NCBI GenBank assembly: GCA_016192705.1
Contig: JACPTQ010000043.1
Location: 65,437 to 129,436, forward strand
Source of the DNA: Deltaproteobacteria bacterium
GTDB taxonomy: Bacteria > Myxococcota > JACPTQ01
Direction of reading: 5' to 3'
DNA length: 64,000 nucleotides
Under the pieces are notes generated by a model. That model was not told where the DNA came from, searched no databases, and saw only the letters and a list, made by a program, of their open reading frames with translations. This document shows positions 1 through 64,000 of this stretch, one piece after another. Both the position numbers and the translations under genes were made by a program. The first letter of the stretch is position 1; each line of letters starts with the position of its first letter.

Positions 1-1
1 T

Positions 2-319
2 GAGCTCACCATGATCCACGAGGTCATGGTCCTCGATCACGGCGGTGTCGACCTCGCCTTCATCCTCTATGGCGCCGCGATGAAACTCTTCCTGTTCGCA
101 ACGCTTCTCGTGCGCCTCGTTTTCCCGATGGGCGGCCGCGGGCTCGGCGAATCGCTCCTCATCCTTCTTGGGGGAACCCTCACCGTCGCCATCGCCATTG
201 GGGTCGTCGAATCGGTGATGGCGCGCTTCCGGCTCGTCCGCGTTCCGCAGTTTCTTATCGGCGCGTTCGTTCTCGCCGCCGTCGGTCTCGCCGTCCTCTT
301 CCACCGAGGAATCCCATGA
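2..319 (+). CDS. HycD/HyfC-like (NuoH-family) membrane subunit, C-terminal fragment; the gene starts upstream of the window
   Basis: The reading frame is open back to base 2. Motifs HEVMVLDHGG, KLFLFATL and ARFRLVRVPQFL resemble the conserved C-terminal helices of HycD/HyfC. HyfE-, HyfF- and HyfG-like genes follow in the same order. Confidence 0.7.
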   Translation, partial: ELTMIHEVMVLDHGGVDLAFILYGAAMKLFLFATLLVRLVFPMGGRGLGESLLILLGGTLTVAIAIGVVESVMARFRLVRVPQFLIGAFVLAAVGLAVLFHRGIP

Positions 320-479
320 TGCCGTTGATTGGCGCGCGACGAGCTGACCCATCTGGCGAGAATGGGTCGGATGCAAGGCGCCAAGGCGCGAGCACCCGAG
401 TCGTACTCCTCGGTACGTCGAGGGTGCGAGCAACGCAGGCAACGCAGCAGACGGCCCGTTATCGCCAGATGGGCGTCGC

Positions 480-1139
480 ATGATGGTCCTCGCCGATGTC
501 CTGCTCCTCATCGTGCTCATGCTCGGGCTCGCTATTGTTGGCACAAGCCGACTCTCGGCCGCCGTTCGCGCCTCCGCGATTCAAGGCGTCGCGCTCGCAA
601 TTCTCCCGCTCCTCCTTCGCGACGCCACATCGCCCACGCCCGTCGCGCTCGTCATCGCAACCGCACTCGGAACGCTCGCCATCAAAGCGATTCTCATCCC
701 GCATCTCCTCACGCGCGCCATTCGCGAAGCGAACGTCCGCCTCGAGGTCGAGCCAACAGTCAGCCTCCACCTCTCGCTCCTCCTTGCGGCCGTGCTCACC
801 GGCGTCGCCTTTTGGATCGGTTCTGCGCTGCCTCTCCCGCGACCCGCGCGCTCAAACCTCATCGTCCCGATCGCATTCGCGACCTTCTTCTTCGGTGCAC
901 TGGTGCTCGTCGGGCGCCGCAAGGCGGTGACGCAAGTTGTCGGCTACTTGCTTCTCGAAAACGGCATCTTTGTTTTTGGCCAATGCCTCGCGCAGGAAAC
1001 ACCGTTCGTCGTCGAGCTCGGCATTCTCCTCGACCTGCTCGTCGGTATCTTCGTCATGGGCATCGCGATCAACCATATCAGCCGCGAGTTTGAAGACATC
1101 GACACCGAAGCCCTCTCCTCGCTGAGGGACGACGACTAA
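480..1139 (+). CDS. HyfE-like small polytopic membrane subunit of a group-4-hydrogenase-like complex
   Basis: 219 aa and all-hydrophobic. Its size and position match HyfE/HycP. Its stop shares one base with the next ATG (TAATG at 1137-1141). Confidence 0.7.
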   Translation: MMVLADVLLLIVLMLGLAIVGTSRLSAAVRASAIQGVALAILPLLLRDATSPTPVALVIATALGTLAIKAILIPHLLTRAIREANVRLEVEPTVSLHLSLLLAAVLTGVAFWIGSALPLPRPARSNLIVPIAFATFFFGALVLVGRRKAVTQVVGYLLLENGIFVFGQCLAQETPFVVELGILLDLLVGIFVMGIAINHISREFEDIDTEALSSLRDDD

Positions 1140-2572
1140 TGGAATCTTTCCTCGGTCTTCTCGTCGTCGTCCCAGCCGTGTTGGGTGGACTCGCCTACTT
1201 TTTACGCCGCACGTCCGTCCAGCTCGCGCTCCTCCTCGCCGTCGCGATCGCGCACCTCGCAGGCGTCATCGCGCTTTGGTTTGGCCCGCACCTGACCCCT
1301 GCGGTGTTTCACCTCCGCGTCGACCCGATCGGCCTCCTCTTCCTCACAACGACAAGCGTCCTCTTCGTCGCCGCATCGCTCTACAGCATCGCCTACGTTC
1401 GCGGCGACACACACGACGAGCCCTCCGCGCGGCATCGCTTCGTCCCGTTCCTCCTTTGGTTTCTCGCAACGATGACGCTGGTCACGCTCGCCGAACACCT
1501 CGCGCTCCTTTGGGCCGCCGTCGAAGCGACAACTCTCGCGAGCGCCCCGCTTATCTATTACTACCGACGCCGCGCCGCGCTCGAAGCGACATGGAAGTAC
1601 CTCCTCATTTGCTCGGTTGGAATCGCACTCGCCCTGCTCGGAACGTTTTTTCTCGGCATCGCCGCCTCGGCAACACCCGGCGAAGCCCCCGCGCTTTCGC
1701 TCCCCGCGCTCATGGACGCCGCACCGCAAATGGCGAAACCGTGGCTCCGCGCGGCGTTCATCCTCGCGCTCGTCGGCTACGGCACAAAAATGGGGCTCGC
1801 CCCGCTTCACACCTGGCTCCCGGACGCGCACAGCCAAGCTCCATCACCCGTTTCAGCGCTTCTCTCGGGCGCACTTCTCAACTGCGCGTTCCTCGGCATC
1901 TTGCGCTTCTATCAAGTCTGCGTCGCATCGGGAGACAGCGCCTTTGCCGAAACGCTGCTCATCGTGCTCGGCGTCGCGTCGCTCATCGTCGCCGCGGCGT
2001 TTCTCATCCGTCAGCGCGACGTCAAACGCCTCTTCGCCTATTCGAGCGTCGAGAACATGGGCATCCTCGCCATCGGCGTCGGGATCGGTGGGAAAGCGGC
2101 TTTTGCGGCGCTCCTCCACGCGGTCAACCACTCGCTCTGCAAAGCGGCCCTCTTTTTCGTCGCGGGCAACGTGCTTCGCGCGTACGGCACAACGCGCGCG
2201 AGCGATGTCACGGGGGCGCTCAGGCGACTGCCGATCACGGGGACGCTGCTCGTTGTCGGCGTTCTCGCGATCGGGGGATTGCCGCCCTTTGGCGCCTTTG
2301 TCAGCGAATACATGATTTTCAACGCCGCGCTCGCGACGGGACACACGGTGCTTGGCGTTCTTTTCATCTCGCTTCTTGCTGTCGCGTTTTTGGGAATGGC
2401 GATGACCGTTTTCTCGATGGCACAGGGCGAGGGACATTCCGCGGGCCCTGAAGCGCCGCTCGCCGTGTTGCCGTCGCTTATTTTCCTTTCGATTGTTTTG
2501 TTGCTGGGACTTTATTTGCCGCCCGCGCTCTCGGATCTTCTGAGCGAGGCCGCGAAGGGGCTTGAACGATGA
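1139..2572 (+). CDS. HyfF/NuoN-like proton-translocating antiporter-type subunit
   Basis: 477 aa and multi-TM. Motifs GYGTKMGLAPLHTWLPDAH and AYSSVENMG are typical of the NuoL/M/N-Mrp antiporter family. Its stop overlaps the next start (ATGA). Confidence 0.8.
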   Translation: MESFLGLLVVVPAVLGGLAYFLRRTSVQLALLLAVAIAHLAGVIALWFGPHLTPAVFHLRVDPIGLLFLTTTSVLFVAASLYSIAYVRGDTHDEPSARHRFVPFLLWFLATMTLVTLAEHLALLWAAVEATTLASAPLIYYYRRRAALEATWKYLLICSVGIALALLGTFFLGIAASATPGEAPALSLPALMDAAPQMAKPWLRAAFILALVGYGTKMGLAPLHTWLPDAHSQAPSPVSALLSGALLNCAFLGILRFYQVCVASGDSAFAETLLIVLGVASLIVAAAFLIRQRDVKRLFAYSSVENMGILAIGVGIGGKAAFAALLHAVNHSLCKAALFFVAGNVLRAYGTTRASDVTGALRRLPITGTLLVVGVLAIGGLPPFGAFVSEYMIFNAALATGHTVLGVLFISLLAVAFLGMAMTVFSMAQGEGHSAGPEAPLAVLPSLIFLSIVLLLGLYLPPALSDLLSEAAKGLER

Positions 2573-4074
2573 GCGCCGCTTCTCGAGGAACGGTGCGCGT
2601 TCGAAACGGCGGCGTCGTTGCGCTTGGCGCGTTGCCGCCGCTTGAACCCGACGAATTCCGCGCCGTGTGCGGCGTCGCGCTAACGGCCGGCGGTCGACTT
2701 GTCGCGCTTCCCGCGTTCGCGCTCGGGACCGACGATGGTCGCGACGTCTTCGCTGTCATCGCGAACGACGACGAAAGTGAATTGACCGTCACGCGCACGC
2801 GCCTCGCGCGCGGCGCCGGTTTCGACGCACTTACCCCCGAGTTCCCCGAAGCGCAGGCGTTCGAGCGCGAACTCTTCGAGGACCACGGCATTATCCCGGT
2901 TGGCCACCCGTGGCTAAAACCGCTTCGCCAAGCGCACCTCAAGACGGATGCCGCGCAGCACACATTTTTTTCAGTCGACGGAGACGGCATTCACGAAGTC
3001 GCGGTCGGTCCGGTGCACGCGGGCGTCATCGAACCTGGCCATTTCCGTTTTCAATGCGCGGGCGAAGATGTGCTTCACCTAGAGATTCACCTCGGCTACC
3101 AGCACCGCGGCGCCGAGCGACTTTTGGTTCTGGGGTCTCCCGCGCGCCGGATCGCGGTCGCCGAATCTATTGCCGGAGATACCGCCGTCGGTCACGCGCT
3201 CGCGTATGCGCACGTCATCGAATCACTCGCGGGCGTCCGCCCACCGCTCGCCGCCCAGACGATCCGCGGTCTCGCGCTCGAGCTCGAACGCGTCGCCAAC
3301 CACGTCGGCGACTTGGGCGCGCTCGCGAACGACGTTGCGTTTTTGCCAGCGGCGGCTTGGTTTGGGCGTTTGCGCGGCGAGTTTTTGAACCTCCTCATGG
3401 CCCTTTCTGGAAACCGCTATGGGCGAGGCCTCGTTGTCACGGGCGGCGTGCGCTTCGGCCTCCCGTCCGACATGCGACAGGCGTTCACCGCGAAGCTCGC
3501 TGAAACCGAAGCCGATCTTCGCGCCACCGCCGAAACGCTGTTCTCATCGCCCTCTGTTTCTTCGCGCTTCGAGCAAACGGGTGTCGTGTCGGATGCCACC
3601 GCCGAAGATTTGGGTCTCGTCGGCGTCGTCGCCCGCGCAAGCCACGTGGCCCGCGATGCGCGTCGCGACCACCCCATCGGAATCTATCGCTTCGTGCACA
3701 TTCCGCTCGCACTCGCCGAAACAGGCGACGTGATGGCCCGCGCGGTGGTTCGCTGGATCGAAGTTCAGCGATCGCTCACGTTTCTTCGCGAGCAGATTGC
3801 CGAACTCGCGGAGGGTCCGCTTCGCACACCCAGCACCGCCGCGGATTCGTTTGCGCCCGATTCGCTGGCCGTCGCGCTCATCGAAGGATGGCGCGGCGAA
3901 ATCGCCCACGTTGCCGCGACCAATGGCAGCGGCGATCTTCGCGGCTACAAAGTCGTCGACCCGTCGTTCCACAACTGGTTCGGTCTCGCGATGGCGCTCC
4001 GCGACAACGCCATCTCCGATTTTCCGCTCTGCAACAAGAGTTTCAACCTCTCCTACGCGGGACACGATCTATGA
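2569..4074 (+). CDS. HycE/HyfG-like large subunit (NuoC-NuoD fusion) lacking the NiFe-ligand cysteines (Ehr-type)
   Basis: GPVHAGVIEPGHFRF and LEIHLGYQHRG match group-4 large subunits. The N-terminal CGxCxxxH motif reads AGDTAVGH (3172-3195). The C-terminal DPCxxC motif reads FPLCNKS. Confidence 0.85.
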   Translation: MSAASRGTVRVRNGGVVALGALPPLEPDEFRAVCGVALTAGGRLVALPAFALGTDDGRDVFAVIANDDESELTVTRTRLARGAGFDALTPEFPEAQAFERELFEDHGIIPVGHPWLKPLRQAHLKTDAAQHTFFSVDGDGIHEVAVGPVHAGVIEPGHFRFQCAGEDVLHLEIHLGYQHRGAERLLVLGSPARRIAVAESIAGDTAVGHALAYAHVIESLAGVRPPLAAQTIRGLALELERVANHVGDLGALANDVAFLPAAAWFGRLRGEFLNLLMALSGNRYGRGLVVTGGVRFGLPSDMRQAFTAKLAETEADLRATAETLFSSPSVSSRFEQTGVVSDATAEDLGLVGVVARASHVARDARRDHPIGIYRFVHIPLALAETGDVMARAVVRWIEVQRSLTFLREQIAELAEGPLRTPSTAADSFAPDSLAVALIEGWRGEIAHVAATNGSGDLRGYKVVDPSFHNWFGLAMALRDNAISDFPLCNKSFNLSYAGHDL

Positions 4075-4080
4075 GAAGAG

Positions 4081-4108
4081 TTGACAGTTCACAGTTGACA
4101 GTCGACAG
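4081..4108. repeat. Four tandem heptamers: TTGACAG TTCACAG TTGACAG TCGACAG
   Basis: Read directly. The repeat lies in the 63-nt spacer between the large-subunit stop (4072-4074) and the next ATG (4138). Confidence 0.9.
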
Positions 4109-4137
4109 AAGGAACCGGAAGCCCGGGGTGGTTTCGC

Positions 4138-4959
4138 ATGCTTGATATTCTGCAGGCCCGCTGGCGCCAAGGATTTCGCACCGTTCTGCTTCCGGTCACG
4201 CAAGATGCTTTTCCCGATCGCTTTCGCGGGCGGCCCATCATTGACTCCACGAAGTGCGTCGACGGTTGCCGCGCGTGCGTTGACGCATGCCCGACCGGTG
4301 CCATCACCATCACCGCTCCCGCACCCGCTACTGCTCCCGCAACCGCCACCGCACCCGTCTCCACCTCCGCACCCGCGAACCGAGTCACCCTCGACCTCGG
4401 CAAATGCATCTTCTGCCCCGCGTGCGTCGAAGCCTGCCCCACGGGCGCCATCACCTACACGCGCGACCATCGCCTCGCCGCGCGCACCCGCGACGACTTA
4501 CGCATCACCAACGCCGAAGCGCCAAAAATCGCGGCGCTCGATGCCGCGATGCGAAAACTCCTCGGCCGCGCCCTTCGCCTTCGCCAAGTCTCAGCCGGCG
4601 GCTGCAACGGCTGCGAGGCCGAGCTCGTCGCACTCGGCAACGTCGTCTTCGACATGAGCCGCTTCGGGATTCAATTCGTCGCTTCGCCTCGCCACGCGGA
4701 CGGCATCGTCATCACCGGCCCCGTCACACACAACATGCGTCAAGCCCTCATCGAAACCTACGAAGCGACGCCGGCGCCACGCATCGTCATTGCCGTCGGC
4801 GCCTGCGCCATCTCGCAAGGCGCCTTCGCATCCGAGAGCGGTCCCGTTTCCGGTATCCCACCCGAAATCCCCGTCGATCTCTTTATCCCCGGCTGCCCGC
4901 CGCATCCGCTCACCGTTCTCGACGGTCTTCTTCGAATGCTCGGCCGCAACGAATCGTAA
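4138..4959 (+). CDS. Fusion of a 2x[4Fe-4S] ferredoxin (HycF/NuoI-like) with a NuoB/HycG-like small subunit
   Basis: N-terminal motifs CVDGCRACVDACP and CIFCPACVEACP. The C-terminal part has GGCNGCEAEL, AVGACAISQG and IPGCPPHP, the four Cys of the NuoB-type cluster. Confidence 0.85.
   Translation: MLDILQARWRQGFRTVLLPVTQDAFPDRFRGRPIIDSTKCVDGCRACVDACPTGAITITAPAPATAPATATAPVSTSAPANRVTLDLGKCIFCPACVEACPTGAITYTRDHRLAARTRDDLRITNAEAPKIAALDAAMRKLLGRALRLRQVSAGGCNGCEAELVALGNVVFDMSRFGIQFVASPRHADGIVITGPVTHNMRQALIETYEATPAPRIVIAVGACAISQGAFASESGPVSGIPPEIPVDLFIPGCPPHPLTVLDGLLRMLGRNES
4315..4377. repeat. CCCGCW-type hexamer tract (C-rich on the top strand)
   Basis: gctcccgcacccgctactgctcccgcaaccgccaccgcaccc... 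It encodes APAPATAPATATAP between the two ferredoxin cluster motifs. Confidence 0.8.
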
Positions 4960-5042
4960 AAGCAAATCCCGATACCGTGACCGACCCGGCCCTACATCAG
5001 CCCCTATCCGCGCCACGCGAATCGGTGCTGTAATTATGGAGA

Positions 5043-6632
5043 ATGGAGGCGTCTGCGCTGAATTTGATGAGCCGCAACGTGCTCGCGGAGGAGAGTGCCC
5101 TCCTCAGTTACGCCGTCGAGCATATGGGCGAAGCCGTCGTTATCACCGACGCCGACGGCAACATTGAATACGTCAACGGCGCCTTCGAAACCGCCACGGG
5201 CTATCGGCGCGACGAAGTCTGCGGGAAAAACACACACTTCTTGCGAAGCGACCGGCACGACCGCGCTTTTTTCGACGAAATATCAGAAGCGCTCCGACGC
5301 GGTGAAGTTTGGAAGGGGCGTATCTTCAACCGTCGCAAGGACGGAACCACCCACGAAACCGACACGACGATCACGCCGTTTCGCGACTCATCGGGACGAA
5401 CGATCCACCACGTCGCGATCGCGCGCGATCTCACGCGCGATCTCAAGCTGGACGAGAGGATGCAGCAGGCGTCGCGCATGGACGCCATCGGCCAACTCTC
5501 GGGCGGGATCGCGCACGACTTCAACAACTTGCTGAGCGTCATTATCAACTACATCGGATTCGTGTCGCGCGAAATCCCAGCGACATTGCCACTTCAGCAA
5601 GACATCGCCGAGATCCAGAAAGCAGCGTTTCGCGCCGCGGCGCTCTCGCGCCAACTTCTTGTGTTCAGTCGCCAGCGCACCGTCGCCCTCGAAATCATCG
5701 ATGTCGACGAAGCGATTCGCGCCATCGTGAACCTCCTTCGCCGAACCGTCGGCGCCAACATCGAACTTCGCCACGATCCGGCGCCAGAGCTTTGGCGCAC
5801 CAAAGCCGATCGCGGGCAACTCGAGCAAATCCTCGTCAACCTCATCATCAACGCGCGTGACGCGATGCCGAACGGCGGTTCCGTCGTCTTGTCAACAACA
5901 AACGTCGCGCTCGACCACGAATTCGCGCGGCGTCATCCGGGTGTCGCGCCCGGCCACTACGTTCGCCTCACCGTGACCGACACCGGGTGCGGAATGGCCC
6001 CCGACGTTTCGGCGCGCGCGTTTGAGCCTTTCTTTACGACAAAGGCCACCGGCACGGGGCTTGGCCTCGCGACGGTCTTTGGGATCGTGAAAGGATTTGG
6101 CGGCAACATTTCGATCGATTCCGAGCCGGCAAAAGGAACCAGCATCGAAATCAACTTGCCGGCGGTCCCCGATCTCGCTCCCATGGCGACGGCAACCGGA
6201 ACTGAGAGCGCGAGCGCACCGGGTCGCGGCGAAACGGTTCTCGTCGCCGAGGACCACGACGCGGTGCGAACGATTGCGTGCCGTATCCTTGAGTCGAACG
6301 GCTACAAAACGATTGCAGCGACCGATGGCGTCGACGCGTTGACAGCAAGCGACGCGCACCACGGCCCCATCGACCTCCTCATCACAGACCTCGTCATGCC
6401 GCTCTTATCGGGTCGCGAGCTTGCGTTGCGCCTCCGCGAACGCCGTCCGCAGATCAAGATCCTCCTCATGTCGAGCTATCGTGAAAAGGACATGCCGCGC
6501 GGCCAGGCGACGATCGCGCTCCTCGACTTCATGATGAAACCGTTCACCGAGTCCGAGCTGCTTCGACGCGTGCGCGAGCTGCTCGATCGACCCGCTTCCG
6601 ACACGATTATTGAGCGGCCGAAAAAAACCTAA
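5043..6632 (+). CDS. PAS-domain hybrid sensor histidine kinase with a C-terminal receiver domain
   Basis: PAS (VITDADGNIEYVNGAFETATGY), HisKA H-box (GIAHDFNNLL), HATPase G-boxes (DTGCGM, GTGLGLA) and receiver (LITDLVMPLLSG). Confidence 0.9.
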   Translation: MEASALNLMSRNVLAEESALLSYAVEHMGEAVVITDADGNIEYVNGAFETATGYRRDEVCGKNTHFLRSDRHDRAFFDEISEALRRGEVWKGRIFNRRKDGTTHETDTTITPFRDSSGRTIHHVAIARDLTRDLKLDERMQQASRMDAIGQLSGGIAHDFNNLLSVIINYIGFVSREIPATLPLQQDIAEIQKAAFRAAALSRQLLVFSRQRTVALEIIDVDEAIRAIVNLLRRTVGANIELRHDPAPELWRTKADRGQLEQILVNLIINARDAMPNGGSVVLSTTNVALDHEFARRHPGVAPGHYVRLTVTDTGCGMAPDVSARAFEPFFTTKATGTGLGLATVFGIVKGFGGNISIDSEPAKGTSIEINLPAVPDLAPMATATGTESASAPGRGETVLVAEDHDAVRTIACRILESNGYKTIAATDGVDALTASDAHHGPIDLLITDLVMPLLSGRELALRLRERRPQIKILLMSSYREKDMPRGQATIALLDFMMKPFTESELLRRVRELLDRPASDTIIERPKKT

Positions 6633-7470
6633 GGACGCGCTCAGGATCGACCCGACCGTGCCCCGCGCCCTGCTGCGCATCAAATTCGATCTTGATCCCG
6701 CGTTCGCGGGCGCGACGTACAAACGCCGCCGCCCCTTCGAAGAGGCCGACGCGGTCGTTCGTTCCGCTCGAGACGTAAACGCGCGCGCCCGTCGGCGCCG
6801 ACTCCACGAGCCGAATCGGGTCGAACTGTCGCCACGTCGCGGACGAAGGGAAATGGCCACCAAATCGCGATTTCAGCACGCCCGCGTGGCTTGCCGCGAC
6901 GCGATTGCGACGCACAAACGCGTCCATTTCGCCGGGCATCGTCGGATCGAATGCGAAGAGCGTTGGCGACGACGCCGCGACCGCCTCGAACTTTACGGGG
7001 TGGCGCAAATAAATCGACAGCGCCGAAAACCCACCCATCGACACGCCCGCGATGAATCGTCGCCCGTCCCATCGGTCACCGAGCGCAAACTCCGCCTCAG
7101 CCATCACGCGCACAAACAGCATCGCTTCTTCATCTTCGCGGTAAAGCCGATACGGTCCGAGCGATACGCCGACAACGTGAAAGTGCTGCCCGAGGCTCCG
7201 CATCGCCGCCTGCGCCGAGCGGCCAAGCCCGCTCTCAGCCCATTCGCGCGCATCGCCGCCTCCCCCGTGAAAGTAATAAAGGACCGGCGCTCGCATTTCG
7301 ACGCGTTCGGCCCGTGTCACGCAAAAATCAAACGCGCCGCTTTTTTGGCAATTGGCGCGCAGGCTCGCGCACCCACCGAAACCGAGGCTCGCCGCCAAAA
7401 TCGCGGCCGAAAGCACGCCCTGCGATGCCGCCCTTCGTAACGCCCCGAACCTCGCGCATCCTGAACTCAT
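6607..7470 (-). CDS. Alpha/beta-hydrolase esterase, probable lipoprotein
   Basis: Esterase-family motifs YYFHGGGGD and GVSMGGFSAL (nucleophile elbow). I trimmed the start to ATG 7470, which gives signal/lipobox LGFGGC. The longer ORF-track start has no support. Confidence 0.75.
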   Translation of the reverse strand: MSSGCARFGALRRAASQGVLSAAILAASLGFGGCASLRANCQKSGAFDFCVTRAERVEMRAPVLYYFHGGGGDAREWAESGLGRSAQAAMRSLGQHFHVVGVSLGPYRLYREDEEAMLFVRVMAEAEFALGDRWDGRRFIAGVSMGGFSALSIYLRHPVKFEAVAASSPTLFAFDPTMPGEMDAFVRRNRVAASHAGVLKSRFGGHFPSSATWRQFDPIRLVESAPTGARVYVSSGTNDRVGLFEGAAAFVRRARERGIKIEFDAQQGAGHGRVDPERVLRFFSAAQ

Positions 7471-7610
7471 AAAGACGTGGTAATCTACACGACCTTCGCG
7501 GCGAAAGCGAGAACAATCTCGCCCGCACACGCTTTTTGTGGTATGGGGTTCGGTTTGCCGTCGCGCGAAGATGGCGCTCGACGACACGTGGTCCGACGGG
7601 AGGGGGCAAT

Positions 7611-10600
7611 ATGTCGACGCACTGCGAGTTCTGCGGAGCCGAAGCGCAGGTAACGAAAAGCCACTGCGAGAATTGCCATACGATTCTCAATGAGGTCGCG
7701 CATCGAGAGCTTTGGCGGCTCAACATCCTCATCGACGAAGTCGAGGCGTGGCGCGAGCGGGGCGACCTTCTCCCGGCCGAGATCTTTCGCTTGGAACGCC
7801 AGTATCGCTCGAGTCGCGAGAGGCTGCTGGCGTCCCGAACACCCGCCTCCGCTTCCGCACCCGCTACCGCTACCGCACCCGCTACCGCTCCCGCCTCCGC
7901 ACCCGCAAAAGATTTTAACGCCAAGGCGCAAAGGAGCGAAGACGCAAAGAATGAGACCTCTTCCCGTGGCGACTCCGCGCCTTTGCGTCAAATTCCCGCT
8001 CCGGAATTCGCAGTCACTTCCGCAGAGACCGAACGAACCGGTCCATCGGCCATATCCTGGGCGATCTTGATCGCTCTTGCTGTTTTCGTCATCGCCGTGT
8101 TCGACGGCGATTTCATCTCCTTCGTCTTTGCTGGTTCGATCCTCAGCATCAATATCGTGCGTTCGTTCTTACGACGACAGTCGGTACAGCCACCCGCACC
8201 CGCTCCCGCAGAAGATTTCAACGCCAAGGCGCAAAGGAGCGAAGACGCAAGAAATGAGACCTCTTCCCGTGGCGACTTCGCGCCTTTGCGTCAAATTCCC
8301 GCACCCGCTCCAGCATCCGCAACCGCCGACGAAACCGCACCCGCGCAAAACCCAAAACGCGCGGAGCATCGCATCGAATGGCTCGCCAACGTCGGGATCG
8401 CCGCGGTCCTTACAGCGGTCGTCTTATTGGCTGAGGCGCATTGGGCCTCGGTCGCGGAAGTCGCCCGCGCCGCGATCGTGGGCGGCGGGGCGCTCGCGCT
8501 GTTTCTCGTCGGTGCGCTCCTTCGGTCTCGCACAGCCCTGAAAACAACCGGTTGGGCGCTCGTTGTCGTCGGCGCACTCGGCGTCCCAATCGCGGTCGCA
8601 CTGGCGGCCATTGCATCAGGCGCTCGGGCGCAAAGCGCGGTGGTCGCGACGGGCGGCGCTCTCACGACGATCTTCTACGCCCTTTCGGCTCGCTGGTTTA
8701 CATCGAAACTCTTTGGACTCCTCACACCGCTCACGGTTCTTACGGCGTACGGATTCCTTCTCAACGCGGCGTCGGCGCCACCCGAAGCGTACCCAAGTGG
8801 TTTTGGAATCGCGGGCCTCGCCTTCGCGGTTTTCGCATGGCAGCGCCCTCAGAATCGAGCCGCGACCTTACTTGCGCGCCTCATTGTCCTTGGGTCGGCC
8901 ACTCTCCCAGCGGTTCTCGCAGTACGCGGCGATCTCCCATGGGCGTGGGGCGCCATCGGCTTTTTGGCCGTGGCCGGCGGGTTCGCCGTCCTCTCGATCC
9001 CATCGGCGAAATGGGCCGTGGGCGCTCCCTTGGCGCTTCTCGGCGCACTTTACTGCGCGTTCGTTACGTTTGGGGTTGCGGGTGTTGTGCGAGACAGCGG
9101 GTTTGCGATCCTCGGTGGGGCCTTTGTTGTCGCGGGTTTGCGCGATGGCATTCGAGCGCGCGCGCGCTGTCTCGGCGGCGTCCTGGCGCTCCAAATCGGC
9201 ATCGCAATGGCAATCACCGAAGCCGCACCCGCAGCGCTCATCGGGGTGATCGCGAGCATTGCCATTGCGTCGCTCACGGCTGCGGTCGCGACCGTTCGTC
9301 GCAAAAGCGAGCTGTGGGCTCTCGCGGCTTTGGTGGGTGCGGGATGCGCGCTGGGCCTTACCGCATGGCAACTTGGCGCCAACCTCGAACTCCTCGCGCT
9401 CGTGCTCGGCGGCTTTGCGAGCGCAATGCTGGTCACATCGCACCTCAGCGTTTTCCTTCGCCGCGTCTCCATCGCGACCGGAGTCGGCTTTCAGATCGTG
9501 GCCGGCCTCGCCGTCTTTTGGAACGGCCAGCCCCCAACGGGATGGGAAGGAATCGCCGCGCTTGTGTTGTCCGTCGCCGCAGGCGCGTTCGCTCTCGTGC
9601 GCCGGGACTCGCGATGGCTGTATTTCGTCGCGGCCGGTGCCGTCGTGTCGCTCATCGCCACGCTCGGCGCGACCCGCGTTCCGTTTGAAGCGTGGCCCAT
9701 CGCGATTGAGGCTCTTCTCGCCGTCCCGTTCGCGCTGCAGCTCAAGAAAATTTCGCGTGAGGCAAATTCCCTCGCCGGATTGGCGGCGGCCCTCGGTCTC
9801 GTCTTTGGCCTTACGCACCTCGAAACTCCCATCGTTGGCGTCACCACGCTTGGCTTCTCTGGAATCCTCTGGACGATCCTCGGCGCCCGGCTTGGACCGG
9901 CATCGTCTGGGCGCATGCGCGACATCTGCGCCCTCATGGTCGGCGCTGGCGCTGGCGCCATCTGCATCAGCGTCTCGTGGGTGCTCGCTCTACCGGCCAT
10001 CGCCCTCACCCCCGCGTGGATTGCGCCAGCATCCGCCGTGCTGCCCGCACTCCTCGTTGTTCTCGCGAGCCGCGTTCGAGCGCGTTTCCTTGACCTCCCC
10101 TGGGCGGTGATTGGAGCGGTCGGCCTCATCTTCGCCTTGCAGCAGTCGTTTCCAGGCGGCGCACAAGCCATCGGCATGGTCGCGATCCTTATCGCCGCTG
10201 CATCCGGCCTTGCGTCGCCCGTTGCGCCCAACTTCCTTCGCGGCGTCGCGGCGCTCGCCTTCAACACCGCAGAGTTCGCATTTCTCGTTCACTTCGACGT
10301 CGCACCGATGATCTCCGCGTCTATCTTGATGCTCACGGCATTCGCGGAAGCCCTCGGAGCGACCCTCGCGGGCGAACGCAAACACGGAACTGGAATCCTT
10401 CTGTCCGCTCTCGTTCTCGCGATCTCGGCGATTGTGCAATCTTTTATTCCGCGCGTTGGTCCCGAAGGCTCACTCGCGCCTGCGCTCATTGCGATTGGCC
10501 TTTTCGCCGTCGGTGGCTGGATCGTCGCGGGACTCAGACGACAGACCTACCTTCTCGCGCTCGCGCTCTGCGCGACACTCAGTTTCTTCTTCATCGCCCT

Positions 10601-11168
10601 GCGCGCGGCGTCGATCGACATCGTTGAAGCTTATATCTTCCCACCCGTCGCGGCTTTCCTCGTTTGGGCGGCCTTCGCCACACGACGCGTCTTCGCGATC
10701 CACATCGACGCGCTCGGCGAAGTCCGGTTTGAGGAACGTCTGTCGCGATACGCAAGCGGAATCGCCCGTGGCGTCGCGGTGCGGCTCCCGTTCTTCCGCG
10801 TCCTGGCGATTCTCATCGCGCTCGTCCCGTCCACCTTGTTGGGGCTCTCGGAGAGTGACACGCTGCACACCATCCTCGCGGTGTCTGCGGGCGCGAGCGT
10901 CCTCGTTTACGGCGTCCTCATCCGCAAGAAAATCGACGCGCTGCTCGGCACCGTCGGGCTTCTGTTTGTTGTTCTATGGAAAGCGATCGCGTGGCTCGCC
11001 TACTGGGAAGTGCTCCGAAACGCCGCGGCCGCGTGGTGGTTCCTTGTGGTGGGCGTCGTTCTCCTTACGACAACGGCCGCCATCGAACTGCATCGTCGTG
11101 GCCGGTTGAGGGGGTACGGGAAAAGCGTGCGCGAGACCCTCGACCGGCATTTCACGTCCTGGGGATAA
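7611..11168 (+). CDS. Large polytopic membrane protein with an N-terminal zinc ribbon (possibly DUF2339-like; family unverified)
   Basis: ATG 7611 is preceded by GGGAGGGGG. N-terminus is CEFCG...CENCH. About 25 or more hydrophobic segments follow. It contains two in-frame copies of an 89-bp repeat. Confidence 0.7.
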   Translation: MSTHCEFCGAEAQVTKSHCENCHTILNEVAHRELWRLNILIDEVEAWRERGDLLPAEIFRLERQYRSSRERLLASRTPASASAPATATAPATAPASAPAKDFNAKAQRSEDAKNETSSRGDSAPLRQIPAPEFAVTSAETERTGPSAISWAILIALAVFVIAVFDGDFISFVFAGSILSINIVRSFLRRQSVQPPAPAPAEDFNAKAQRSEDARNETSSRGDFAPLRQIPAPAPASATADETAPAQNPKRAEHRIEWLANVGIAAVLTAVVLLAEAHWASVAEVARAAIVGGGALALFLVGALLRSRTALKTTGWALVVVGALGVPIAVALAAIASGARAQSAVVATGGALTTIFYALSARWFTSKLFGLLTPLTVLTAYGFLLNAASAPPEAYPSGFGIAGLAFAVFAWQRPQNRAATLLARLIVLGSATLPAVLAVRGDLPWAWGAIGFLAVAGGFAVLSIPSAKWAVGAPLALLGALYCAFVTFGVAGVVRDSGFAILGGAFVVAGLRDGIRARARCLGGVLALQIGIAMAITEAAPAALIGVIASIAIASLTAAVATVRRKSELWALAALVGAGCALGLTAWQLGANLELLALVLGGFASAMLVTSHLSVFLRRVSIATGVGFQIVAGLAVFWNGQPPTGWEGIAALVLSVAAGAFALVRRDSRWLYFVAAGAVVSLIATLGATRVPFEAWPIAIEALLAVPFALQLKKISREANSLAGLAAALGLVFGLTHLETPIVGVTTLGFSGILWTILGARLGPASSGRMRDICALMVGAGAGAICISVSWVLALPAIALTPAWIAPASAVLPALLVVLASRVRARFLDLPWAVIGAVGLIFALQQSFPGGAQAIGMVAILIAAASGLASPVAPNFLRGVAALAFNTAEFAFLVHFDVAPMISASILMLTAFAEALGATLAGERKHGTGILLSALVLAISAIVQSFIPRVGPEGSLAPALIAIGLFAVGGWIVAGLRRQTYLLALALCATLSFFFIALRAASIDIVEAYIFPPVAAFLVWAAFATRRVFAIHIDALGEVRFEERLSRYASGIARGVAVRLPFFRVLAILIALVPSTLLGLSESDTLHTILAVSAGASVLVYGVLIRKKIDALLGTVGLLFVVLWKAIAWLAYWEVLRNAAAAWWFLVVGVVLLTTTAAIELHRRGRLRGYGKSVRETLDRHFTSWG
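7841..7906. repeat. CCCGCW-type hexamer tract
   Basis: acccgcctccgcttccgcacccgctaccgctaccgcacccgctaccgctcccgcctccgcacccgc. It encodes PASASAPATATAPATAPASAPA. Confidence 0.8.
7911..7999 (+). repeat. 89-bp palindromic repeat unit R1, in frame inside the CDS
   Basis: Differs from 8214-8302 at 4 of 89 positions. The arm gacgcaaag (7941-7949) pairs with ctttgcgtc (7981-7989). Confidence 0.9.
8214..8302 (+). repeat. 89-bp palindromic repeat unit R2, in frame inside the CDS
   Basis: Second copy, exactly 303 bp (101 codons) downstream of R1. It is flanked on both sides by CCCGCW tracts (8191-8210 and 8298-8346). Confidence 0.9.
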
Positions 11169-11267
11169 CGAACTCCCAGACAAGCCGACGCTCATTGTCA
11201 TGGGGCTGCGCAACAAATCGGTTAATACCCCGTCTTCTAGATAGACAAGGCGAAGGAGGATAAGGAA

Positions 11268-12806
11268 ATGCCTTTTCGATCGATCAGATGGGCTATCGGG
11301 ACCCCGGGGCGGGCGACGACGGCCGAAAAGTTGATAGTGATCATCGGCTTGGGGGCGAGCATCGGGTGCGTCACAGACGCGAGCGTGCGGGGCAGATCGG
11401 TCGACAGGGCAAAAACGCTCTGCCATAATTTTCGCACGACTCACCATTGCCGCCTCATCGGCTGGCAGCGCGATCGCCGAATTAATACGACGTTCCGCGC
11501 CGACCAGAACATGCTCAAGCTCATGTGCGACGGGTACACGGGCGAGTTCGACATGACGGTATATGCCGGTCTTGACGAGAAGAAGCCCGATCCCATCGAC
11601 GCGGCGATGATGACGATCGTGTTCGTCGCGAACAAAGAATGTGGCGAATACAAGGGGCGCTTCTCTCACAGCATCTTGTCGAGCGTCTACCCGTTCGTGC
11701 TGCGCGTGGACGAAGCGCAGGTTGTCGGCGCCGTTACGAAGCTTGACCTTCCCCCGGAGATAAAGGCGGGCTTTGTCGACCGATTCAGGGGGTGCAAGGC
11801 CCACGTTTTGGATCTCGTCGCGCGAATGAACCCGCGATTGAAACGCGTCTATGTCGATACGGTCCTTGATACGCACGCCCAACGCGCCAAGGACGAGAAG
11901 GCGCTCGCGTCGTTCCACGCCCGGTACGCTCAACTGAAACCGGCGCTAGAAAAGGCGTTGCTATACAAAACCGTGACGAGCGCACTGCGGGGCACGGCGC
12001 AGACGCTACGGGATGACTACGTCGATGCCTGTCTCAAGCGGGGCCGCTCTGCGACAAGTTGCCTCACGGGTCCGGTAGGTCGCCCGCTCACCCTTTCTTT
12101 GTTGCGATTGAATATCGCTCTCAAGGATGCGCTGCTGGCAAACGCCGAAGAGGCCGCGCTCATGGCCGGCCCCGACCGAACAAACGTCAAGGTCGAGGTG
12201 CGGTTCGCCGTCGACGACGCGGTGCGCGCCGAGAACGCGAAGGCCGACGCCTACATGAAGGCCAAGGCCTTCGTGACCGATCCGTCGCTTCTCGCCTCGC
12301 GCTTCGGAAACCCCCCGCCGGAGCGCGCGTACGAGTGGGTGGGCTTGGCGGGGCTTGCCCCTCCCGATCGACCGTACTACGCAGTTGACTCCTTCCAAAA
12401 CCCAAACATAGAGCGGATCCACCGCGCCGTCGCGCGCGTTCGAACGAACGGTAAAAAGGCAACGATCGTTTTTCGAGACATCGTGAGTCGGTTCGACGAG
12501 CAGACCGGTTGTCGCGAGACGAAAAAGATCGATCGGATCACGTCATCGGGCGGCATAATCTATCGCGAGCACTGCAACGGTCCGTGGCTCAAACGCACCA
12601 CGCGCGATCACATCGCTCCGATCACGGTCTCCGCGCGCGACGTTCGCGCGATCAAGCCGGGGCGCGTTGTCATGGCCGTGGCTGAGAAAAAGAGTCGCCG
12701 TGGCGTGGTCCTCTTTGTTTATCCCGGTGAGACGAAGAATGGCCGCAACTACGATCCGAAACCTCTTCAGATTCGCTCGTTCCCGGAGGCGCAAGCCGCG
12801 CGATGA
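11268..12806 (+). CDS. Hypothetical protein, probable lipoprotein; no recognisable domain
   Basis: Strong RBS AAGGAGG 8 nt upstream of ATG 11268. The N-terminal hydrophobic stretch ends in GASIGC. Confidence 0.6.
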   Translation: MPFRSIRWAIGTPGRATTAEKLIVIIGLGASIGCVTDASVRGRSVDRAKTLCHNFRTTHHCRLIGWQRDRRINTTFRADQNMLKLMCDGYTGEFDMTVYAGLDEKKPDPIDAAMMTIVFVANKECGEYKGRFSHSILSSVYPFVLRVDEAQVVGAVTKLDLPPEIKAGFVDRFRGCKAHVLDLVARMNPRLKRVYVDTVLDTHAQRAKDEKALASFHARYAQLKPALEKALLYKTVTSALRGTAQTLRDDYVDACLKRGRSATSCLTGPVGRPLTLSLLRLNIALKDALLANAEEAALMAGPDRTNVKVEVRFAVDDAVRAENAKADAYMKAKAFVTDPSLLASRFGNPPPERAYEWVGLAGLAPPDRPYYAVDSFQNPNIERIHRAVARVRTNGKKATIVFRDIVSRFDEQTGCRETKKIDRITSSGGIIYREHCNGPWLKRTTRDHIAPITVSARDVRAIKPGRVVMAVAEKKSRRGVVLFVYPGETKNGRNYDPKPLQIRSFPEAQAAR

Positions 12807-12863
12807 TCGTTCTGACTCTCGGTCAATGCGATTCAGGTTCGTCGGACGTTTAGCTTCTTCCCG

Positions 12864-14927
12864 TCACGGCGTCGCGCAACAGCGAAAACCGATTTCGCCC
12901 GACCGCTCGCCGGCCGGCTTACGAAGCCGCGACGCGCAACGCACGCCGTAGTCCGGCCGGAGGCTCGACCCACCGCGCACCGCGCCCAGCTTCGCGCCCT
13001 GCGCCGACGTCGCCGCTGTCCACTCGGCCACGTTGCCGCTCATGTCGACCGCGCCGCTCGGCGACCGACATCCCCGATATTCCCCCACGGGTGCGACGTT
13101 TCGAGGCGCCCCCGTGGCGTCGGCCGAGTTGCACGTGTCGGCGTCGAACTCGTCGCCGTATGGGTACCGGATTTTCCGGCCCCCGTTGCACGCGCGCTCC
13201 CACTCGTCTTCGGAGCAAAGCCGCTTCAGAGCGCGTTCGCAGATGCCCTGAGCCTCGCCAAACGAAACGCGCGTCGCCGGCATTGCGCCGCGATACCCGG
13301 GGTACTCGAAAACGTCGACGCAAAAATCGTCCACTTTAACCCACTCGAACGCCCGATCCCCAAATGCGCGAAGCGGATCGCTCGCCGCACTGCCAACCGG
13401 CGTCTTTCCGCCCTTAACCAGCGCCATCCCCTTCGCGCACTTTCCCTTCTTGGGTGGCACGACCTTCGATGGAACGTCGCGGTCGGGTGCCGCTCCCGCA
13501 CCCGCTCCCGCACCCGCGCGCGCACCCGCATCCGCTACCGCTCCCGCTCCCGCATCCGCTACCGCCACCACCACCGCTACCGCTCCCGCATCTGCTACCG
13601 CACCCGCGCCCTTCCCCGCATCCGCGGCTGGATCGCGGATCGGCTGTGCGCGCAACCGAGCAATCTCGCCATCAATCTGATCGATCGCGACAAGCGACCC
13701 AGCGGTGCCAACGACAAACGCAGCCGCGAGCAGCGCCCAACGAAGCACAAACCCAGCGGGCCAATCGCGCGACGGTTTTTGCCAGACAGCCTCGCCCACA
13801 GGCGGCGTCGGCGTCCTGGCGGACGACTTTCCGCGCGGATGTGGTGGCCGTTCAGGAACCTTGGCATCCGGGATTGTTCCCGGTGGAAGCGGTGGCGATT
13901 GAGGCGCCGCTTTCTCGACCGGTTTCGTCGCCCTTGGCGCATCGCTTCGACTTGGCAGCGGGGGCGGCACCGGAGGCCGGGCCGGTTTTTCTGCAGCCTT
14001 CGCGCGATCGCCGCTTTCAGGAAATTCGAGCGACGGCTGACGCGCCGTGCTGGCATCGGCTTCGACGTGCTCGCCCGGGCCCGCCACAACGATTTTAGCC
14101 GGTGCACCGCCTGGTCGCCGCGCGCCCTCCCGCGTTGGCGTCGGCGCAATGGTCTCGCGAAACGCCTCGATCAACTCCGCGGGCGAAACAAAACGGTCCG
14201 CTGGATTTGCCGCAACCGCGCGCGACACGAACTCCGTAACACTCGCCGGCTTTCCCGCGGCTCCAACGCGCTCGGCCGCGCCCCCCCGCGCACACGCTTC
14301 GTCCCACTTCCCGACCAACAATTCAAAGGCGATGGCGCCGAGCGAGAACAGGTCGGATCGCGTATCTCCGCGCCCCTCGCGCACTTCCGGCGCGTGGAAC
14401 GGGCCCAGCGACGTCGCGAACCGGTTGCCATCCAAGGCCTCGCGCAAATAGAGGTCCGTAATTTTTATCGCGTCGGGCAAAATGAGAATGTTCGCCGGCC
14501 TCAAGTCTCCATGAAAAGTCGTGCGGTGAACCACCTCAAGCGCCGAAACGAGCTGCGATAGGAGCGCGTCCGCCTCATCCAGCGAAAATCGATCGCCCTT
14601 TTCGGCGCGCATCGCAAACGCGCGGTCGAGCGACACCCCCTCGATGAACTGAGCCGCGACGAAAACCGCGTCGCCATCCTCACCGACATCAAAGACGCGA
14701 TTCAAATTTCTATGCGAAATCTTTCGCGCGAGACGCAGCGTATCAACCGCCCGACGCCGCTCGCCAGGTCCCGGAAAAACGCCGACATCGAACAGCTTGA
14801 GCGCCACCGTCACTTCAATCTCGGCGTCTTGGGCCGCGTACACGGCACCGAAGGGACCGCGCCCAACGAGCGACCGAATTTCGTACCGGCCCGCGATCCG
14901 ATCGCCCTCTTTAAAATCCTTCGTCAC
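12864..14927 (-). CDS. Ser/Thr protein kinase fused through a TM segment to an FGE-sulfatase (SUMF1-like) domain
   Basis: Kinase motifs GRGPFGAVY, HGDLRPANIL and APE. C-terminal motifs RVSFGEAQGIC, DMSGNVAEWT and VRGGS are typical of formylglycine-generating-enzyme-family domains. The GTG start lies 3 nt after the dut stop. Confidence 0.9.
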   Translation of the reverse strand: MTKDFKEGDRIAGRYEIRSLVGRGPFGAVYAAQDAEIEVTVALKLFDVGVFPGPGERRRAVDTLRLARKISHRNLNRVFDVGEDGDAVFVAAQFIEGVSLDRAFAMRAEKGDRFSLDEADALLSQLVSALEVVHRTTFHGDLRPANILILPDAIKITDLYLREALDGNRFATSLGPFHAPEVREGRGDTRSDLFSLGAIAFELLVGKWDEACARGGAAERVGAAGKPASVTEFVSRAVAANPADRFVSPAELIEAFRETIAPTPTREGARRPGGAPAKIVVAGPGEHVEADASTARQPSLEFPESGDRAKAAEKPARPPVPPPLPSRSDAPRATKPVEKAAPQSPPLPPGTIPDAKVPERPPHPRGKSSARTPTPPVGEAVWQKPSRDWPAGFVLRWALLAAAFVVGTAGSLVAIDQIDGEIARLRAQPIRDPAADAGKGAGAVADAGAVAVVVAVADAGAGAVADAGARAGAGAGAGAAPDRDVPSKVVPPKKGKCAKGMALVKGGKTPVGSAASDPLRAFGDRAFEWVKVDDFCVDVFEYPGYRGAMPATRVSFGEAQGICERALKRLCSEDEWERACNGGRKIRYPYGDEFDADTCNSADATGAPRNVAPVGEYRGCRSPSGAVDMSGNVAEWTAATSAQGAKLGAVRGGSSLRPDYGVRCASRLRKPAGERSGEIGFRCCATP
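13489..13627. repeat. Longest CCCGCW-type hexamer tract (about 140 bp)
   Basis: C-rich on the top strand although the gene is on the minus strand. It is translated as AGAVADAGAVAVVVAVADAGAGAVADAGARAGAGAGAGA. Confidence 0.8.
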
Positions 14928-14930
14928 CGC

Positions 14931-15380
14931 TTATTGCCCCGTGTGCCCGAAGCCCCCGTCGCCGCGCGCCGTTTCATCGAGCTCGGCGCGTTGATCCCAC
15001 GCAACTCGGGTTACCGGTGCGACGACAAGCTGCGCGATGCGGTCGCCCGGCTCAATCGCCACTGCGCGCTCGCTCACGTTCACCAAAATCACCTGCACCT
15101 CGCCGCGATAATCGGCATCGATTGTTCCCGGCGCATTCAACACCGTTAGACCCAATCGCCACGCGAGCCCGCTTCGTGGTCGCACTTGCCCTTCGTACCC
15201 GCGCGGGAGCGCGATGGCAATTCCCGTCGGCACGCGCACGCGCGCAAGCGGCTGCACGACAAGCGGCGCGCCAATCGCCGCAACGAGATCGACACCCGCC
15301 GCGTCGTCCGTTGCGTACGACGGCAGCGCAAACGCCGCTCCCGGCCCAGCGACGCGACGAATCGGAACGCGCACGATCAT
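14931..15380 (-). CDS. dut: dUTP diphosphatase
   Basis: 149 aa. Contains AAGVDL, RSGLA, GTIDADYRGE and GFGHTG, the canonical trimeric dUTPase motifs. Confidence 0.95.
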   Translation of the reverse strand: MIVRVPIRRVAGPGAAFALPSYATDDAAGVDLVAAIGAPLVVQPLARVRVPTGIAIALPRGYEGQVRPRSGLAWRLGLTVLNAPGTIDADYRGEVQVILVNVSERAVAIEPGDRIAQLVVAPVTRVAWDQRAELDETARGDGGFGHTGQ

Positions 15381-15468
15381 GGCCCCTCATTGTAATCGAA
15401 ATCCGCCCAGCGACGAATCGTGGTTGCAAGTGAGAAATTCGGGACCCCAAAAAAAACGCCAACCCCCC

Positions 15469-15497
15469 TTGCATCGATCCATCGACGTCCGTATCCT
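15469..15497 (+). promoter_or_regulatory. Candidate sigma-70 promoter for dksA (TTGCAT, 17 nt spacer, TATCCT)
   Basis: The hexamers were read directly at 15469-15474 and 15492-15497, about 75 nt upstream of the start codon. Confidence 0.35.
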
Positions 15498-15571
15498 GAT
15501 CACGAGGGCTCAGGCCCACACAAGTTGAATGGGATGCGAACACAACAACCTTTCGACGTCGGAGGTCAGCG

Positions 15572-15934
15572 ATGAACAAGGAGCGAGTGAAGTTTTTCCG
15601 CCAACTCCTTAGCGAGCGCTTGGTGCGCGCGAGCGACGCCAACAACGTTCAGGAGGCCGTTGAGACGCCCCTCGAAGCTCTCCCAGACCAAAATGATCAA
15701 GCGTCGGTCGACTACGATCGCACCCTCGGCATCCGCATCCTCGACCGCGAACGACGCCTCATTCACAAGATTAAGCAGGCGCTCGAACGGCTCGAAACAG
15801 GCTCGTACGGCCTTTGCGAAGAGTGCGGCGAAGAGATCCCTGAAAAGCGACTCGTGGCGCGCCCCGTCACGACGGTGTGCGTCGATTGCAAAAACGAAGG
15901 TGAAAAACGCGAGCGCTCGTTCCTTCAGGAGTGA
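15572..15934 (+). CDS. dksA: DksA/TraR-family C4 zinc-finger transcription factor
   Basis: 120 aa. A coiled-coil N-terminal part is followed by CEECGEEIPEKRL...CVDC. RBS GGAGG is upstream. Confidence 0.9.
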   Translation: MNKERVKFFRQLLSERLVRASDANNVQEAVETPLEALPDQNDQASVDYDRTLGIRILDRERRLIHKIKQALERLETGSYGLCEECGEEIPEKRLVARPVTTVCVDCKNEGEKRERSFLQE

Positions 15935-16008
15935 TCGAAGAAGAGAGTTCCGACGCGCATCGGCTCGAAGAACGTGAGCTATCCATCCTTCGCGTTCTTA
16001 ACTTCATC

Positions 16009-16449
16009 TCACTGCAATTCCTCCTTTGTCGGCTCTTCCTCACCATACGAAAGTTTTTTGACCTCTTCGATCTCACGCGCTGGAACCTCCTCGCGATGCC
16101 ATGCGAGGTAATGGATGCAAAGAGAGTTTGTTTCCATGCTTGAATCTGGCAACACGTGATTCGTGTTGTCGCTCATGGCCCCGCAAACACACTCGTGCCA
16201 ACCCATAAACATAATGTCTTCAATCTTGCCGTTCACAAGAGAGCCTTCGATGGTTTTACGATACGCGGCAGTCATCTTTCTTGTGATCTCATCCAGCGTC
16301 GGCTGCGCGGACTTCTGTTGCGTCGGCTCAATGAACAACAATTCGCGACTTTCCACTTTCATCCTTACGCCGCTTCCGGCCGTGGTCACAGTTTGAATTG
16401 ATCGGCGCTCCTTTTCCAGTTTCTCCTCGATCCCTGGATAAGCAGCCAA
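16009..16449 (-). CDS. Hypothetical protein in a low-GC islet; no recognisable family
   Basis: 146-aa ORF (TTG start; alternative ATG at 16362). Composition is clearly AT-richer than its surroundings. His/Cys cluster WHECVCG...CIHYLAWH. The conserved element 16423-16841 abuts and overlaps its start. Confidence 0.5.
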   Translation of the reverse strand: MAAYPGIEEKLEKERRSIQTVTTAGSGVRMKVESRELLFIEPTQQKSAQPTLDEITRKMTAAYRKTIEGSLVNGKIEDIMFMGWHECVCGAMSDNTNHVLPDSSMETNSLCIHYLAWHREEVPAREIEEVKKLSYGEEEPTKEELQ

Positions 16450-16841
16450 TTCTCTATCCGCGCGTAGGGTCGGCAGGTGCCGCTTCGGCGCGCCGACGTC
16501 CTCGGGTCTGAACTAACGCGCACGACAGCGCCGCCGCTCAGATGCAAGCGAAAGTCGCTGACCCCATCTGGTATCGACCAGCGTTCGATCGACCCCCAAG
16601 TCTCTCAACCGCCGTTCCGGGAAAACGGCCGGTTTCTGGTTCGGCGGGCGGGGAGTGGGCAAGCGAAGGCTCGCGTCCGCAGGGGATGAGGTGCCGATGG
16701 GGCGCGGGATTGCCGTTCTCATGAAGTTTGATTCATTCTGTGCATACTCACATTTCATGTCAGACCCGAGGACTTTCGCGAGCCGGCGCGCGCCCAAACC
16801 CCGCCCGCACACGAAAACTTTGGCCGTTATCAAGGAATCAG
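16423..16841. repeat. Conserved structured non-coding element, copy A
   Basis: Alignable by hand to 24439-25148 at roughly 85% identity. Contains the hairpin gtcggc...gccgac with a cttc loop, and the 14-nt inverted repeat gtcctcgggtctga (16498-16511) / tcagacccgaggac (16760-16773). Confidence 0.85.
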
Positions 16842-16891
16842 AGAGTTTCTGCATTTGACGCCGCCCGCGCGCCGCATGATGTATACGCCCC

Positions 16892-19800
16892 GTGGCAATC
16901 CTGTTCGATGAAATCACGGGCGGCGGACCCGCAGTTGTCCACGCGGGACTCCCCCCGGGCGCACTCGCACGCGCCATCGCGGAAGCGGCACAATCAGAGG
17001 CATGGGCCGGACGCACCATCGTCGTTGTTACGCCAACGGGCGATGACGCCGAATCGATGGTCGACGACATCCGCTTCTGGGCGGGCGCCCAAGATTCCGA
17101 TTTACCACTCGACTTGCTTGCGGAACGCGCGATCCTTTTTGCCAGCCGCCCCGAATCGCCGTACGCCGACGTCGCGCCGTCACGGTCCCCGGTCGAGCGC
17201 GGTCTCGCGATCGCTTTCGCGCTGACGCAGGGGTTCCCGCTCGCACCCATCGTCATCCCCGTCGACGCCTGGTGCCGCCGAATGCTCGGTCGCGACGCGC
17301 TCGTTGCTTTGAGCGACATCGTGATGGTCGGCGAAAAAATCGACCGCGAGAAATTCGTCGCGCGGCTCATCGAAGGCGGCTACGCGCGGGTACCCCTCGT
17401 CGAAGACCCCGGCACGTTTGCGGTCCGAGGCCACGTCATCGACGTCTTCGTCCCGTTCTATCGTTACCCGCTGCGCATCGAAGTCGACTTCGATCGCGTG
17501 GAAGCGATTCGCCTCTTTCGGGCGGACGCGCAGCGCACGGTCGCGCCCCTCGAGGAAGCGCTCATCCACCCCGTCCGAAACGAGTGCTATCGCGCCGGCG
17601 CCAAAGTCGATATCGCGGCGCGCCTTCGCGAACTTGCGGCGCATCGCGACGTGTCGTCCCGGGCTTTGAGATCGGCGCTCGAGGCGATCGAGCGTGAAGT
17701 CCATTTTTTTGGATGCGAGGCGGTCTTTCCGGCATTTGAGCCGTCCGCCGCGACACCATCATCATTTCTGCCGCCTGATGCCATCCTCATTTTCGCCGAC
17801 GCCGCCGAAATTACGCGGCGCGCGGAAGAGCAAACGCGCGACGAGGCTCGGCGCCATCAGCGAAGTCTCGACGCCGGGGCGCTCTCGTATCCGCCCGAGT
17901 CGTACTTTGCTCCCGTCGATTGGAGCACCGGCATTCGCGTCGAGCGCCTTCCCATCGATGGCGCAACCGATCACGCGATAACACCGAACGGCGCCGAAGT
18001 TCGTGTGCGGGACCACTCGCTCACCCATGTTGCCGAGGCGATCGACGACGCTCGACGCGACGGATTCGACGTTAAGATCGTCGCGCGCCGTGACAACGGA
18101 CTCGATCGCTTGCGCGCGCTTTTGCCAAACCACGAGCTGGTCTCGTTCGAACGCGGGCCCGCGGTGCATGGGTTTCGCGACGTGGCAACGAAGACGTGGG
18201 TTCTCACCGAATTCGAGATTCTCGGAAAACGTCCGCGACACGGCGGCCCAACAACGGCCAGCCCGTCCCGCGCCGCGATCGAGTTTCGCGATCTCGCGCC
18301 CGGCGCCTTAGTTCTCCACGCCGACCATGGCGTTGCGCGCTACCATGGACTCCGCACGCTTACAGTTGCCGGCACGACGAGCGAATTCCTTCACCTCGAA
18401 TTCGCGGCCAACGACAAGCTCTACCTGCCCGTCCTCCGTCTCGACCGCCTTCAAAAACATCCGGGCGGTGACGCCGAACCGCGCCTCGACAAACTCGGCG
18501 GCGAGCGATTTGCCGAAACCAAAAAGCGCGTTCGTCGCGATCTCCTCGCCATGGCCAAAGAGCTCGTTGCGACGCATGCCGCGCGCACCGTGAAACCCGG
18601 CTTCGCGTTCTCGGCGCCCGACCCGCTCTTTCGCGAATTTGAGGGGCGCTTCCCGTACACCGAAACGCCCGACCAAGCGCGCGCCATCGACGAAACACTC
18701 GCCGACATGCAGCGCGCGGAGCCGATGGACCGCCTCGTTTGCGGCGACGTCGGCTTCGGTAAGACCGAGGTCGCCATGCGCGCCGCCATGAAAGCGGTGC
18801 TCGACGGCCGCCAGGTCGCCGTCCTCGTTCCGACCACCGTTCTCGCGATCCAGCACGAACAGACGTTTCGCGAGCGATTCGCGACGTACCCCGTCCGCCT
18901 CGCATCGCTCTCGCGCCTGCAGTCGGCCGCGGAGAGTGCGGCGATTCTCGCCGACGTCGCAAACGGAAAGATCGACATCGTCATCGGCACGCACCGCCTC
19001 CTTTCAAACGACGTCGCCTTCCGCGCGCTCGGCCTTGTCGTCGTCGACGAAGAGCACCGCTTCGGCGTCGCGCACAAAGAGAAGCTCAAGAAGCTCCGCG
19101 CCGAAACCGATTTCTTGACGCTCACCGCAACGCCGATTCCGCGCACACTCCAGATGTCGCTGACCGGCCTTCGCGATCTCTCGATCATCACGACCGCGCC
19201 CGAGGACCGCCTCGCCGTACGCACGGTCGTCTCACGCTTCGACCCGGCCACCGTCAGCGAAACAATTCGCGCCGAGATTCAGCGCGGTGGCCAAGTCTTC
19301 TTCGTCCACAATCGCGTTCAGGGCCTCAAGCAGCTCGCGGACTACATCCAAACGCTCGTCCCTGAAGCGAAAATCACCGTCGCGCACGGACAACTTCCCG
19401 AGCGCGCGCTCGAAGAGGCGATGCTCACGTTCACGCGCGGCGGCACCAACATCCTTGTCTCAACGACAATCATCGAAAGCGGGCTCGACATCCCGCGCGC
19501 AAATCTCATGTTCATCAACCGCGCCGACACGTTCGGGCTCGCCCAGCTTCACCAGTTGCGAGGCCGCGTTGGCCGGTCGCGCGAGCGCGCCTACTGCACC
19601 CTCATCGTTCCCGGACGCGTCCTCACGCGCGAAGCCGAGGAGCGCCTCCGCGTCCTGCAAGACTTCAGCGACCTCGGCTCTGGGTATGCCATCGCCACGC
19701 ACGACCTCGAAATCCGAGGCGCCGGAAATCTCCTCGGTGCCGAGCAACATGGAGCCATCACGCAAATCGGGTTCGAGCTTTACGCCGAAATGCTCGCGGA

Positions 19801-20290
19801 AGCGGTTGCCGAAATCCAAGGGCAACCGAATCCAACCATCGCACCGTGCGAAGTTCGGCATACGCTCGAAGCGGTCTTGCCGGTCGCGTACATCGAAGAC
19901 GCGTCGGTGCGGCTCCAGCTTTATAAGCGTCTCGCGTCCGCGGCGACCGTCGACGAAATCGACGCCATCGCTGACGAAATCGCCGACCGCTTCGGCCGCG
20001 CGCCCGAAGCCGTCCGCGCGCTCACCCCGCTCGCCCGCGCCAAAGTCGCCGCATCACGCCTCGGCGCCACGCTCCTCGAAGTCGGTGCCGACAGCCTCTC
20101 GTTTACATTTGGCTCCCACGCACGCATTTCCGCCACGCGCGTCGTCGGGCTCGTCTCGCGCCCCAACTCTGTCTACCGCCTTCTCCCCGACGGCCGCCTC
20201 ACGCGCGCCCTCAACAAAGCCGACGCCCGCGACCTCGCAACCACCCTTGGTCGTGTTCTCGCCGAGCTCGACCTCGTCGCCGAGCGGTGA
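16892..20290 (+). CDS. mfd: Transcription-repair coupling factor
   Basis: 1132 aa. Walker A (GDVGFGKTEV), DEEH box, and CarD-like and TRG regions, all collinear with Mfd. Confidence 0.95.
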   Translation: MAILFDEITGGGPAVVHAGLPPGALARAIAEAAQSEAWAGRTIVVVTPTGDDAESMVDDIRFWAGAQDSDLPLDLLAERAILFASRPESPYADVAPSRSPVERGLAIAFALTQGFPLAPIVIPVDAWCRRMLGRDALVALSDIVMVGEKIDREKFVARLIEGGYARVPLVEDPGTFAVRGHVIDVFVPFYRYPLRIEVDFDRVEAIRLFRADAQRTVAPLEEALIHPVRNECYRAGAKVDIAARLRELAAHRDVSSRALRSALEAIEREVHFFGCEAVFPAFEPSAATPSSFLPPDAILIFADAAEITRRAEEQTRDEARRHQRSLDAGALSYPPESYFAPVDWSTGIRVERLPIDGATDHAITPNGAEVRVRDHSLTHVAEAIDDARRDGFDVKIVARRDNGLDRLRALLPNHELVSFERGPAVHGFRDVATKTWVLTEFEILGKRPRHGGPTTASPSRAAIEFRDLAPGALVLHADHGVARYHGLRTLTVAGTTSEFLHLEFAANDKLYLPVLRLDRLQKHPGGDAEPRLDKLGGERFAETKKRVRRDLLAMAKELVATHAARTVKPGFAFSAPDPLFREFEGRFPYTETPDQARAIDETLADMQRAEPMDRLVCGDVGFGKTEVAMRAAMKAVLDGRQVAVLVPTTVLAIQHEQTFRERFATYPVRLASLSRLQSAAESAAILADVANGKIDIVIGTHRLLSNDVAFRALGLVVVDEEHRFGVAHKEKLKKLRAETDFLTLTATPIPRTLQMSLTGLRDLSIITTAPEDRLAVRTVVSRFDPATVSETIRAEIQRGGQVFFVHNRVQGLKQLADYIQTLVPEAKITVAHGQLPERALEEAMLTFTRGGTNILVSTTIIESGLDIPRANLMFINRADTFGLAQLHQLRGRVGRSRERAYCTLIVPGRVLTREAEERLRVLQDFSDLGSGYAIATHDLEIRGAGNLLGAEQHGAITQIGFELYAEMLAEAVAEIQGQPNPTIAPCEVRHTLEAVLPVAYIEDASVRLQLYKRLASAATVDEIDAIADEIADRFGRAPEAVRALTPLARAKVAASRLGATLLEVGADSLSFTFGSHARISATRVVGLVSRPNSVYRLLPDGRLTRALNKADARDLATTLGRVLAELDLVAER

Positions 20291-20415
20291 ATCTACGCCC
20301 GCAACCGCCCCGGTCGACACGATATAAGCCGATATAAGCGCCGCGTACGCAACTTCTGCTCTATGGTTTCAAGCTCGGAATTTGGCGTTCGTTTCGGGAA
20401 AGGTGGTTCAGCGAA

Positions 20416-21123
20416 TTGAAAACCGTTTTTCAACTCCTCGCGACCGTGGCCGCTTTGGCGCTCGCCCATTGCGGAGGCTCGCAAGACCCGCAAGATCCAG
20501 TTGTATGCACGAACCCGGCTGGCTGCGTGACACCGCCCGCAACGCCAACGCCATCGGCCGAATCGTGCCCGCGGTACTTGTCATGCCTCTTGGCCACGAC
20601 CCCGGCAGCCTACGGCGTGGCCATTCAGGCGTATGGAAGCGGTTCGGCCTGCTGGCAAACACCGCAGCAAACGGCGGGTTGTAATCAGGCGTGCGAGTCG
20701 TCGTTCGCCGACCTGAGCTATGAGTGCGACTGTTCAGGGGTGCAGTGTGTCAAGTGCCAGAAACCGACGGGCTTATACAGCAGCGCACAACAAGGTGGTT
20801 TTCGAACCACTTGCGACAATGGAGAAGCTGATCTGATGTGGGGCTTCCTGGTCGTCTTTGACCTTGGCGCGGATGGGGCTACGACTGTGACCCTGAGGGC
20901 CCAGCTCGGAGACGAATGGATGCCGCGTGATTATCGGTTAAGCGGGGCTGTCTCGTGCCACGGGCCATTTACCGCCACACTCGTAACCCAACGGGAAAGC
21001 ATGACCTTGACCTTCACGCCGATGAGCAACGCCAATGGGTTTCTCGTGGTGGTCAATACCACCCGGACCGGGACGGCTGGCGGGGTGAAAAGATGCTCTT
21101 TCTCGGCGACGGTGAGCAAGTAA
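20416..21123 (+). CDS. Cys-rich lipoprotein, function unknown
   Basis: TTG start with RBS GAAAGGTGG. Lipobox LALAHC. There are 14 Cys in the mature part. Confidence 0.6.
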   Translation: MKTVFQLLATVAALALAHCGGSQDPQDPVVCTNPAGCVTPPATPTPSAESCPRYLSCLLATTPAAYGVAIQAYGSGSACWQTPQQTAGCNQACESSFADLSYECDCSGVQCVKCQKPTGLYSSAQQGGFRTTCDNGEADLMWGFLVVFDLGADGATTVTLRAQLGDEWMPRDYRLSGAVSCHGPFTATLVTQRESMTLTFTPMSNANGFLVVVNTTRTGTAGGVKRCSFSATVSK

Positions 21124-21145
21124 CGAACGAATGAAGGAGGGAAAA

Positions 21146-22255
21146 ATGAAAACAGTGATCGTAGGGGTTGTGGTCGCGATGCTTGGTGGAGTCTCGGGTC
21201 GTGCGGAGGCGGGATGGGGCAAGGCGTTTGTGCCGAAGTCGGTCGGGTCGTACTTGAAGGGGGAGGCCGTCGGGGTTCTCGTGGTGGGCGCGGGGGATCG
21301 GGCTCTGTCGGGAGAGGCGGCGGCGGCGCTCGCGAACGCGCTTCGGGCAAGCGCGAAGGCGAAGGTCGTGATGAGCGATGAGTCGCTCGGCGCGCTCTCG
21401 GGACTTGACGACCAAGCGATCGTCAAGAAGGCGGCCGGGCTCCCGATCGACCGCGTGGTCGTGGTCCGTGTCTTCCCTGGGGGTGATGGCCGCGCGGCAA
21501 CGGCGGTCGTGACGGTCTATCGGAAAGACGGGGCGGAGATCGACGTCGCGTTCACGGCCGAAAAGGGGAAGCCGCTTCTCGGGCGTGGTGCGGAGAGCGA
21601 AAGCGTTGGGGATGGCGTGTCCGCGGGGGCGATTGCGTCGGTCGAGAAGGTCGTCGGCACCAAGACAGTCGAGCGATCGACAGCCGAGGAGGAGTACCAA
21701 AATCAAGTGATCTCCATCCAGGGTGGAGCGTTTGTAAATCAATTCGGGAGCGTAGTCGGTTCGTGGAGAGCGGCGACTCAAGGAAAGTATGGGAAGCCGC
21801 TCGAAGGCGCCGATTTCTATGAGGTCGTCGGTCGGCCTGATCTCGCAGCGTCGTATCGATCAAAGCGTACGACAAAGACCCTTATAATTATCTCCGGCGT
21901 ACTCTTTATCGCGGGCGGCGCGATTGGCGGCACCGCCATGCTCCTTAACCGCGAGAAGGGAACCTCCGTGTACGACGAGGGCGGCTCCTTGGTGCCGGGG
22001 TTTGTTGTCCTCAGCGTCGGTATCGGCTTGGGACTGATCGCGACCGTGATTGGGTCGTTAATAAACCCGCATCCGGTGACGCACAATGAATCGCTCGAGC
22101 TCGTCGATAAGCATAACCAGGCCCTTCGAAAGAAGCTCGGGTTGCCCGCATTGCCGCCGAAGTATACGGACAGCGGGCGGTCGCGATTGCAGCTTACTCT
22201 TTCGCCGATGCTGCTCCCGAGTGGCGGCGGCCTGTCGCTCAACGGGGTTTTCTAA
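21146..22255 (+). CDS. Secreted/membrane protein with two C-terminal TM helices, function unknown
   Basis: The second ATG (21146) sits 5 nt after AAGGAGGG. Signal peptide MKTVIVGVVVAMLGGVSGRAEA. Its stop shares one base with the next ATG (TAATG). Confidence 0.6.
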   Translation: MKTVIVGVVVAMLGGVSGRAEAGWGKAFVPKSVGSYLKGEAVGVLVVGAGDRALSGEAAAALANALRASAKAKVVMSDESLGALSGLDDQAIVKKAAGLPIDRVVVVRVFPGGDGRAATAVVTVYRKDGAEIDVAFTAEKGKPLLGRGAESESVGDGVSAGAIASVEKVVGTKTVERSTAEEEYQNQVISIQGGAFVNQFGSVVGSWRAATQGKYGKPLEGADFYEVVGRPDLAASYRSKRTTKTLIIISGVLFIAGGAIGGTAMLLNREKGTSVYDEGGSLVPGFVVLSVGIGLGLIATVIGSLINPHPVTHNESLELVDKHNQALRKKLGLPALPPKYTDSGRSRLQLTLSPMLLPSGGGLSLNGVF

Positions 22256-23100
22256 TGAGCTTCGCGGTGGGTTCCCTCTTTAGCCTCGCGCTCTTCGCGG
22301 CGGGCGGAACGGCAAGCGCGGGGTCGGACAACGACGTGGCGCTTCGGGCGGTCGAACGCGCGCAGCAAGCCCTCTTTGCGAAAGTTGCGTCGTCGGTTGT
22401 CTTTTTGACGTCGCAGGGCAGCTTCGGGTCGGGGTTTTTCGTCGACGAGAGCGGCCTCATCTTGACCAACCGGCACGTCGTTGGTGACGCCGATTCGATC
22501 GATGTCGTCCTTCACGATGGGCGAAAGCTCGTCGGCAAAGTTGTCGAGCGCGCCCCCGAGGGCCTCGATCTCGCGCTTGTGCGCGTCGCGAGCGGACGCG
22601 TTCCGGCGCTGTCGACGGGACGGTTCGCGGACCTTCGCGTTGGGAGCTTCGTCGCGTCGGTCGGGCATGGGGAGGGCGCGATTTGGACGTTCAACACGGG
22701 AATGGTGTCGAACATCTACCCGGCTGCGAATGAACGCCCCATTTTCCAAACGCAGATCCCGCTCAACTCGGGGAATTCAGGCGGGCCGATCGTCGATCGC
22801 AGCGGGCGGGTGGTCGGTGTCGTGACCGCGGGCATCAAGGGGGCGAATTCGATCAACTTCGGGATTCGAATCGACGTCGCGCTCCGGTCGCTCGAGTCGC
22901 TCGCCGATCGCTGCGCGTGCATTTCGGTTCGGGCGCCTGCCGGTGTCGCGGTGTTTGTCGACGGCGCGCTCGCGGGTGTGGGGCCGCGTGTCGTGGTTCC
23001 GGCGAGGCAGAAGACGTACGAGGTTTTCGCCGTTGTGGGCGGCGTCATGAAGAAGGCGCGCATCCAGTTTCCGAGCACACGAACCGTCGAACTGAAATAG
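22255..23100 (+). CDS. Trypsin-like (S1C) serine protease with a C-terminal PEGA domain
   Basis: LTNRHVV (His), DLALV (Asp) and NSGNSGGPIV (Ser). The C-terminal APAGVAVFVDG matches the PEGA signature. No PDZ domain. Confidence 0.85.
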   Translation: MSFAVGSLFSLALFAAGGTASAGSDNDVALRAVERAQQALFAKVASSVVFLTSQGSFGSGFFVDESGLILTNRHVVGDADSIDVVLHDGRKLVGKVVERAPEGLDLALVRVASGRVPALSTGRFADLRVGSFVASVGHGEGAIWTFNTGMVSNIYPAANERPIFQTQIPLNSGNSGGPIVDRSGRVVGVVTAGIKGANSINFGIRIDVALRSLESLADRCACISVRAPAGVAVFVDGALAGVGPRVVVPARQKTYEVFAVVGGVMKKARIQFPSTRTVELK

Positions 23101-23116
23101 GGCGCTCATCGGAGGC

Positions 23117-23325
23117 GCGGATCGGCTAATCGGCGATGCGGATCGGTTCATTTGCGATAAAGATTGGCTAATTTGCGACGTGGGGGGCATTTCGTGGATG
23201 CGGAACCCGATTTTTTGCGTGCGGGTCGCGATTTTTTGGAGGCGGGTTGGGTCATCGACCGCTCCGGAGGCGTTTTCGTGGAGTCGGGCGAAGTGATTGG
23301 GGACGGGAAGACGGGACGGAGGACA
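23117..23325. repeat. Degenerate 21-bp phased tandem array (about 10 units), followed by a G9 run
   Basis: Units begin gcgg at 23117, 23138, 23200, 23221 and 23242. T-tracts recur at unit positions 11-17. The G9 run is at 23326-23334. The array lies in the convergent intergenic region. Confidence 0.6.
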
Positions 23326-23483
23326 GGGGGGGGGCGCGGCGTTTTTTGGGCTCGGCGCTTCGAGAAATGACGAACACCAGCGTTATTGAGGCTCTGAACC
23401 CAAGAAACCCGTCGTCGACCAGCGAAACGAAGATAAGAATTCAAGAAAACGCTCCTCGTCGCCGAGCGGTGAGCCGTCAACGC

Positions 23484-24383
23484 TCAATGCGTAAACTGCA
23501 CCGCGATTCCCGCACCTTCTCCCAGGGCAACCGGCGCGATTCGCCAACGTACAGAACCGGTCGGCGCCTCGGTTCGTACCGGCTTCTCACCAAACCGATA
23601 ATCGAATTCGGCGCGAAAACCACGCCCCGTCGACCAACCAATTGCGTGGCCAATCATCGCACCGGCGACAACGTCAGAGAGCCAATGCGACGCGCCCGAA
23701 ATCATCCCGAGCCCGATGAGCGCCGCGACCGTATAACCGGCCCAGCGAATCCAGGCGCGTTTCGGGAAATACGCCGCGAGTGCCGACACAAACGCGAACG
23801 CCGTTGCAGTGTGCCCGGACGGCCAGTAGAAGCGCCCCTCGCGAAAACCGGATGTCCAAAAGTCGAAGCGGAAGTCGAGCGAATCGGTGGTGCGCGGGAA
23901 ACTGCCCTCGCAGAGGAGGCCGCAGCGCGTGCGAATTGGCGCCCGCCGCCCCGAGAAAAACTTTTGCGCGGTCGTGATAAGCACCGTCGTGCCGACGGCT
24001 TGGATAGCGGCCGCGCCCGCTCCGATCGTCTCTTCGTCCGCGCGCGTGAGCCCCGACACATAAATGCCAAGTCCGATGCCGAGATGCCAAAAAAGGCCGA
24101 CAATGAACGCCGTATCGCCGAACGCGGTGCCGAGCGGGTCGTGGCGCTGGAAAAAATCGTTTGTCTTTGAATCGGCGGGCGTCGCGGCAAGGAGCGCGGT
24201 CGACGCAATCGATCCAGCGTGGAGCGCGATGTTCCAGCCCGTGAAAGCGTCGGCGATGTTCCGACCGAAACGTGTCACCAAATTCAAACGAGGCGCGCGA
24301 TCGACACGCGTCGCCGCACGCGCATCTGATTGGGACGACACGGAGGCAAGAAGGGCAGTTACGGTTACGCGTCGAATCCACAT
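23484..24383 (-). CDS. PAP2-family (acid phosphatase / lipid phosphatase) membrane protein
   Basis: PAP2 signature elements PSGHT and SHWLSDVVAG, plus multiple TM segments. Confidence 0.85.
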   Translation of the reverse strand: MWIRRVTVTALLASVSSQSDARAATRVDRAPRLNLVTRFGRNIADAFTGWNIALHAGSIASTALLAATPADSKTNDFFQRHDPLGTAFGDTAFIVGLFWHLGIGLGIYVSGLTRADEETIGAGAAAIQAVGTTVLITTAQKFFSGRRAPIRTRCGLLCEGSFPRTTDSLDFRFDFWTSGFREGRFYWPSGHTATAFAFVSALAAYFPKRAWIRWAGYTVAALIGLGMISGASHWLSDVVAGAMIGHAIGWSTGRGFRAEFDYRFGEKPVRTEAPTGSVRWRIAPVALGEGAGIAVQFTH

Positions 24384-24438
24384 TCAGCGAGCTTGCACAG
24401 GATCAATTGTGGCAAGCGACATGGGACAATGCAAACGC

Positions 24439-24465
24439 GTCCTCGATCCCCGGTTAAGCGGCCAG
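24439..24465 (-). pseudogene. Remnant of the first nine codons of the 16009-16449 ORF family, with a stop at codon 4
   Basis: Minus strand reads CTG GCC GCT TAA CCG GGG ATC GAG GAC. Copy A reads TTG GCT GCT TAT CCA GGG ATC GAG GAG. Homology is lost after codon 9. Confidence 0.5.
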
Positions 24466-25148
24466 TCATCTACTGCGCGTAGCGTCGGCAGGTGCCGCCT
24501 CGGCGCGCCGACGTCCTCGGGTCTGACTTGTTTCGCAGGTCACCTGTTCTCACTGAAGAAAGCTATGTCTACCAATCGCGCAACCTGCCGCCACCTCACA
24601 CCCTGCGCAAAGGTGCGCTGCGGGCTGCGCGGCACTGCCGCGACACCAAGTTTGGTCGAGCACAACCGGCATTTGCAACTCCGAGCACACAAAGGTCTCG
24701 GGTGTTCCGTCGCCCTCGCGATTCTGTTCGCGCCGGCAAGCCACAGGCTTGCCAACGATTGCTCACAGAATAGGCGCGCCTATGCGGCACCCCTGACCCT
24801 ACGCAATTCCGGGCAGACCGCTTTCCAGGGACGTATTCTTTAGGCTTGAGGGCAGTACGAAGGGTTCACCCGGTGGGTGTCGGTCAGCGTTCGATCTACC
24901 CCCAAGTCTTTGAACCGCCGTTCCAGGGAAACGGCTCGTTTCTGGTTGGGCGGGCGGGCGTTGGGCTTGCTCCAGGTCGCGTCCGCAGGGGATGAGGTGC
25001 CGATGGGGCGTGGAATTGCCGTTCTCGTGATGTTTGATTCATTTCGTGCAGATTCACATTTCATGTCAGACCCGAAGACTTCCGCGACCCGGAGCAAGCC
25101 CAACCCCCGCCCGCCTCACGCAAATTTTGCCCGTTATCCGGGAATCAG
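24439..25148. repeat. Conserved structured non-coding element, copy B, with an internal expansion of about 360 nt
   Basis: Same orientation as copy A. Inverted-repeat arms are at 24513-24526 and 25066-25079. The roughly 66 nt of variable sequence in copy A is replaced by 24527-24885, which is rich in nested hairpins. Confidence 0.85.
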
Positions 25149-25233
25149 GCAAACGTGTGAATTGAATCCCGAGGTGCGTTGTGGCACATTCACGGCGAAA
25201 GTCGCGCGCGCGTAACGAAAGAGGGTCACCAAG

Positions 25234-26079
25234 GTGAAATGCCCAAACTGCCACATCGCACTCCCTGAAACGTCGGCGTTTTGCTACAACTGCGGCGTTG
25301 CCATGCCGAAAGCGGCGGCCCCGTCCGGACCGACCGCATCCGCACCGCTTCCACCACCGCCCAAATCGGTCGCGCCCGACACGACGCCCGTCCCGATCAA
25401 GGAGCGCGCCGCATTCGGTAAAGACATCAACGACCCGCGGTTTCGCGGCATCGATCCGTTGGACAAAACGTTTTCTCACCTGCGCGAGATGCCCGAAGAG
25501 CTCAAGGGGATGAGCCCCGGCACGAAAAAAGCGTTTATGGTTCTTTCCCTTCTCCTCTTGGTGACGGGGCTCGTGCTCGTGATTGTTTATTTCGCCAAGA
25601 CCGAAAAGAAAAAAGATAAAGAAGGTGAGCGTGCAACGGCGGCCGATGCGGGGCCAGCAGCGGTGCCGCGGCCGGAAACGCCACGGCCACTCGCGATTTA
25701 TCGGCCACCGCCCGAGCCGACCGTCGCCGAAGGAAAACACGACGTCGCAACCGCGAAGAAACTCCTGATGGGAAAGTACGACGACATCTATAGATGTTAC
25801 GAGAAGGCGTTCAAACCGGATGACACGCTTGAGCTGTCCGTTTCGGTCAAGAAGACAGGAGTCGTCGAAAAAATCGACGTCGTTTCGAATACATCCGGTA
25901 AGAAAGAAGTCGAGCCGTGTGTGCAGGGGTTCATCGAGAAGCTGAATTTCGGCGCGCTCGGCAAGAGAGACAAAAAGGGCTCCCTCATCAAATGGACCCT
26001 CATCAACACGCCGTCGAAGCCGCCGGTGCCGCTGATCGCGCCCGCACGGCCATCGGACGCTGGAGGGACTCCGCGTTAG
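25234..26079 (+). CDS. Zinc-ribbon / single-TM protein with an AgmX/PglI-like C-terminal domain (family call tentative)
   Basis: GTG start. N-terminus is CPNC...CYNC, then a Pro-rich linker and the TM segment FMVLSLLLLVTGLVLVIVYF. The C-terminal CYE...G.V..V.V...C pattern is TonB-C/AgmX-like. Confidence 0.65.
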   Translation: MKCPNCHIALPETSAFCYNCGVAMPKAAAPSGPTASAPLPPPPKSVAPDTTPVPIKERAAFGKDINDPRFRGIDPLDKTFSHLREMPEELKGMSPGTKKAFMVLSLLLLVTGLVLVIVYFAKTEKKKDKEGERATAADAGPAAVPRPETPRPLAIYRPPPEPTVAEGKHDVATAKKLLMGKYDDIYRCYEKAFKPDDTLELSVSVKKTGVVEKIDVVSNTSGKKEVEPCVQGFIEKLNFGALGKRDKKGSLIKWTLINTPSKPPVPLIAPARPSDAGGTPR

Positions 26080-26094
26080 GAGCCTGTCGGAAGA

Positions 26095-27792
26095 TTGTTC
26101 GTGGTGGTGACGTGGACGCATCGCGCGATCGTTCTCGTCGTTCTTCTTACATCAAACGTTTCGGCCGATACGCCCACCAATCACGTTTACGTTGAGGCGC
26201 CAAGGCCCGGCGAGGCTCGAAAATACACGCGCGCACGAATCGACGACCTGCCCAACGTGGGCCCCACTGGCCCGCTCGCCGGACGGCGACCCATCCGCTC
26301 TCGAATGGCGCCCGGCACCTTCATCTATGGTGCGCCGCCCACGCCGCTCGCGCCCGATTCGCAACCAGCGCCCGACGCGCGCAGAACGGTTTCTGGTCCG
26401 ACGGCGTCACGACCGGAAAATGGCGCTCCTCCGCGCGCACCGGAGCGCGACTCGGCCTTCATCCCCGATCTCGATACCGGCCCAGAGCCGATAACCTCGT
26501 ACGTCGAAGTTTTTTCGCCAGCGACGGGACGTAAACGCTTTGCGGCGTTTGACCGCGTGAACGCCGATGGATCGCTCGAGATTGCCGACACGACACCGAA
26601 CGCAGCGCCCCGCGTCGCAGCATCAGAGCATGGGGCTCCGGCCGCGGGACGTACGCGCTTCACCGGCGACGTTCGCATTCGCTTGAGCGCAACGGAGTTT
26701 GTTCCGATTCCATCTGTTGCGGCCGGGGCACGCCTCGTGAGCGCCACGTCGCAACCGCCCGCGGAGCTCACTTTCGCGATCGACAGCGCCGAGAACTGGT
26801 CAGTCCGCGCAAACCAGAGCGGCCTCGCGCGTCTCGTCTATCGGCTCGACGCGCCGGATTCATACTTCGGGCCGACGATCGCAAAAGAGATCGATTGGTC
26901 CGAGATCCCAGCGACGCTTCGTCCCGTTCTCCCAGCGGACCTCGCGGCCGACGCCACGCTCGTCCTCGCGGCGACCAAGATTTCGCGCGAACAGCCTTTC
27001 GAATATGTCGTCAAGGCGCTCGCAACTTATTTTCGAAGTTTCTCCGCTGGCCAACTTTCAGAGCGGGCGTCGGACTCGCCCTACCGGCGAATTGCGCTCG
27101 GTCGCGTCGGAATCTGCCGGCACCGCGCGTATGCGTTTCTCATAACGGCGCACGCGCTCGGAATCCCGACGCGCGTCGTCACGAACGAGGCGCACGTCTT
27201 CGTCGAGGTGTTCGCACCCAAGTTGGGCTGGGTTGGCATCGACTTGGGTGGCGGCGCCCAAGCGATCAACGAGTATGGAATCGCGGGACGGCCCCTCTAC
27301 GAGCCGCCCGAATCTTCGTCGTTTGAGTGGCCATCATCGGGCGCATCAACGGACAGCGGGACGGCTCAAACGGTCGGCGACGAGGCGCCCGCGACAATGT
27401 ACTCCGCGCTTCCCGCGGGTCCTCGCCCGGCACCCGCAACCGCTCGCGAACCCGCCTCTACTCCCGCACCCGCGCCCGCAACTGCACCCGCAGCCGAACG
27501 CCCCTTCGTAGGAATCCCCGCGCGCATCGACTTCACGTGGGATGACGTTCCCCGCACCGCGCACCCCGGCACGGCCATTCACGTTGGCGGCCGCGTCGCA
27601 ACTGAAACCGACGAGCCCGTTCCACGCGCCTTCGTCGCGCTCACCGCATCACGCCCGAGCGACTCCGCGCCCCTCTTCACGCTCGGCCCGTTTTTCTCGG
27701 ACCCCAACGGCCACGTGCGCGCCATCGCAGTCATCCCGCTTGACGCTCCGCCGGTCGCCGTCGAGTTTAGCGTCCGCGTCACGCTCCCATGA
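26095..27792 (+). CDS. Secreted transglutaminase-like domain protein
   Basis: Signal peptide. The core GICRHRAYAFLITAHALGIPTRVVTNEAHVFVEV...GWVGIDLGG carries a Cys-His-Asp transglutaminase-like arrangement. Confidence 0.75.
   Translation: MFVVVTWTHRAIVLVVLLTSNVSADTPTNHVYVEAPRPGEARKYTRARIDDLPNVGPTGPLAGRRPIRSRMAPGTFIYGAPPTPLAPDSQPAPDARRTVSGPTASRPENGAPPRAPERDSAFIPDLDTGPEPITSYVEVFSPATGRKRFAAFDRVNADGSLEIADTTPNAAPRVAASEHGAPAAGRTRFTGDVRIRLSATEFVPIPSVAAGARLVSATSQPPAELTFAIDSAENWSVRANQSGLARLVYRLDAPDSYFGPTIAKEIDWSEIPATLRPVLPADLAADATLVLAATKISREQPFEYVVKALATYFRSFSAGQLSERASDSPYRRIALGRVGICRHRAYAFLITAHALGIPTRVVTNEAHVFVEVFAPKLGWVGIDLGGGAQAINEYGIAGRPLYEPPESSSFEWPSSGASTDSGTAQTVGDEAPATMYSALPAGPRPAPATAREPASTPAPAPATAPAAERPFVGIPARIDFTWDDVPRTAHPGTAIHVGGRVATETDEPVPRAFVALTASRPSDSAPLFTLGPFFSDPNGHVRAIAVIPLDAPPVAVEFSVRVTLP
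27431..27493. repeat. CCCGCW-type hexamer tract
   Basis: cacccgcaaccgctcgcgaacccgcctctactcccgcacccgcgcccgcaactgcacccgc. It encodes PAPATAREPASTPAPAPATAPA. Confidence 0.75.
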
Positions 27793-29366
27793 GTGCAACC
27801 CGCGCGCCTTCCTCCGTCGCCTCAAAAATCGGCCGCGCCACCGCCATCCTCATGGCGAGCGTCCTCCTCTCGCGCATCCTCGGCTTCGTCCGCGAATCGG
27901 TTATCGCCGGCGTCATGGGAGCGAACGCCCGTACCGACGTTTACTACGCCGCGTTCACCATCCCCGATTTCCTCAACCACCTCGTTGCCGGCGGCGCCCT
28001 CTCCATCACTTTCATCCCCATCTTCAGCCGGCTCTCAACCGAAGGCCGCGAAAGCGACGGTTGGCGCGTCTGCTCGACGATCCTCTCGACGCTCGTCCTC
28101 GTTCTCGGCACCCTCACCGTCGCCGCCGAATTTTTCGCCGACCCTCTCGCGCGCCTCGTCACGCGCGACTTCACGCCCGCGCAGTTCGACGAGCTCGCGC
28201 GCTTGACGCGCATCTTGCTCCCCGCGCAGCTCTTCTTCGTCGTCGGCGGCATCCTCATGGCCGTCCAGTTCGCAAAAGACAGCTTCCTCGGCCCCGCTCT
28301 CGCGCCACTCGTCTACAACCTCGGCATCATCGTGGGCGGCGCCGCGCTCGGCCCACTCATTGGAATGGAAGGGTTCGCGTGGGGCGCCCTCGTCGGCAGC
28401 TTCGCCGGCAACTTCGTGATCCAACTTGTCTTCGCGCGCAAAGTCGGTTTTGTCTTCACGCGCCGCATCGACCTCCGCGACGTTGCCTTTCGCGAATTTC
28501 TTCTCCTCTCGATCCCGCTCGCCCTCGGCCTCTCGCTCACACTCGCCGACGACTGGGTCACGCGCTGGATGGCCTCGTCCGTCGGCCCAGCGGCGATCAC
28601 CATTCTCGCCTACGCGCGCACGCTCATGCGCATTCCACTCGCCGTCGTCGGCCAAACAACCGGCAGCGCGTCGTTCCCGCTCCTCTCGCGCCTTTACGCC
28701 GCGGGTCGCCTCCCCGAATTCCGCGCTGCGCTCAGCCGCGCCATGCGTCAAGTTCTCGTGCTCATGCTCCCCGCGACCGCGCTCACCATCGCCTGCTCTC
28801 GCGAGATCACGTTCATCGTTTACTGCCGCGGCAAATTCACGCTCGACGACACGATTCAAACCGCGAATGTTCTCGTCTGTTACGCGGGCGGTCTCGCGGC
28901 CTGGGGAATCCACACCGTCATCTCGCGCGGCTTTTACGCCATGCGCGACACGGTCACACCCACGTGGGTCGGCACGCTCGCGCTCTTCGCGTCGCTTCCG
29001 GTTTATTGGCTCCTCATGAACGCGTTTTCCGAGCGCGGCCTCGCCGTCGCAAGCTCGGTGGGCATCACGATCTACGCAACACTTCTTTATGTCCTCTTTG
29101 AGCGCCGCACGCGAAGCGAAGCGTGGCGTGGCGAAGTGCAGCTCCTCGTTGCGCTCGCCGGCCTCGCGACGGTCGCGGGTTTTGGCGCGCTCGGCGCGAC
29201 GTCGCTTCTCGACAACGTCTTGCCGTGGACATCGATCGCCGGAAGCCTCGTGCGACTCACGCTCGGAACAATCGTCGCCGCTGGCCTTTATGTCGGCTCC
29301 GCGATCCTCTTCAAGGTGACGGATGTGGTCGATATCGCATCCGCCGTTTTTCGTCACCGCTCTTGA
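27789..29366 (+). CDS. murJ: Lipid II flippase MurJ (MviN family)
   Basis: 525 aa with about 14 TM segments. The N-terminal LSRILGFVRESVIAGVMGA...DVYYAAFTIPDFL is diagnostic. ATGA overlap with the upstream gene. Confidence 0.9.
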   Translation: MSATRAPSSVASKIGRATAILMASVLLSRILGFVRESVIAGVMGANARTDVYYAAFTIPDFLNHLVAGGALSITFIPIFSRLSTEGRESDGWRVCSTILSTLVLVLGTLTVAAEFFADPLARLVTRDFTPAQFDELARLTRILLPAQLFFVVGGILMAVQFAKDSFLGPALAPLVYNLGIIVGGAALGPLIGMEGFAWGALVGSFAGNFVIQLVFARKVGFVFTRRIDLRDVAFREFLLLSIPLALGLSLTLADDWVTRWMASSVGPAAITILAYARTLMRIPLAVVGQTTGSASFPLLSRLYAAGRLPEFRAALSRAMRQVLVLMLPATALTIACSREITFIVYCRGKFTLDDTIQTANVLVCYAGGLAAWGIHTVISRGFYAMRDTVTPTWVGTLALFASLPVYWLLMNAFSERGLAVASSVGITIYATLLYVLFERRTRSEAWRGEVQLLVALAGLATVAGFGALGATSLLDNVLPWTSIAGSLVRLTLGTIVAAGLYVGSAILFKVTDVVDIASAVFRHRS

Positions 29367-29391
29367 CGTTGCTCTTGACCACCTGTTCAAT
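29363..29391 (+). promoter_or_regulatory. Candidate sigma-70 promoter (TTGACG, 17 nt spacer, TTCAAT) inside the direct repeat GCTCTTGAC x2
   Basis: Hexamers read directly. It overlaps the murJ stop and lies 24 nt upstream of the M20 peptidase ATG. Confidence 0.3.
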
Positions 29392-29414
29392 CGCGCGCAC
29401 CCGGAGGCCACGCG

Positions 29415-30806
29415 ATGACAAAAGTCGATGACGCCATCAAACACTACGCAAGCGCCGAAACGCGCCAGCTTGAAGACCTGAAAACACTTGTTCGAATTCC
29501 GAGCGTCTCGTTCGCCGGCTTCGACGCCGCGCGCGTGCGCGAAAGTGCCGAGGCGACGGCGCGACTTCTCCGCGAGCGCGGCTTTGAAAACGTTCGGCTC
29601 CTCGAAGTCGCCGGGGCGCACCCGTACGTGTTTGGCGAATGGTTGCACGCACAAGGGAAGCCGACCGTCCTTCTCTATGCGCACCACGACGTTCAGCCCG
29701 CGGGCGACGAATCGAAGTGGAAGACGCCGCCGTTTGAGCCAACCCTCGGCGCGGACGGGCGCTTGTACGGTCGCGGAACCGCCGACGACAAGGCTGGGAT
29801 CGTCGTACACGCATCGGCGCTCGAGGCGTGGCGCGCGGCTGGCGGCGCTCCCGTGAATCTCAAGATTGTCGTCGAAGGCGAGGAAGAGTCGGGGAGTGAC
29901 CACTTGGGCGAATTTCTGCGAACGTATGCGCCTCTCGTAAAGGCGGACGCCATTATCCTCACGGACACCGGTAATTTTGAGACCGGCCTACCGTCCATCA
30001 CCACGGCGCTTCGCGGAATTGTCGTCCTCACCGTTGAAGTTCGCGCGCTCGCGCAATCGGTCCACAGCGGGATGTGGGGCGGGCCCGTGCCCGACGCCGC
30101 AATGGCGCTTTGCCGCATACTCGCATCGCTCACGAATCCCGACGGCTCGATCGCCGTGCCTGGGCTCACCGCAAAGGTTCGCCCGCTGACAGCCGCGGAA
30201 CAAAAAGACATTGAATCGCTTCCGACGACGAACGCAGAGTTCCGGCGTCAGGCGGGCATGCTCGATGGCGTCGAAATCCTCGGCGGCCGAAACCCGTGGG
30301 AGCAAAACTGGCGACAGCCGTCGATCGCCGTCAACGCGATCCAGGCGTCGTCGCGCAAGGACGCGCGCAACATCATCAACGAGAGCGCTTGGGCACGCGT
30401 CGGGGTCCGCCTCGTCGCGGACATGGATCCAAAGGAGACCATCGCGCTCGTGACAGCGCACCTTCGAAAAGCCGCGCCGTGGGGCGTGAAGGTCGACATC
30501 GAAGTTGAAGGGAGCGCCGGTTGGTGGGCGACCGACACCTCGCACCCGGCGTTCGCCGCAGCCAAGCGCGCGCTCGAAACGGGGTACGGGAAGCCGGCCG
30601 TCTTCATGGGGTGCGGTGGGTCGATTCCGTTTGTCGAGCCGTTCGCGACTGAACTTGGCGGCGTTCCGGCGTTGCTCATCGGCGTCGAAGACCCTTACAC
30701 AAACGCACACGGCGAAAATGAATCGGTTCATCTCGGCGACCTCGTGAAAGCGACGCGCTCGGCGATCCACCTTTACAGCGAGCTCGCCGCGGTTCTGCAG
30801 CGGTAG
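29415..30806 (+). CDS. M20-family dipeptidase (ArgE/DapE/CPG2-like)
   Basis: [26 protein letters not shown] and a C-terminal HGENE match the M20 metal-ligand pattern. Confidence 0.9.
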
Positions 30807-30810
30807 TCAA

Positions 30811-30837
30811 AGGTGCGACCTCATTCGTTTTTTTTTT
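30811..30837 (+). terminator. Possible intrinsic terminator: weak hairpin followed by a T10 tract
   Basis: aggtgcgacct (4-bp stem) followed by T10 at 30828-30837, immediately after the M20 stop. The stem is weak. Confidence 0.3.
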
Positions 30838-30930
30838 GAATAGATGCCGCGCGTCCACGTCTAAGTAATGTCGGGTTCGTGGGTTCCACGGGGGAACACA
30901 GAGCGGTGACGCTAAACGAAGGAGGAGTTC

Positions 30931-31908
30931 GTGATGTCGATGAGGATGAAAAGAGCCTTAGTCGCCGGATCACTTCTGAGCGCGACGTTCCTCTCGGTCG
31001 AGTGGCGTGAGAGTTCGTCGAGGGGAGATGAATCGATAACGCTATCGGTCTCGTCGTCCGTTGAGGCGAGGAAGAAGAGACGACCCCCGCCTCCACCACC
31101 GCCTGCGGCACCCGCCGTGAAGGAGATAAACCCGGAAGTCGACGCGATGCTGAAGTTCGTGCGCGAGAACTTCGGAAAGTTGAAGGGGTTGCTCACGAAG
31201 GCGCAGGAGCAGGTCAGGGCCGGGAAGCCGGTCGAGGAACTCCTTGGTGGAGGTGGCTCCGCGCAAAGCCCCGCCCAGTCGCCGACTCCCGCGGCGCCCG
31301 AAACGCCCGCGGCACCGGATGCACCAACGACGCCAGGCGTGACGCCAGCGCCACCGGTGACTCCGGCAGCAGGAGGCGACCAGAAGAAGCAGCTGAAGCA
31401 GGCGCGGAAGGCGCTCGCGAAGCTTGCGAAGTCGCACCTGTCGGCCGCGAAGCCGATCCTTAACAAGATTAAGCAGGACGTGATGGACAGCCTCGGTGTC
31501 CAGCGGATGAAAGCCGACGCTCTCCTCGACTTGGTGCTCAACGACCAGTTTTTCGCAAAGCTCAAGACGGCATTCGGCGCCTTGGCGACCAGCGTGAAGA
31601 ATAACTTCCCTGCTTTGAAGGCGGCTTTCTTGAAGTTCTTGAATGAGGCGAAGGATATGCCCGAGCTTCGCGATCTTGCCGGGCAATGTAACGGCCTGCT
31701 CCAAAAGGGAGAGGACATCATCAGACACTGCGGGAGAATCGTTGGCGAGCGGAAGATCGACATCAAGGTGCTAAACAAAATCAGGAAGCATGGAAAGGAC
31801 TGCGGCCGAGCGCTTGTCGGAATAGTTCCCGCTGTCCAAGGTTGCTTCGCCACGTTCAGAAAGGCCGACGCGAAAGTCGCGCAGGTCGAGGCCGAGCCCG
31901 ATCTATAG
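30931..31908 (+). CDS. Secreted hypothetical protein with Pro/Ala/Thr-rich linkers and a helical C-terminal half
   Basis: RBS AAGGAGG. Signal peptide KRALVAGSLLSATFL. No recognisable domain. GC is slightly lower than in neighbouring genes. Confidence 0.55.
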   Translation: MMSMRMKRALVAGSLLSATFLSVEWRESSSRGDESITLSVSSSVEARKKRRPPPPPPPAAPAVKEINPEVDAMLKFVRENFGKLKGLLTKAQEQVRAGKPVEELLGGGGSAQSPAQSPTPAAPETPAAPDAPTTPGVTPAPPVTPAAGGDQKKQLKQARKALAKLAKSHLSAAKPILNKIKQDVMDSLGVQRMKADALLDLVLNDQFFAKLKTAFGALATSVKNNFPALKAAFLKFLNEAKDMPELRDLAGQCNGLLQKGEDIIRHCGRIVGERKIDIKVLNKIRKHGKDCGRALVGIVPAVQGCFATFRKADAKVAQVEAEPDL

Positions 31909-32024
31909 ATCTGTGGTTCGCGCGACGAACCTCTTGGGCAATAACAGTCACCATTAACTGTCACGAAGCACTTCGACGACCACCCTCGGGTCTCCGGCGC
32001 GTGAGCTGTGGTAATCTTTGAGGT

Positions 32025-32828
32025 ATGCAGTGGTCCACCTTCGACGACGAACCGCGCGCGGTCGCGAAACTCCGTGCGGTCCTTGCGCGGGGTCGGCTCC
32101 ATCACGCTTGGATTCTCGCGGGGCTCGACATCGAGCGCGCGACCAGCCTCGCAAAAACTTTCGCCGCGGTGCTCCTATGCCCCAACGCCACGGACGAAGC
32201 ATGCGGCGCGTGCGGCCCCTGCGCTCGGATCGCCGCCGGCACGCACGCCGATTTCATTTTGGTGGCCCCCGAAGGCGAAGGCTCAACGCGCGTCATTAAG
32301 ATCGACACCATCCGAACCGTTGTCCACGCGGTTTCGCTGGCGCCGCTCGAAGGCGAGCGTAAGGTTGTCGTCGTCCGCGATGCGGGTCGAATGACGCGCG
32401 ATGCGCAAAACGCGCTTTTGAAAACGCTCGAAGAGCCCCCCGCGTCAACAACCCTCGTGCTCGTCGCCCATCAGATTGAAGCGCTCCTCCCGACCATTCG
32501 TTCGCGCTGCCTCAAGGTCTCCATGAAGCTTCGCCCTTTGACCCATGACGCCGACGACGCCTCAATCGCGGAGTTCTTCGACGCGCTCCGGCGCGACACA
32601 ACGTCCGCACTCGCCATCTCCGAGCGGTGGGCCAGCGAGAAGGACGACATCGAGCACCGCCTCGACGCGCTTTACGCGGCGCTCGCCAAGCGGGCCGTTG
32701 TCGATGCGCGCGCCCTCGCGGGCGTCGGCGCCGTCGCGACAGCACGAGGCGCGTTGCGCGGTTACGCGAATGTGCGGCTCACGCTCGATTGGCTGGTCAC
32801 GCAACTGCGTTCGGAGGGCGTCGCGTGA
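32025..32828 (+). CDS. holB: DNA polymerase III delta-prime subunit (short form)
   Basis: LHHAWILAG, the zinc module CPNATDEACGACGPCARIAAGTHADF, and the SRC motif (IRSRC). Confidence 0.8.
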   Translation: MQWSTFDDEPRAVAKLRAVLARGRLHHAWILAGLDIERATSLAKTFAAVLLCPNATDEACGACGPCARIAAGTHADFILVAPEGEGSTRVIKIDTIRTVVHAVSLAPLEGERKVVVVRDAGRMTRDAQNALLKTLEEPPASTTLVLVAHQIEALLPTIRSRCLKVSMKLRPLTHDADDASIAEFFDALRRDTTSALAISERWASEKDDIEHRLDALYAALAKRAVVDARALAGVGAVATARGALRGYANVRLTLDWLVTQLRSEGVA

Positions 32829-32884
32829 TTGACACACCACGCAGCGATGACGCGCATGGGAGAGGCCGCGGCAATCCTGCCGCC

Positions 32885-33757
32885 ATGCCTACACTTCTCT
32901 GCCTCGCGTTTGTCCGGAACACCGTGACGGGGAGGACGAATGCCTACAACACGCAGGGCGAGACGTTGCGCAAGGGTGAGCGCTGCGTTATCGAAGCCGA
33001 CCGCGGTCCAGAGCTTGGCGTCGTCGAATCGGGCACGTGGATCGAAGAGCGACCCGAGACCGAGTTTAAGCGCGTCTTGCGTCGGGCAAGCGCGTTCGAC
33101 GAGCAGGAGGCGGCGCGCAACCGCGTTCGTGAGCCAGAAGCCTTTCGCGTCGCGCAGGAGCGTATCGCGACCCATCGACTTCCCATGAAGCTCGTTAAGG
33201 CCGAGCACCTGCTCGCCGTTTCCAAGCTCGTCCTTTATTTCACCGCTGACGGCCGCGTCGATTTCCGCGACCTTGTAAAAGAACTTGGCGTCCGGTTTCG
33301 CTGCCGCATCGAAATGCGCCAGATTGGTGTTCGCGACGCATCGGGATTGGTTGGCGGGATTGGGCCGTGCGGCAAGGAGCTCTGCTGTTCGCAATTTCTT
33401 CAGAAATTTGAGCCGATCACGATTCGTATGGCCAAAGATCAGAATCTACCGTTGAATCCGCAGAAGGTTTCAGGTATGTGCGGTCGGCTCATGTGCTGTC
33501 TCAAGTATGAAGACGATATGTATAACGAGATGAGGCGCGAGCTGCCGCGGTTTGGGGCGATTGTCCGAAGCGAAAAAGGCGAAGGCCGCGTTATTGATCG
33601 AAATGTCCTTAAGCAGGCCGTGACCATTGTCATGGCGGACGGCGCGAAGACTGAATGCGCTGTTGGAAGTATTACCGTCGTAGCGGCGGCCAATGAAGCG
33701 AGCGACGACGAAGCCGGGCCGGCTGGCGATGAGGGCCGAAATGGCGTGGGGCCGTAG
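32885..33757 (+). CDS. PSP1-domain protein (RicT/YaaT-like)
   Basis: Start trimmed to ATG 32885. The PSP1 core is RFRCRIEMRQIGVRD...GPCGKELCCSQFL...CGRLMCCLKYE. The holB-PSP1 order is conserved in many bacteria. Confidence 0.85.
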   Translation: MPTLLCLAFVRNTVTGRTNAYNTQGETLRKGERCVIEADRGPELGVVESGTWIEERPETEFKRVLRRASAFDEQEAARNRVREPEAFRVAQERIATHRLPMKLVKAEHLLAVSKLVLYFTADGRVDFRDLVKELGVRFRCRIEMRQIGVRDASGLVGGIGPCGKELCCSQFLQKFEPITIRMAKDQNLPLNPQKVSGMCGRLMCCLKYEDDMYNEMRRELPRFGAIVRSEKGEGRVIDRNVLKQAVTIVMADGAKTECAVGSITVVAAANEASDDEAGPAGDEGRNGVGP

Positions 33758-33759
33758 CG

Positions 33760-35169
33760 ATGCCACGCTGGAATCGAATCGAGAAAAAGTTGCGGCGCGG
33801 GATCGACCTTGCGCGAATCGAGGCGGCGCGCGCGCTGGGCGTTTGGGGAGGCGAACGCGCCATACCACTTCTGTTGGACGCCACGCGGGACGTCGACGAG
33901 CGCGTGCGGGTCGAAGCGCTTCGCTCGCTCGCTCGGTTGAAGGTCGATCAAGCGCGTGAGGCTTTCCTGGATGCGCTTGTCGGCGGCCGGACCTCGGAGC
34001 AACGCGCTGGCATCGACGGACTTGCGGCCATTCGGGCGAAAGACACTGAGACGGTGGTCGCTGGTTTCCTCGACAGCAGCGACGATGAGCTTGTCGCAGC
34101 CGCCATTCGCGGGCTCGGACGCGTCACGGAGGTTCGGCTGCCCGTGTCGGTTGTCCACCTCGCGGACGATCCGCGTGACGAAATCCGCGCTGCCGTTCAG
34201 TGCGCCTTGTTCGAATGCCCCGATCGCGATGCCATTCCGGCCGTTCGGGCGGCACTCACGGATCGAAGCGAACTCGTTCGCTCCGAGGCGATCTGGGCGG
34301 CACTCGCCGTGGCCCGACGCGAGCCGACGCTTCTCGTGCCGCGGCTTCTCGACCCCTCAGCGCAAATCGCCTCACAGGCCCTCGACGCTCTCGCTGTATT
34401 GTGCGGCCACCTTCCGCTCGAAGGGTATGGTCCCATCGCTCGCGCTTGGATTCCCGCGCGCGATCGCGAGGCCCTTGCGTCGCGGGTCCTCGAAGTCCTA
34501 CCCGAAGTCGAAGACCGTTTTGACGCCGCGTGGTTTGATGTCGTTCGCTTCCGTGCGGCCGAGGGAGATCGCGCGGTGATCGAAGACTTGAAGTGGGCCG
34601 TTGTTAACGAGAAAGATTGTCGCGCCGTCGCCGTCGAGGAGTTGGCCAAGCTGGATTTCGACGCCGCGTTGCCGCGATTTCGCGAAATCGCTGGCGGCCT
34701 TTTTGAGCGCGCAGCCGTTCGGATCGCCGCAAACGCCGCTCTGACGCGGTTCGGCGATAGAGCGGGCGCCACGGATTTCATGCGCTCGCTCGCGTCTCGG
34801 CGCGAAGAGATTCGTGGGTTCGCGTGTGAATGCGCACCGTGGACGAAAAGCGAAGCCGTTACCCTTGCCTTGCGCGCACAAAAACCGAACCCCGATTCGC
34901 TTGTGGCGCTCGGGAAAATCGGCGATCGCGCGAGCCTCCAGATCCTTGAAGAGACAGCGGTCAACGTCATGGGCGACCGCGATTTTCGCGTCGACGCCAT
35001 TTGGTCTCTCGCAAACGTCGCTGGAAGCCTGTCGTCACCGGCGCTTGAACGGCTCGCAACCGCGGACGCCGATTCCGTTGTGCGCGAGGCGGCGGCGCGC
35101 GCGCTGGTGCTCATGGGTGTCGAGACGGTCGCGCAGTCAACGACTGAGCGATCGCACGCAACCCCATAG
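33760..35169 (+). CDS. HEAT-repeat protein
   Basis: Repeated units of the form A.ALG.....AIP.L...L.D.D..VR..A. Confidence 0.75.
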   Translation: MPRWNRIEKKLRRGIDLARIEAARALGVWGGERAIPLLLDATRDVDERVRVEALRSLARLKVDQAREAFLDALVGGRTSEQRAGIDGLAAIRAKDTETVVAGFLDSSDDELVAAAIRGLGRVTEVRLPVSVVHLADDPRDEIRAAVQCALFECPDRDAIPAVRAALTDRSELVRSEAIWAALAVARREPTLLVPRLLDPSAQIASQALDALAVLCGHLPLEGYGPIARAWIPARDREALASRVLEVLPEVEDRFDAAWFDVVRFRAAEGDRAVIEDLKWAVVNEKDCRAVAVEELAKLDFDAALPRFREIAGGLFERAAVRIAANAALTRFGDRAGATDFMRSLASRREEIRGFACECAPWTKSEAVTLALRAQKPNPDSLVALGKIGDRASLQILEETAVNVMGDRDFRVDAIWSLANVAGSLSSPALERLATADADSVVREAAARALVLMGVETVAQSTTERSHATP

Positions 35170-35178
35170 GAAATCGCG

Positions 35179-36591
35179 ATGACGCCGGCGAAGCCGCTCG
35201 TTGAAACGCTGATCGATTCGCATTGCCACGTCTCTGGGCCCGAGTTCGATTCCGACCGCGACGAGGTTTTTACACGTGCGCGCGCGGCGGGCGTCGGGGC
35301 GTTCGTCGTTATCGGCGCAAGCGATGGGCTCGAAGCCAATGAGGCCGCCCTCAAGCTCGCGACCACGCGGGACGATTGCGTCGCGACGGTCGGGCTTCAC
35401 CCGCACGACGCGCATCTTTGCGACGAACAAGCGCGCGCAACGATTCGCGAAATGGCAGCACACCCCAAGGTTGTCGCTGTTGGTGAAACAGGACTCGACT
35501 ACCACTACAAACACTCAACGCCTGACGAGCAGCGTGCGGCGTTTCGAGAATTCGTTAGGCTGGCCCGTGACGTTCGCAAACCGCTGGTCATCCACGAGCG
35601 CGACGCGCACGACGATTGCCTGACGGTTTTGCGCGAAGAGCGCGCCGAGACCGTTGGTGGCGTTATTCATTGCTTTACGGGCGACGCGCCGTTTGCGCAG
35701 GGGTGCCTCGATCTCGGCTTCTACATCTCGGTGTCCGGCATCGTGACCTTCAAAAACGCTGTTGCGCTTCGCGACGTCATTCGCGGTATTCCGATCGAGC
35801 GCCTCCTCATCGAAACCGACGCGCCATACCTCGCCCCCGTTCCGCATCGCGGCAAGCGCAACGAGCCAGCCTTTGTCGTCGATACCGCCCAAACACTCGC
35901 GATGCTCTTCGGCGTCTCCGTCAACGACATCGCACGCATCACGTCCGTTAATGCGCGTCGCCTCTTCCGCCTCCCGGGCGCCGTCCCCGATCCGAAAATC
36001 GCTTACGTCATTCGCGACGCGCTTTACCTCAACATCACGAACCGCTGCACCCTCGCCTGCACCTTCTGCCCGAAGTTCGACGACTTCATGGTGAAGGGCC
36101 ACTATTTAAAACTCACGGCGGAACCTTCCATCCCGGAAGTGATATCGGCGATCGGCGACCCAACGGCCTACAGCGAAGTCGTTTTCTGCGGCTATGGCGA
36201 ACCGACGCTCCGCCTCGACGCGCTCCTCGAAATCGCGCGCGGGCTCCGGGCACGTGGTGCGCGTGTTCGTCTTAACACCGACGGCCTCGCCAATCTCGTC
36301 CACGGCCGCGACGTCATCCCCGAGCTCGCGACGTGCATTGACTCGGTGAGCGTGAGCCTCAACGCGCACAATGCCGCGATCTACGCAAAGTATTGCCCAT
36401 CAGGCCCACGCACGCGCGATGACGCTTACGATGCGGTGAAGGCGTTCCTACGCGCCACCAGAGGCCGCATCGCCGACGTGCAGGCAACCGCCGTCACGAT
36501 GCCCGACGTCGACATCGAAGCGTGCCGCCGAATCGCGGAGGACGAACTCGGCGTCCGGTTCCGCGCGCGCCCGCTCAACGCCGTTGGATGA
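35179..36591 (+). CDS. TatD-family metal-dependent hydrolase fused to a TatD-associated radical SAM domain
   Basis: N-terminal part: DSHCHV, ETGLDYHY, IHCF and ETDAPYL. C-terminal part: CTLACTFC (CX3CX2C, about 36046-36069) plus FCGYGEP. Confidence 0.85.
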   Translation: MTPAKPLVETLIDSHCHVSGPEFDSDRDEVFTRARAAGVGAFVVIGASDGLEANEAALKLATTRDDCVATVGLHPHDAHLCDEQARATIREMAAHPKVVAVGETGLDYHYKHSTPDEQRAAFREFVRLARDVRKPLVIHERDAHDDCLTVLREERAETVGGVIHCFTGDAPFAQGCLDLGFYISVSGIVTFKNAVALRDVIRGIPIERLLIETDAPYLAPVPHRGKRNEPAFVVDTAQTLAMLFGVSVNDIARITSVNARRLFRLPGAVPDPKIAYVIRDALYLNITNRCTLACTFCPKFDDFMVKGHYLKLTAEPSIPEVISAIGDPTAYSEVVFCGYGEPTLRLDALLEIARGLRARGARVRLNTDGLANLVHGRDVIPELATCIDSVSVSLNAHNAAIYAKYCPSGPRTRDDAYDAVKAFLRATRGRIADVQATAVTMPDVDIEACRRIAEDELGVRFRARPLNAVG

Positions 36592-36595
36592 TGCG

Positions 36596-36952
36596 TTACC
36601 GAATTGCGCCGCCCGCAAAGACGCGCCCGGGTGGCAGGTCGACCCAGTGAACCCAGATGTCTTCGATGGGAAGTGAAAACGCCCCGGCTACCGCGTGTGC
36701 GACGGCCTCAAGCCCGCGCTGAACCGCGTCGTCCGAACGCACACGCGCGCGAATAACGACGACCGGACAGTGCCCTTTCCAACCGCGACAATCGGCCCCG
36801 ACTTTTGCTGAGTCGACTTCTTCGAAGTAAACCCAAACGTCATCCGGTGGACACGACAAGGCCTTTCCGAGCGCGGACGGGACGTCGCGAAGGATTTTCT
36901 CGATCCCCTTACCCCAGGGCGGATGAATCGCGTGAACGTGGACGATCGGCAT
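36596..36952 (-). CDS. Tautomerase-superfamily-like protein (tandem beta-alpha-beta units, Pro1)
   Basis: It starts MPIVHVH. It shows two repeats of a strand-helix-strand pattern. The call rests on fold pattern only. Confidence 0.45.
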   Translation of the reverse strand: MPIVHVHAIHPPWGKGIEKILRDVPSALGKALSCPPDDVWVYFEEVDSAKVGADCRGWKGHCPVVVIRARVRSDDAVQRGLEAVAHAVAGAFSLPIEDIWVHWVDLPPGRVFAGGAIR

Positions 36953-36970
36953 GGCCTGCTCCGCCCCGCA

Positions 36971-38221
36971 TCAGTCGGCCTTGCGCCGCAAGAACGCCGG
37001 AATGTCGAATTCATCCTCCTCGAACGACGACAACCCGACGATCTCACGCTGCGCCCGTAGCTGCTCGCGCGATAGACCAGGACCCATCGCCAGCTCACTC
37101 CGACCAGACGCCACGTCGCGACGCGGCTCAATCCGCGGCTCTCCACGACTCTCACCCCGCGCATCGGCGCGCGGATCGATCCGGGCCGGCATCGCGAGTT
37201 GCTCTTCACGATCGCGCGCGCTCGACATCCCGCGTCCACCCATCGGCGCGACCTTGCGCTCTTCAGAGCGCTCAAACCCAGTCGCTATGACGGTGATTTT
37301 CACCTCGTCCTTCATGTTCGGGTCGATCACCGCTCCAAAAATAACGTGCGCATCTTCGCTCGCGGCCTCCTCAATAAGCGTCGCCGCCTCGCTGACTTCG
37401 TGAAGCCCAAGGGTCGACGGCCCCGTGATGTTGATGAGAATTCCCGTCGCGCCGTCGATTGAAATGTCCTCGAGCAGCGGCGACGAAATCGCGTTCTGAG
37501 CGGCCTCAAGCGCGCGCCGATCGCCTGTCGCGACGCCCGTGCCCATAAGCGCCATTCCCATGCCGCACATGGTTGTCCGCACATCCGCAAAATCGACGTT
37601 CACAAGCCCCGACACCGTGATGATGTCGCTGATCCCGCGCACCGCATTTAGAAGCACGCTGTCCGCCTGCCGAAACGCCTCGAGGATCGGGGTGTTCTCG
37701 GGGCACAGGTTCAAAAGCCGCTGATTCGGAATCACGATGAGCGTGTCGACGCACCGCTTGAGCTCCGCGAGCCCCTCCTCCGCTTGCCGCCGTCGCTTCT
37801 TCCCCTCAAAGAAAAACGGCTTCGTCACGACGCCGACCGAGAGCGCCCCCAAGTCGCGCGCAACCTCCGCAATGACCGGCGCCGCGCCCGTCCCCGTGCC
37901 GCCGCCCATGCCGGCCGTCACGAACACCATATCGGCGCCCTGCAACGTCTCGGCAATCCGCGTCCTGTCTTCGTTTGCCGCGTTCCGCCCGACCTCGGGA
38001 ATTCCACCCGCACCGAGCCCCTTCGTCAGGTTTGGCCCCAGCTGAATCTTCGTCGCCGCAAGATTCGCGTCAAGCGCCTGGTGATCCGTGTTCGCCACGA
38101 AAAACTCGACGCCCTCAAGTCCCTCCCGGATCATCGTGTTGATGGCGTTTCCGCCACCCCCTCCGACGCCGACCACTTTGATGCGTGCCTGCAACTCCTT
38201 CGGTTCGTCCAATTCGATCAT
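36971..38221 (-). CDS. ftsZ: Cell division GTPase FtsZ
   Basis: [11 protein letters not shown] and [12 protein letters not shown], with the C-terminal DIPAFLRR. Start trimmed to ATG 38221, which follows GGAGGG. Confidence 0.97.
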
Positions 38222-38256
38222 GTCACCCTCCGTGTGTCCCTTCGTCCCGTTCGCCC

Positions 38257-39510
38257 CTAAAAAATCTCGCTCAACCAATCGCGCATGCGCTTTTTCACTT
38301 TTCGATAAATGTTGTTTTCACGAATGCGGAAGTAGTTGAGGTCGCGGTGCTTCGCGCCGTACTGCACGAGCCCGACCCCGGTCGCGTACATCGGACTTCG
38401 CACCACATCGACGAGACCGCCGATCCCTTGCGGCAGCCCGCGCCGCGTCGGATGCCCCGTGATGTCCTCGCAGAGTTCCGGCATTCCGGGCATGATCGCC
38501 GACCCGCCCGTGATAACGACGCCGCTCCCGAGTAAATCCTCGCAACCCGTCTTTGCGATTTCGCGCTGCACGAGCGCGAAAATCTCCTCGACGCGCGGCT
38601 CAATGATTTCGCAAAGGATTTGGCGCGACAGCGTCCGCGCCTTTCGCCCGCCCACACTCGGGACGTCGATCGTCTCGTCTTTGTTGACGAGCGCCGTCAT
38701 CGCACACCCGTATTTCTGCTTGATGATTTCCGCCTCGTGGTTCGGCGTTCGAAGCCCCATCGCAACGTCCTGCGTGATGTGATTTCCACCGAGCGTCAAA
38801 ACCGACGTGTGGACGATCGATCCCTTCACGAAAATTGCGATGTCGGTCGTGCCACCGCCCACGTCGACGAGCGCAACGCCGAGCTCCTTCTCGTCGTCGG
38901 ACAGCACCGCCTCGCTCGACGCGAGCTGTTGAAGCGCGATGTCCGATACGTTCAAGCCCGCACGATTCGCGCACTTAATGATGTTCTGGGCGCTCGTGAC
39001 GGCCGCGGTAACGATGTGCACCTTCGACTCAAGCCGAATGCCGCTCATCCCCATCGGCTCGCGAATCCCATCCTGGTCGTCGACTTTGTAGTCCTGCGGA
39101 AGGATGTGAATCACCTCGCGATCGAGCGGAATCGACACCGCCTTCGCCGCGTCGATGACGCGTTTGATGTCGCCTTCGCGCACCTCCTTGTCCTTCACCG
39201 CGACGACTCCACACGAGTTGAATCCCTTGATGTGACCGCCCGCGATCCCCGTGTAGACCGACGTGATTTCACAGCCCGCCATGAGCTCGGCCTCCTCGAT
39301 CGCCTGCTTGATCGATTCGACCGTGCTCTCGATGTTGATGACGACGCCCTTTTTCAGCCCGCGCGACGGGTGACTGCCGATACCGATGATGTCGATCTTC
39401 GGCTCGCCGCCCGCATCGAACCCGTCCAGCGTCACTTCCCCGACAATGGCGCAGATTTTCGTTGTGCCAATGTCGAGCCCCACGATGACTTCGCCTTTAC
39501 GGCTCATCAT
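38257..39510 (-). CDS. ftsA: Cell division protein FtsA
   Basis: [16 protein letters not shown] and [10 protein letters not shown] (actin-fold phosphate loops). Start trimmed to ATG 39510, which follows GAGGAGGG. Confidence 0.95.
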
Positions 39511-39628
39511 GCCCTCCTCGGAGAGGGGTTTTGGCCTTTCGGCCACCCACAAGGAGCGCGTGTCTCCGCGCGCCCCACTCCCCTTTTTGGCGTCGCTTCC
39601 GCGACACCGGCCTAAAGCCGCGCTTGGA

Positions 39629-40426
39629 CTACCCGCCCGCGGCAAAACGAGCCGTCACCCGGTCCGGGTGGCGCTCGTTATCGAGAATGACAAGCTCGAG
39701 GCGGCGCCTCTCGGCAGCCGCTTGTTCGAGCAACAACTTTAGTCGAGTCAACTTTTCGCCCCAGCGTCCGCGCCCGATACGCGTCTCGACCAAGCTCCGT
39801 GCGGAATCCGCTTGCGGGTGCAAAAGTCGAGGCCCAAGCACGGGATGAAGGAGGACTTTGAATTTGCCAGTCCAGTGCGGAAAAAGGCGCGCCACGTCAC
39901 GGGCCAGCAAAAGCCCTTCGCGGACGAGGCGCTTTTCCGGCTCGCGATCGAGCTCCGCGGAATCACGACGCGGCAGTGTGAGGCGTGCGACGGGGCCGAG
40001 CGCTTCAAGCGCTCGGGGCGTGGCTTTGATGAATGCGGTCCCTTCATCATCAACGAGGAATGAATCGCCGGCTTCAAGAAGCGCGACCGCAACCCGCTCG
40101 CGAATCGTGACGTCGACGCGCGTTGGGAGGACGCGACGAACGCGCGCGCTGCGAATCCACGGGTGGCCAAGCAAGTCCTTTGTGATGGTCGCGGGATCGA
40201 TGGTGAAAATTCCGACGCGCTCTGTAAGGCCCGCCGCATCGAGAATCTCCTCGTCCGAGAGACGGCTCGCCCCGGTCACATTGACGTCGGCCACAAAGAT
40301 TTTTCCGGTCTTGGCGAGGACGACGACCCACGCGCCGCCGCAGAGCGCCGCGAGCGCGAGCGTGACGAGGAGTCCCCGCACCAACCATCGACGCACGCTT
40401 CGCCGCCGTTTTCGAAGCGCCATCAT
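39629..40426 (-). CDS. ftsQ: Cell division protein FtsQ (POTRA domain)
   Basis: Basic N-terminus, a single TM segment, then POTRA (VNVTGASRLSDEEILDAAGL). Positioned between murB and ftsA. Confidence 0.8.
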   Translation of the reverse strand: MMALRKRRRSVRRWLVRGLLVTLALAALCGGAWVVVLAKTGKIFVADVNVTGASRLSDEEILDAAGLTERVGIFTIDPATITKDLLGHPWIRSARVRRVLPTRVDVTIRERVAVALLEAGDSFLVDDEGTAFIKATPRALEALGPVARLTLPRRDSAELDREPEKRLVREGLLLARDVARLFPHWTGKFKVLLHPVLGPRLLHPQADSARSLVETRIGRGRWGEKLTRLKLLLEQAAAERRRLELVILDNERHPDRVTARFAAGG

Positions 40427-41328
40427 TCGTCCTCTCCAATCACGTGAACTTCAGGCTCAAGGTTGACGCCAAACTGCGCTTTCACGCGGTCACGAACGAG
40501 GTCAACAAGGGCGAGCACATCGCGCGCGCTGCCACCGCCCTTATTGACAAAAAAGTTCGCGTGCTTGGTGGACACCAGAATCGCGCCCCGGCTCGTCCCC
40601 TTGAGCCCCGCCGCGTCGATGAGGCGTCCCGCACGATCGCCGGGCGGATTCTTGAACATCGAACCGGAATTCGGCGCATCGGTCGGCTGCGTTGCGCGGC
40701 GCCGCGCTCGCCGCGAATCGATGTCCGAGCGAATCGCCGCGGGCTCTCGTGGCCAACCCCGCAGCGTCGCTTCAACAACCACCGAACTCGGCGGGAGCCC
40801 CACGCGCCGATACCCGAATCCAATCGCCCATGCCTCGACGGTGCGCGCCCCAAACGCGTCGGCAACCACGATCGACTCAACAACGTCTCGCATCTCGCAA
40901 CCTGGAATCCCCGCGTTCATCGCAATGAGGCCGCCCACTTCGGCCGGGATCTCCGTTAGGAAGTCGAATCCGCCAATCCCCGCGCGCTCAACCTCCGCGA
41001 GAAGCTGCGACACCCGGACCGCAGCGCCCGCAACGACATGCGGCCCGTCGACGCGAAGGCCCGCAAATCCTCGCCCCAAGCGGATTACAAGGCCTCGCAA
41101 ACCGCCGTCGCGAACGATGAGATTCGACCCGCGCCCAAGCACAATCCACGGCAGCGCTTCAGTCGCGCATCGCGAAAGCAAGAGTGGCAGATCCGCGGGA
41201 TCGTCGATTTCGAAAAAAAGATCCGCGGGGCCACCGACGTGCATCGACGTGTACCGCGCGAGCGGCTCATCGCGGCGAAGCGTCCCAACAACACCGTCAA
41301 AAAACGAGTCGGTGACGACGCGCTTCAC
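40423..41328 (-). CDS. murB: UDP-N-acetylenolpyruvoylglucosamine reductase
   Basis: FAD-binding GRGSNLIV, and the C-terminal GSMFKNP and AGLKG motifs. Confidence 0.93.
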
Positions 41329-42716
41329 GCGGGGCTCCTTTCCGTTAGGAGTGCGAGAAGATCGCGGCCAACCGTCCAGACGTCGCCCGCACCCTGCGTG
41401 ATGACCATGTCGCCCGCCTGAACCAACCCGAGGAGGTGCGGCGCGATTTCGCCGGTTGAGCCGATGTACGCGGCGCTCTTGTGTCCGTGGCGCTTGATCC
41501 CGTCGAAGAGGTCCGCGGCCGTCACGCCTTCAATCGGCTCTTCACCCGCGGCGTAAACGTCGGTGACGACGAGATGATCCGCGTCGTTAAACGACCGTAC
41601 GAAATCATCGCGCAAGTCTCGCGTTCGCGTGTAGCGATGCGGCTGAAACACCACGACGAGCTTCCGCGCTGGGAATCCGCGTCGCGCCGCCGCAAGCGTT
41701 GCACGAATCTCAGCCGGGTGATGACCGTAGTCGTCGATGACGGCGACGCCGCCCACTTCGCCGCGAAGCGAGAAGCGCCGGTCGACGCCACCAAACCCCG
41801 AGAGAGCCACGCGAATCGCGTCAAACGAAATTCCAAGCTCCAACCCGACGGCAACCGCGGCGAGCGCGTTTGAAACATTGTGCTCGCCTGGCATCGCAAG
41901 TCGGATGCGGCCGAGCGCGCCCCCCTTAAAAACAACTTCGAACTCCGTTTCGAATCCTTCGAGCGCAATGCTCCGCGCACAAAGATCGGCCTGCGTCGCG
42001 AGCCCGTACGTTGTGAAGCGCTTCGATACCGCCGGGAGAAGCGCTTGGACGTTTTCGTGATCGAGACACAGAACAGCAACACCGTAAAAAGGAATCTTAT
42101 TTACGAATTCGAGAAACGCGCGCTTCAACTGCTCGATGCCACCCGTGTAGTGGTCGAGGTGCTCGGGATCGATGTTCGTCACGACCGCAATGGTCGGCGC
42201 GAGTTTCAAAAACGACCCGTCGCTCTCGTCGGCTTCGGCGACGAGAAATTCACCTTGCCCGAGTTTCGCGTTTGACCCGAGCGAATCGAGGCGACCGCCG
42301 ATAACGACCGTCGGATCAAGACCGCCACCCGACAGCACCGTCGCAACCATCGACGTCGTCGTCGTTTTCCCGTGCGACCCGGCAATCGCAACGCCGTACT
42401 TCATGCGCATGAGCTCGGCGAGCATCTCGGCGCGCGGAATGACCGGGATGCCGCGCTCGCGCGCCACGACAACTTCGGCGTTGGTCGGCCTCACGGCGCT
42501 CGACACGACAACGACGTGCGGCTCCGCGAGGTTTTCGGCGCGATGTCCGTACCGAATCTCGGCGCCAAGTCCCTGCAACCGCCGCGTGAGTTCGCTTTCT
42601 TTGACGTCCGAGCCGCTCACGCGGTAGCCGAGGTTCAAGAGCACTTCGGCGATTCCACTCATGCCAATGCCGCCGATTCCGACAAAGTGAACGTGCTGGA
42701 CGCGACGCCGGTACAT
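41325..42716 (-). CDS. murC: UDP-N-acetylmuramate--L-alanine ligase
   Basis: [25 protein letters not shown] and DDYGHHP. Confidence 0.95.
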
Positions 42717-43819
42717 CAGGTTCTGTCCCCGTTCGCCGATGCCATCGCCACAAGCGCGTCCGCAACATCACGCGCCGCCGACGGTCGTCCCATCGCCCGC
42801 GACGCCCGCGCCATCGCTTCGCGCCGTGCGTCGTCGTCGATGAGGTCGCGCAAGACGGCGCCAAGGCGCTCAACGGTACACTCCGCCTGCGGAAGCACGA
42901 GAGCCGCGCCAGCCGCTGCGAGCACATTGGCGTTTTTCGTCTGATGATCGTTTGCCGCTGTCGGCAGCGGCACGAGAATCGCCGGACGCCCAATCGCGGC
43001 CACTTCGGCAAGCGTCGTCGCGCCGGCACGCGAGATGATGATATCCGCACAAACGTATGCGTTCGCCGTGTCGTCGATGAACGGAAAAACATCCGCGGAG
43101 ATTGCGCGCTCGCGGTAGGCCGCTTGAACGGAATCTCGTTCGCGCTCGCCCGATTGGTGTCGAACATCGACACGCGACTCGAGGCCTGTGAGCGCCTGTG
43201 GAACCACAAAGTTGAGCGCATGCGCGCCTTGGCTTCCTCCCAAAACGAGGATGCGAATGGCGCGCGACGTGCGGTCTGACGCGACATTCGAAAAACCCTC
43301 ACCTCGCTCGGCGACATCGACGATGCGCCGTCGCAGCGGATTGCCGGCGAGCACGAATTTTTTCGCCGGGAAGAACGGGCGGCTCGACTCGTACGACGCG
43401 AAGACGCTGTCGACGACGCGACCCAGGATTCGGTTTGTGAGTCCCGGAATCGAGTTCTGTTCGAGAATCGCCGCGGGAATTCCGACGGCCTTCGCGGTGA
43501 GCGTGAGCGGCCCCGATGCGTAGCCTCCGACGCCGAGAACAATATTTGGTTTGTGGTGGCGGAGAATTCTCCGCGACGCGAAATACGAGCTGGGAAGTCG
43601 CGCAATTCCCCGCACCGCTCCCCAAAGACCGACGCGCATGAGCCCCGACACATCAATCGTTTCAAAGGCGAAGCCGTTCGCCGGCACCACGGTGCTCTCG
43701 AGCCCGCGCGATGTTCCCGCGAACACGACGTCCACGCGGCGCGCACGCAGCTCTTCGGCAACCGCAACTCCCGGAAAGACATGGCCGCCTGTTCCGCCGC
43801 CGGCGATCAGCACCTTCAT
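42716..43819 (-). CDS. murG: Lipid II synthase MurG (undecaprenyl-PP-MurNAc-pentapeptide GlcNAc transferase)
   Basis: Start trimmed to ATG 43819 ([16 protein letters not shown]). C-terminal [10 protein letters not shown]. The 554-aa track ORF is an unsupported 5' extension. Confidence 0.93.
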
Positions 43820-45012
43820 GTCCCTCCCAGAGGGCCATGCGCCCCAACCGACGGATGAGTGAGAACGCCGACTGATTCGAACGAACGTGATTCGCGGCTT
43901 GGCGTCTCGCGCGCACCAACCGAAGGCATCGAGGACTCGCGCAGTTGATCCGCTCCGATCCGAAGGAGAACGCCGAGAGCACCGAGCGTCGCGACCATCG
44001 CTGAGCCGCCGTACGACACGAGGGGGAGCGGCAGTCCCTTCGTCGGTAGAAGGGCGAGTACAACGCCGCAGTTGATCGCGGCGCCGAGCCCGACCGCCGT
44101 GGAGAGACCGACCGCGAGCAGCATGCGGAACGGGTCTTGTTCGCGACGCGCGATGCGAAGGCCGCGCCACACGATGAGGGCAAAAAGGGCGACGGTGACG
44201 ACAACGCCGACGAGACCAAGCTCTTCGCCCACCATCGCCAAAATAAAATCGTTGTGCGCTTCTGGGACGAATCCAAGCTTCTGGTGTCCTGCGCCCACAC
44301 CGACTCCCCATAGGCCGCCCTTGCCGAACGAGACGAGGCTTTGGAAAACCTGGTAGGCATCGTCTTGACGGTGCTGCCACGGATCGAGGAAGGCTTTGAG
44401 GCGCGAGAAGCGATATGAGCTTTGCGTGATAAGCGCGTAAGCAACCGGGGCGGCGACGAGAAGCGAGAGGAAGAGGTAGTTGAGCTTGGTGCCGGCGACG
44501 AAGAGAAGGATCGCGAGGAGGAGAACAACGATGACCGCGTTTCCGAAGTCGGGCTGACGAAGGAGAAGGACAACGGCGATCGACGTGATGGCGACGGGTG
44601 GAAGGAATCCGACGAGGAATTGACGGATGCGCTCGCGTTTTTTTGCGAGAATGTGCGCGAGGTAGATGACGAGCATGAGCTTCGCGATTTCAGCGGGTTG
44701 AATTTGAAGTGGGCCAATGCGAAGCCAGCGGCGGGCGCCACCGGCCGACGCGCCGAGCGGGGTGAGCGCGGTGAGCGCGAGAAGTGCGATGACACCGATG
44801 AGCATGGGGATGACAAGGCGACGAAGGCGATCCGGGCCGATGCGGAAAAGAAGGGCGGCGAGCGCGAGTCCGACCGCGATCGACGTGACGTGGCTGCCGA
44901 GACGTTCCGCACCGAACGCGAGTCCCGTCGCGCTGTAGACCATCACGATGCCAAGGCCAACGAGCGACAACGCGGCGAGCACGAGGAGGCGATCGATGCG
45001 CGGCGTCGTCAT
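43816..45012 (-). CDS. ftsW: SEDS-family peptidoglycan polymerase FtsW
   Basis: Start trimmed to ATG 45012 (ATGA overlap with murD). About 10 TM segments, with QPAEIAKL and LPLVSYGGS. Confidence 0.9.
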   Translation of the reverse strand: MTTPRIDRLLVLAALSLVGLGIVMVYSATGLAFGAERLGSHVTSIAVGLALAALLFRIGPDRLRRLVIPMLIGVIALLALTALTPLGASAGGARRWLRIGPLQIQPAEIAKLMLVIYLAHILAKKRERIRQFLVGFLPPVAITSIAVVLLLRQPDFGNAVIVVLLLAILLFVAGTKLNYLFLSLLVAAPVAYALITQSSYRFSRLKAFLDPWQHRQDDAYQVFQSLVSFGKGGLWGVGVGAGHQKLGFVPEAHNDFILAMVGEELGLVGVVVTVALFALIVWRGLRIARREQDPFRMLLAVGLSTAVGLGAAINCGVVLALLPTKGLPLPLVSYGGSAMVATLGALGVLLRIGADQLRESSMPSVGARETPSRESRSFESVGVLTHPSVGAHGPLGGT

Positions 45013-46283
45013 GATCGAAGCTCCTCGACGTGGTGACGGAACTGATTTCCGCGATCTTCGAAGTCGACAAACTGATCGTAGCTTGCGCACCCCGGCGAAA
45101 GGAGGACGACGTCGCCGGGTTTTGCGATGTTGAGTGCGCGCGACACAGCGTTTTTGAGGTCGCCACACAGTTCGCCCACGACCGAACGCGCAATGAGGGG
45201 CGCCGCTTCACCGATGAAAAGCGCGGTACGCAGGGGATGTTTTGTAACGTGCGCACCGACCCGGGACCAGTCGCCACCTTTGTCGCGGCCGCCGGCGATC
45301 CAAACGATCGGCGTGGAGAAACTCGCGAGGCTCCGCACAACGGCATCAACGGTGGTTGCCTTAGAGTCGTTGTAGAAACGAACGCCACGCCACTCGCGGA
45401 CAAGCTCGAGCCGATGAGCAAGACCCGGAAACGAATCGATCGTTTGTTGGACCGCGCTTGGCTGCGCGCCCGCGAGGAGCGCGAGCTCGGTCGCCATCGC
45501 GATGTTAAACAGGTTGTGCGCGCCGGGGATCTTTCGCTTCGTCGCGTCAAAACGATTCCCCGCGCACCCAAAAACTTCATCACCTGGGCCACGAAAACGT
45601 TTCCGACTTACACCGACGGGCGGTTCCATTGCCGCGAGGCGCGCGTCGGCTTCGTTCAAGATGACGACGTCACCCACGCCCTGTCGCGCGAAAATACGCG
45701 CCTTGGCCGCGACGTATTCGTCCATGTCGGCGTGGCGGTCGAGGTGGTTTTCCGAGATGTTGAGAATCGCCGCAATGTCGGGACGGAACGCGTCGACCGT
45801 CTCAAGTTGAAAGCTCGACACCTCCACGACGAGCCAATCGAACGACCCGGTCGCCGACGACAGTGGCGTCCCGATGTTGCCACCCACAAACGCACGAATC
45901 CCAGACGCCGCAAGCATCTGCCCAACAAGCGCGACGGTTGTGCTTTTCCCAGCGGTCCCCGTGATGGCAATCGTCCGCGTCGCCAAATGCCGCCACGCGA
46001 ATTCAACTTCCGACCAGACCGGCCGTCCAAGCGCACGCGCACGCGCGAGAATCGCGTTTGTGATCGGCACACCCGGACTGACGATAACGAGATCTGCGTC
46101 GTCCGCGAGGCGAGCTGGATTTTCTCCGAGAACGAGCGCGCCCGCATAGCCTTCAATCGCCACGTCACGCCTCATGTCGGTCGCGGTGACACGCGCACCA
46201 AGCTTTTCCGCAAGATGGGCCGCGGCGATCCCGCTCCTCGCGAGCCCAACCACCAACACCCTCTTTCCGCGCACGTCCAACAT
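45009..46283 (-). CDS. murD: UDP-N-acetylmuramoylalanine--D-glutamate ligase
   Basis: Start trimmed to ATG 46283 (ATGA overlap with mraY). VVGLARSGIAAA and GTAGKSTT. Confidence 0.93.
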   Translation of the reverse strand: MLDVRGKRVLVVGLARSGIAAAHLAEKLGARVTATDMRRDVAIEGYAGALVLGENPARLADDADLVIVSPGVPITNAILARARALGRPVWSEVEFAWRHLATRTIAITGTAGKSTTVALVGQMLAASGIRAFVGGNIGTPLSSATGSFDWLVVEVSSFQLETVDAFRPDIAAILNISENHLDRHADMDEYVAAKARIFARQGVGDVVILNEADARLAAMEPPVGVSRKRFRGPGDEVFGCAGNRFDATKRKIPGAHNLFNIAMATELALLAGAQPSAVQQTIDSFPGLAHRLELVREWRGVRFYNDSKATTVDAVVRSLASFSTPIVWIAGGRDKGGDWSRVGAHVTKHPLRTALFIGEAAPLIARSVVGELCGDLKNAVSRALNIAKPGDVVLLSPGCASYDQFVDFEDRGNQFRHHVEELRS

Positions 46284-47404
46284 CACCTCAACTTCAACGA
46301 CGCAAGCGCCACGAGCGCGAGGATGATCGACACGATCCACGCGCGAACAATAATTTTCGGCTCGGCCCACCCTTTGAGTTCAAAATGATGGTGAAGCGGC
46401 GCCATCAAAAGGATCCGCCGCTTCTTCCACTTGTAGAACCCGACCTGCAAAATCACCGACATCGCCTCGGCCACGAAAACACCGCCGAGAATGACGAGGA
46501 GGAATTCGTTTTTCGTGATGACGGCGACGATGCCGAGCGCCGCGCCGAGCGAAAGCGAGCCAACGTCACCCATAAAAACTTGTGCGGGGTAGGTATTGTA
46601 CCAAAGGAACCCGATGCCGGCGCCCGCAACGGAACCGCAAAAGACCGACAGTTCGGACGCACCTTTGATGTGCGGGATCTTGAGATAGTCGGCGATGTTG
46701 AACGACGCCGGAAAGAGCCATTCGCCCTTGTCGGTGAGAACCGTGCCAGCGCCGTAGGCGAGCAAAATGAACGTGAGCGCGCAGATGATGACGGGGCCGA
46801 TGGCAAGTCCGTCGAGACCGTCGGTGAGGTTCACGGCGTTCGACGCACCAACGACGACGAACATGGCAAATGGGATGTACACGAATGCGATGTTGGGGCT
46901 GAAGATCGACTCTTTGAGAAACGGAAAGAAGAGGCGCGTGTCGTATTCGGCGAATTTGACGAGCGCGAAGGCGGCACCACCGGCGATGGCAAATTCGGCT
47001 AAGAGCCGAAAGCGCCCCGAAAGGCCGCGCGAATTTTTTTCGCGGATTTTACGATAATCGTCGATGAAGCCGACGATACCGAAACCCACCGTGACTGTGA
47101 GTGCGACCCAGACGAGCGGGTTTCGGAGATCGGCCCAAAGAAGAGTTGGAACAATGACAGCGAAGAGGACAAGGCTGCCCCCCATTGTTGGCGTGCCACT
47201 TTTTTTCTTGTGCGTTTCGGGGCCGTCGGCGCGAATCGTCTGTCCAATCTGCATCAATTGGAGTCGGCGAATGAACCACGGATAAAGAAAAAACGTGAGC
47301 GCCAGCGCCGAGAGAACCGCCATGATGACGCGAAACGTTGGATAGCGAACAACGTTGAGGAAGGGCAGCGACTCGTGGAGCGGATAGAGGAGGTGGAAGA
47401 GCAT
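46283..47404 (-). CDS. mraY: Phospho-N-acetylmuramoyl-pentapeptide transferase
   Basis: [23 protein letters not shown] and APLHHHFE. Confidence 0.97.
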
Positions 47405-48823
47405 CTACGGCTCCTCCCGGCGCGCGTTCGACGTCAGCGCCTCGACGACACGCTCCATGCGAGAGCCACGCGAGCCCTTCACGAGAACCCAGTCGCTTTT
47501 TTTCAGGCGCGCCTTGAGTTCAACGATGAGTCCCTCGAGTGAGCGAAACGCAATCGCGTCGCGAAGGTCACAGGCGTAAGCGCCGTCGACAACATCGTCC
47601 GCGTGAGCGCCAACCGCGAAAAGCGCGTCGACGCGTGTTCGCGCGGCGGCGGCGCCGACCTCCACGTGAAACTCGGCTGCGCCTTCGCCGAGCTCCAACA
47701 TGTCCCCGAGCACCGCGTATCGTCGCCCGCTTCGACCAACATCGGCGAGCGTTTCGAGCGCGGCCACCATCGACCGCGGATTCGCGTTGTACGTGTCGTC
47801 CATGATGGTTCCGAAACGCGACGCGACAATGCGCATCCGCGCGCCCGGAACACGCGTTGCCGCAAGGCCACGAACGATCGCGGCATCGGGAATGTCGAGC
47901 GCCTTTGCAGCAGCGATGGCCGCAAGCGCGTTCGTGATGTTGTGCGCTCCCGCGATCGGTACGTCGACGACGATTTCCGATCCGAGGGCCATCACCTGCG
48001 CTCGGCTTCCCGTCGCGTCCGAGCGCTCGATCGCGACCAGCGCAACGTCGGCCGTTGCCGTCGTCCGAGAAAAGCGCAAAACACGCGCGGCGGTTGCTTT
48101 CGCTTCGGACTCCAAGAGTGGTTCGTCAGCGTTGACGATCGCGATCGCGTCGCCGCCAAGTGCGCGGTAAAGCTCGCCCTTCGCCCGCGCTACGTTCTCA
48201 ATCGTTTTGAGGCCAGCAAGATGAACGGGCGCAACGTTGGTCACAACCCCGATGCGCGGTCGGACCATGTCGGCCAGGTACGCAATTTCGCCGGGCGCAC
48301 TCATCGCAAGCTCCAACACGGCAGCCCGGTGATCCGCCGCGAGCCCAAACAGAGTGAGGGGTACGCCGACCCAGTTGTTTAAATTCCCGGCGGTGGCCAG
48401 CGCCGGGCTTGTCGTTTCGCCAGCACCGAGGATCGCCGCGATCATCTCTTTCGTTGTGGTCTTGCCCATCGACCCTGTAACAGCCACGACGGGGATGTCG
48501 AATTCTCGGCGCCATGCGCGAGCCAAATCGCCCAACGCGCGCAGGGTGTCGCCGACTTCAAAACAGACAAAGTTCTCGGTCGTCGAAGTGCCGCGCCCGC
48601 GCTCAACAACGGCGCCCCGCGCGCCAGCGACACGCGCCGCATCGACGAACGCGCTCCCGTCAAAATTTTCGCCACGAAGTGCGACAAAAAGATCGCCACG
48701 CGAGATGCGCCGCGAGTCGGTTGATACGCCCGTAAACTCGGCCCCGAGCACCGGTGACGGCGCGCGACCGCCTTCGCATTCCACGCCCAGCGCGCGCATG
48801 ACCCATGTGCCATCGAATTTCAA
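47405..48823 (-). CDS. murF: UDP-MurNAc-tripeptide--D-Ala-D-Ala ligase
   Basis: TDSRRISRGDLFVAL, GSMGKTTTKE and DTYNANP. Confidence 0.9.
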   Translation of the reverse strand: MKFDGTWVMRALGVECEGGRAPSPVLGAEFTGVSTDSRRISRGDLFVALRGENFDGSAFVDAARVAGARGAVVERGRGTSTTENFVCFEVGDTLRALGDLARAWRREFDIPVVAVTGSMGKTTTKEMIAAILGAGETTSPALATAGNLNNWVGVPLTLFGLAADHRAAVLELAMSAPGEIAYLADMVRPRIGVVTNVAPVHLAGLKTIENVARAKGELYRALGGDAIAIVNADEPLLESEAKATAARVLRFSRTTATADVALVAIERSDATGSRAQVMALGSEIVVDVPIAGAHNITNALAAIAAAKALDIPDAAIVRGLAATRVPGARMRIVASRFGTIMDDTYNANPRSMVAALETLADVGRSGRRYAVLGDMLELGEGAAEFHVEVGAAAARTRVDALFAVGAHADDVVDGAYACDLRDAIAFRSLEGLIVELKARLKKSDWVLVKGSRGSRMERVVEALTSNARREEP

Positions 48824-50322
48824 ATCGTTCCCCCAAAGGCCGCCCGTGCTTCTTCCCGATCGTCGAAATGAGTCCTTTCCGCACCGACGATTTGGTAATC
48901 CTCGTGACCCTTGCCCGCGATGAGCACCACATCGCCCGGTCGCGCCGCACGCGCCACGAGCCGGATCGCCGCACGCCGATCGACCTCGGTCGTGTATCCA
49001 GCGATGGCCGAGTCTTTCACAAAGGCGTCGGCGTCCAACGCTGGCCGCCCCACACTTTCAACGCCCGGCACGATTTCCGAGATGATGGCCGCCGGCTCTT
49101 CCGTCCGCGGGTTGTCGCTCGTCACGACAACAAGGTCCGCGAGCTCCATCGCCGCGCGCCCCATCAGTGGACGTTTCAACCGGTCTCGATCGCCCCCACA
49201 CCCAAAGACGACGATAAGGCGCCGTCGCGTTGTGGGTCGCAGCGCCGCGAGCACGCTTCGAAGCGCGTTTTCCGTGTGGGCGTAATCGACGAGCACCGTC
49301 ACATCGCGGGTGTTTTCGATACGCTCGAGTCGCCCAGGCACGCCGCGAAGCCGCTCGATCCCATGGCGAATCTGATCGAGCGACAACTCCAGTGCAACCC
49401 CAACCCCGACCGCAAGCGCGATGTTCTGCAAGTTGAATTCACCCATCAGGTGCGACCGCAGGCGCACGAGTCCACGCGGTGTCTGGATTTCCGCGCGCAG
49501 ACCCTCGCCACCAAACAACGACCGAACCACAACGACGTCCGCCGCTCGATCGCGCAAACTGACGCGAATCAGGCGGGCCAGCGTTCCACGCACAACTTCA
49601 GCCGCGCGCGCGTCATCGGCGTTCACAACCGCGACACCCGACTCATCCAGATGTTCAAGGAAGAGCCGCCGTTTCGCCGCGATGTAGCGGCTCTGATCGC
49701 CGTGGTAATCGAGATGGTCGTGCGCAAGGTTCGTGAAGGCGCCAACGCGAAACAAGAGCGGCACCACGCGCGCCTGTTCAAGCGCGTGCGACGAAACCTC
49801 CATTGCAACGTGCGTCGTGCCGGCCGACGCCATCTCGCGAAGCAGCGATTGCAACGTCACCGGTTCTGGCGTCGTGTGCGGCGCGGCCACGACCGTGTCG
49901 CCGTACCGATAGTTGACGGTTCCGATCACGCCCGCTCGCCCGGTCTCTGGCCCGATGAGCGATTCGACGAGGTACGTCAGCGTCGTTTTGCCCTTTGTTC
50001 CCGTAATGCCGACGAGCGTCAATTCGTCACCGGGGCGCCCAAACGCGTTCGCCGCGATGACGCCGAGCGCGCGCCTTGAGTCGCGAACCTCGGCCCATCG
50101 TTCCCACGCCACCCCGGGCGGAGCCGGCGTTTCCGCGACAACGAGCCTCGCCCCGGCCGCGAGCGCAGCCTCCGCGAATTGATGACCATCAAACTTCTCG
50201 CCACGAAGCGCGACAAACAACGCACCGGCCGTCACCTTTCGCGAGTCGGTTACAACGTCGGCCACATCACCGTCTGCGAGCGGGCCTTTGACTCCCTCAA
50301 CACCTTCCAACAACTGCAACAC
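48820..50322 (-). CDS. murE: UDP-MurNAc-L-Ala-D-Glu--2,6-diaminopimelate ligase
   Basis: Start trimmed to GTG 50322, just after the ftsI stop at 50334. TDSRKVTAGALFVAL, GITGTKGKTT and DYAHTENAL. The exact start is uncertain. Confidence 0.88.
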   Translation of the reverse strand: MLQLLEGVEGVKGPLADGDVADVVTDSRKVTAGALFVALRGEKFDGHQFAEAALAAGARLVVAETPAPPGVAWERWAEVRDSRRALGVIAANAFGRPGDELTLVGITGTKGKTTLTYLVESLIGPETGRAGVIGTVNYRYGDTVVAAPHTTPEPVTLQSLLREMASAGTTHVAMEVSSHALEQARVVPLLFRVGAFTNLAHDHLDYHGDQSRYIAAKRRLFLEHLDESGVAVVNADDARAAEVVRGTLARLIRVSLRDRAADVVVVRSLFGGEGLRAEIQTPRGLVRLRSHLMGEFNLQNIALAVGVGVALELSLDQIRHGIERLRGVPGRLERIENTRDVTVLVDYAHTENALRSVLAALRPTTRRRLIVVFGCGGDRDRLKRPLMGRAAMELADLVVVTSDNPRTEEPAAIISEIVPGVESVGRPALDADAFVKDSAIAGYTTEVDRRAAIRLVARAARPGDVVLIAGKGHEDYQIVGAERTHFDDREEARAAFGGTI

Positions 50323-50333
50323 CCGCGATGCTC

Positions 50334-52028
50334 TCAATCCCCACCTCCCGGCACGACGGGCACCGCCAACACGCGCGCCGCAACCTCGACGATCTTCGCG
50401 AACACAGGCGCCGCAACGACTCCGCCGTACGGCGACTTCTGCGGCTCGTCGAGCCAAATCCCCACAACGAGTTTGGGCTCCACGACGGGCGCGAAACCGA
50501 CGAACGACGCGATTCGTCCGTCTGACGAATATCCGCCCTCGGGGTCCGGCTTTTGCGACGTGCCCGTCTTCCCAGCGACCGGCACTCCCCGCACGCGCGC
50601 CGCGGGCGCGGTACCACCCTGTTCCACGACGCGCGCCAGAAGCCGGCGCAGCTCGCGCGCCACGTCGGCCGACAAGACGCGTCGCACCACGCGTCGCGAC
50701 GAGGCCCAAAGCCGCTCGCCCGCCGCAGAATCGATGCGCGCAACAATCTGTGGCGTCAGCAATTCGCCGCCATTCGCGATCGCCGAAAACGCCATCATGA
50801 GTTGCACCGGCGTCGCGGAAATCCCCTGGCCAAACGACGCCGTCGCAAGCCCAAACTCACCCCAATCGCGCGCCGCTCGCAGCGATCCCGCGACTTCTCC
50901 CGGAAGATCGACGTCCGTCGCGGCTCCAAATCCGAACGCCGCGAGTCCCGAAACGAAACGCTCGGCACCCATCCGACGGCCGAGCTTCGCGGCTCCGATG
51001 TTGCTCGACAGCTTGAGCACATCCGCCCACGTCAGCCATCCGAAACGATGATCGTCTCGCACGACACCACCCGAGAGCGGCATCTCGCCGCGCTCGCAAA
51101 AAACCGTCTCGCGAACATCAAGACCCGTCGACAGCGCCAACCCGAACAGCAACGCCTTCAACGTCGAACCCGGTTCGATCGGCGTTTGAACCGCCGCGAT
51201 CCGCGTCCCACCCGGCATCGCCGACCGCTCGGCCAACGCCAAAATCGCACCCGACCCCGGGTCGACCACGATGGCAATTCCACCCTTCGCCGTCGCGGCC
51301 TTCACGCCTTCTCGCAGCGCCTCCTCCGCCGCGAACTGAATCTCGCCGTCGATCGTAAGCGTCACGTCGCTCCCCGCCGCAATCGCCGGCGCACGCGCGT
51401 CACCCACCCGCGAGGCCATCGGCGTTCCCCGTGCGTCCCGCAGCACCGCCGCCCTCACACGCTTCCCGCGCAACTCGGGATCAAACCGTTGCTCGATTCC
51501 ACTCGCGCCCACTCCATCGACGGTGACCGAACCGATGACCGCATCCGCAAAGCCCGCCCGCGTGACCGCTCGCCGCGCCTCCGAGGCCGTGCCAACCCCG
51601 CGCAGACGCAACGCGCGAACGCGCGCCCCCTCGGCCAGACTCGTGAATCGCTTCACCCAAACAAACGACCGCGGCGACACGAGCCGCCCCAAAACCTCTT
51701 CCGCGGGCAGGCCAAGGGTCTGCGCCAATAAACCCGCGGTCGCTTCACGATCCCCCACGTCGAATGGACGAATGAAAACGGAATCCGATTCAACGCTCAC
51801 GGCCAACGAGTTGCCCTGCCGATCGCGAATCGCCCCGCGGCGATCGTCCCACGTTACGACTCCCGCCGACTGTGTTTCACCGAGCTCGCGGAGCGCCGGC
51901 TCAAACGCGGCGAGCGTCGTCGCGCGCGCCACAAGGGCAATCCAGCAGCCGCCAAAGACGATCGCGTGAACCACGACGATCCGAATGCGCATCCCGCGCG
52001 AACCAGGAAACGCGCTTGGCGTTACCAT
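50334..52028 (-). CDS. ftsI: Class B penicillin-binding protein (FtsI/PBP3-like transpeptidase)
   Basis: SxxK (GSTLK), SSN and KTGT motifs. I propose the start at ATG 52028, overlapping the ftsL stop. The alternative ATG is 51992. Confidence 0.9.
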   Translation of the reverse strand: MVTPSAFPGSRGMRIRIVVVHAIVFGGCWIALVARATTLAAFEPALRELGETQSAGVVTWDDRRGAIRDRQGNSLAVSVESDSVFIRPFDVGDREATAGLLAQTLGLPAEEVLGRLVSPRSFVWVKRFTSLAEGARVRALRLRGVGTASEARRAVTRAGFADAVIGSVTVDGVGASGIEQRFDPELRGKRVRAAVLRDARGTPMASRVGDARAPAIAAGSDVTLTIDGEIQFAAEEALREGVKAATAKGGIAIVVDPGSGAILALAERSAMPGGTRIAAVQTPIEPGSTLKALLFGLALSTGLDVRETVFCERGEMPLSGGVVRDDHRFGWLTWADVLKLSSNIGAAKLGRRMGAERFVSGLAAFGFGAATDVDLPGEVAGSLRAARDWGEFGLATASFGQGISATPVQLMMAFSAIANGGELLTPQIVARIDSAAGERLWASSRRVVRRVLSADVARELRRLLARVVEQGGTAPAARVRGVPVAGKTGTSQKPDPEGGYSSDGRIASFVGFAPVVEPKLVVGIWLDEPQKSPYGGVVAAPVFAKIVEVAARVLAVPVVPGGGD

Positions 52029-52429
52029 GGCCACCGATCCGCCCGGCCGAGGTTCGGCCATTTCACCCACTGGTCCACATCCGCCCACAGCAGCGTCGAT
52101 CGCGTCGCCGCCTCGACCGCGAGCCGAGCCGGTGAGCGCAGCGAGGCCCTCTCGACGACCAAGTGCCGACGCTCTTCGAGAAGTCGCTCCGCGGATCGCT
52201 CTTCGGCGGCAAGGTCGTACGAAGCGCGCACAAAATCGAGGCGTGCCGCAACCAAGAGTAATGTAAGCCCCACGATCGCAATGAATCCCACGGCTACGAT
52301 TCGCCCCATTCGCGACGGCGCCAGAGCCGCGTTCTGGAGTTCCGTCGAACTCCCGACCGCCGAACCCGAAGGGCTCACCGCTGCGCCCACCGCGTAATTC
52401 GCAACCGGGTTTGACGCGTTCTCGGTCAC
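52022..52429 (-). CDS. ftsL: FtsL-like small bitopic division protein
   Basis: Located between rsmH and ftsI. A single TM segment (IVAVGFIAIVGLTLLLVAA) is followed by a helical segment. The GTG 52429 start overlaps the rsmH stop (GTGA). The call rests on position and topology only. Confidence 0.5.
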   Translation of the reverse strand: MTENASNPVANYAVGAAVSPSGSAVGSSTELQNAALAPSRMGRIVAVGFIAIVGLTLLLVAARLDFVRASYDLAAEERSAERLLEERRHLVVERASLRSPARLAVEAATRSTLLWADVDQWVKWPNLGRADRWPW

Positions 52430-53322
52430 GAGACCCCCGTTCGCGCAATCGCCCGAAGCCGCGCCGACCGCGCCCGTCGATTGTGCCGCGTTTCGTCGGG
52501 ACCGGGACGCACGACCTTCTTCGACAGCAGCTCCCAATCACCCCCTTGCGCCAACCGGCGGAACGCCTCCTTGACCGGCCGATCTTCAAGCGAGTGGTAC
52601 GCGATGATCGCAACGCGCCCACCGGGACTCACCCAGTCGGCCATCTTCTCAAGAAACAGGTGCAACTCGTCGAGCTCCCGGTTGACGGCAATTCGGATCG
52701 CTTGAAAAAGACGCGTACCCGGGTGATGCGTCCGCGACCCGCGCATGGTTGCGCGCGCGATGTCGGCCAAGTCCCGCGTTGTGTTGAGCGTCTTTCGCCG
52801 AATCGCATCGCGAATCGCCCGCACGACGCGCGCCGGACGCCGCTCCTCGGCGAACGTCACAAGTGCGTCCGCAAGCACACGATCGTCGACCCGCTCGAGC
52901 CACGCACGCGCCGATTCACCGAGGGCGCGATCAAATCGCATATCGAGCGGAGCCTCGCGCGAAAACGAAAAGCCACGCGTCGCATCGTCGAGGTGAACCG
53001 AACAAACGCCGAGATCGAGGAGAATTCCGTCTACATTGCGCCACGACACTTTCATGAGCGCACGCCCGATTTCCGCATAGCTCCCGTGCCAAACGACCGC
53101 GCGGTCCCCAAACCCGGCGAGGTTCGCGCGCGCCAACGGAAGCAGCTCCGCATCACGATCGACACCCAGCACGCGACCATCCGGTGCCGACGCCTCAAGC
53201 ACCGCCCGCGCGTGCCCGCCCAGCCCGAGCGTGCCGTCGACGTAGCGTCCGCCCGGCCGCACCGCAAGCGCCCACAAGCACTCGCGAACGAGCACCGGTT
53301 CGTGGCCCCGCGCCTCGATCAC
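52426..53322 (-). CDS. rsmH: 16S rRNA (cytosine1402-N4)-methyltransferase
   Basis: HEPVLVRE, DGTLGLGGHA and SLEDR. Start trimmed to GTG 53322 (GTGA overlap with mraZ). Confidence 0.93.
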   Translation of the reverse strand: MIEARGHEPVLVRECLWALAVRPGGRYVDGTLGLGGHARAVLEASAPDGRVLGVDRDAELLPLARANLAGFGDRAVVWHGSYAEIGRALMKVSWRNVDGILLDLGVCSVHLDDATRGFSFSREAPLDMRFDRALGESARAWLERVDDRVLADALVTFAEERRPARVVRAIRDAIRRKTLNTTRDLADIARATMRGSRTHHPGTRLFQAIRIAVNRELDELHLFLEKMADWVSPGGRVAIIAYHSLEDRPVKEAFRRLAQGGDWELLSKKVVRPGPDETRHNRRARSARLRAIARTGVS

Positions 53323-53774
53323 AGCCCGAGCCCCGCCAATCCTTTGGGGTTGCGTTTCAATGTGCGCGCAGACGCTTCCCACTCGCGTCCCCAGCGCGCC
53401 TTCGACCAGATCTCGATGCAATTCACTTGGCCCGTCCAAATGGCGACCTTGTCGAGCTCTGCGTACTCGCGAAGCGCGGGCGGCAAAATAATTCGCCCGA
53501 GTTTGTCAAATGGACACTCAATGGCGTTGGCGATCAGGAAGCGCTTGAGCGCAATCACGTTGCGGTCGTAACGCGGAAGCGCCGCGACTTTCTCTTCAAA
53601 CGCCTGCCACTCCGCAAACGGATACGCCACGAGGCACGTGTCAAAGTTCGTTGTGACGATCAGCCGCTCGTCGTAACTCGCGACAAGGATCTCGCGAAAC
53701 TTCGCGGGGAGGCTCGTTCGCCCCTTGTCATCGATCGTGTGCTCGTAGCGACCGCGGAACAAACTTCCTCCCAC
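53319..53774 (-). CDS. mraZ: Transcriptional regulator MraZ
   Basis: Two SpoVT/AbrB-like halves (DDKGRTSLPAKFRE and DKLGRIILPPALRE). It is the first gene of the dcw cluster. Confidence 0.93.
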   Translation of the reverse strand: MGGSLFRGRYEHTIDDKGRTSLPAKFREILVASYDERLIVTTNFDTCLVAYPFAEWQAFEEKVAALPRYDRNVIALKRFLIANAIECPFDKLGRIILPPALREYAELDKVAIWTGQVNCIEIWSKARWGREWEASARTLKRNPKGLAGLGL

Positions 53775-53808
53775 CTGCCATGATCCACATAATTCCTTTT
53801 TATTCCAC
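53770..53808 (-). promoter_or_regulatory. Three GTGGR boxes between the putative -10 and the mraZ start; candidate MraZ operator
   Basis: Minus-strand GTGGA at 53808-53804 and 53788-53784, and GTGGG at 53774-53770. MraZ proteins in other bacteria bind short repeated GTGG/TGGG boxes. Confidence 0.3.
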
Positions 53809-53818
53809 TTCTAGGGAA

Positions 53819-53848
53819 AATATACCGCTTCCGGCAGTCAAAAGTCAA
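53819..53848 (-). promoter_or_regulatory. Candidate sigma-70 promoter of the dcw cluster (TTGACT, 18 nt spacer, TATATT)
   Basis: Minus-strand hexamers are at 53848-53843 and 53824-53819, in an AT-rich patch. TTGACT is duplicated (TTGACTTTTGACT). Confidence 0.35.
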
Positions 53849-53962
53849 TCCGGGAAATCGTCCCTTTTCCCAAAATTTCACGGGTTTAACGGGTGATCGT
53901 GAGACTTCGCGTTTCACACGCGCGTTTGTTACGATCGGGCTACCTTCGAGGGTCGAGCGTCG

Positions 53963-55879
53963 ATGTCAACAACCTGTCCGCGCTGCGGAGCCGATTTCAA
54001 GGAGACCGCGTCGTTCTGCGGTTTCTGCGGCGCGCCCGCGCTCCGCGAGTCCCGCAAGGAGCCGGCCGACGCGCTTCTCGGTCGGATCATCGACGGCCGC
54101 TACCGTGTCGTCACGCGCATCGGCGAGGGCGGCATGGGCACCGTTTACAAAGTTGAGCACGTCCACATCGGAAAATTCATGGCGCTCAAAATCTTGCGGC
54201 GCGAATTCAGCGCAAGCGCCGACGTCGTTCGCCGATTTCGCCGCGAGGCGCAAGCCGCCAGCCGATTGTCCAACGTCCACACCGTCGCGGTCTTTGACTT
54301 TGGCCGAAGCGCGGAGGGCGCGCTCTACATTGCGATGGAATGGGTCGAGGGCGAAAACTTGCTGACGCTGCTCTCGAAGGAAGGCCCGTTCCCTTGGCGA
54401 CGCGTCGCCAAAATCGGCCTCCAACTCGCCATCTCGCTCTCCGAAGCACACGAAAAGGGGATCGTCCACCGCGACCTCAAGCCCGAGAACATCATGGTCG
54501 TGCGAACAAAAGAGGGCGGCGAATTCGTCAAGATCCTCGACTTCGGGCTTGCGAAAGTCGTCGAGCTCGACAGCCAAGGCGAAGTCATCACCGCCCACGG
54601 CAACATCGTTGGCACCCCGTACTACATGGCGCCCGAGCAGATCAAAGGCGACGACGTCGATCCGCGCGCCGACATCTACTCGCTCGGCGCCGTGCTCTAC
54701 CGGCTCCTCTGCGGCGATCCGCCCTTCTACGCAAAGTCGCCGATCGCCGTGCTCCAAAAACATTTGAACGAACCACTTCCGCCGCTTCGCGACCGCATGT
54801 CCGGACGCGAGCTTCCCGATGCCCTTGAGGCGCTCGTCCACCAGGCCCTCGAAAAAGATCGCGACCGCCGCCCAGGCAACGCCGAAGAACTCCGACGCCG
54901 GTTCGACACGCTGCTCGCGAACAGCGGCCACGAGAGCCCGTCGGGAAGTAAGAGCCCCGTTGTTGCACTCGACGAATGGAGATGGGACACCGAGCTTCGA
55001 ATCAGCGAGCGACAAGACTGGGAGCGCTTCGCACGCGGGCTCAAGCGACGTCGCTTTCTTTCGATCGTCATTCCGCTCGTTCTGCTTGGCGGAATTGCGG
55101 CAACGCTCTATTTTTTTGCGACAGAGCAAGGCTGGTTTGCTCGCTCGCGTGAAGGCGAGCCGAACAACGACCCGAACCAGGCGACGCGCCTCGTGCCCGG
55201 GCGCCCGTTGAAAGGGCAAATCGGGAAACGGACGTCACCCGCAGTCGGCGATCAGGATTTCTATCGCGTCGAATTTCCGAAAGGGGCGGCACCTCAAAAC
55301 ATTCGAGTCGAAGTCACGCCGATTCCCCGCATGAACATCGAGATCAAGCTCTTCAGCGCAAGCGGTGGCGCGGCCATGGCGTTGGCCGACGAAACAGGCC
55401 CCGGCGGCCGCGAAATCATGTGCCGCCACCAACTTCCGCCCGAGGGCGCGCTCATCCTCGTTCGCGAGCGCCCTCTTCCCGACTCGGCACCCACAGAAAA
55501 TGTGAGCGACGATTACACCATTACCGCGACACTGTCGGCGATTTCGCCCGGTGAGGAAGTTGAGCCGAACAACTCAGCTCAGACCGCCAACGCCCTCGCT
55601 CCGACGACATGGATTACTGGAACGATTTGCGGAGGCTCGGACGAAGACTGGTACCGCGTCGATGCGACACCCCTCGTCGGCAAAACGGTGCGGCTCGAGT
55701 TTGAACCCAAGGCCGGCGCCGAAAAAGCGACGGTTGGGTTTTACTCAGAGGAACTCGCGTTCCTCGGCGAGAAGCGCGAACTCAAGATGGAACGCGCGGG
55801 CGTCTATTACGTTGTTGTCCGCGGCAGCAAAGGAACCGCCTTCGAAGCGGAGTATCGCCTGCGCGCGATACTGAAATAA
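53963..55879 (+). CDS. Zinc-ribbon Ser/Thr protein kinase with a TM segment and two C-terminal pre-peptidase (PPC)-like domains
   Basis: CPRCG...CGFCG; kinase motifs GEGGMGTVYK, HRDLKPENI, DFGLAK and APE; the pattern EPNN...DxDxYR occurs twice. Confidence 0.85.
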   Translation: MSTTCPRCGADFKETASFCGFCGAPALRESRKEPADALLGRIIDGRYRVVTRIGEGGMGTVYKVEHVHIGKFMALKILRREFSASADVVRRFRREAQAASRLSNVHTVAVFDFGRSAEGALYIAMEWVEGENLLTLLSKEGPFPWRRVAKIGLQLAISLSEAHEKGIVHRDLKPENIMVVRTKEGGEFVKILDFGLAKVVELDSQGEVITAHGNIVGTPYYMAPEQIKGDDVDPRADIYSLGAVLYRLLCGDPPFYAKSPIAVLQKHLNEPLPPLRDRMSGRELPDALEALVHQALEKDRDRRPGNAEELRRRFDTLLANSGHESPSGSKSPVVALDEWRWDTELRISERQDWERFARGLKRRRFLSIVIPLVLLGGIAATLYFFATEQGWFARSREGEPNNDPNQATRLVPGRPLKGQIGKRTSPAVGDQDFYRVEFPKGAAPQNIRVEVTPIPRMNIEIKLFSASGGAAMALADETGPGGREIMCRHQLPPEGALILVRERPLPDSAPTENVSDDYTITATLSAISPGEEVEPNNSAQTANALAPTTWITGTICGGSDEDWYRVDATPLVGKTVRLEFEPKAGAEKATVGFYSEELAFLGEKRELKMERAGVYYVVVRGSKGTAFEAEYRLRAILK

Positions 55880-55882
55880 GTG

Positions 55883-56824
55883 TCAGCTGCTTGAGACGCA
55901 AACGCCGGCCGTGCAGGTTTGCGATCCCGTACACGCCGCGCCCCCGCCACAATTGCAAGCCGTTCCGCTGCATGAGTTGCTGTTGGTGCACCCCGCGTTC
56001 GATCCGCAGAAGCACGACCCCGTGGAGCACGTTTCGTTCGTCTTGCAATCACCGTTGCGGCCGCACGCGTACCGGCAATCAATGAGCGCGTCTTGGCCGA
56101 TGCTGCACGGCTTCGTGAGTAGCGCGGCTCCCGTATCCGAAGTTCCGCTCGAGCAACTCGCGCCATTCGGTTGGGAACGAAGGCACCCGTAACAAATCTC
56201 GATGGGATAAATGAACGGTCCCGTCGTCACCTCGACCTCGCCCAACGATTTTCCGATGATCTCGATCTCGACCAAAGCGGTGATGAACGAATCCGTCGTC
56301 GTAAAGTACGGCGGCTCGCCCGTCGCGCCCGTCGACAAGACCGTCAAGATGTAGTTCGACACCTCCGCGTTCATGAAATTAAACACAAGTGCGGCCGACG
56401 ACCCGGCCGTGAGGAGGTTCGTGAGTTGATCGGCGAGTCCAACCTCGAAATACTTCTGATACGTCGCGTTGGTCGCGTTCGTGCATGGTTCATTTCCCGC
56501 GCTCGTTCTTGCCAGAATCTTCCCGCACGCGAGAAACGTGCTCAGAGGCTTTGCGATCGACAGCTTCCATCGAATGGTCGAAATGACAACCGACGCGGAA
56601 TCGCTTCCTGAAAGTTGGTTCTTGATCTCCGCGCCAAACTTGTATTCTGACGTGTAAAAGAGGTCGATCAGTCCTGCTGTCAAGAAACTCGATCCGCCAG
56701 CCGCATACGTGCACGCGGAATCCGGTTTGATGCTCCCCTTAAAAATGAGAGAGAGCCGATTCGGAACGCAACCAAACATAATGCACGTGAACGCGAAACC
56801 CAAACCCGCGACGAGTCGCATCAT
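55883..56824 (-). CDS. Lipoprotein with a C-terminal Cys/Gly/Ser/Thr-rich repeat region, function unknown
   Basis: ATG 56824 (ATGA overlap with aroB, RBS GGAGGAAG). Lipobox IMFGC. The C-terminal CxxxxxC repeats read CKTNETCSTGSCFCGSNAGCTNSNSCSGTACNCGGGAACTGSQTCTAGVC. Confidence 0.6.
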   Translation of the reverse strand: MMRLVAGLGFAFTCIMFGCVPNRLSLIFKGSIKPDSACTYAAGGSSFLTAGLIDLFYTSEYKFGAEIKNQLSGSDSASVVISTIRWKLSIAKPLSTFLACGKILARTSAGNEPCTNATNATYQKYFEVGLADQLTNLLTAGSSAALVFNFMNAEVSNYILTVLSTGATGEPPYFTTTDSFITALVEIEIIGKSLGEVEVTTGPFIYPIEICYGCLRSQPNGASCSSGTSDTGAALLTKPCSIGQDALIDCRYACGRNGDCKTNETCSTGSCFCGSNAGCTNSNSCSGTACNCGGGAACTGSQTCTAGVCVSSS

Positions 56825-57867
56825 GGCATCTTCCTCCAAAGCAATTTTGTGAGAGTCGGCCGGTCGATCGGCCGAACAACAACATCACCAATTTCGCGAA
56901 TCAAGACGAACTGAATCTCGCCGGACACGGTTTTCTTATCGAGCCCGAGCGCCGCGCCAACCGCAACGCTGCTGACGCTTTCAAAATCGGTCGGCAACCC
57001 CAACGCCCGACACAAGCGCTCGACGCGATCCGCCGCGGCCTGGCTTGTGATTCCGAGTTGTGTCCCCACAACGAGCGCCGCACGCATTCCCATGGAAACG
57101 GCCTCGCCATGAGAAAAAGTGGAATACGCCGTCGCCTGCTCGATGGCATGCCCTACGGTGTGACCGAAATTCAAAACCCGACGGAGCCCGACCTCGCGCT
57201 CGTCGGCCGACACAACGTCCGCTTTTCCCTGCGCCACGCGAAAAACAACCTCGGCAAGAAGGCCTTGGTCGCGGGCCAGAAGACGTTCGATGTTGGTCTC
57301 CAACATGGTAAACAGCGCCGCGTCGCGAATCGCCGCCGTCTTTACAACCTCCGCGAGGCCCCCGGCGAAATCGCGCGGGGAGAGCGATCCAAGAAGGCTC
57401 ACGTCCACAAAGACGGCACGCGGCTGATAGAACGTTCCGACGAGGTTCTTGCCGCTCCCCCAGTTGACGCCGTTCTTTCCGCCAATCGCCGCGTCGACCT
57501 GCGCGAGCAACGTCGTCGGAACCAACACGAATGGCACGCCGCGAAATAGTGTGGCCGCGACAAACCCAGCCAAGTCGCCGACAACGCCACCACCCAATCC
57601 CACGATAACCGTCCGCCGCTCCGCGCCCTGCGCAAGAATCTGGTCGACGATCGAGGCGTACGTCGCAAGCGTCTTCGCCGACTCACCCGCTTCGACGATC
57701 ACGCGCCTCTTCTGTGGAAACGCCTTTGGGCAGATTCTGGCGACGTTCAAATCGGTGATGACCACGGCGTCGCGCTCGGCAACCATCTTCTCTGCCTCGT
57801 CGAGAGCCTGCGGTCCGACGTGGACATCGTAACGTCGCTCACCGAGTTCAACACTCACGCATCTCAT
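56821..57867 (-). CDS. aroB: 3-dehydroquinate synthase
   Basis: GGGVVGDLAGF, the GKN motif and HTVGHAIE. Start trimmed to ATG 57867 (ATGA overlap with aroK). Confidence 0.93.
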   Translation of the reverse strand: MRCVSVELGERRYDVHVGPQALDEAEKMVAERDAVVITDLNVARICPKAFPQKRRVIVEAGESAKTLATYASIVDQILAQGAERRTVIVGLGGGVVGDLAGFVAATLFRGVPFVLVPTTLLAQVDAAIGGKNGVNWGSGKNLVGTFYQPRAVFVDVSLLGSLSPRDFAGGLAEVVKTAAIRDAALFTMLETNIERLLARDQGLLAEVVFRVAQGKADVVSADEREVGLRRVLNFGHTVGHAIEQATAYSTFSHGEAVSMGMRAALVVGTQLGITSQAAADRVERLCRALGLPTDFESVSSVAVGAALGLDKKTVSGEIQFVLIREIGDVVVRPIDRPTLTKLLWRKMP

Positions 57868-58373
57868 TGGCGCCGCCCCCGTAGCCACGCGGCGATCGTC
57901 GCGACGACTTCGTCCGCCGACTGCGCGTCGGTGTCGACGCAAAGATCGGCATCGGCGTACACCGCTCTTCGCTCCGCGAGCAACCCCTCGCGGAAAAGGG
58001 GTCGCGCGACGCCCCCCGCGACACGCCGCACCGCAATCGCCTCCGAAACGTTGAGGGTCACAATGACACCGCGCGACCGCGCGAGCGCTCGGTTTGACGG
58101 CGCCAGAAGCGTTCCCCCACCGAGCGCAACGACACCCGCCGGCGCACCGATCACATTTTTCAGCGCGCGGCTCTCAACCTCGCGAAACGCTGTCTCCCCG
58201 CGCGTCTGAATCGACGCAGCGATTGTTTCGCCCAACAGCTTTTCCGTCACTCGGTCAAGGTCGATGAAAGGCATCCCCATCGATTTCGCCAAAGCCGCGC
58301 CAACCGTCGATTTCCCAGAGCCCATGAAGCCGCTTAGAAAAACAATTCGCCTCTCGTTCGCCTGCGCCGTCAT
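57864..58373 (-). CDS. aroK: Shikimate kinase
   Basis: P-loop GFMGSGKSTVG and the GGG motif (VALGGGT). 169 aa. Confidence 0.9.
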   Translation of the reverse strand: MTAQANERRIVFLSGFMGSGKSTVGAALAKSMGMPFIDLDRVTEKLLGETIAASIQTRGETAFREVESRALKNVIGAPAGVVALGGGTLLAPSNRALARSRGVIVTLNVSEAIAVRRVAGGVARPLFREGLLAERRAVYADADLCVDTDAQSADEVVATIAAWLRGRRQ

Positions 58374-58382
58374 GCTCCATAC

Positions 58383-59552
58383 CTAGAACTGAGCAACTTG
58401 AGCACGATACCCCTCGACGTTTCGCTTGAACTCACCCAACGAGTCTCCACCAAATTTCTCGAGCACCGCCTCGGCAACAACCCACGCCACAACCGCTTCG
58501 CCAATGACAGCCGCCGCCGGCACCGCGCACGTGTCGCTCCTCTCGGTTGCCGCGCCACCCGGCTTTTTCGTGTCGATGTCGACCGACGCGAGCGGCGAAG
58601 GCAACGTTGAAATCGGCTTCAGCGCGCCACGCACAACAATCGGCTCGCCGTTTGACATTCCACCCTCAATACCGCCCGCGTTATTTCGCGTTCGCTGAAA
58701 TCGACCGTCAGCGAAAACAATTGGGTCGTGTACCGCCGACCCAAACGCCGCCGCCACGCCCACGCCCAGTCCAATTTCGACCGCTTTCACGGCCGGCACG
58801 CTCATCACAACCGCGGCAAGCCGCGCGTCCAGCCGCCGATCCCACGTCACGTGCGACCCCAAGCCCGGCGGTACGCCACCCACAACTACCTCAAACGTTC
58901 CCCCCAGCGTGTCGCGTCCGTCGCGCGCGCGATCGACTTCGGCCATCATCTCCGTTGTCGCCTCTGCATCAACGCACCGCATTTCAGACTCTTCACTCTT
59001 CCGCGCGATCTCATCCACGTCGAATACCGTTGGCGTGTTGATTGCGATTCGTCCAACCCGAACGACGTGCGACGCAATTCGAACGCCAAGCGTCGCGAGA
59101 AGCTGCTTCGCGATGGCGCCGACCGCAACCCGCGCTGCCGTTTCGCGCGCCGACGCCCGCTCTAAAATGTCGCGCAGATCGCGTCGATTGTATTTCATGC
59201 CCCCCGCGAGATCGGCGTGCCCCGGGCGCGGTCGCGTGAGTCGTCTGTCGTCGGACGGTTGCCCGCGCGGCGTCCAAGCATTCATGACAACCGACCAATT
59301 GTCGTGGTCGCGATTCCTAACAACAACGGTGATCGGACTCCCAATCGTTTCGCCGTGACGAACGCCGGATATGAATTCAACTTCGTCCCGCTCAATCTTC
59401 ATGCGACCGCCGCGACCATATCCCCCTTGTCGTCGCCGAAGCTCATTGTTCACCGCAGCCAAGTCGAGACGGAGTCCCGCCGGAAATCCTTCAACGATCG
59501 CTGTGAGCGCCAGCCCATGCGACTCACCCGAATAAAGAACGCGCGGTTTCAC
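58383..59552 (-). CDS. aroC: Chorismate synthase
   Basis: GESHG, GRSSARETA-like (ERASARETAARV) and GGISNG-like (GGMSNGEP). GTGA overlap with the pilQ stop. Confidence 0.95.
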   Translation of the reverse strand: MKPRVLYSGESHGLALTAIVEGFPAGLRLDLAAVNNELRRRQGGYGRGGRMKIERDEVEFISGVRHGETIGSPITVVVRNRDHDNWSVVMNAWTPRGQPSDDRRLTRPRPGHADLAGGMKYNRRDLRDILERASARETAARVAVGAIAKQLLATLGVRIASHVVRVGRIAINTPTVFDVDEIARKSEESEMRCVDAEATTEMMAEVDRARDGRDTLGGTFEVVVGGVPPGLGSHVTWDRRLDARLAAVVMSVPAVKAVEIGLGVGVAAAFGSAVHDPIVFADGRFQRTRNNAGGIEGGMSNGEPIVVRGALKPISTLPSPLASVDIDTKKPGGAATERSDTCAVPAAAVIGEAVVAWVVAEAVLEKFGGDSLGEFKRNVEGYRAQVAQF

Positions 59553-62500
59553 CGACCGGACGCGCTGCCGCCCTGACCCCCCGGGATCGTCGCGGGCCGA
59601 TTGATGATGCGTGGCGTGATGAACACAAGCAGCTCCTGGCGAATGTCTTTCTCCGTCCGGTTCTTAAAGAGCCATCCCAATATCGGGATCTTCGCGAGCA
59701 CCGGTATTTCCTTGTACGAAAGGCCCGTATTCCGCGTGAAGATGCCCGCAATAACCGTCGTGTCGCCGTCCCGCACCCAAATGTTCGTGTTCGCTGAGCG
59801 TGTGTTCATCGCGGGGTTACCACCGCCACCTCGCGTGTTGAAGTCCGGCTCATTCTTCGTGACGCTGACCTGCATCCGAATTCCCCCGTCCGCTGTGACG
59901 TGCGGTGTCACCGAGAGCGACAGCGCCGCGTTGGTCAACGATACACTCGCTCCAGCGGCCCCAACCGAGAAATACGGAATCGAAACACCCTGAGAAATCG
60001 TCGCCGCCTGATTGTCGAGCGTCGTGATCTTGGGCGCCGATATGATTCGTGCGGTCCCGTTCTCTTCGGCCGCGGTCAACCGAAGGTGAAGGTTCGCGAT
60101 TCCGCCCAGGCTGCCCATCGAGATTCCGATGCCACCGCCCGCGCCCAGCCCCGCGCTTACCGGCAAGTTGACGATGTAGTTGGGCGTTCCGAAAAGCAGC
60201 CCCTCGGTTGGTGCGGCACCCGAACCACCCGCGATTCCCAACCGCGAAGGGAACGAAAGGCCGGTCGGATTACCCGTCGAGTGGCTAAACGAAATGTCGC
60301 CGCCCCATTGAATACCGAAGTCGCGCGTAAAGTTGGTGCTCGCCTCGACGATGCGCGCCTCGATCAGAATCTGTGGCGTCTGCGTGTCAAGGAACTCGAC
60401 CACGCGCCGCGCGCGATTAAGGTTCTCAACTTGATCCTTCACGATGAGCGAATTCGTTCGTGTGTCGATCGCAACGGTTCCTTTAGGCGTGAGGACGTCT
60501 TTGATCTGCGCTTGAAGTTGACCCGGCTCAGCATAGCTCACCGGGATAATCTCAACTTGAGGCGGACGCTCGACTTTGACCCTTGTCTGCGCCTCTTCGA
60601 GCGATTTGCGTTCCTCATCGAGCGCCTTGAGTGGCGCGACGCGCAAGATGTTCCCTTTTTGGACGTACCCAAAGCCTTTGCTTCGTAAGATGAGGTCAAG
60701 CGCCGTGCGCCACGGGACATCTTTGAGAAGGATTGAAACTCTCCCTGCGACTTCATCGCTCACCACGAAGTTCAACTTGACGACATCCGAGATGAGACGA
60801 AGCACGCGGTGAAGATCGGCCTCCTCGAGCGCGAGATTGACGCGAATGTCCTCGCGCGGACCGCCACCGCCTGCACGTCGCGCACGCGTCGTCTGTCCGG
60901 TTACCGCAGCGAGAAGGGAGCGCTCCGTCCCGAATCCCGAACTCGCAACGGGACCAGCGGTTGTGATGTCGCCGAAAAGGAGGCGGCGCGCCTCGGTTGT
61001 TGGGATCGCTGCAGTTTGGCGAACGGCTATCGTCGCGGCGCTCGACGGGCGTCGATCGGGCGGGGGAACGGAAATGAAGTAGCGATCGGGCGAGACGCGC
61101 AGCGAAGGAACCGCGCCATGACGAACTTTGATCACGAGTCGAACGCTCCCCTCGCGGCGCGTGAAGGCCGACACGGAGATCAAGCCCCCCGGGAGCTCGC
61201 TCGCATCCAACGTCCGCTCAAACGCCCGCGGGAGACGCGCCCCGTGGAGGTCCAGAATCCAGCGACCGGGCAATGCCCGCTGGAATCGATGCTGAAGACG
61301 CCCATCGGTCTCGACAACCACCCGACTCCCGTCTCCATCCTCCTCAACGCGAAGATCAGCGACTGCGCCTGTCACCGCCTCGCCAACGGGTTCGCCTCGC
61401 CGCGCCCGCTTCGCCGCTGGAACCTCCGCCTCCGCTGATGCCACGCGCGTCGTGACCGCCCGCGTATCCGAGCTCGGTTTCAAGGCAGGCTCCAGCACCC
61501 GCCCTTCGACACGACCTGCGGCATCCGAGCTTGTCGCAACGCCCGTCTTCGTCGGCGCCGTGGTTTTCTCAGTCAGCAGCTTCTGCAACTCCGCGCGAAT
61601 CACGCGATTCTCGGATTCAAGGTTCTCCCGGGCGCGCCGTTCCGTATCGGCCGCACGCGCCACATCCGCCGCCCGCTGCCGCTCGCGGCTTAGCTCCACC
61701 TCAAGTTTGGCTTGCGCCGATCGCGCGGTCCGCAGTTCGGTCGCCGCCTGTTCGGCATCGCCCTCCAGCCGTCGGCGCGTTGACACCGCCTCATCGAGTT
61801 GCCTCATCAAATCGGCTTTTTCCTTTGAGCTTTTTTTCAGCGCCGTCCGAAGCTGTGCGTGTCCCGTCACTTCTGCCTGATCACGCAATGATTTCGCCTC
61901 ACTGACCGCCGCTGATTGCGTCACCAGCTCGCCGCGAATTCGATCGACCGAACGCCCCTTCTCGAGCGCCTCCGCCTCTGCACGCTGCCGCGCCTTTTCT
62001 GCTTCGAGACGCAGCGTCTCCGCGTGCGTAACCTGACGCTTTAATTCCAGAACACGAGCCGCATCCACCTTCTGTTCGCCGAGGGCGCGACGCAGCTTGT
62101 CGACCTCCGCGCGAACACGCGTTCGCTCGGCGTCTTCACTCCGACGCCTCTCCTCGACCGTGGCCATCACGCGCCGCAGATCTCGCCGCGTCGCCTCGAG
62201 TTCACTGTCTTTCTCCGCCAATCTTTTCGACGCCTCACCATATTCCCGCTCGCGCTTCTCGAGACTTGCCGCCCGCCCCGCAAGTTGCGACGCCGCCACT
62301 TCGGCCGCTCGCCGAACTTCAAGCTCCTTGGCCCGCGCCTTCTCCAACGCCCTCTCCCGCGCCGCCGCCTCGACCAGGCGCTTCTCCAAATCGCGCTGCC
62401 GACTGGCCCATTTCGTCTCGCGCAAAGCGGCTTCGCGCCGTTCGACGTCCGCAGCCGCACGAAGTCGAACGAGTTCCTCTTTCGTCGACCGAATTTCGGA

Positions 62501-63406
62501 CGCCGTCGCCTCCGTCACCGCTCGCTCGCGTTTCTCAAGGTCCTTGAGGCGCGCCACCAAGTCTTCTTCCCGGCGCACCCGCTCCTTTTCCGACACCTCG
62601 CGCTCCCGCCGCTCACGCAGAAGCACCGATCGCGCCTCGTCGCGCTCACGCCGCGTCCGCTCAGCTTCGGCCGCCTGCTCGGCCGCCCGCCGATTGGCAC
62701 GGGCCAACTCCGATGTCGTCGCCTTCAGGTTCAATGCCGCCTTCGATGCCGTCACCTCAGCCAGCCGCGTTCGCTCTCTGGCTTCAGTGACCCGCCGTTC
62801 CGCTTCGGCATCCTTCGCGGCCGCGAGCTTTGAAACCGCTTGGCGTTCGTCCTCGCGAGCCTTCTCGAGGGCCGCACGCGCCTGCCGATCGGCCACTTCG
62901 CGGCTCTTCACTTGCACCGCAAGCAGAGCCCGAACGTCTGCGACTTCTTTTCGTGCGGCGACGACTTTCGCGCGCTCCACCGCGAGGTCTTTTTTCAAAT
63001 CAACGGGCGTCGCGTACAGCACAACTTTGAGCCGGTTCCCGTCCACTTTGACGTCGTATGGTACGTCGCGCTCAAAGCCGATCATCACGCGGCCAAACGC
63101 GCGCGCGTGATCGCGATACTGTGCGAGCACGATTTGCGTCACGACCCCGTTCGCCACATCGCGCGGGCTCTCAAACCGCGACAGATCGGCGCCTGCGATG
63201 TCCAGAACCAAACGCAGCGGGTTCTGAAGGCGAAACACCGTAAACGTTGGCTTCGTTTCCCCTTCAATCACGACCACGCATTGTCCGGGCTCTCCGTGCA
63301 CGTCGAGGCCGCGAATCGTATTCGTCACCGACTCCGACGGACTCGCCACCGCCGTCCCCGCTTGCACGCCGCACAAAACACCGACGAGACCTATCCAAAG
63401 TTTCAT
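59549..63406 (-). CDS. pilQ: Type IV pilus secretin PilQ with two AMIN domains separated by a charged coiled-coil region of about 480 aa
   Basis: C-terminal secretin core (VPVLAKIPILGWLF) and N0/N1-type domains. Two AMIN-like segments. Start placed at ATG 63406, which follows GGAG. Confidence 0.9.
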   Translation of the reverse strand: MKLWIGLVGVLCGVQAGTAVASPSESVTNTIRGLDVHGEPGQCVVVIEGETKPTFTVFRLQNPLRLVLDIAGADLSRFESPRDVANGVVTQIVLAQYRDHARAFGRVMIGFERDVPYDVKVDGNRLKVVLYATPVDLKKDLAVERAKVVAARKEVADVRALLAVQVKSREVADRQARAALEKAREDERQAVSKLAAAKDAEAERRVTEARERTRLAEVTASKAALNLKATTSELARANRRAAEQAAEAERTRRERDEARSVLLRERREREVSEKERVRREEDLVARLKDLEKRERAVTEATASEIRSTKEELVRLRAAADVERREAALRETKWASRQRDLEKRLVEAAARERALEKARAKELEVRRAAEVAASQLAGRAASLEKREREYGEASKRLAEKDSELEATRRDLRRVMATVEERRRSEDAERTRVRAEVDKLRRALGEQKVDAARVLELKRQVTHAETLRLEAEKARQRAEAEALEKGRSVDRIRGELVTQSAAVSEAKSLRDQAEVTGHAQLRTALKKSSKEKADLMRQLDEAVSTRRRLEGDAEQAATELRTARSAQAKLEVELSRERQRAADVARAADTERRARENLESENRVIRAELQKLLTEKTTAPTKTGVATSSDAAGRVEGRVLEPALKPSSDTRAVTTRVASAEAEVPAAKRARRGEPVGEAVTGAVADLRVEEDGDGSRVVVETDGRLQHRFQRALPGRWILDLHGARLPRAFERTLDASELPGGLISVSAFTRREGSVRLVIKVRHGAVPSLRVSPDRYFISVPPPDRRPSSAATIAVRQTAAIPTTEARRLLFGDITTAGPVASSGFGTERSLLAAVTGQTTRARRAGGGGPREDIRVNLALEEADLHRVLRLISDVVKLNFVVSDEVAGRVSILLKDVPWRTALDLILRSKGFGYVQKGNILRVAPLKALDEERKSLEEAQTRVKVERPPQVEIIPVSYAEPGQLQAQIKDVLTPKGTVAIDTRTNSLIVKDQVENLNRARRVVEFLDTQTPQILIEARIVEASTNFTRDFGIQWGGDISFSHSTGNPTGLSFPSRLGIAGGSGAAPTEGLLFGTPNYIVNLPVSAGLGAGGGIGISMGSLGGIANLHLRLTAAEENGTARIISAPKITTLDNQAATISQGVSIPYFSVGAAGASVSLTNAALSLSVTPHVTADGGIRMQVSVTKNEPDFNTRGGGGNPAMNTRSANTNIWVRDGDTTVIAGIFTRNTGLSYKEIPVLAKIPILGWLFKNRTEKDIRQELLVFITPRIINRPATIPGGQGGSASGR

Positions 63407-63426
63407 TTGTTTCGTCTCCACGTCCT

Positions 63427-64000
63427 TCAATCCTTGTCCTCCGCGAGAGCTTTTGAGAAAGCGATCTCAGACAACAGTTCCGTATCAACTCGTTTCGATC
63501 CATCCTTGGGATCCGGCCCCGTCACGGTTCGCTTCACAATCACTCGGTCCGTGAGGATTTGGACGACACGGCCCGGCGGCGGACCGATTTTGTCGCCGAT
63601 CCGCACGAGGTAACTTTTCCCACCGCGCCCCGACAACATCGCAACGCCAGACAATCCTTGCCCCGTGATGACACCGACGAGTACTAAGTCGCTGAGGTTA
63701 TGCTGCTGGAGCGGCGTCAACGGCAACACAGGTCCTGTCTCAACGACGGGACCACGCTCCGTTTTAACGTCGTCAAACCTTGACCGGAACGGGTCGCGCG
63801 TCACGTCGAACTCCGTCTCAACGTAATCGCCCTCTTCATATGGATTCGCCTTCACGGCTGGCGCCGCGGGTGCCGCGCTTCCCCCAGCCGCTGGTGCCGC
63901 CGGTTTCGCCTCTCCCCCGCCTCCGCCACGACCGCCGCCCCCTCCACCGCGCACGCTTGTCTCCGACTCGTCATCACACGCCGACGAGAAAACCGCGAAA
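63427..64000 (-). CDS. pilP: Pilus assembly lipoprotein PilP (N-terminus runs off the window)
   Basis: The frame stays open to base 64000. The lipobox-like FSSAC is at 63976-63990. The PilP core is LVLVGVITG...YLVRIGDKIG...VVQILTDRVIV. Confidence 0.8.
   Translation of the reverse strand, partial: FAVFSSACDDESETSVRGGGGGGRGGGGGEAKPAAPAAGGSAAPAAPAVKANPYEEGDYVETEFDVTRDPFRSRFDDVKTERGPVVETGPVLPLTPLQQHNLSDLVLVGVITGQGLSGVAMLSGRGGKSYLVRIGDKIGPPPGRVVQILTDRVIVKRTVTGPDPKDGSKRVDTELLSEIAFSKALAEDKD

Follow-up and report, generated by a model that had tools for sequence, protein, structure and literature searches.

The defining features of bacterial MITEs have been set out by Delihas (2011, PMC3184786), and folding into a long stem-loop is a classic one among them. 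A described family, Chunjie of Geobacter uraniireducens, measures 178–235 bp and has 21-bp terminal inverted repeats (TIRs), 9-bp direct repeats and very stable predicted hairpins (Delihas 2011, PMC3184786). By these numbers Chunjie is the closest described MITE to the element reported here, although it is A+T-rich and smaller.

Target duplications and terminal structures differ among insertion sequences. Duplications of 8–9 bp are made by the IS1, IS256, IS66, ISL3, IS1595 and ISAs1 families. IS200/IS605 PATEs and omega-RNA remnants have subterminal hairpins without TIRs or a target duplication, and are recognized by a match to the HEARO/omega-RNA model. Members of the IS4 family make direct repeats of 7–13 bp and have 5'-CT or 5'-CA termini (De Palmenaer et al. 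2008, PMC2266710), with repeat lengths that vary by subgroup: 9 bp for IS10, 8–9 bp for IS50, 7–8 bp for ISPepr1 and 8–10 bp for IS4Sa (PMC2266710).

Here we describe a pair of repeats, copies A and B, in a 64-kb stretch of bacterial DNA (the window, which is the whole stretch analysed). We interpret the pair as a MITE-like, gene-less mobile element that was inserted at two intergenic sites, and put the probability of this reading at about 0.8, because the element is non-coding, has TIRs, is bounded by a flanking duplication at each of the two sites, is missing from the corresponding site in relatives, folds back on itself and is probably present in multiple copies.

Two gene-less copies and their ends

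Copy A occupies positions 16425–16843 (+ strand, 419 bp) and copy B positions 24441–25148 (+ strand, ~708 bp), with termini placed to within 1–2 nt. An earlier, sequence-only reading of this DNA had reported that the block 16423–16841 recurs in equal orientation at 24439–25148, and blastn confirms this as two collinear segments, one pairing 16424–16511 with 24440–24526 (88.6% over 88 nt) and the other 16570–16841 with 24876–25148 (84.2% over 273 nt). The alignable total is ~361 nt at ~85% identity, in agreement with the hand estimate of ~85% over ~350 nt. The sequence between the two homologous blocks is unrelated between the copies, measuring 58 nt in A and 349 nt in B. Homology has its edges at 16425/24441 on the left and at 16841–16843/25148 on the right, and the sequences that flank copy A are unrelated to those that flank copy B. 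The copies are 8 kb apart in equal orientation, each in a divergent intergenic region; that of copy B lies between the PAP2 and Zn-ribbon genes.

As in bacterial MITEs, neither copy (419 bp and ~708 bp) contains a transposase or a conserved frame; copy B is above the usual limit of ~400 bp. Open frames exist in both copies on both strands, as is usual at 63% GC. The differences between A and B are mostly non-synonymous and a 1-nt indel breaks the frame, which bears out the earlier statement that there is no coding-type substitution pattern, and a search of a protein database with the six-frame translation of copy A gave no match. The homology had also been said to reach the start codon of the adjacent ORF. 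This is refuted: the TTG at 16449 is a mechanical ORF start only, and homologues of the protein beside copy A align from the ATG at 16362. For this small gene the gene caller gives a 146-aa version (P0050), in which a TTG within the MITE serves as the start.

Both copies end in imperfect TIRs of ~20 nt, in which CCTCGATCCCYGGWTAAGC is paired with the reverse complement of the right end. The left end is CCTCGATCCCTGGATAAGCAGCC in A and CCTCGATCCCCGGTTAAGCGGCC in B; the right end, read as its reverse complement, is CTCTGATTCCTTGATAACGGCC and CCTGATTCCCGGATAACGGGC, respectively. In both copies, a left-end profile matches the right end in reverse complement, and blastn agrees. The left TIR pattern was found only at the left ends of the two copies, with 0.05 matches expected by chance. 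Immediately outside lie short direct repeats, which are candidate target-site duplications:

16418–16424, unstranded: left flanking direct repeat of copy A, AGTTTCT, a candidate target-site duplication at the homology edge
16844–16850, unstranded: right flanking direct repeat of copy A, AGTTTCT, a 7-mer identical to the left one
24431–24440, unstranded: left flanking direct repeat of copy B, GCAAACGCGT, 9/10 identical to the right one
25149–25158, unstranded: right flanking direct repeat of copy B, GCAAACGTGT, at the homology edge

Among 20,000 random placements with equal search freedom, 0.6% score as well as the real positions (permutation P ~0.006 for each copy), and the two copies are independent tests. 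Putative target-site duplications are therefore seen in both copies, with unequal lengths: 7 bp and perfect in A, versus 9–10 bp with one mismatch in B.

These ends bear on the possibility that a promoter or intergenic segment was copied by segmental duplication or gene conversion, without a mobility mechanism of its own. We consider this extremely unlikely: it is consistent with only two copies being seen, 8 kb apart in equal orientation and both in divergent intergenic regions, but it is opposed by the unrelated flanks, the ~15% divergence of the copies, the different flanking duplication that each copy has, the contig breaks that imply other copies and the position of the conserved promoter-like motif of mfd outside the repeat (see below). 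The recent segmental duplication of promoter DNA, which the sequence-only reading had named as a finding that would count against it, is thus not borne out.

Repeated units and predicted folds

Seven copies of a single ~90–100-nt unit build copies A and B (alignment A4), with E-values of 1e-22 to 9e-9 over the seven places when a profile of the unit is searched with nhmmer. Copy A contains three units, in the layout U1(+), spacer, U2(+), loop, U3(−), and copy B contains four, in the layout U1(+), interior, Ux(−), U2(+), loop, U3(−):

16425–16514, + strand: U1 of copy A, with the left TIR CCTCGATCCCTGGATAAGC, the GC hairpin 16470–16498 and GTCCTCGGGTCTGA (nhmmer E = 1.7e-20)
16591–16693, + strand: U2 of copy A, a degenerate internal unit that contains the left arm of the long stem (16615–16675; nhmmer E = 3.5e-13)
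16671–16704 and 24977–25010, unstranded: 34-nt block identical in A and B (…TCGCGTCCGCAGGGGATGAGGTGCCGATGGGG…), within the loop of the long stem
16751–16843, − strand: U3 of copy A, with the right TIR, reverse complement CTCTGATTCCTTGATAACGGCC (nhmmer E = 1.5e-21)
24441–24534, + strand: U1 of copy B, a unit profile match
24767–24844, − strand: Ux, an extra inverted unit found only within the 349-nt interior of copy B (nhmmer E = 9e-9)
24897–24999, + strand: U2 of copy B, a unit profile match
25057–25148, − strand: U3 of copy B, a unit profile match

The profile search (nhmmer) of the 64-kb window found no solitary units or element copies beyond these seven places. The U1 region of copy A has an inverted match to 16757–16845 (E = 4e-4). 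A profile of the left module, made from 16423–16515 and its counterpart in copy B, matches the reverse complement at 16757–16840 (E = 4e-4) and 25063–25147 (E = 1.7e-3), and also matches an inverted stretch in the spacer of copy B (24771–24831, E = 2.9e-3). Within that spacer, Ux gives inverted blastn matches to 24477–24509 and 16462–16494. The junction upstream of U2 is common to both copies. Copy B looks like two foldback units in tandem, with an interior like a second inverted end (Ux), and copy A like a possible deletion derivative. We rejected independent insertion of the inner units, which have no flanking repeats of their own on direct reading of the sequence.

Units in both orientations come with extensive potential for pairing. 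Copy A contains a 61-nt inverted repeat (16615–16675 / 16777–16837, 69% complementary), and copy B an inner stem of 33 nt (24949–24981 / 25083–25115, 94% complementary). The features that the sequence-only reading had pointed out are real. The 14-nt long-range inverted repeat (16498–16511 / 16760–16773) has 248 nt between its arms and is nested in a 31-nt inverted repeat of 81%; the GC hairpin at 16470–16498 is predicted as described, with a loop of CTTC in one copy and CCTC in the other; the ccgtt/aacgg stem at ~16612–16628 has different loops in A and B; and the motif cgcgt...aggtgccg is present twice, reflecting the internally repeated ~90-nt unit. Read at the level of units, the 14-nt 'long-range helix' is the inner end common to U1 and U3, and the direct motif pair is U1 versus U2. 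Repeated units standing in opposite orientation would then account for the long stems, for the 14-nt pairing and for the repeated motifs, none of which would be evidence of a selected RNA fold.

A rival interpretation makes the copies structured non-coding RNA genes or cis-regulatory leaders, in which the long stem (16615–16675 / 16777–16837) and the 14-nt helix would be under selection and the invariant 34-nt loop block would be the functional core. Both strands fold into structures that are more stable than those of shuffled sequences (z = −2.3 for the + strand and −3.2 for the − strand), 3–4 base pairs of the long stem differ in both partners between A and B yet remain paired, and two mismatches of copy B are C–A on the + strand but G–U on the − strand. 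The 34-nt block is invariant between the copies, and the two copies have equal orientation, each with a + strand gene downstream. However, the arms of a foldback can stay complementary without selection, two sequences cannot separate covariation from arm-to-arm homogenization, and the repeated units from which the stems are built are found in direct orientation as well. RNA genes do not have TIRs or flanking duplications, and copy A is absent from the orthologous region upstream of mfd in three relatives. There is no conserved promoter or terminator, one weak promoter-like site being present on the − strand of copy A only. Structured RNA is also disfavoured by the lack of a match to any Rfam family: with Rfam 15, the whole 64-kb window had 0 hits at gathering thresholds, tRNA and rRNA included, and both copies returned only noise at E-values up to 10. 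We therefore regard this interpretation as quite unlikely.

The Rfam result also agrees with the earlier observation that hallmarks of RNase P, tmRNA, SRP and group II introns are missing, and we rejected a retron, a group II intron, tmRNA and RNase P for want of an Rfam hit. The sequence-only reading had left a choice between an undescribed structured RNA or leader and a non-autonomous mobile element. The second half of this choice is supported, by the TIRs, the flanking repeats and the absence of copy A from three relatives; the first half is not, given that there is no Rfam match and no conserved promoter–terminator pair and that the element is not kept upstream of mfd in relatives. An alternative offered at the time, the degenerate flanks of an old insertion sequence, comes close to the mobile-element reading that is supported here.

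There is a slim chance that the two halves combine, in that the mobile element also carries a selected nucleic-acid module consisting of the 34-nt block (16671–16704) in a ~100-nt loop of a ~60-bp stem. Such a module might be a transposon-borne regulatory or guide-like RNA, possibly on the − strand, or a structured DNA site for an unusual transposition enzyme.

The mosaic of units also brings to mind REP/BIME- or REPIN-like sequences, which would have been spread not by a DDE transposase but by a RAYT (Y1) transposase or through recombination. The GC-rich units in alternating orientation with variable linkers, the intergenic location and the extra unit by which copy B differs in a modular way from copy A are all in keeping with this, but the units are ~90–100 nt in length and not 20–40 nt, none stands alone elsewhere in the 64 kb, and the ORFs of the window that were scanned include no RAYT-like gene and no Y1-transposase domain. 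Furthermore, both copies have flanking repeats and TIR-like ends, neither of which is generated by REP or REPIN insertions, as is well established (cf. Delihas 2011, PMC3184786). We give such a mosaic only a slender likelihood. Because TIRs and target duplications are present, we set aside REP/BIME/REPIN sequences and, likewise, a remnant of an IS200/IS605 PATE or omega-RNA, for which there was also no Rfam hit. The architecture of repeated units agrees with the long stem-loop folding that is classic for MITEs (Delihas 2011, PMC3184786).

The insertion site at mfd and evidence for further copies

To examine the site of copy A in other genomes, we reached relatives through DksA (15572–15934), which is 92% identical in the related loci L038–L041, 88% in L042 and L043 and 66% in L044. 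Throughout L038–L044, dksA is followed by mfd on the equal strand after 12–65 nt, and the spacer is without the element. Position 15932 of the window aligns to position 2979 of L038 and position 16855 to position 2992. Window positions 15935–16853 are without a counterpart in the relatives; this stretch comprises a small low-GC gene (16009–16362, − strand) and copy A. Deletion of 16425–16850 (copy A and one repeat) gives TTCCAGTTTCTGCATTTGACGCC, which aligns across the junction with TTCCTGCTTTTCCATTGACGCC of L042/L043 at 17 of 23 positions, a short alignment. This is suggestive of the DNA just left of copy A being ancestral spacer, in which case the element and the small gene would be separate insertions. 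An empty site, as is characteristic of bacterial MITEs, is therefore seen for copy A, although the relatives also lack the adjacent small ORF and the comparison is not one of a clean single event. More distant contigs that bear DksA (12 loci, 129 kb) have another genomic context and no unit matches.

The small gene, which with its flanks covers 15935–16417, encodes 117 aa and has a GC content of ~49% compared with 63% for the window. Its product carries the motif H-x-C-x-C ... C-x-H and had no match in Pfam, NCBIfam or the PDB. It belongs to a large, uncharacterized family (730 cluster representatives at E ≤ 1e-3) whose members are stand-alone or fused to other domains. The gene is absent from the dksA–mfd spacer of relatives and seems to have been inserted independently of the MITE.

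Downstream of copy A, the window and L038–L043 have in common a motif with the GTG start of mfd at its end, TTGACGCC-N12-CATGATG(A/T)ATACGCCCCGTG, which was not seen in L044:

window 16854–16894, L038 2992–3031 and L042 1352–1392: mfd promoter-like motif

The motif begins directly after the right flanking repeat of copy A, which lies 3–4 bp upstream of the conserved −35-like TTGACG. From its sequence, the motif may be a promoter so near the start codon that mfd is leaderless, and copy A may affect the expression of mfd. Copy A thus marks what appears to be a recent insertion directly upstream of the mfd promoter-like motif.

Although the copies actually seen are two, both within the 64 kb, assembly breaks point to others. 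Logan contigs that are 100% identical to the window, from four metagenomes (SRR12113385, SRR12113390, SRR12113422 and SRR12113426), break inside the copies. At copy A they end at 16486 (three samples) or start at 16766, at copy B they end at 24469/24473 or start at 25097, and one contig spans exactly from copy A to copy B. We take Logan to have been assembled with de Bruijn graphs of k = 31. In a graph of this kind, a contig that enters a repeat ends ~29 nt past the onset of the shared sequence. The 34-nt block is the only k-mer run of at least 31 nt common to copies A and B, and A and B alone therefore do not explain the breaks. Taken with the presumed k, the breaks suggest that additional copies exist in these samples. 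The break at 24469 would place the start of the sequence shared with some other copy at 24440/24441, which is the boundary deduced from the flanking repeat.

Searches for the element elsewhere returned nothing related. An exact 18-mer of the invariant block matched 22 loci in the GTDB species genomes, and an exact 20-mer matched 10 loci in JGI metagenomes, all of them chance matches with no extended homology. Viral contigs searched with three patterns gave nothing, nor did plasmid and phage collections searched by blastn. As no sequence relative was found in the GTDB, JGI, viral and plasmid/phage sets, the family seems to be confined to a poorly sampled lineage. Neither the GTDB species set nor the JGI metagenome set contains the contig from which the window comes; it was found only as short Logan contigs from the four SRR samples. 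The element defines a repeat family that breaks short-read assemblies of an uncultivated lineage, with contigs from four samples stopping inside it.

The window has repeats of other kinds. A 12-nt periodic, CCCGC-rich repeat occurs in several unrelated ORFs (4284–4376, 7820–7911, 8297–8344, 13473–13631 and 27429–27509), where it encodes low-complexity linkers of Ala/Pro/Thr in + strand genes and of Ala/Gly/Val/Asp in a − strand kinase. A 113-nt direct repeat (7890–8002 / 8193–8305, 303 nt apart and 92% identical) lies inside a 1,210-aa ORF at 7536–11168 that has no Pfam match, and encodes the duplicated segment …EDFNAKAQRSEDA.NETSSRGD.APLRQIPAP…; a Logan contig (L023) starts at 8282, inside this repeat. 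The window also encodes a Ser/Thr protein kinase fused to a C-terminal FGE-sulfatase domain (12864–14927, − strand) and a second Ser/Thr kinase (53963–55879).

Proposed transposition and comparison with known systems

No transposase or autonomous partner was found within the 64-kb window, the genes of which belong to the core chromosome (nuo genes, a dcw cluster with ftsZ and ftsA, a pilQ-type secretin, kinases and mfd). We propose that a DDE-type transposase encoded elsewhere in the genome would bind both ends of the element. The target would be cut with a stagger of ~7–10 bp, the element would insert, and repair of the stagger would leave the flanking direct repeats. Since it is the whole element that the duplications flank, the composite from U1 to U3 would have moved in one piece. 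After insertion, copies A and B would have diverged by ~15% and come to differ by an internal deletion or insertion (58 versus 349 nt). If this is correct, the repeat derives from a transposon, and the appearance of a large, undescribed structured RNA was a false lead that is now removed.

The length of the flanking duplications fits subgroups of the IS4 family. The element differs from these insertion sequences in that it contains no transposase and in that its left end starts with CCTCGAT. The right end reads CTCTGAT... or CCTGAT... as the reverse complement, and comparison of both termini with those of IS4 is ambiguous by 1–2 nt. The reverse complement of the right end, C(T)CTGATTCC, is reminiscent of the outside end of IS10, CTGATGAATCCCC; we regard this as a lead and not as a test.

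Like REPINs and BIMEs, the element is an intergenic, hairpin-forming mosaic of GC-rich units in alternating orientation; unlike them, it is built of units three times as long and carries flanking duplications and TIR-like ends, and the window contains neither solitary units nor a RAYT gene. It also resembles BOX of Streptococcus pneumoniae (boxA-boxB(n)-boxC) in being modular and non-autonomous, with conserved end modules and a variable interior. The sequence and the host of BOX are unrelated, however, and its modules are direct whereas the units of the element occur in both orientations.

Compared with bacterial MITEs, the element is larger (419 and ~708 bp), GC-rich rather than A+T-rich and made of three to four units of ~90–100 nt (composite or foldback), and the likeness is one of description, not of sequence. 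The features that it shares with them are the lack of a transposase gene, TIRs of ~20 nt, flanking repeats of 7–10 bp, an intergenic location, a long stem-loop fold and presence or absence between relatives. The element would introduce no new principle and instead add one more MITE family, with an unusual composite architecture of three or four units.
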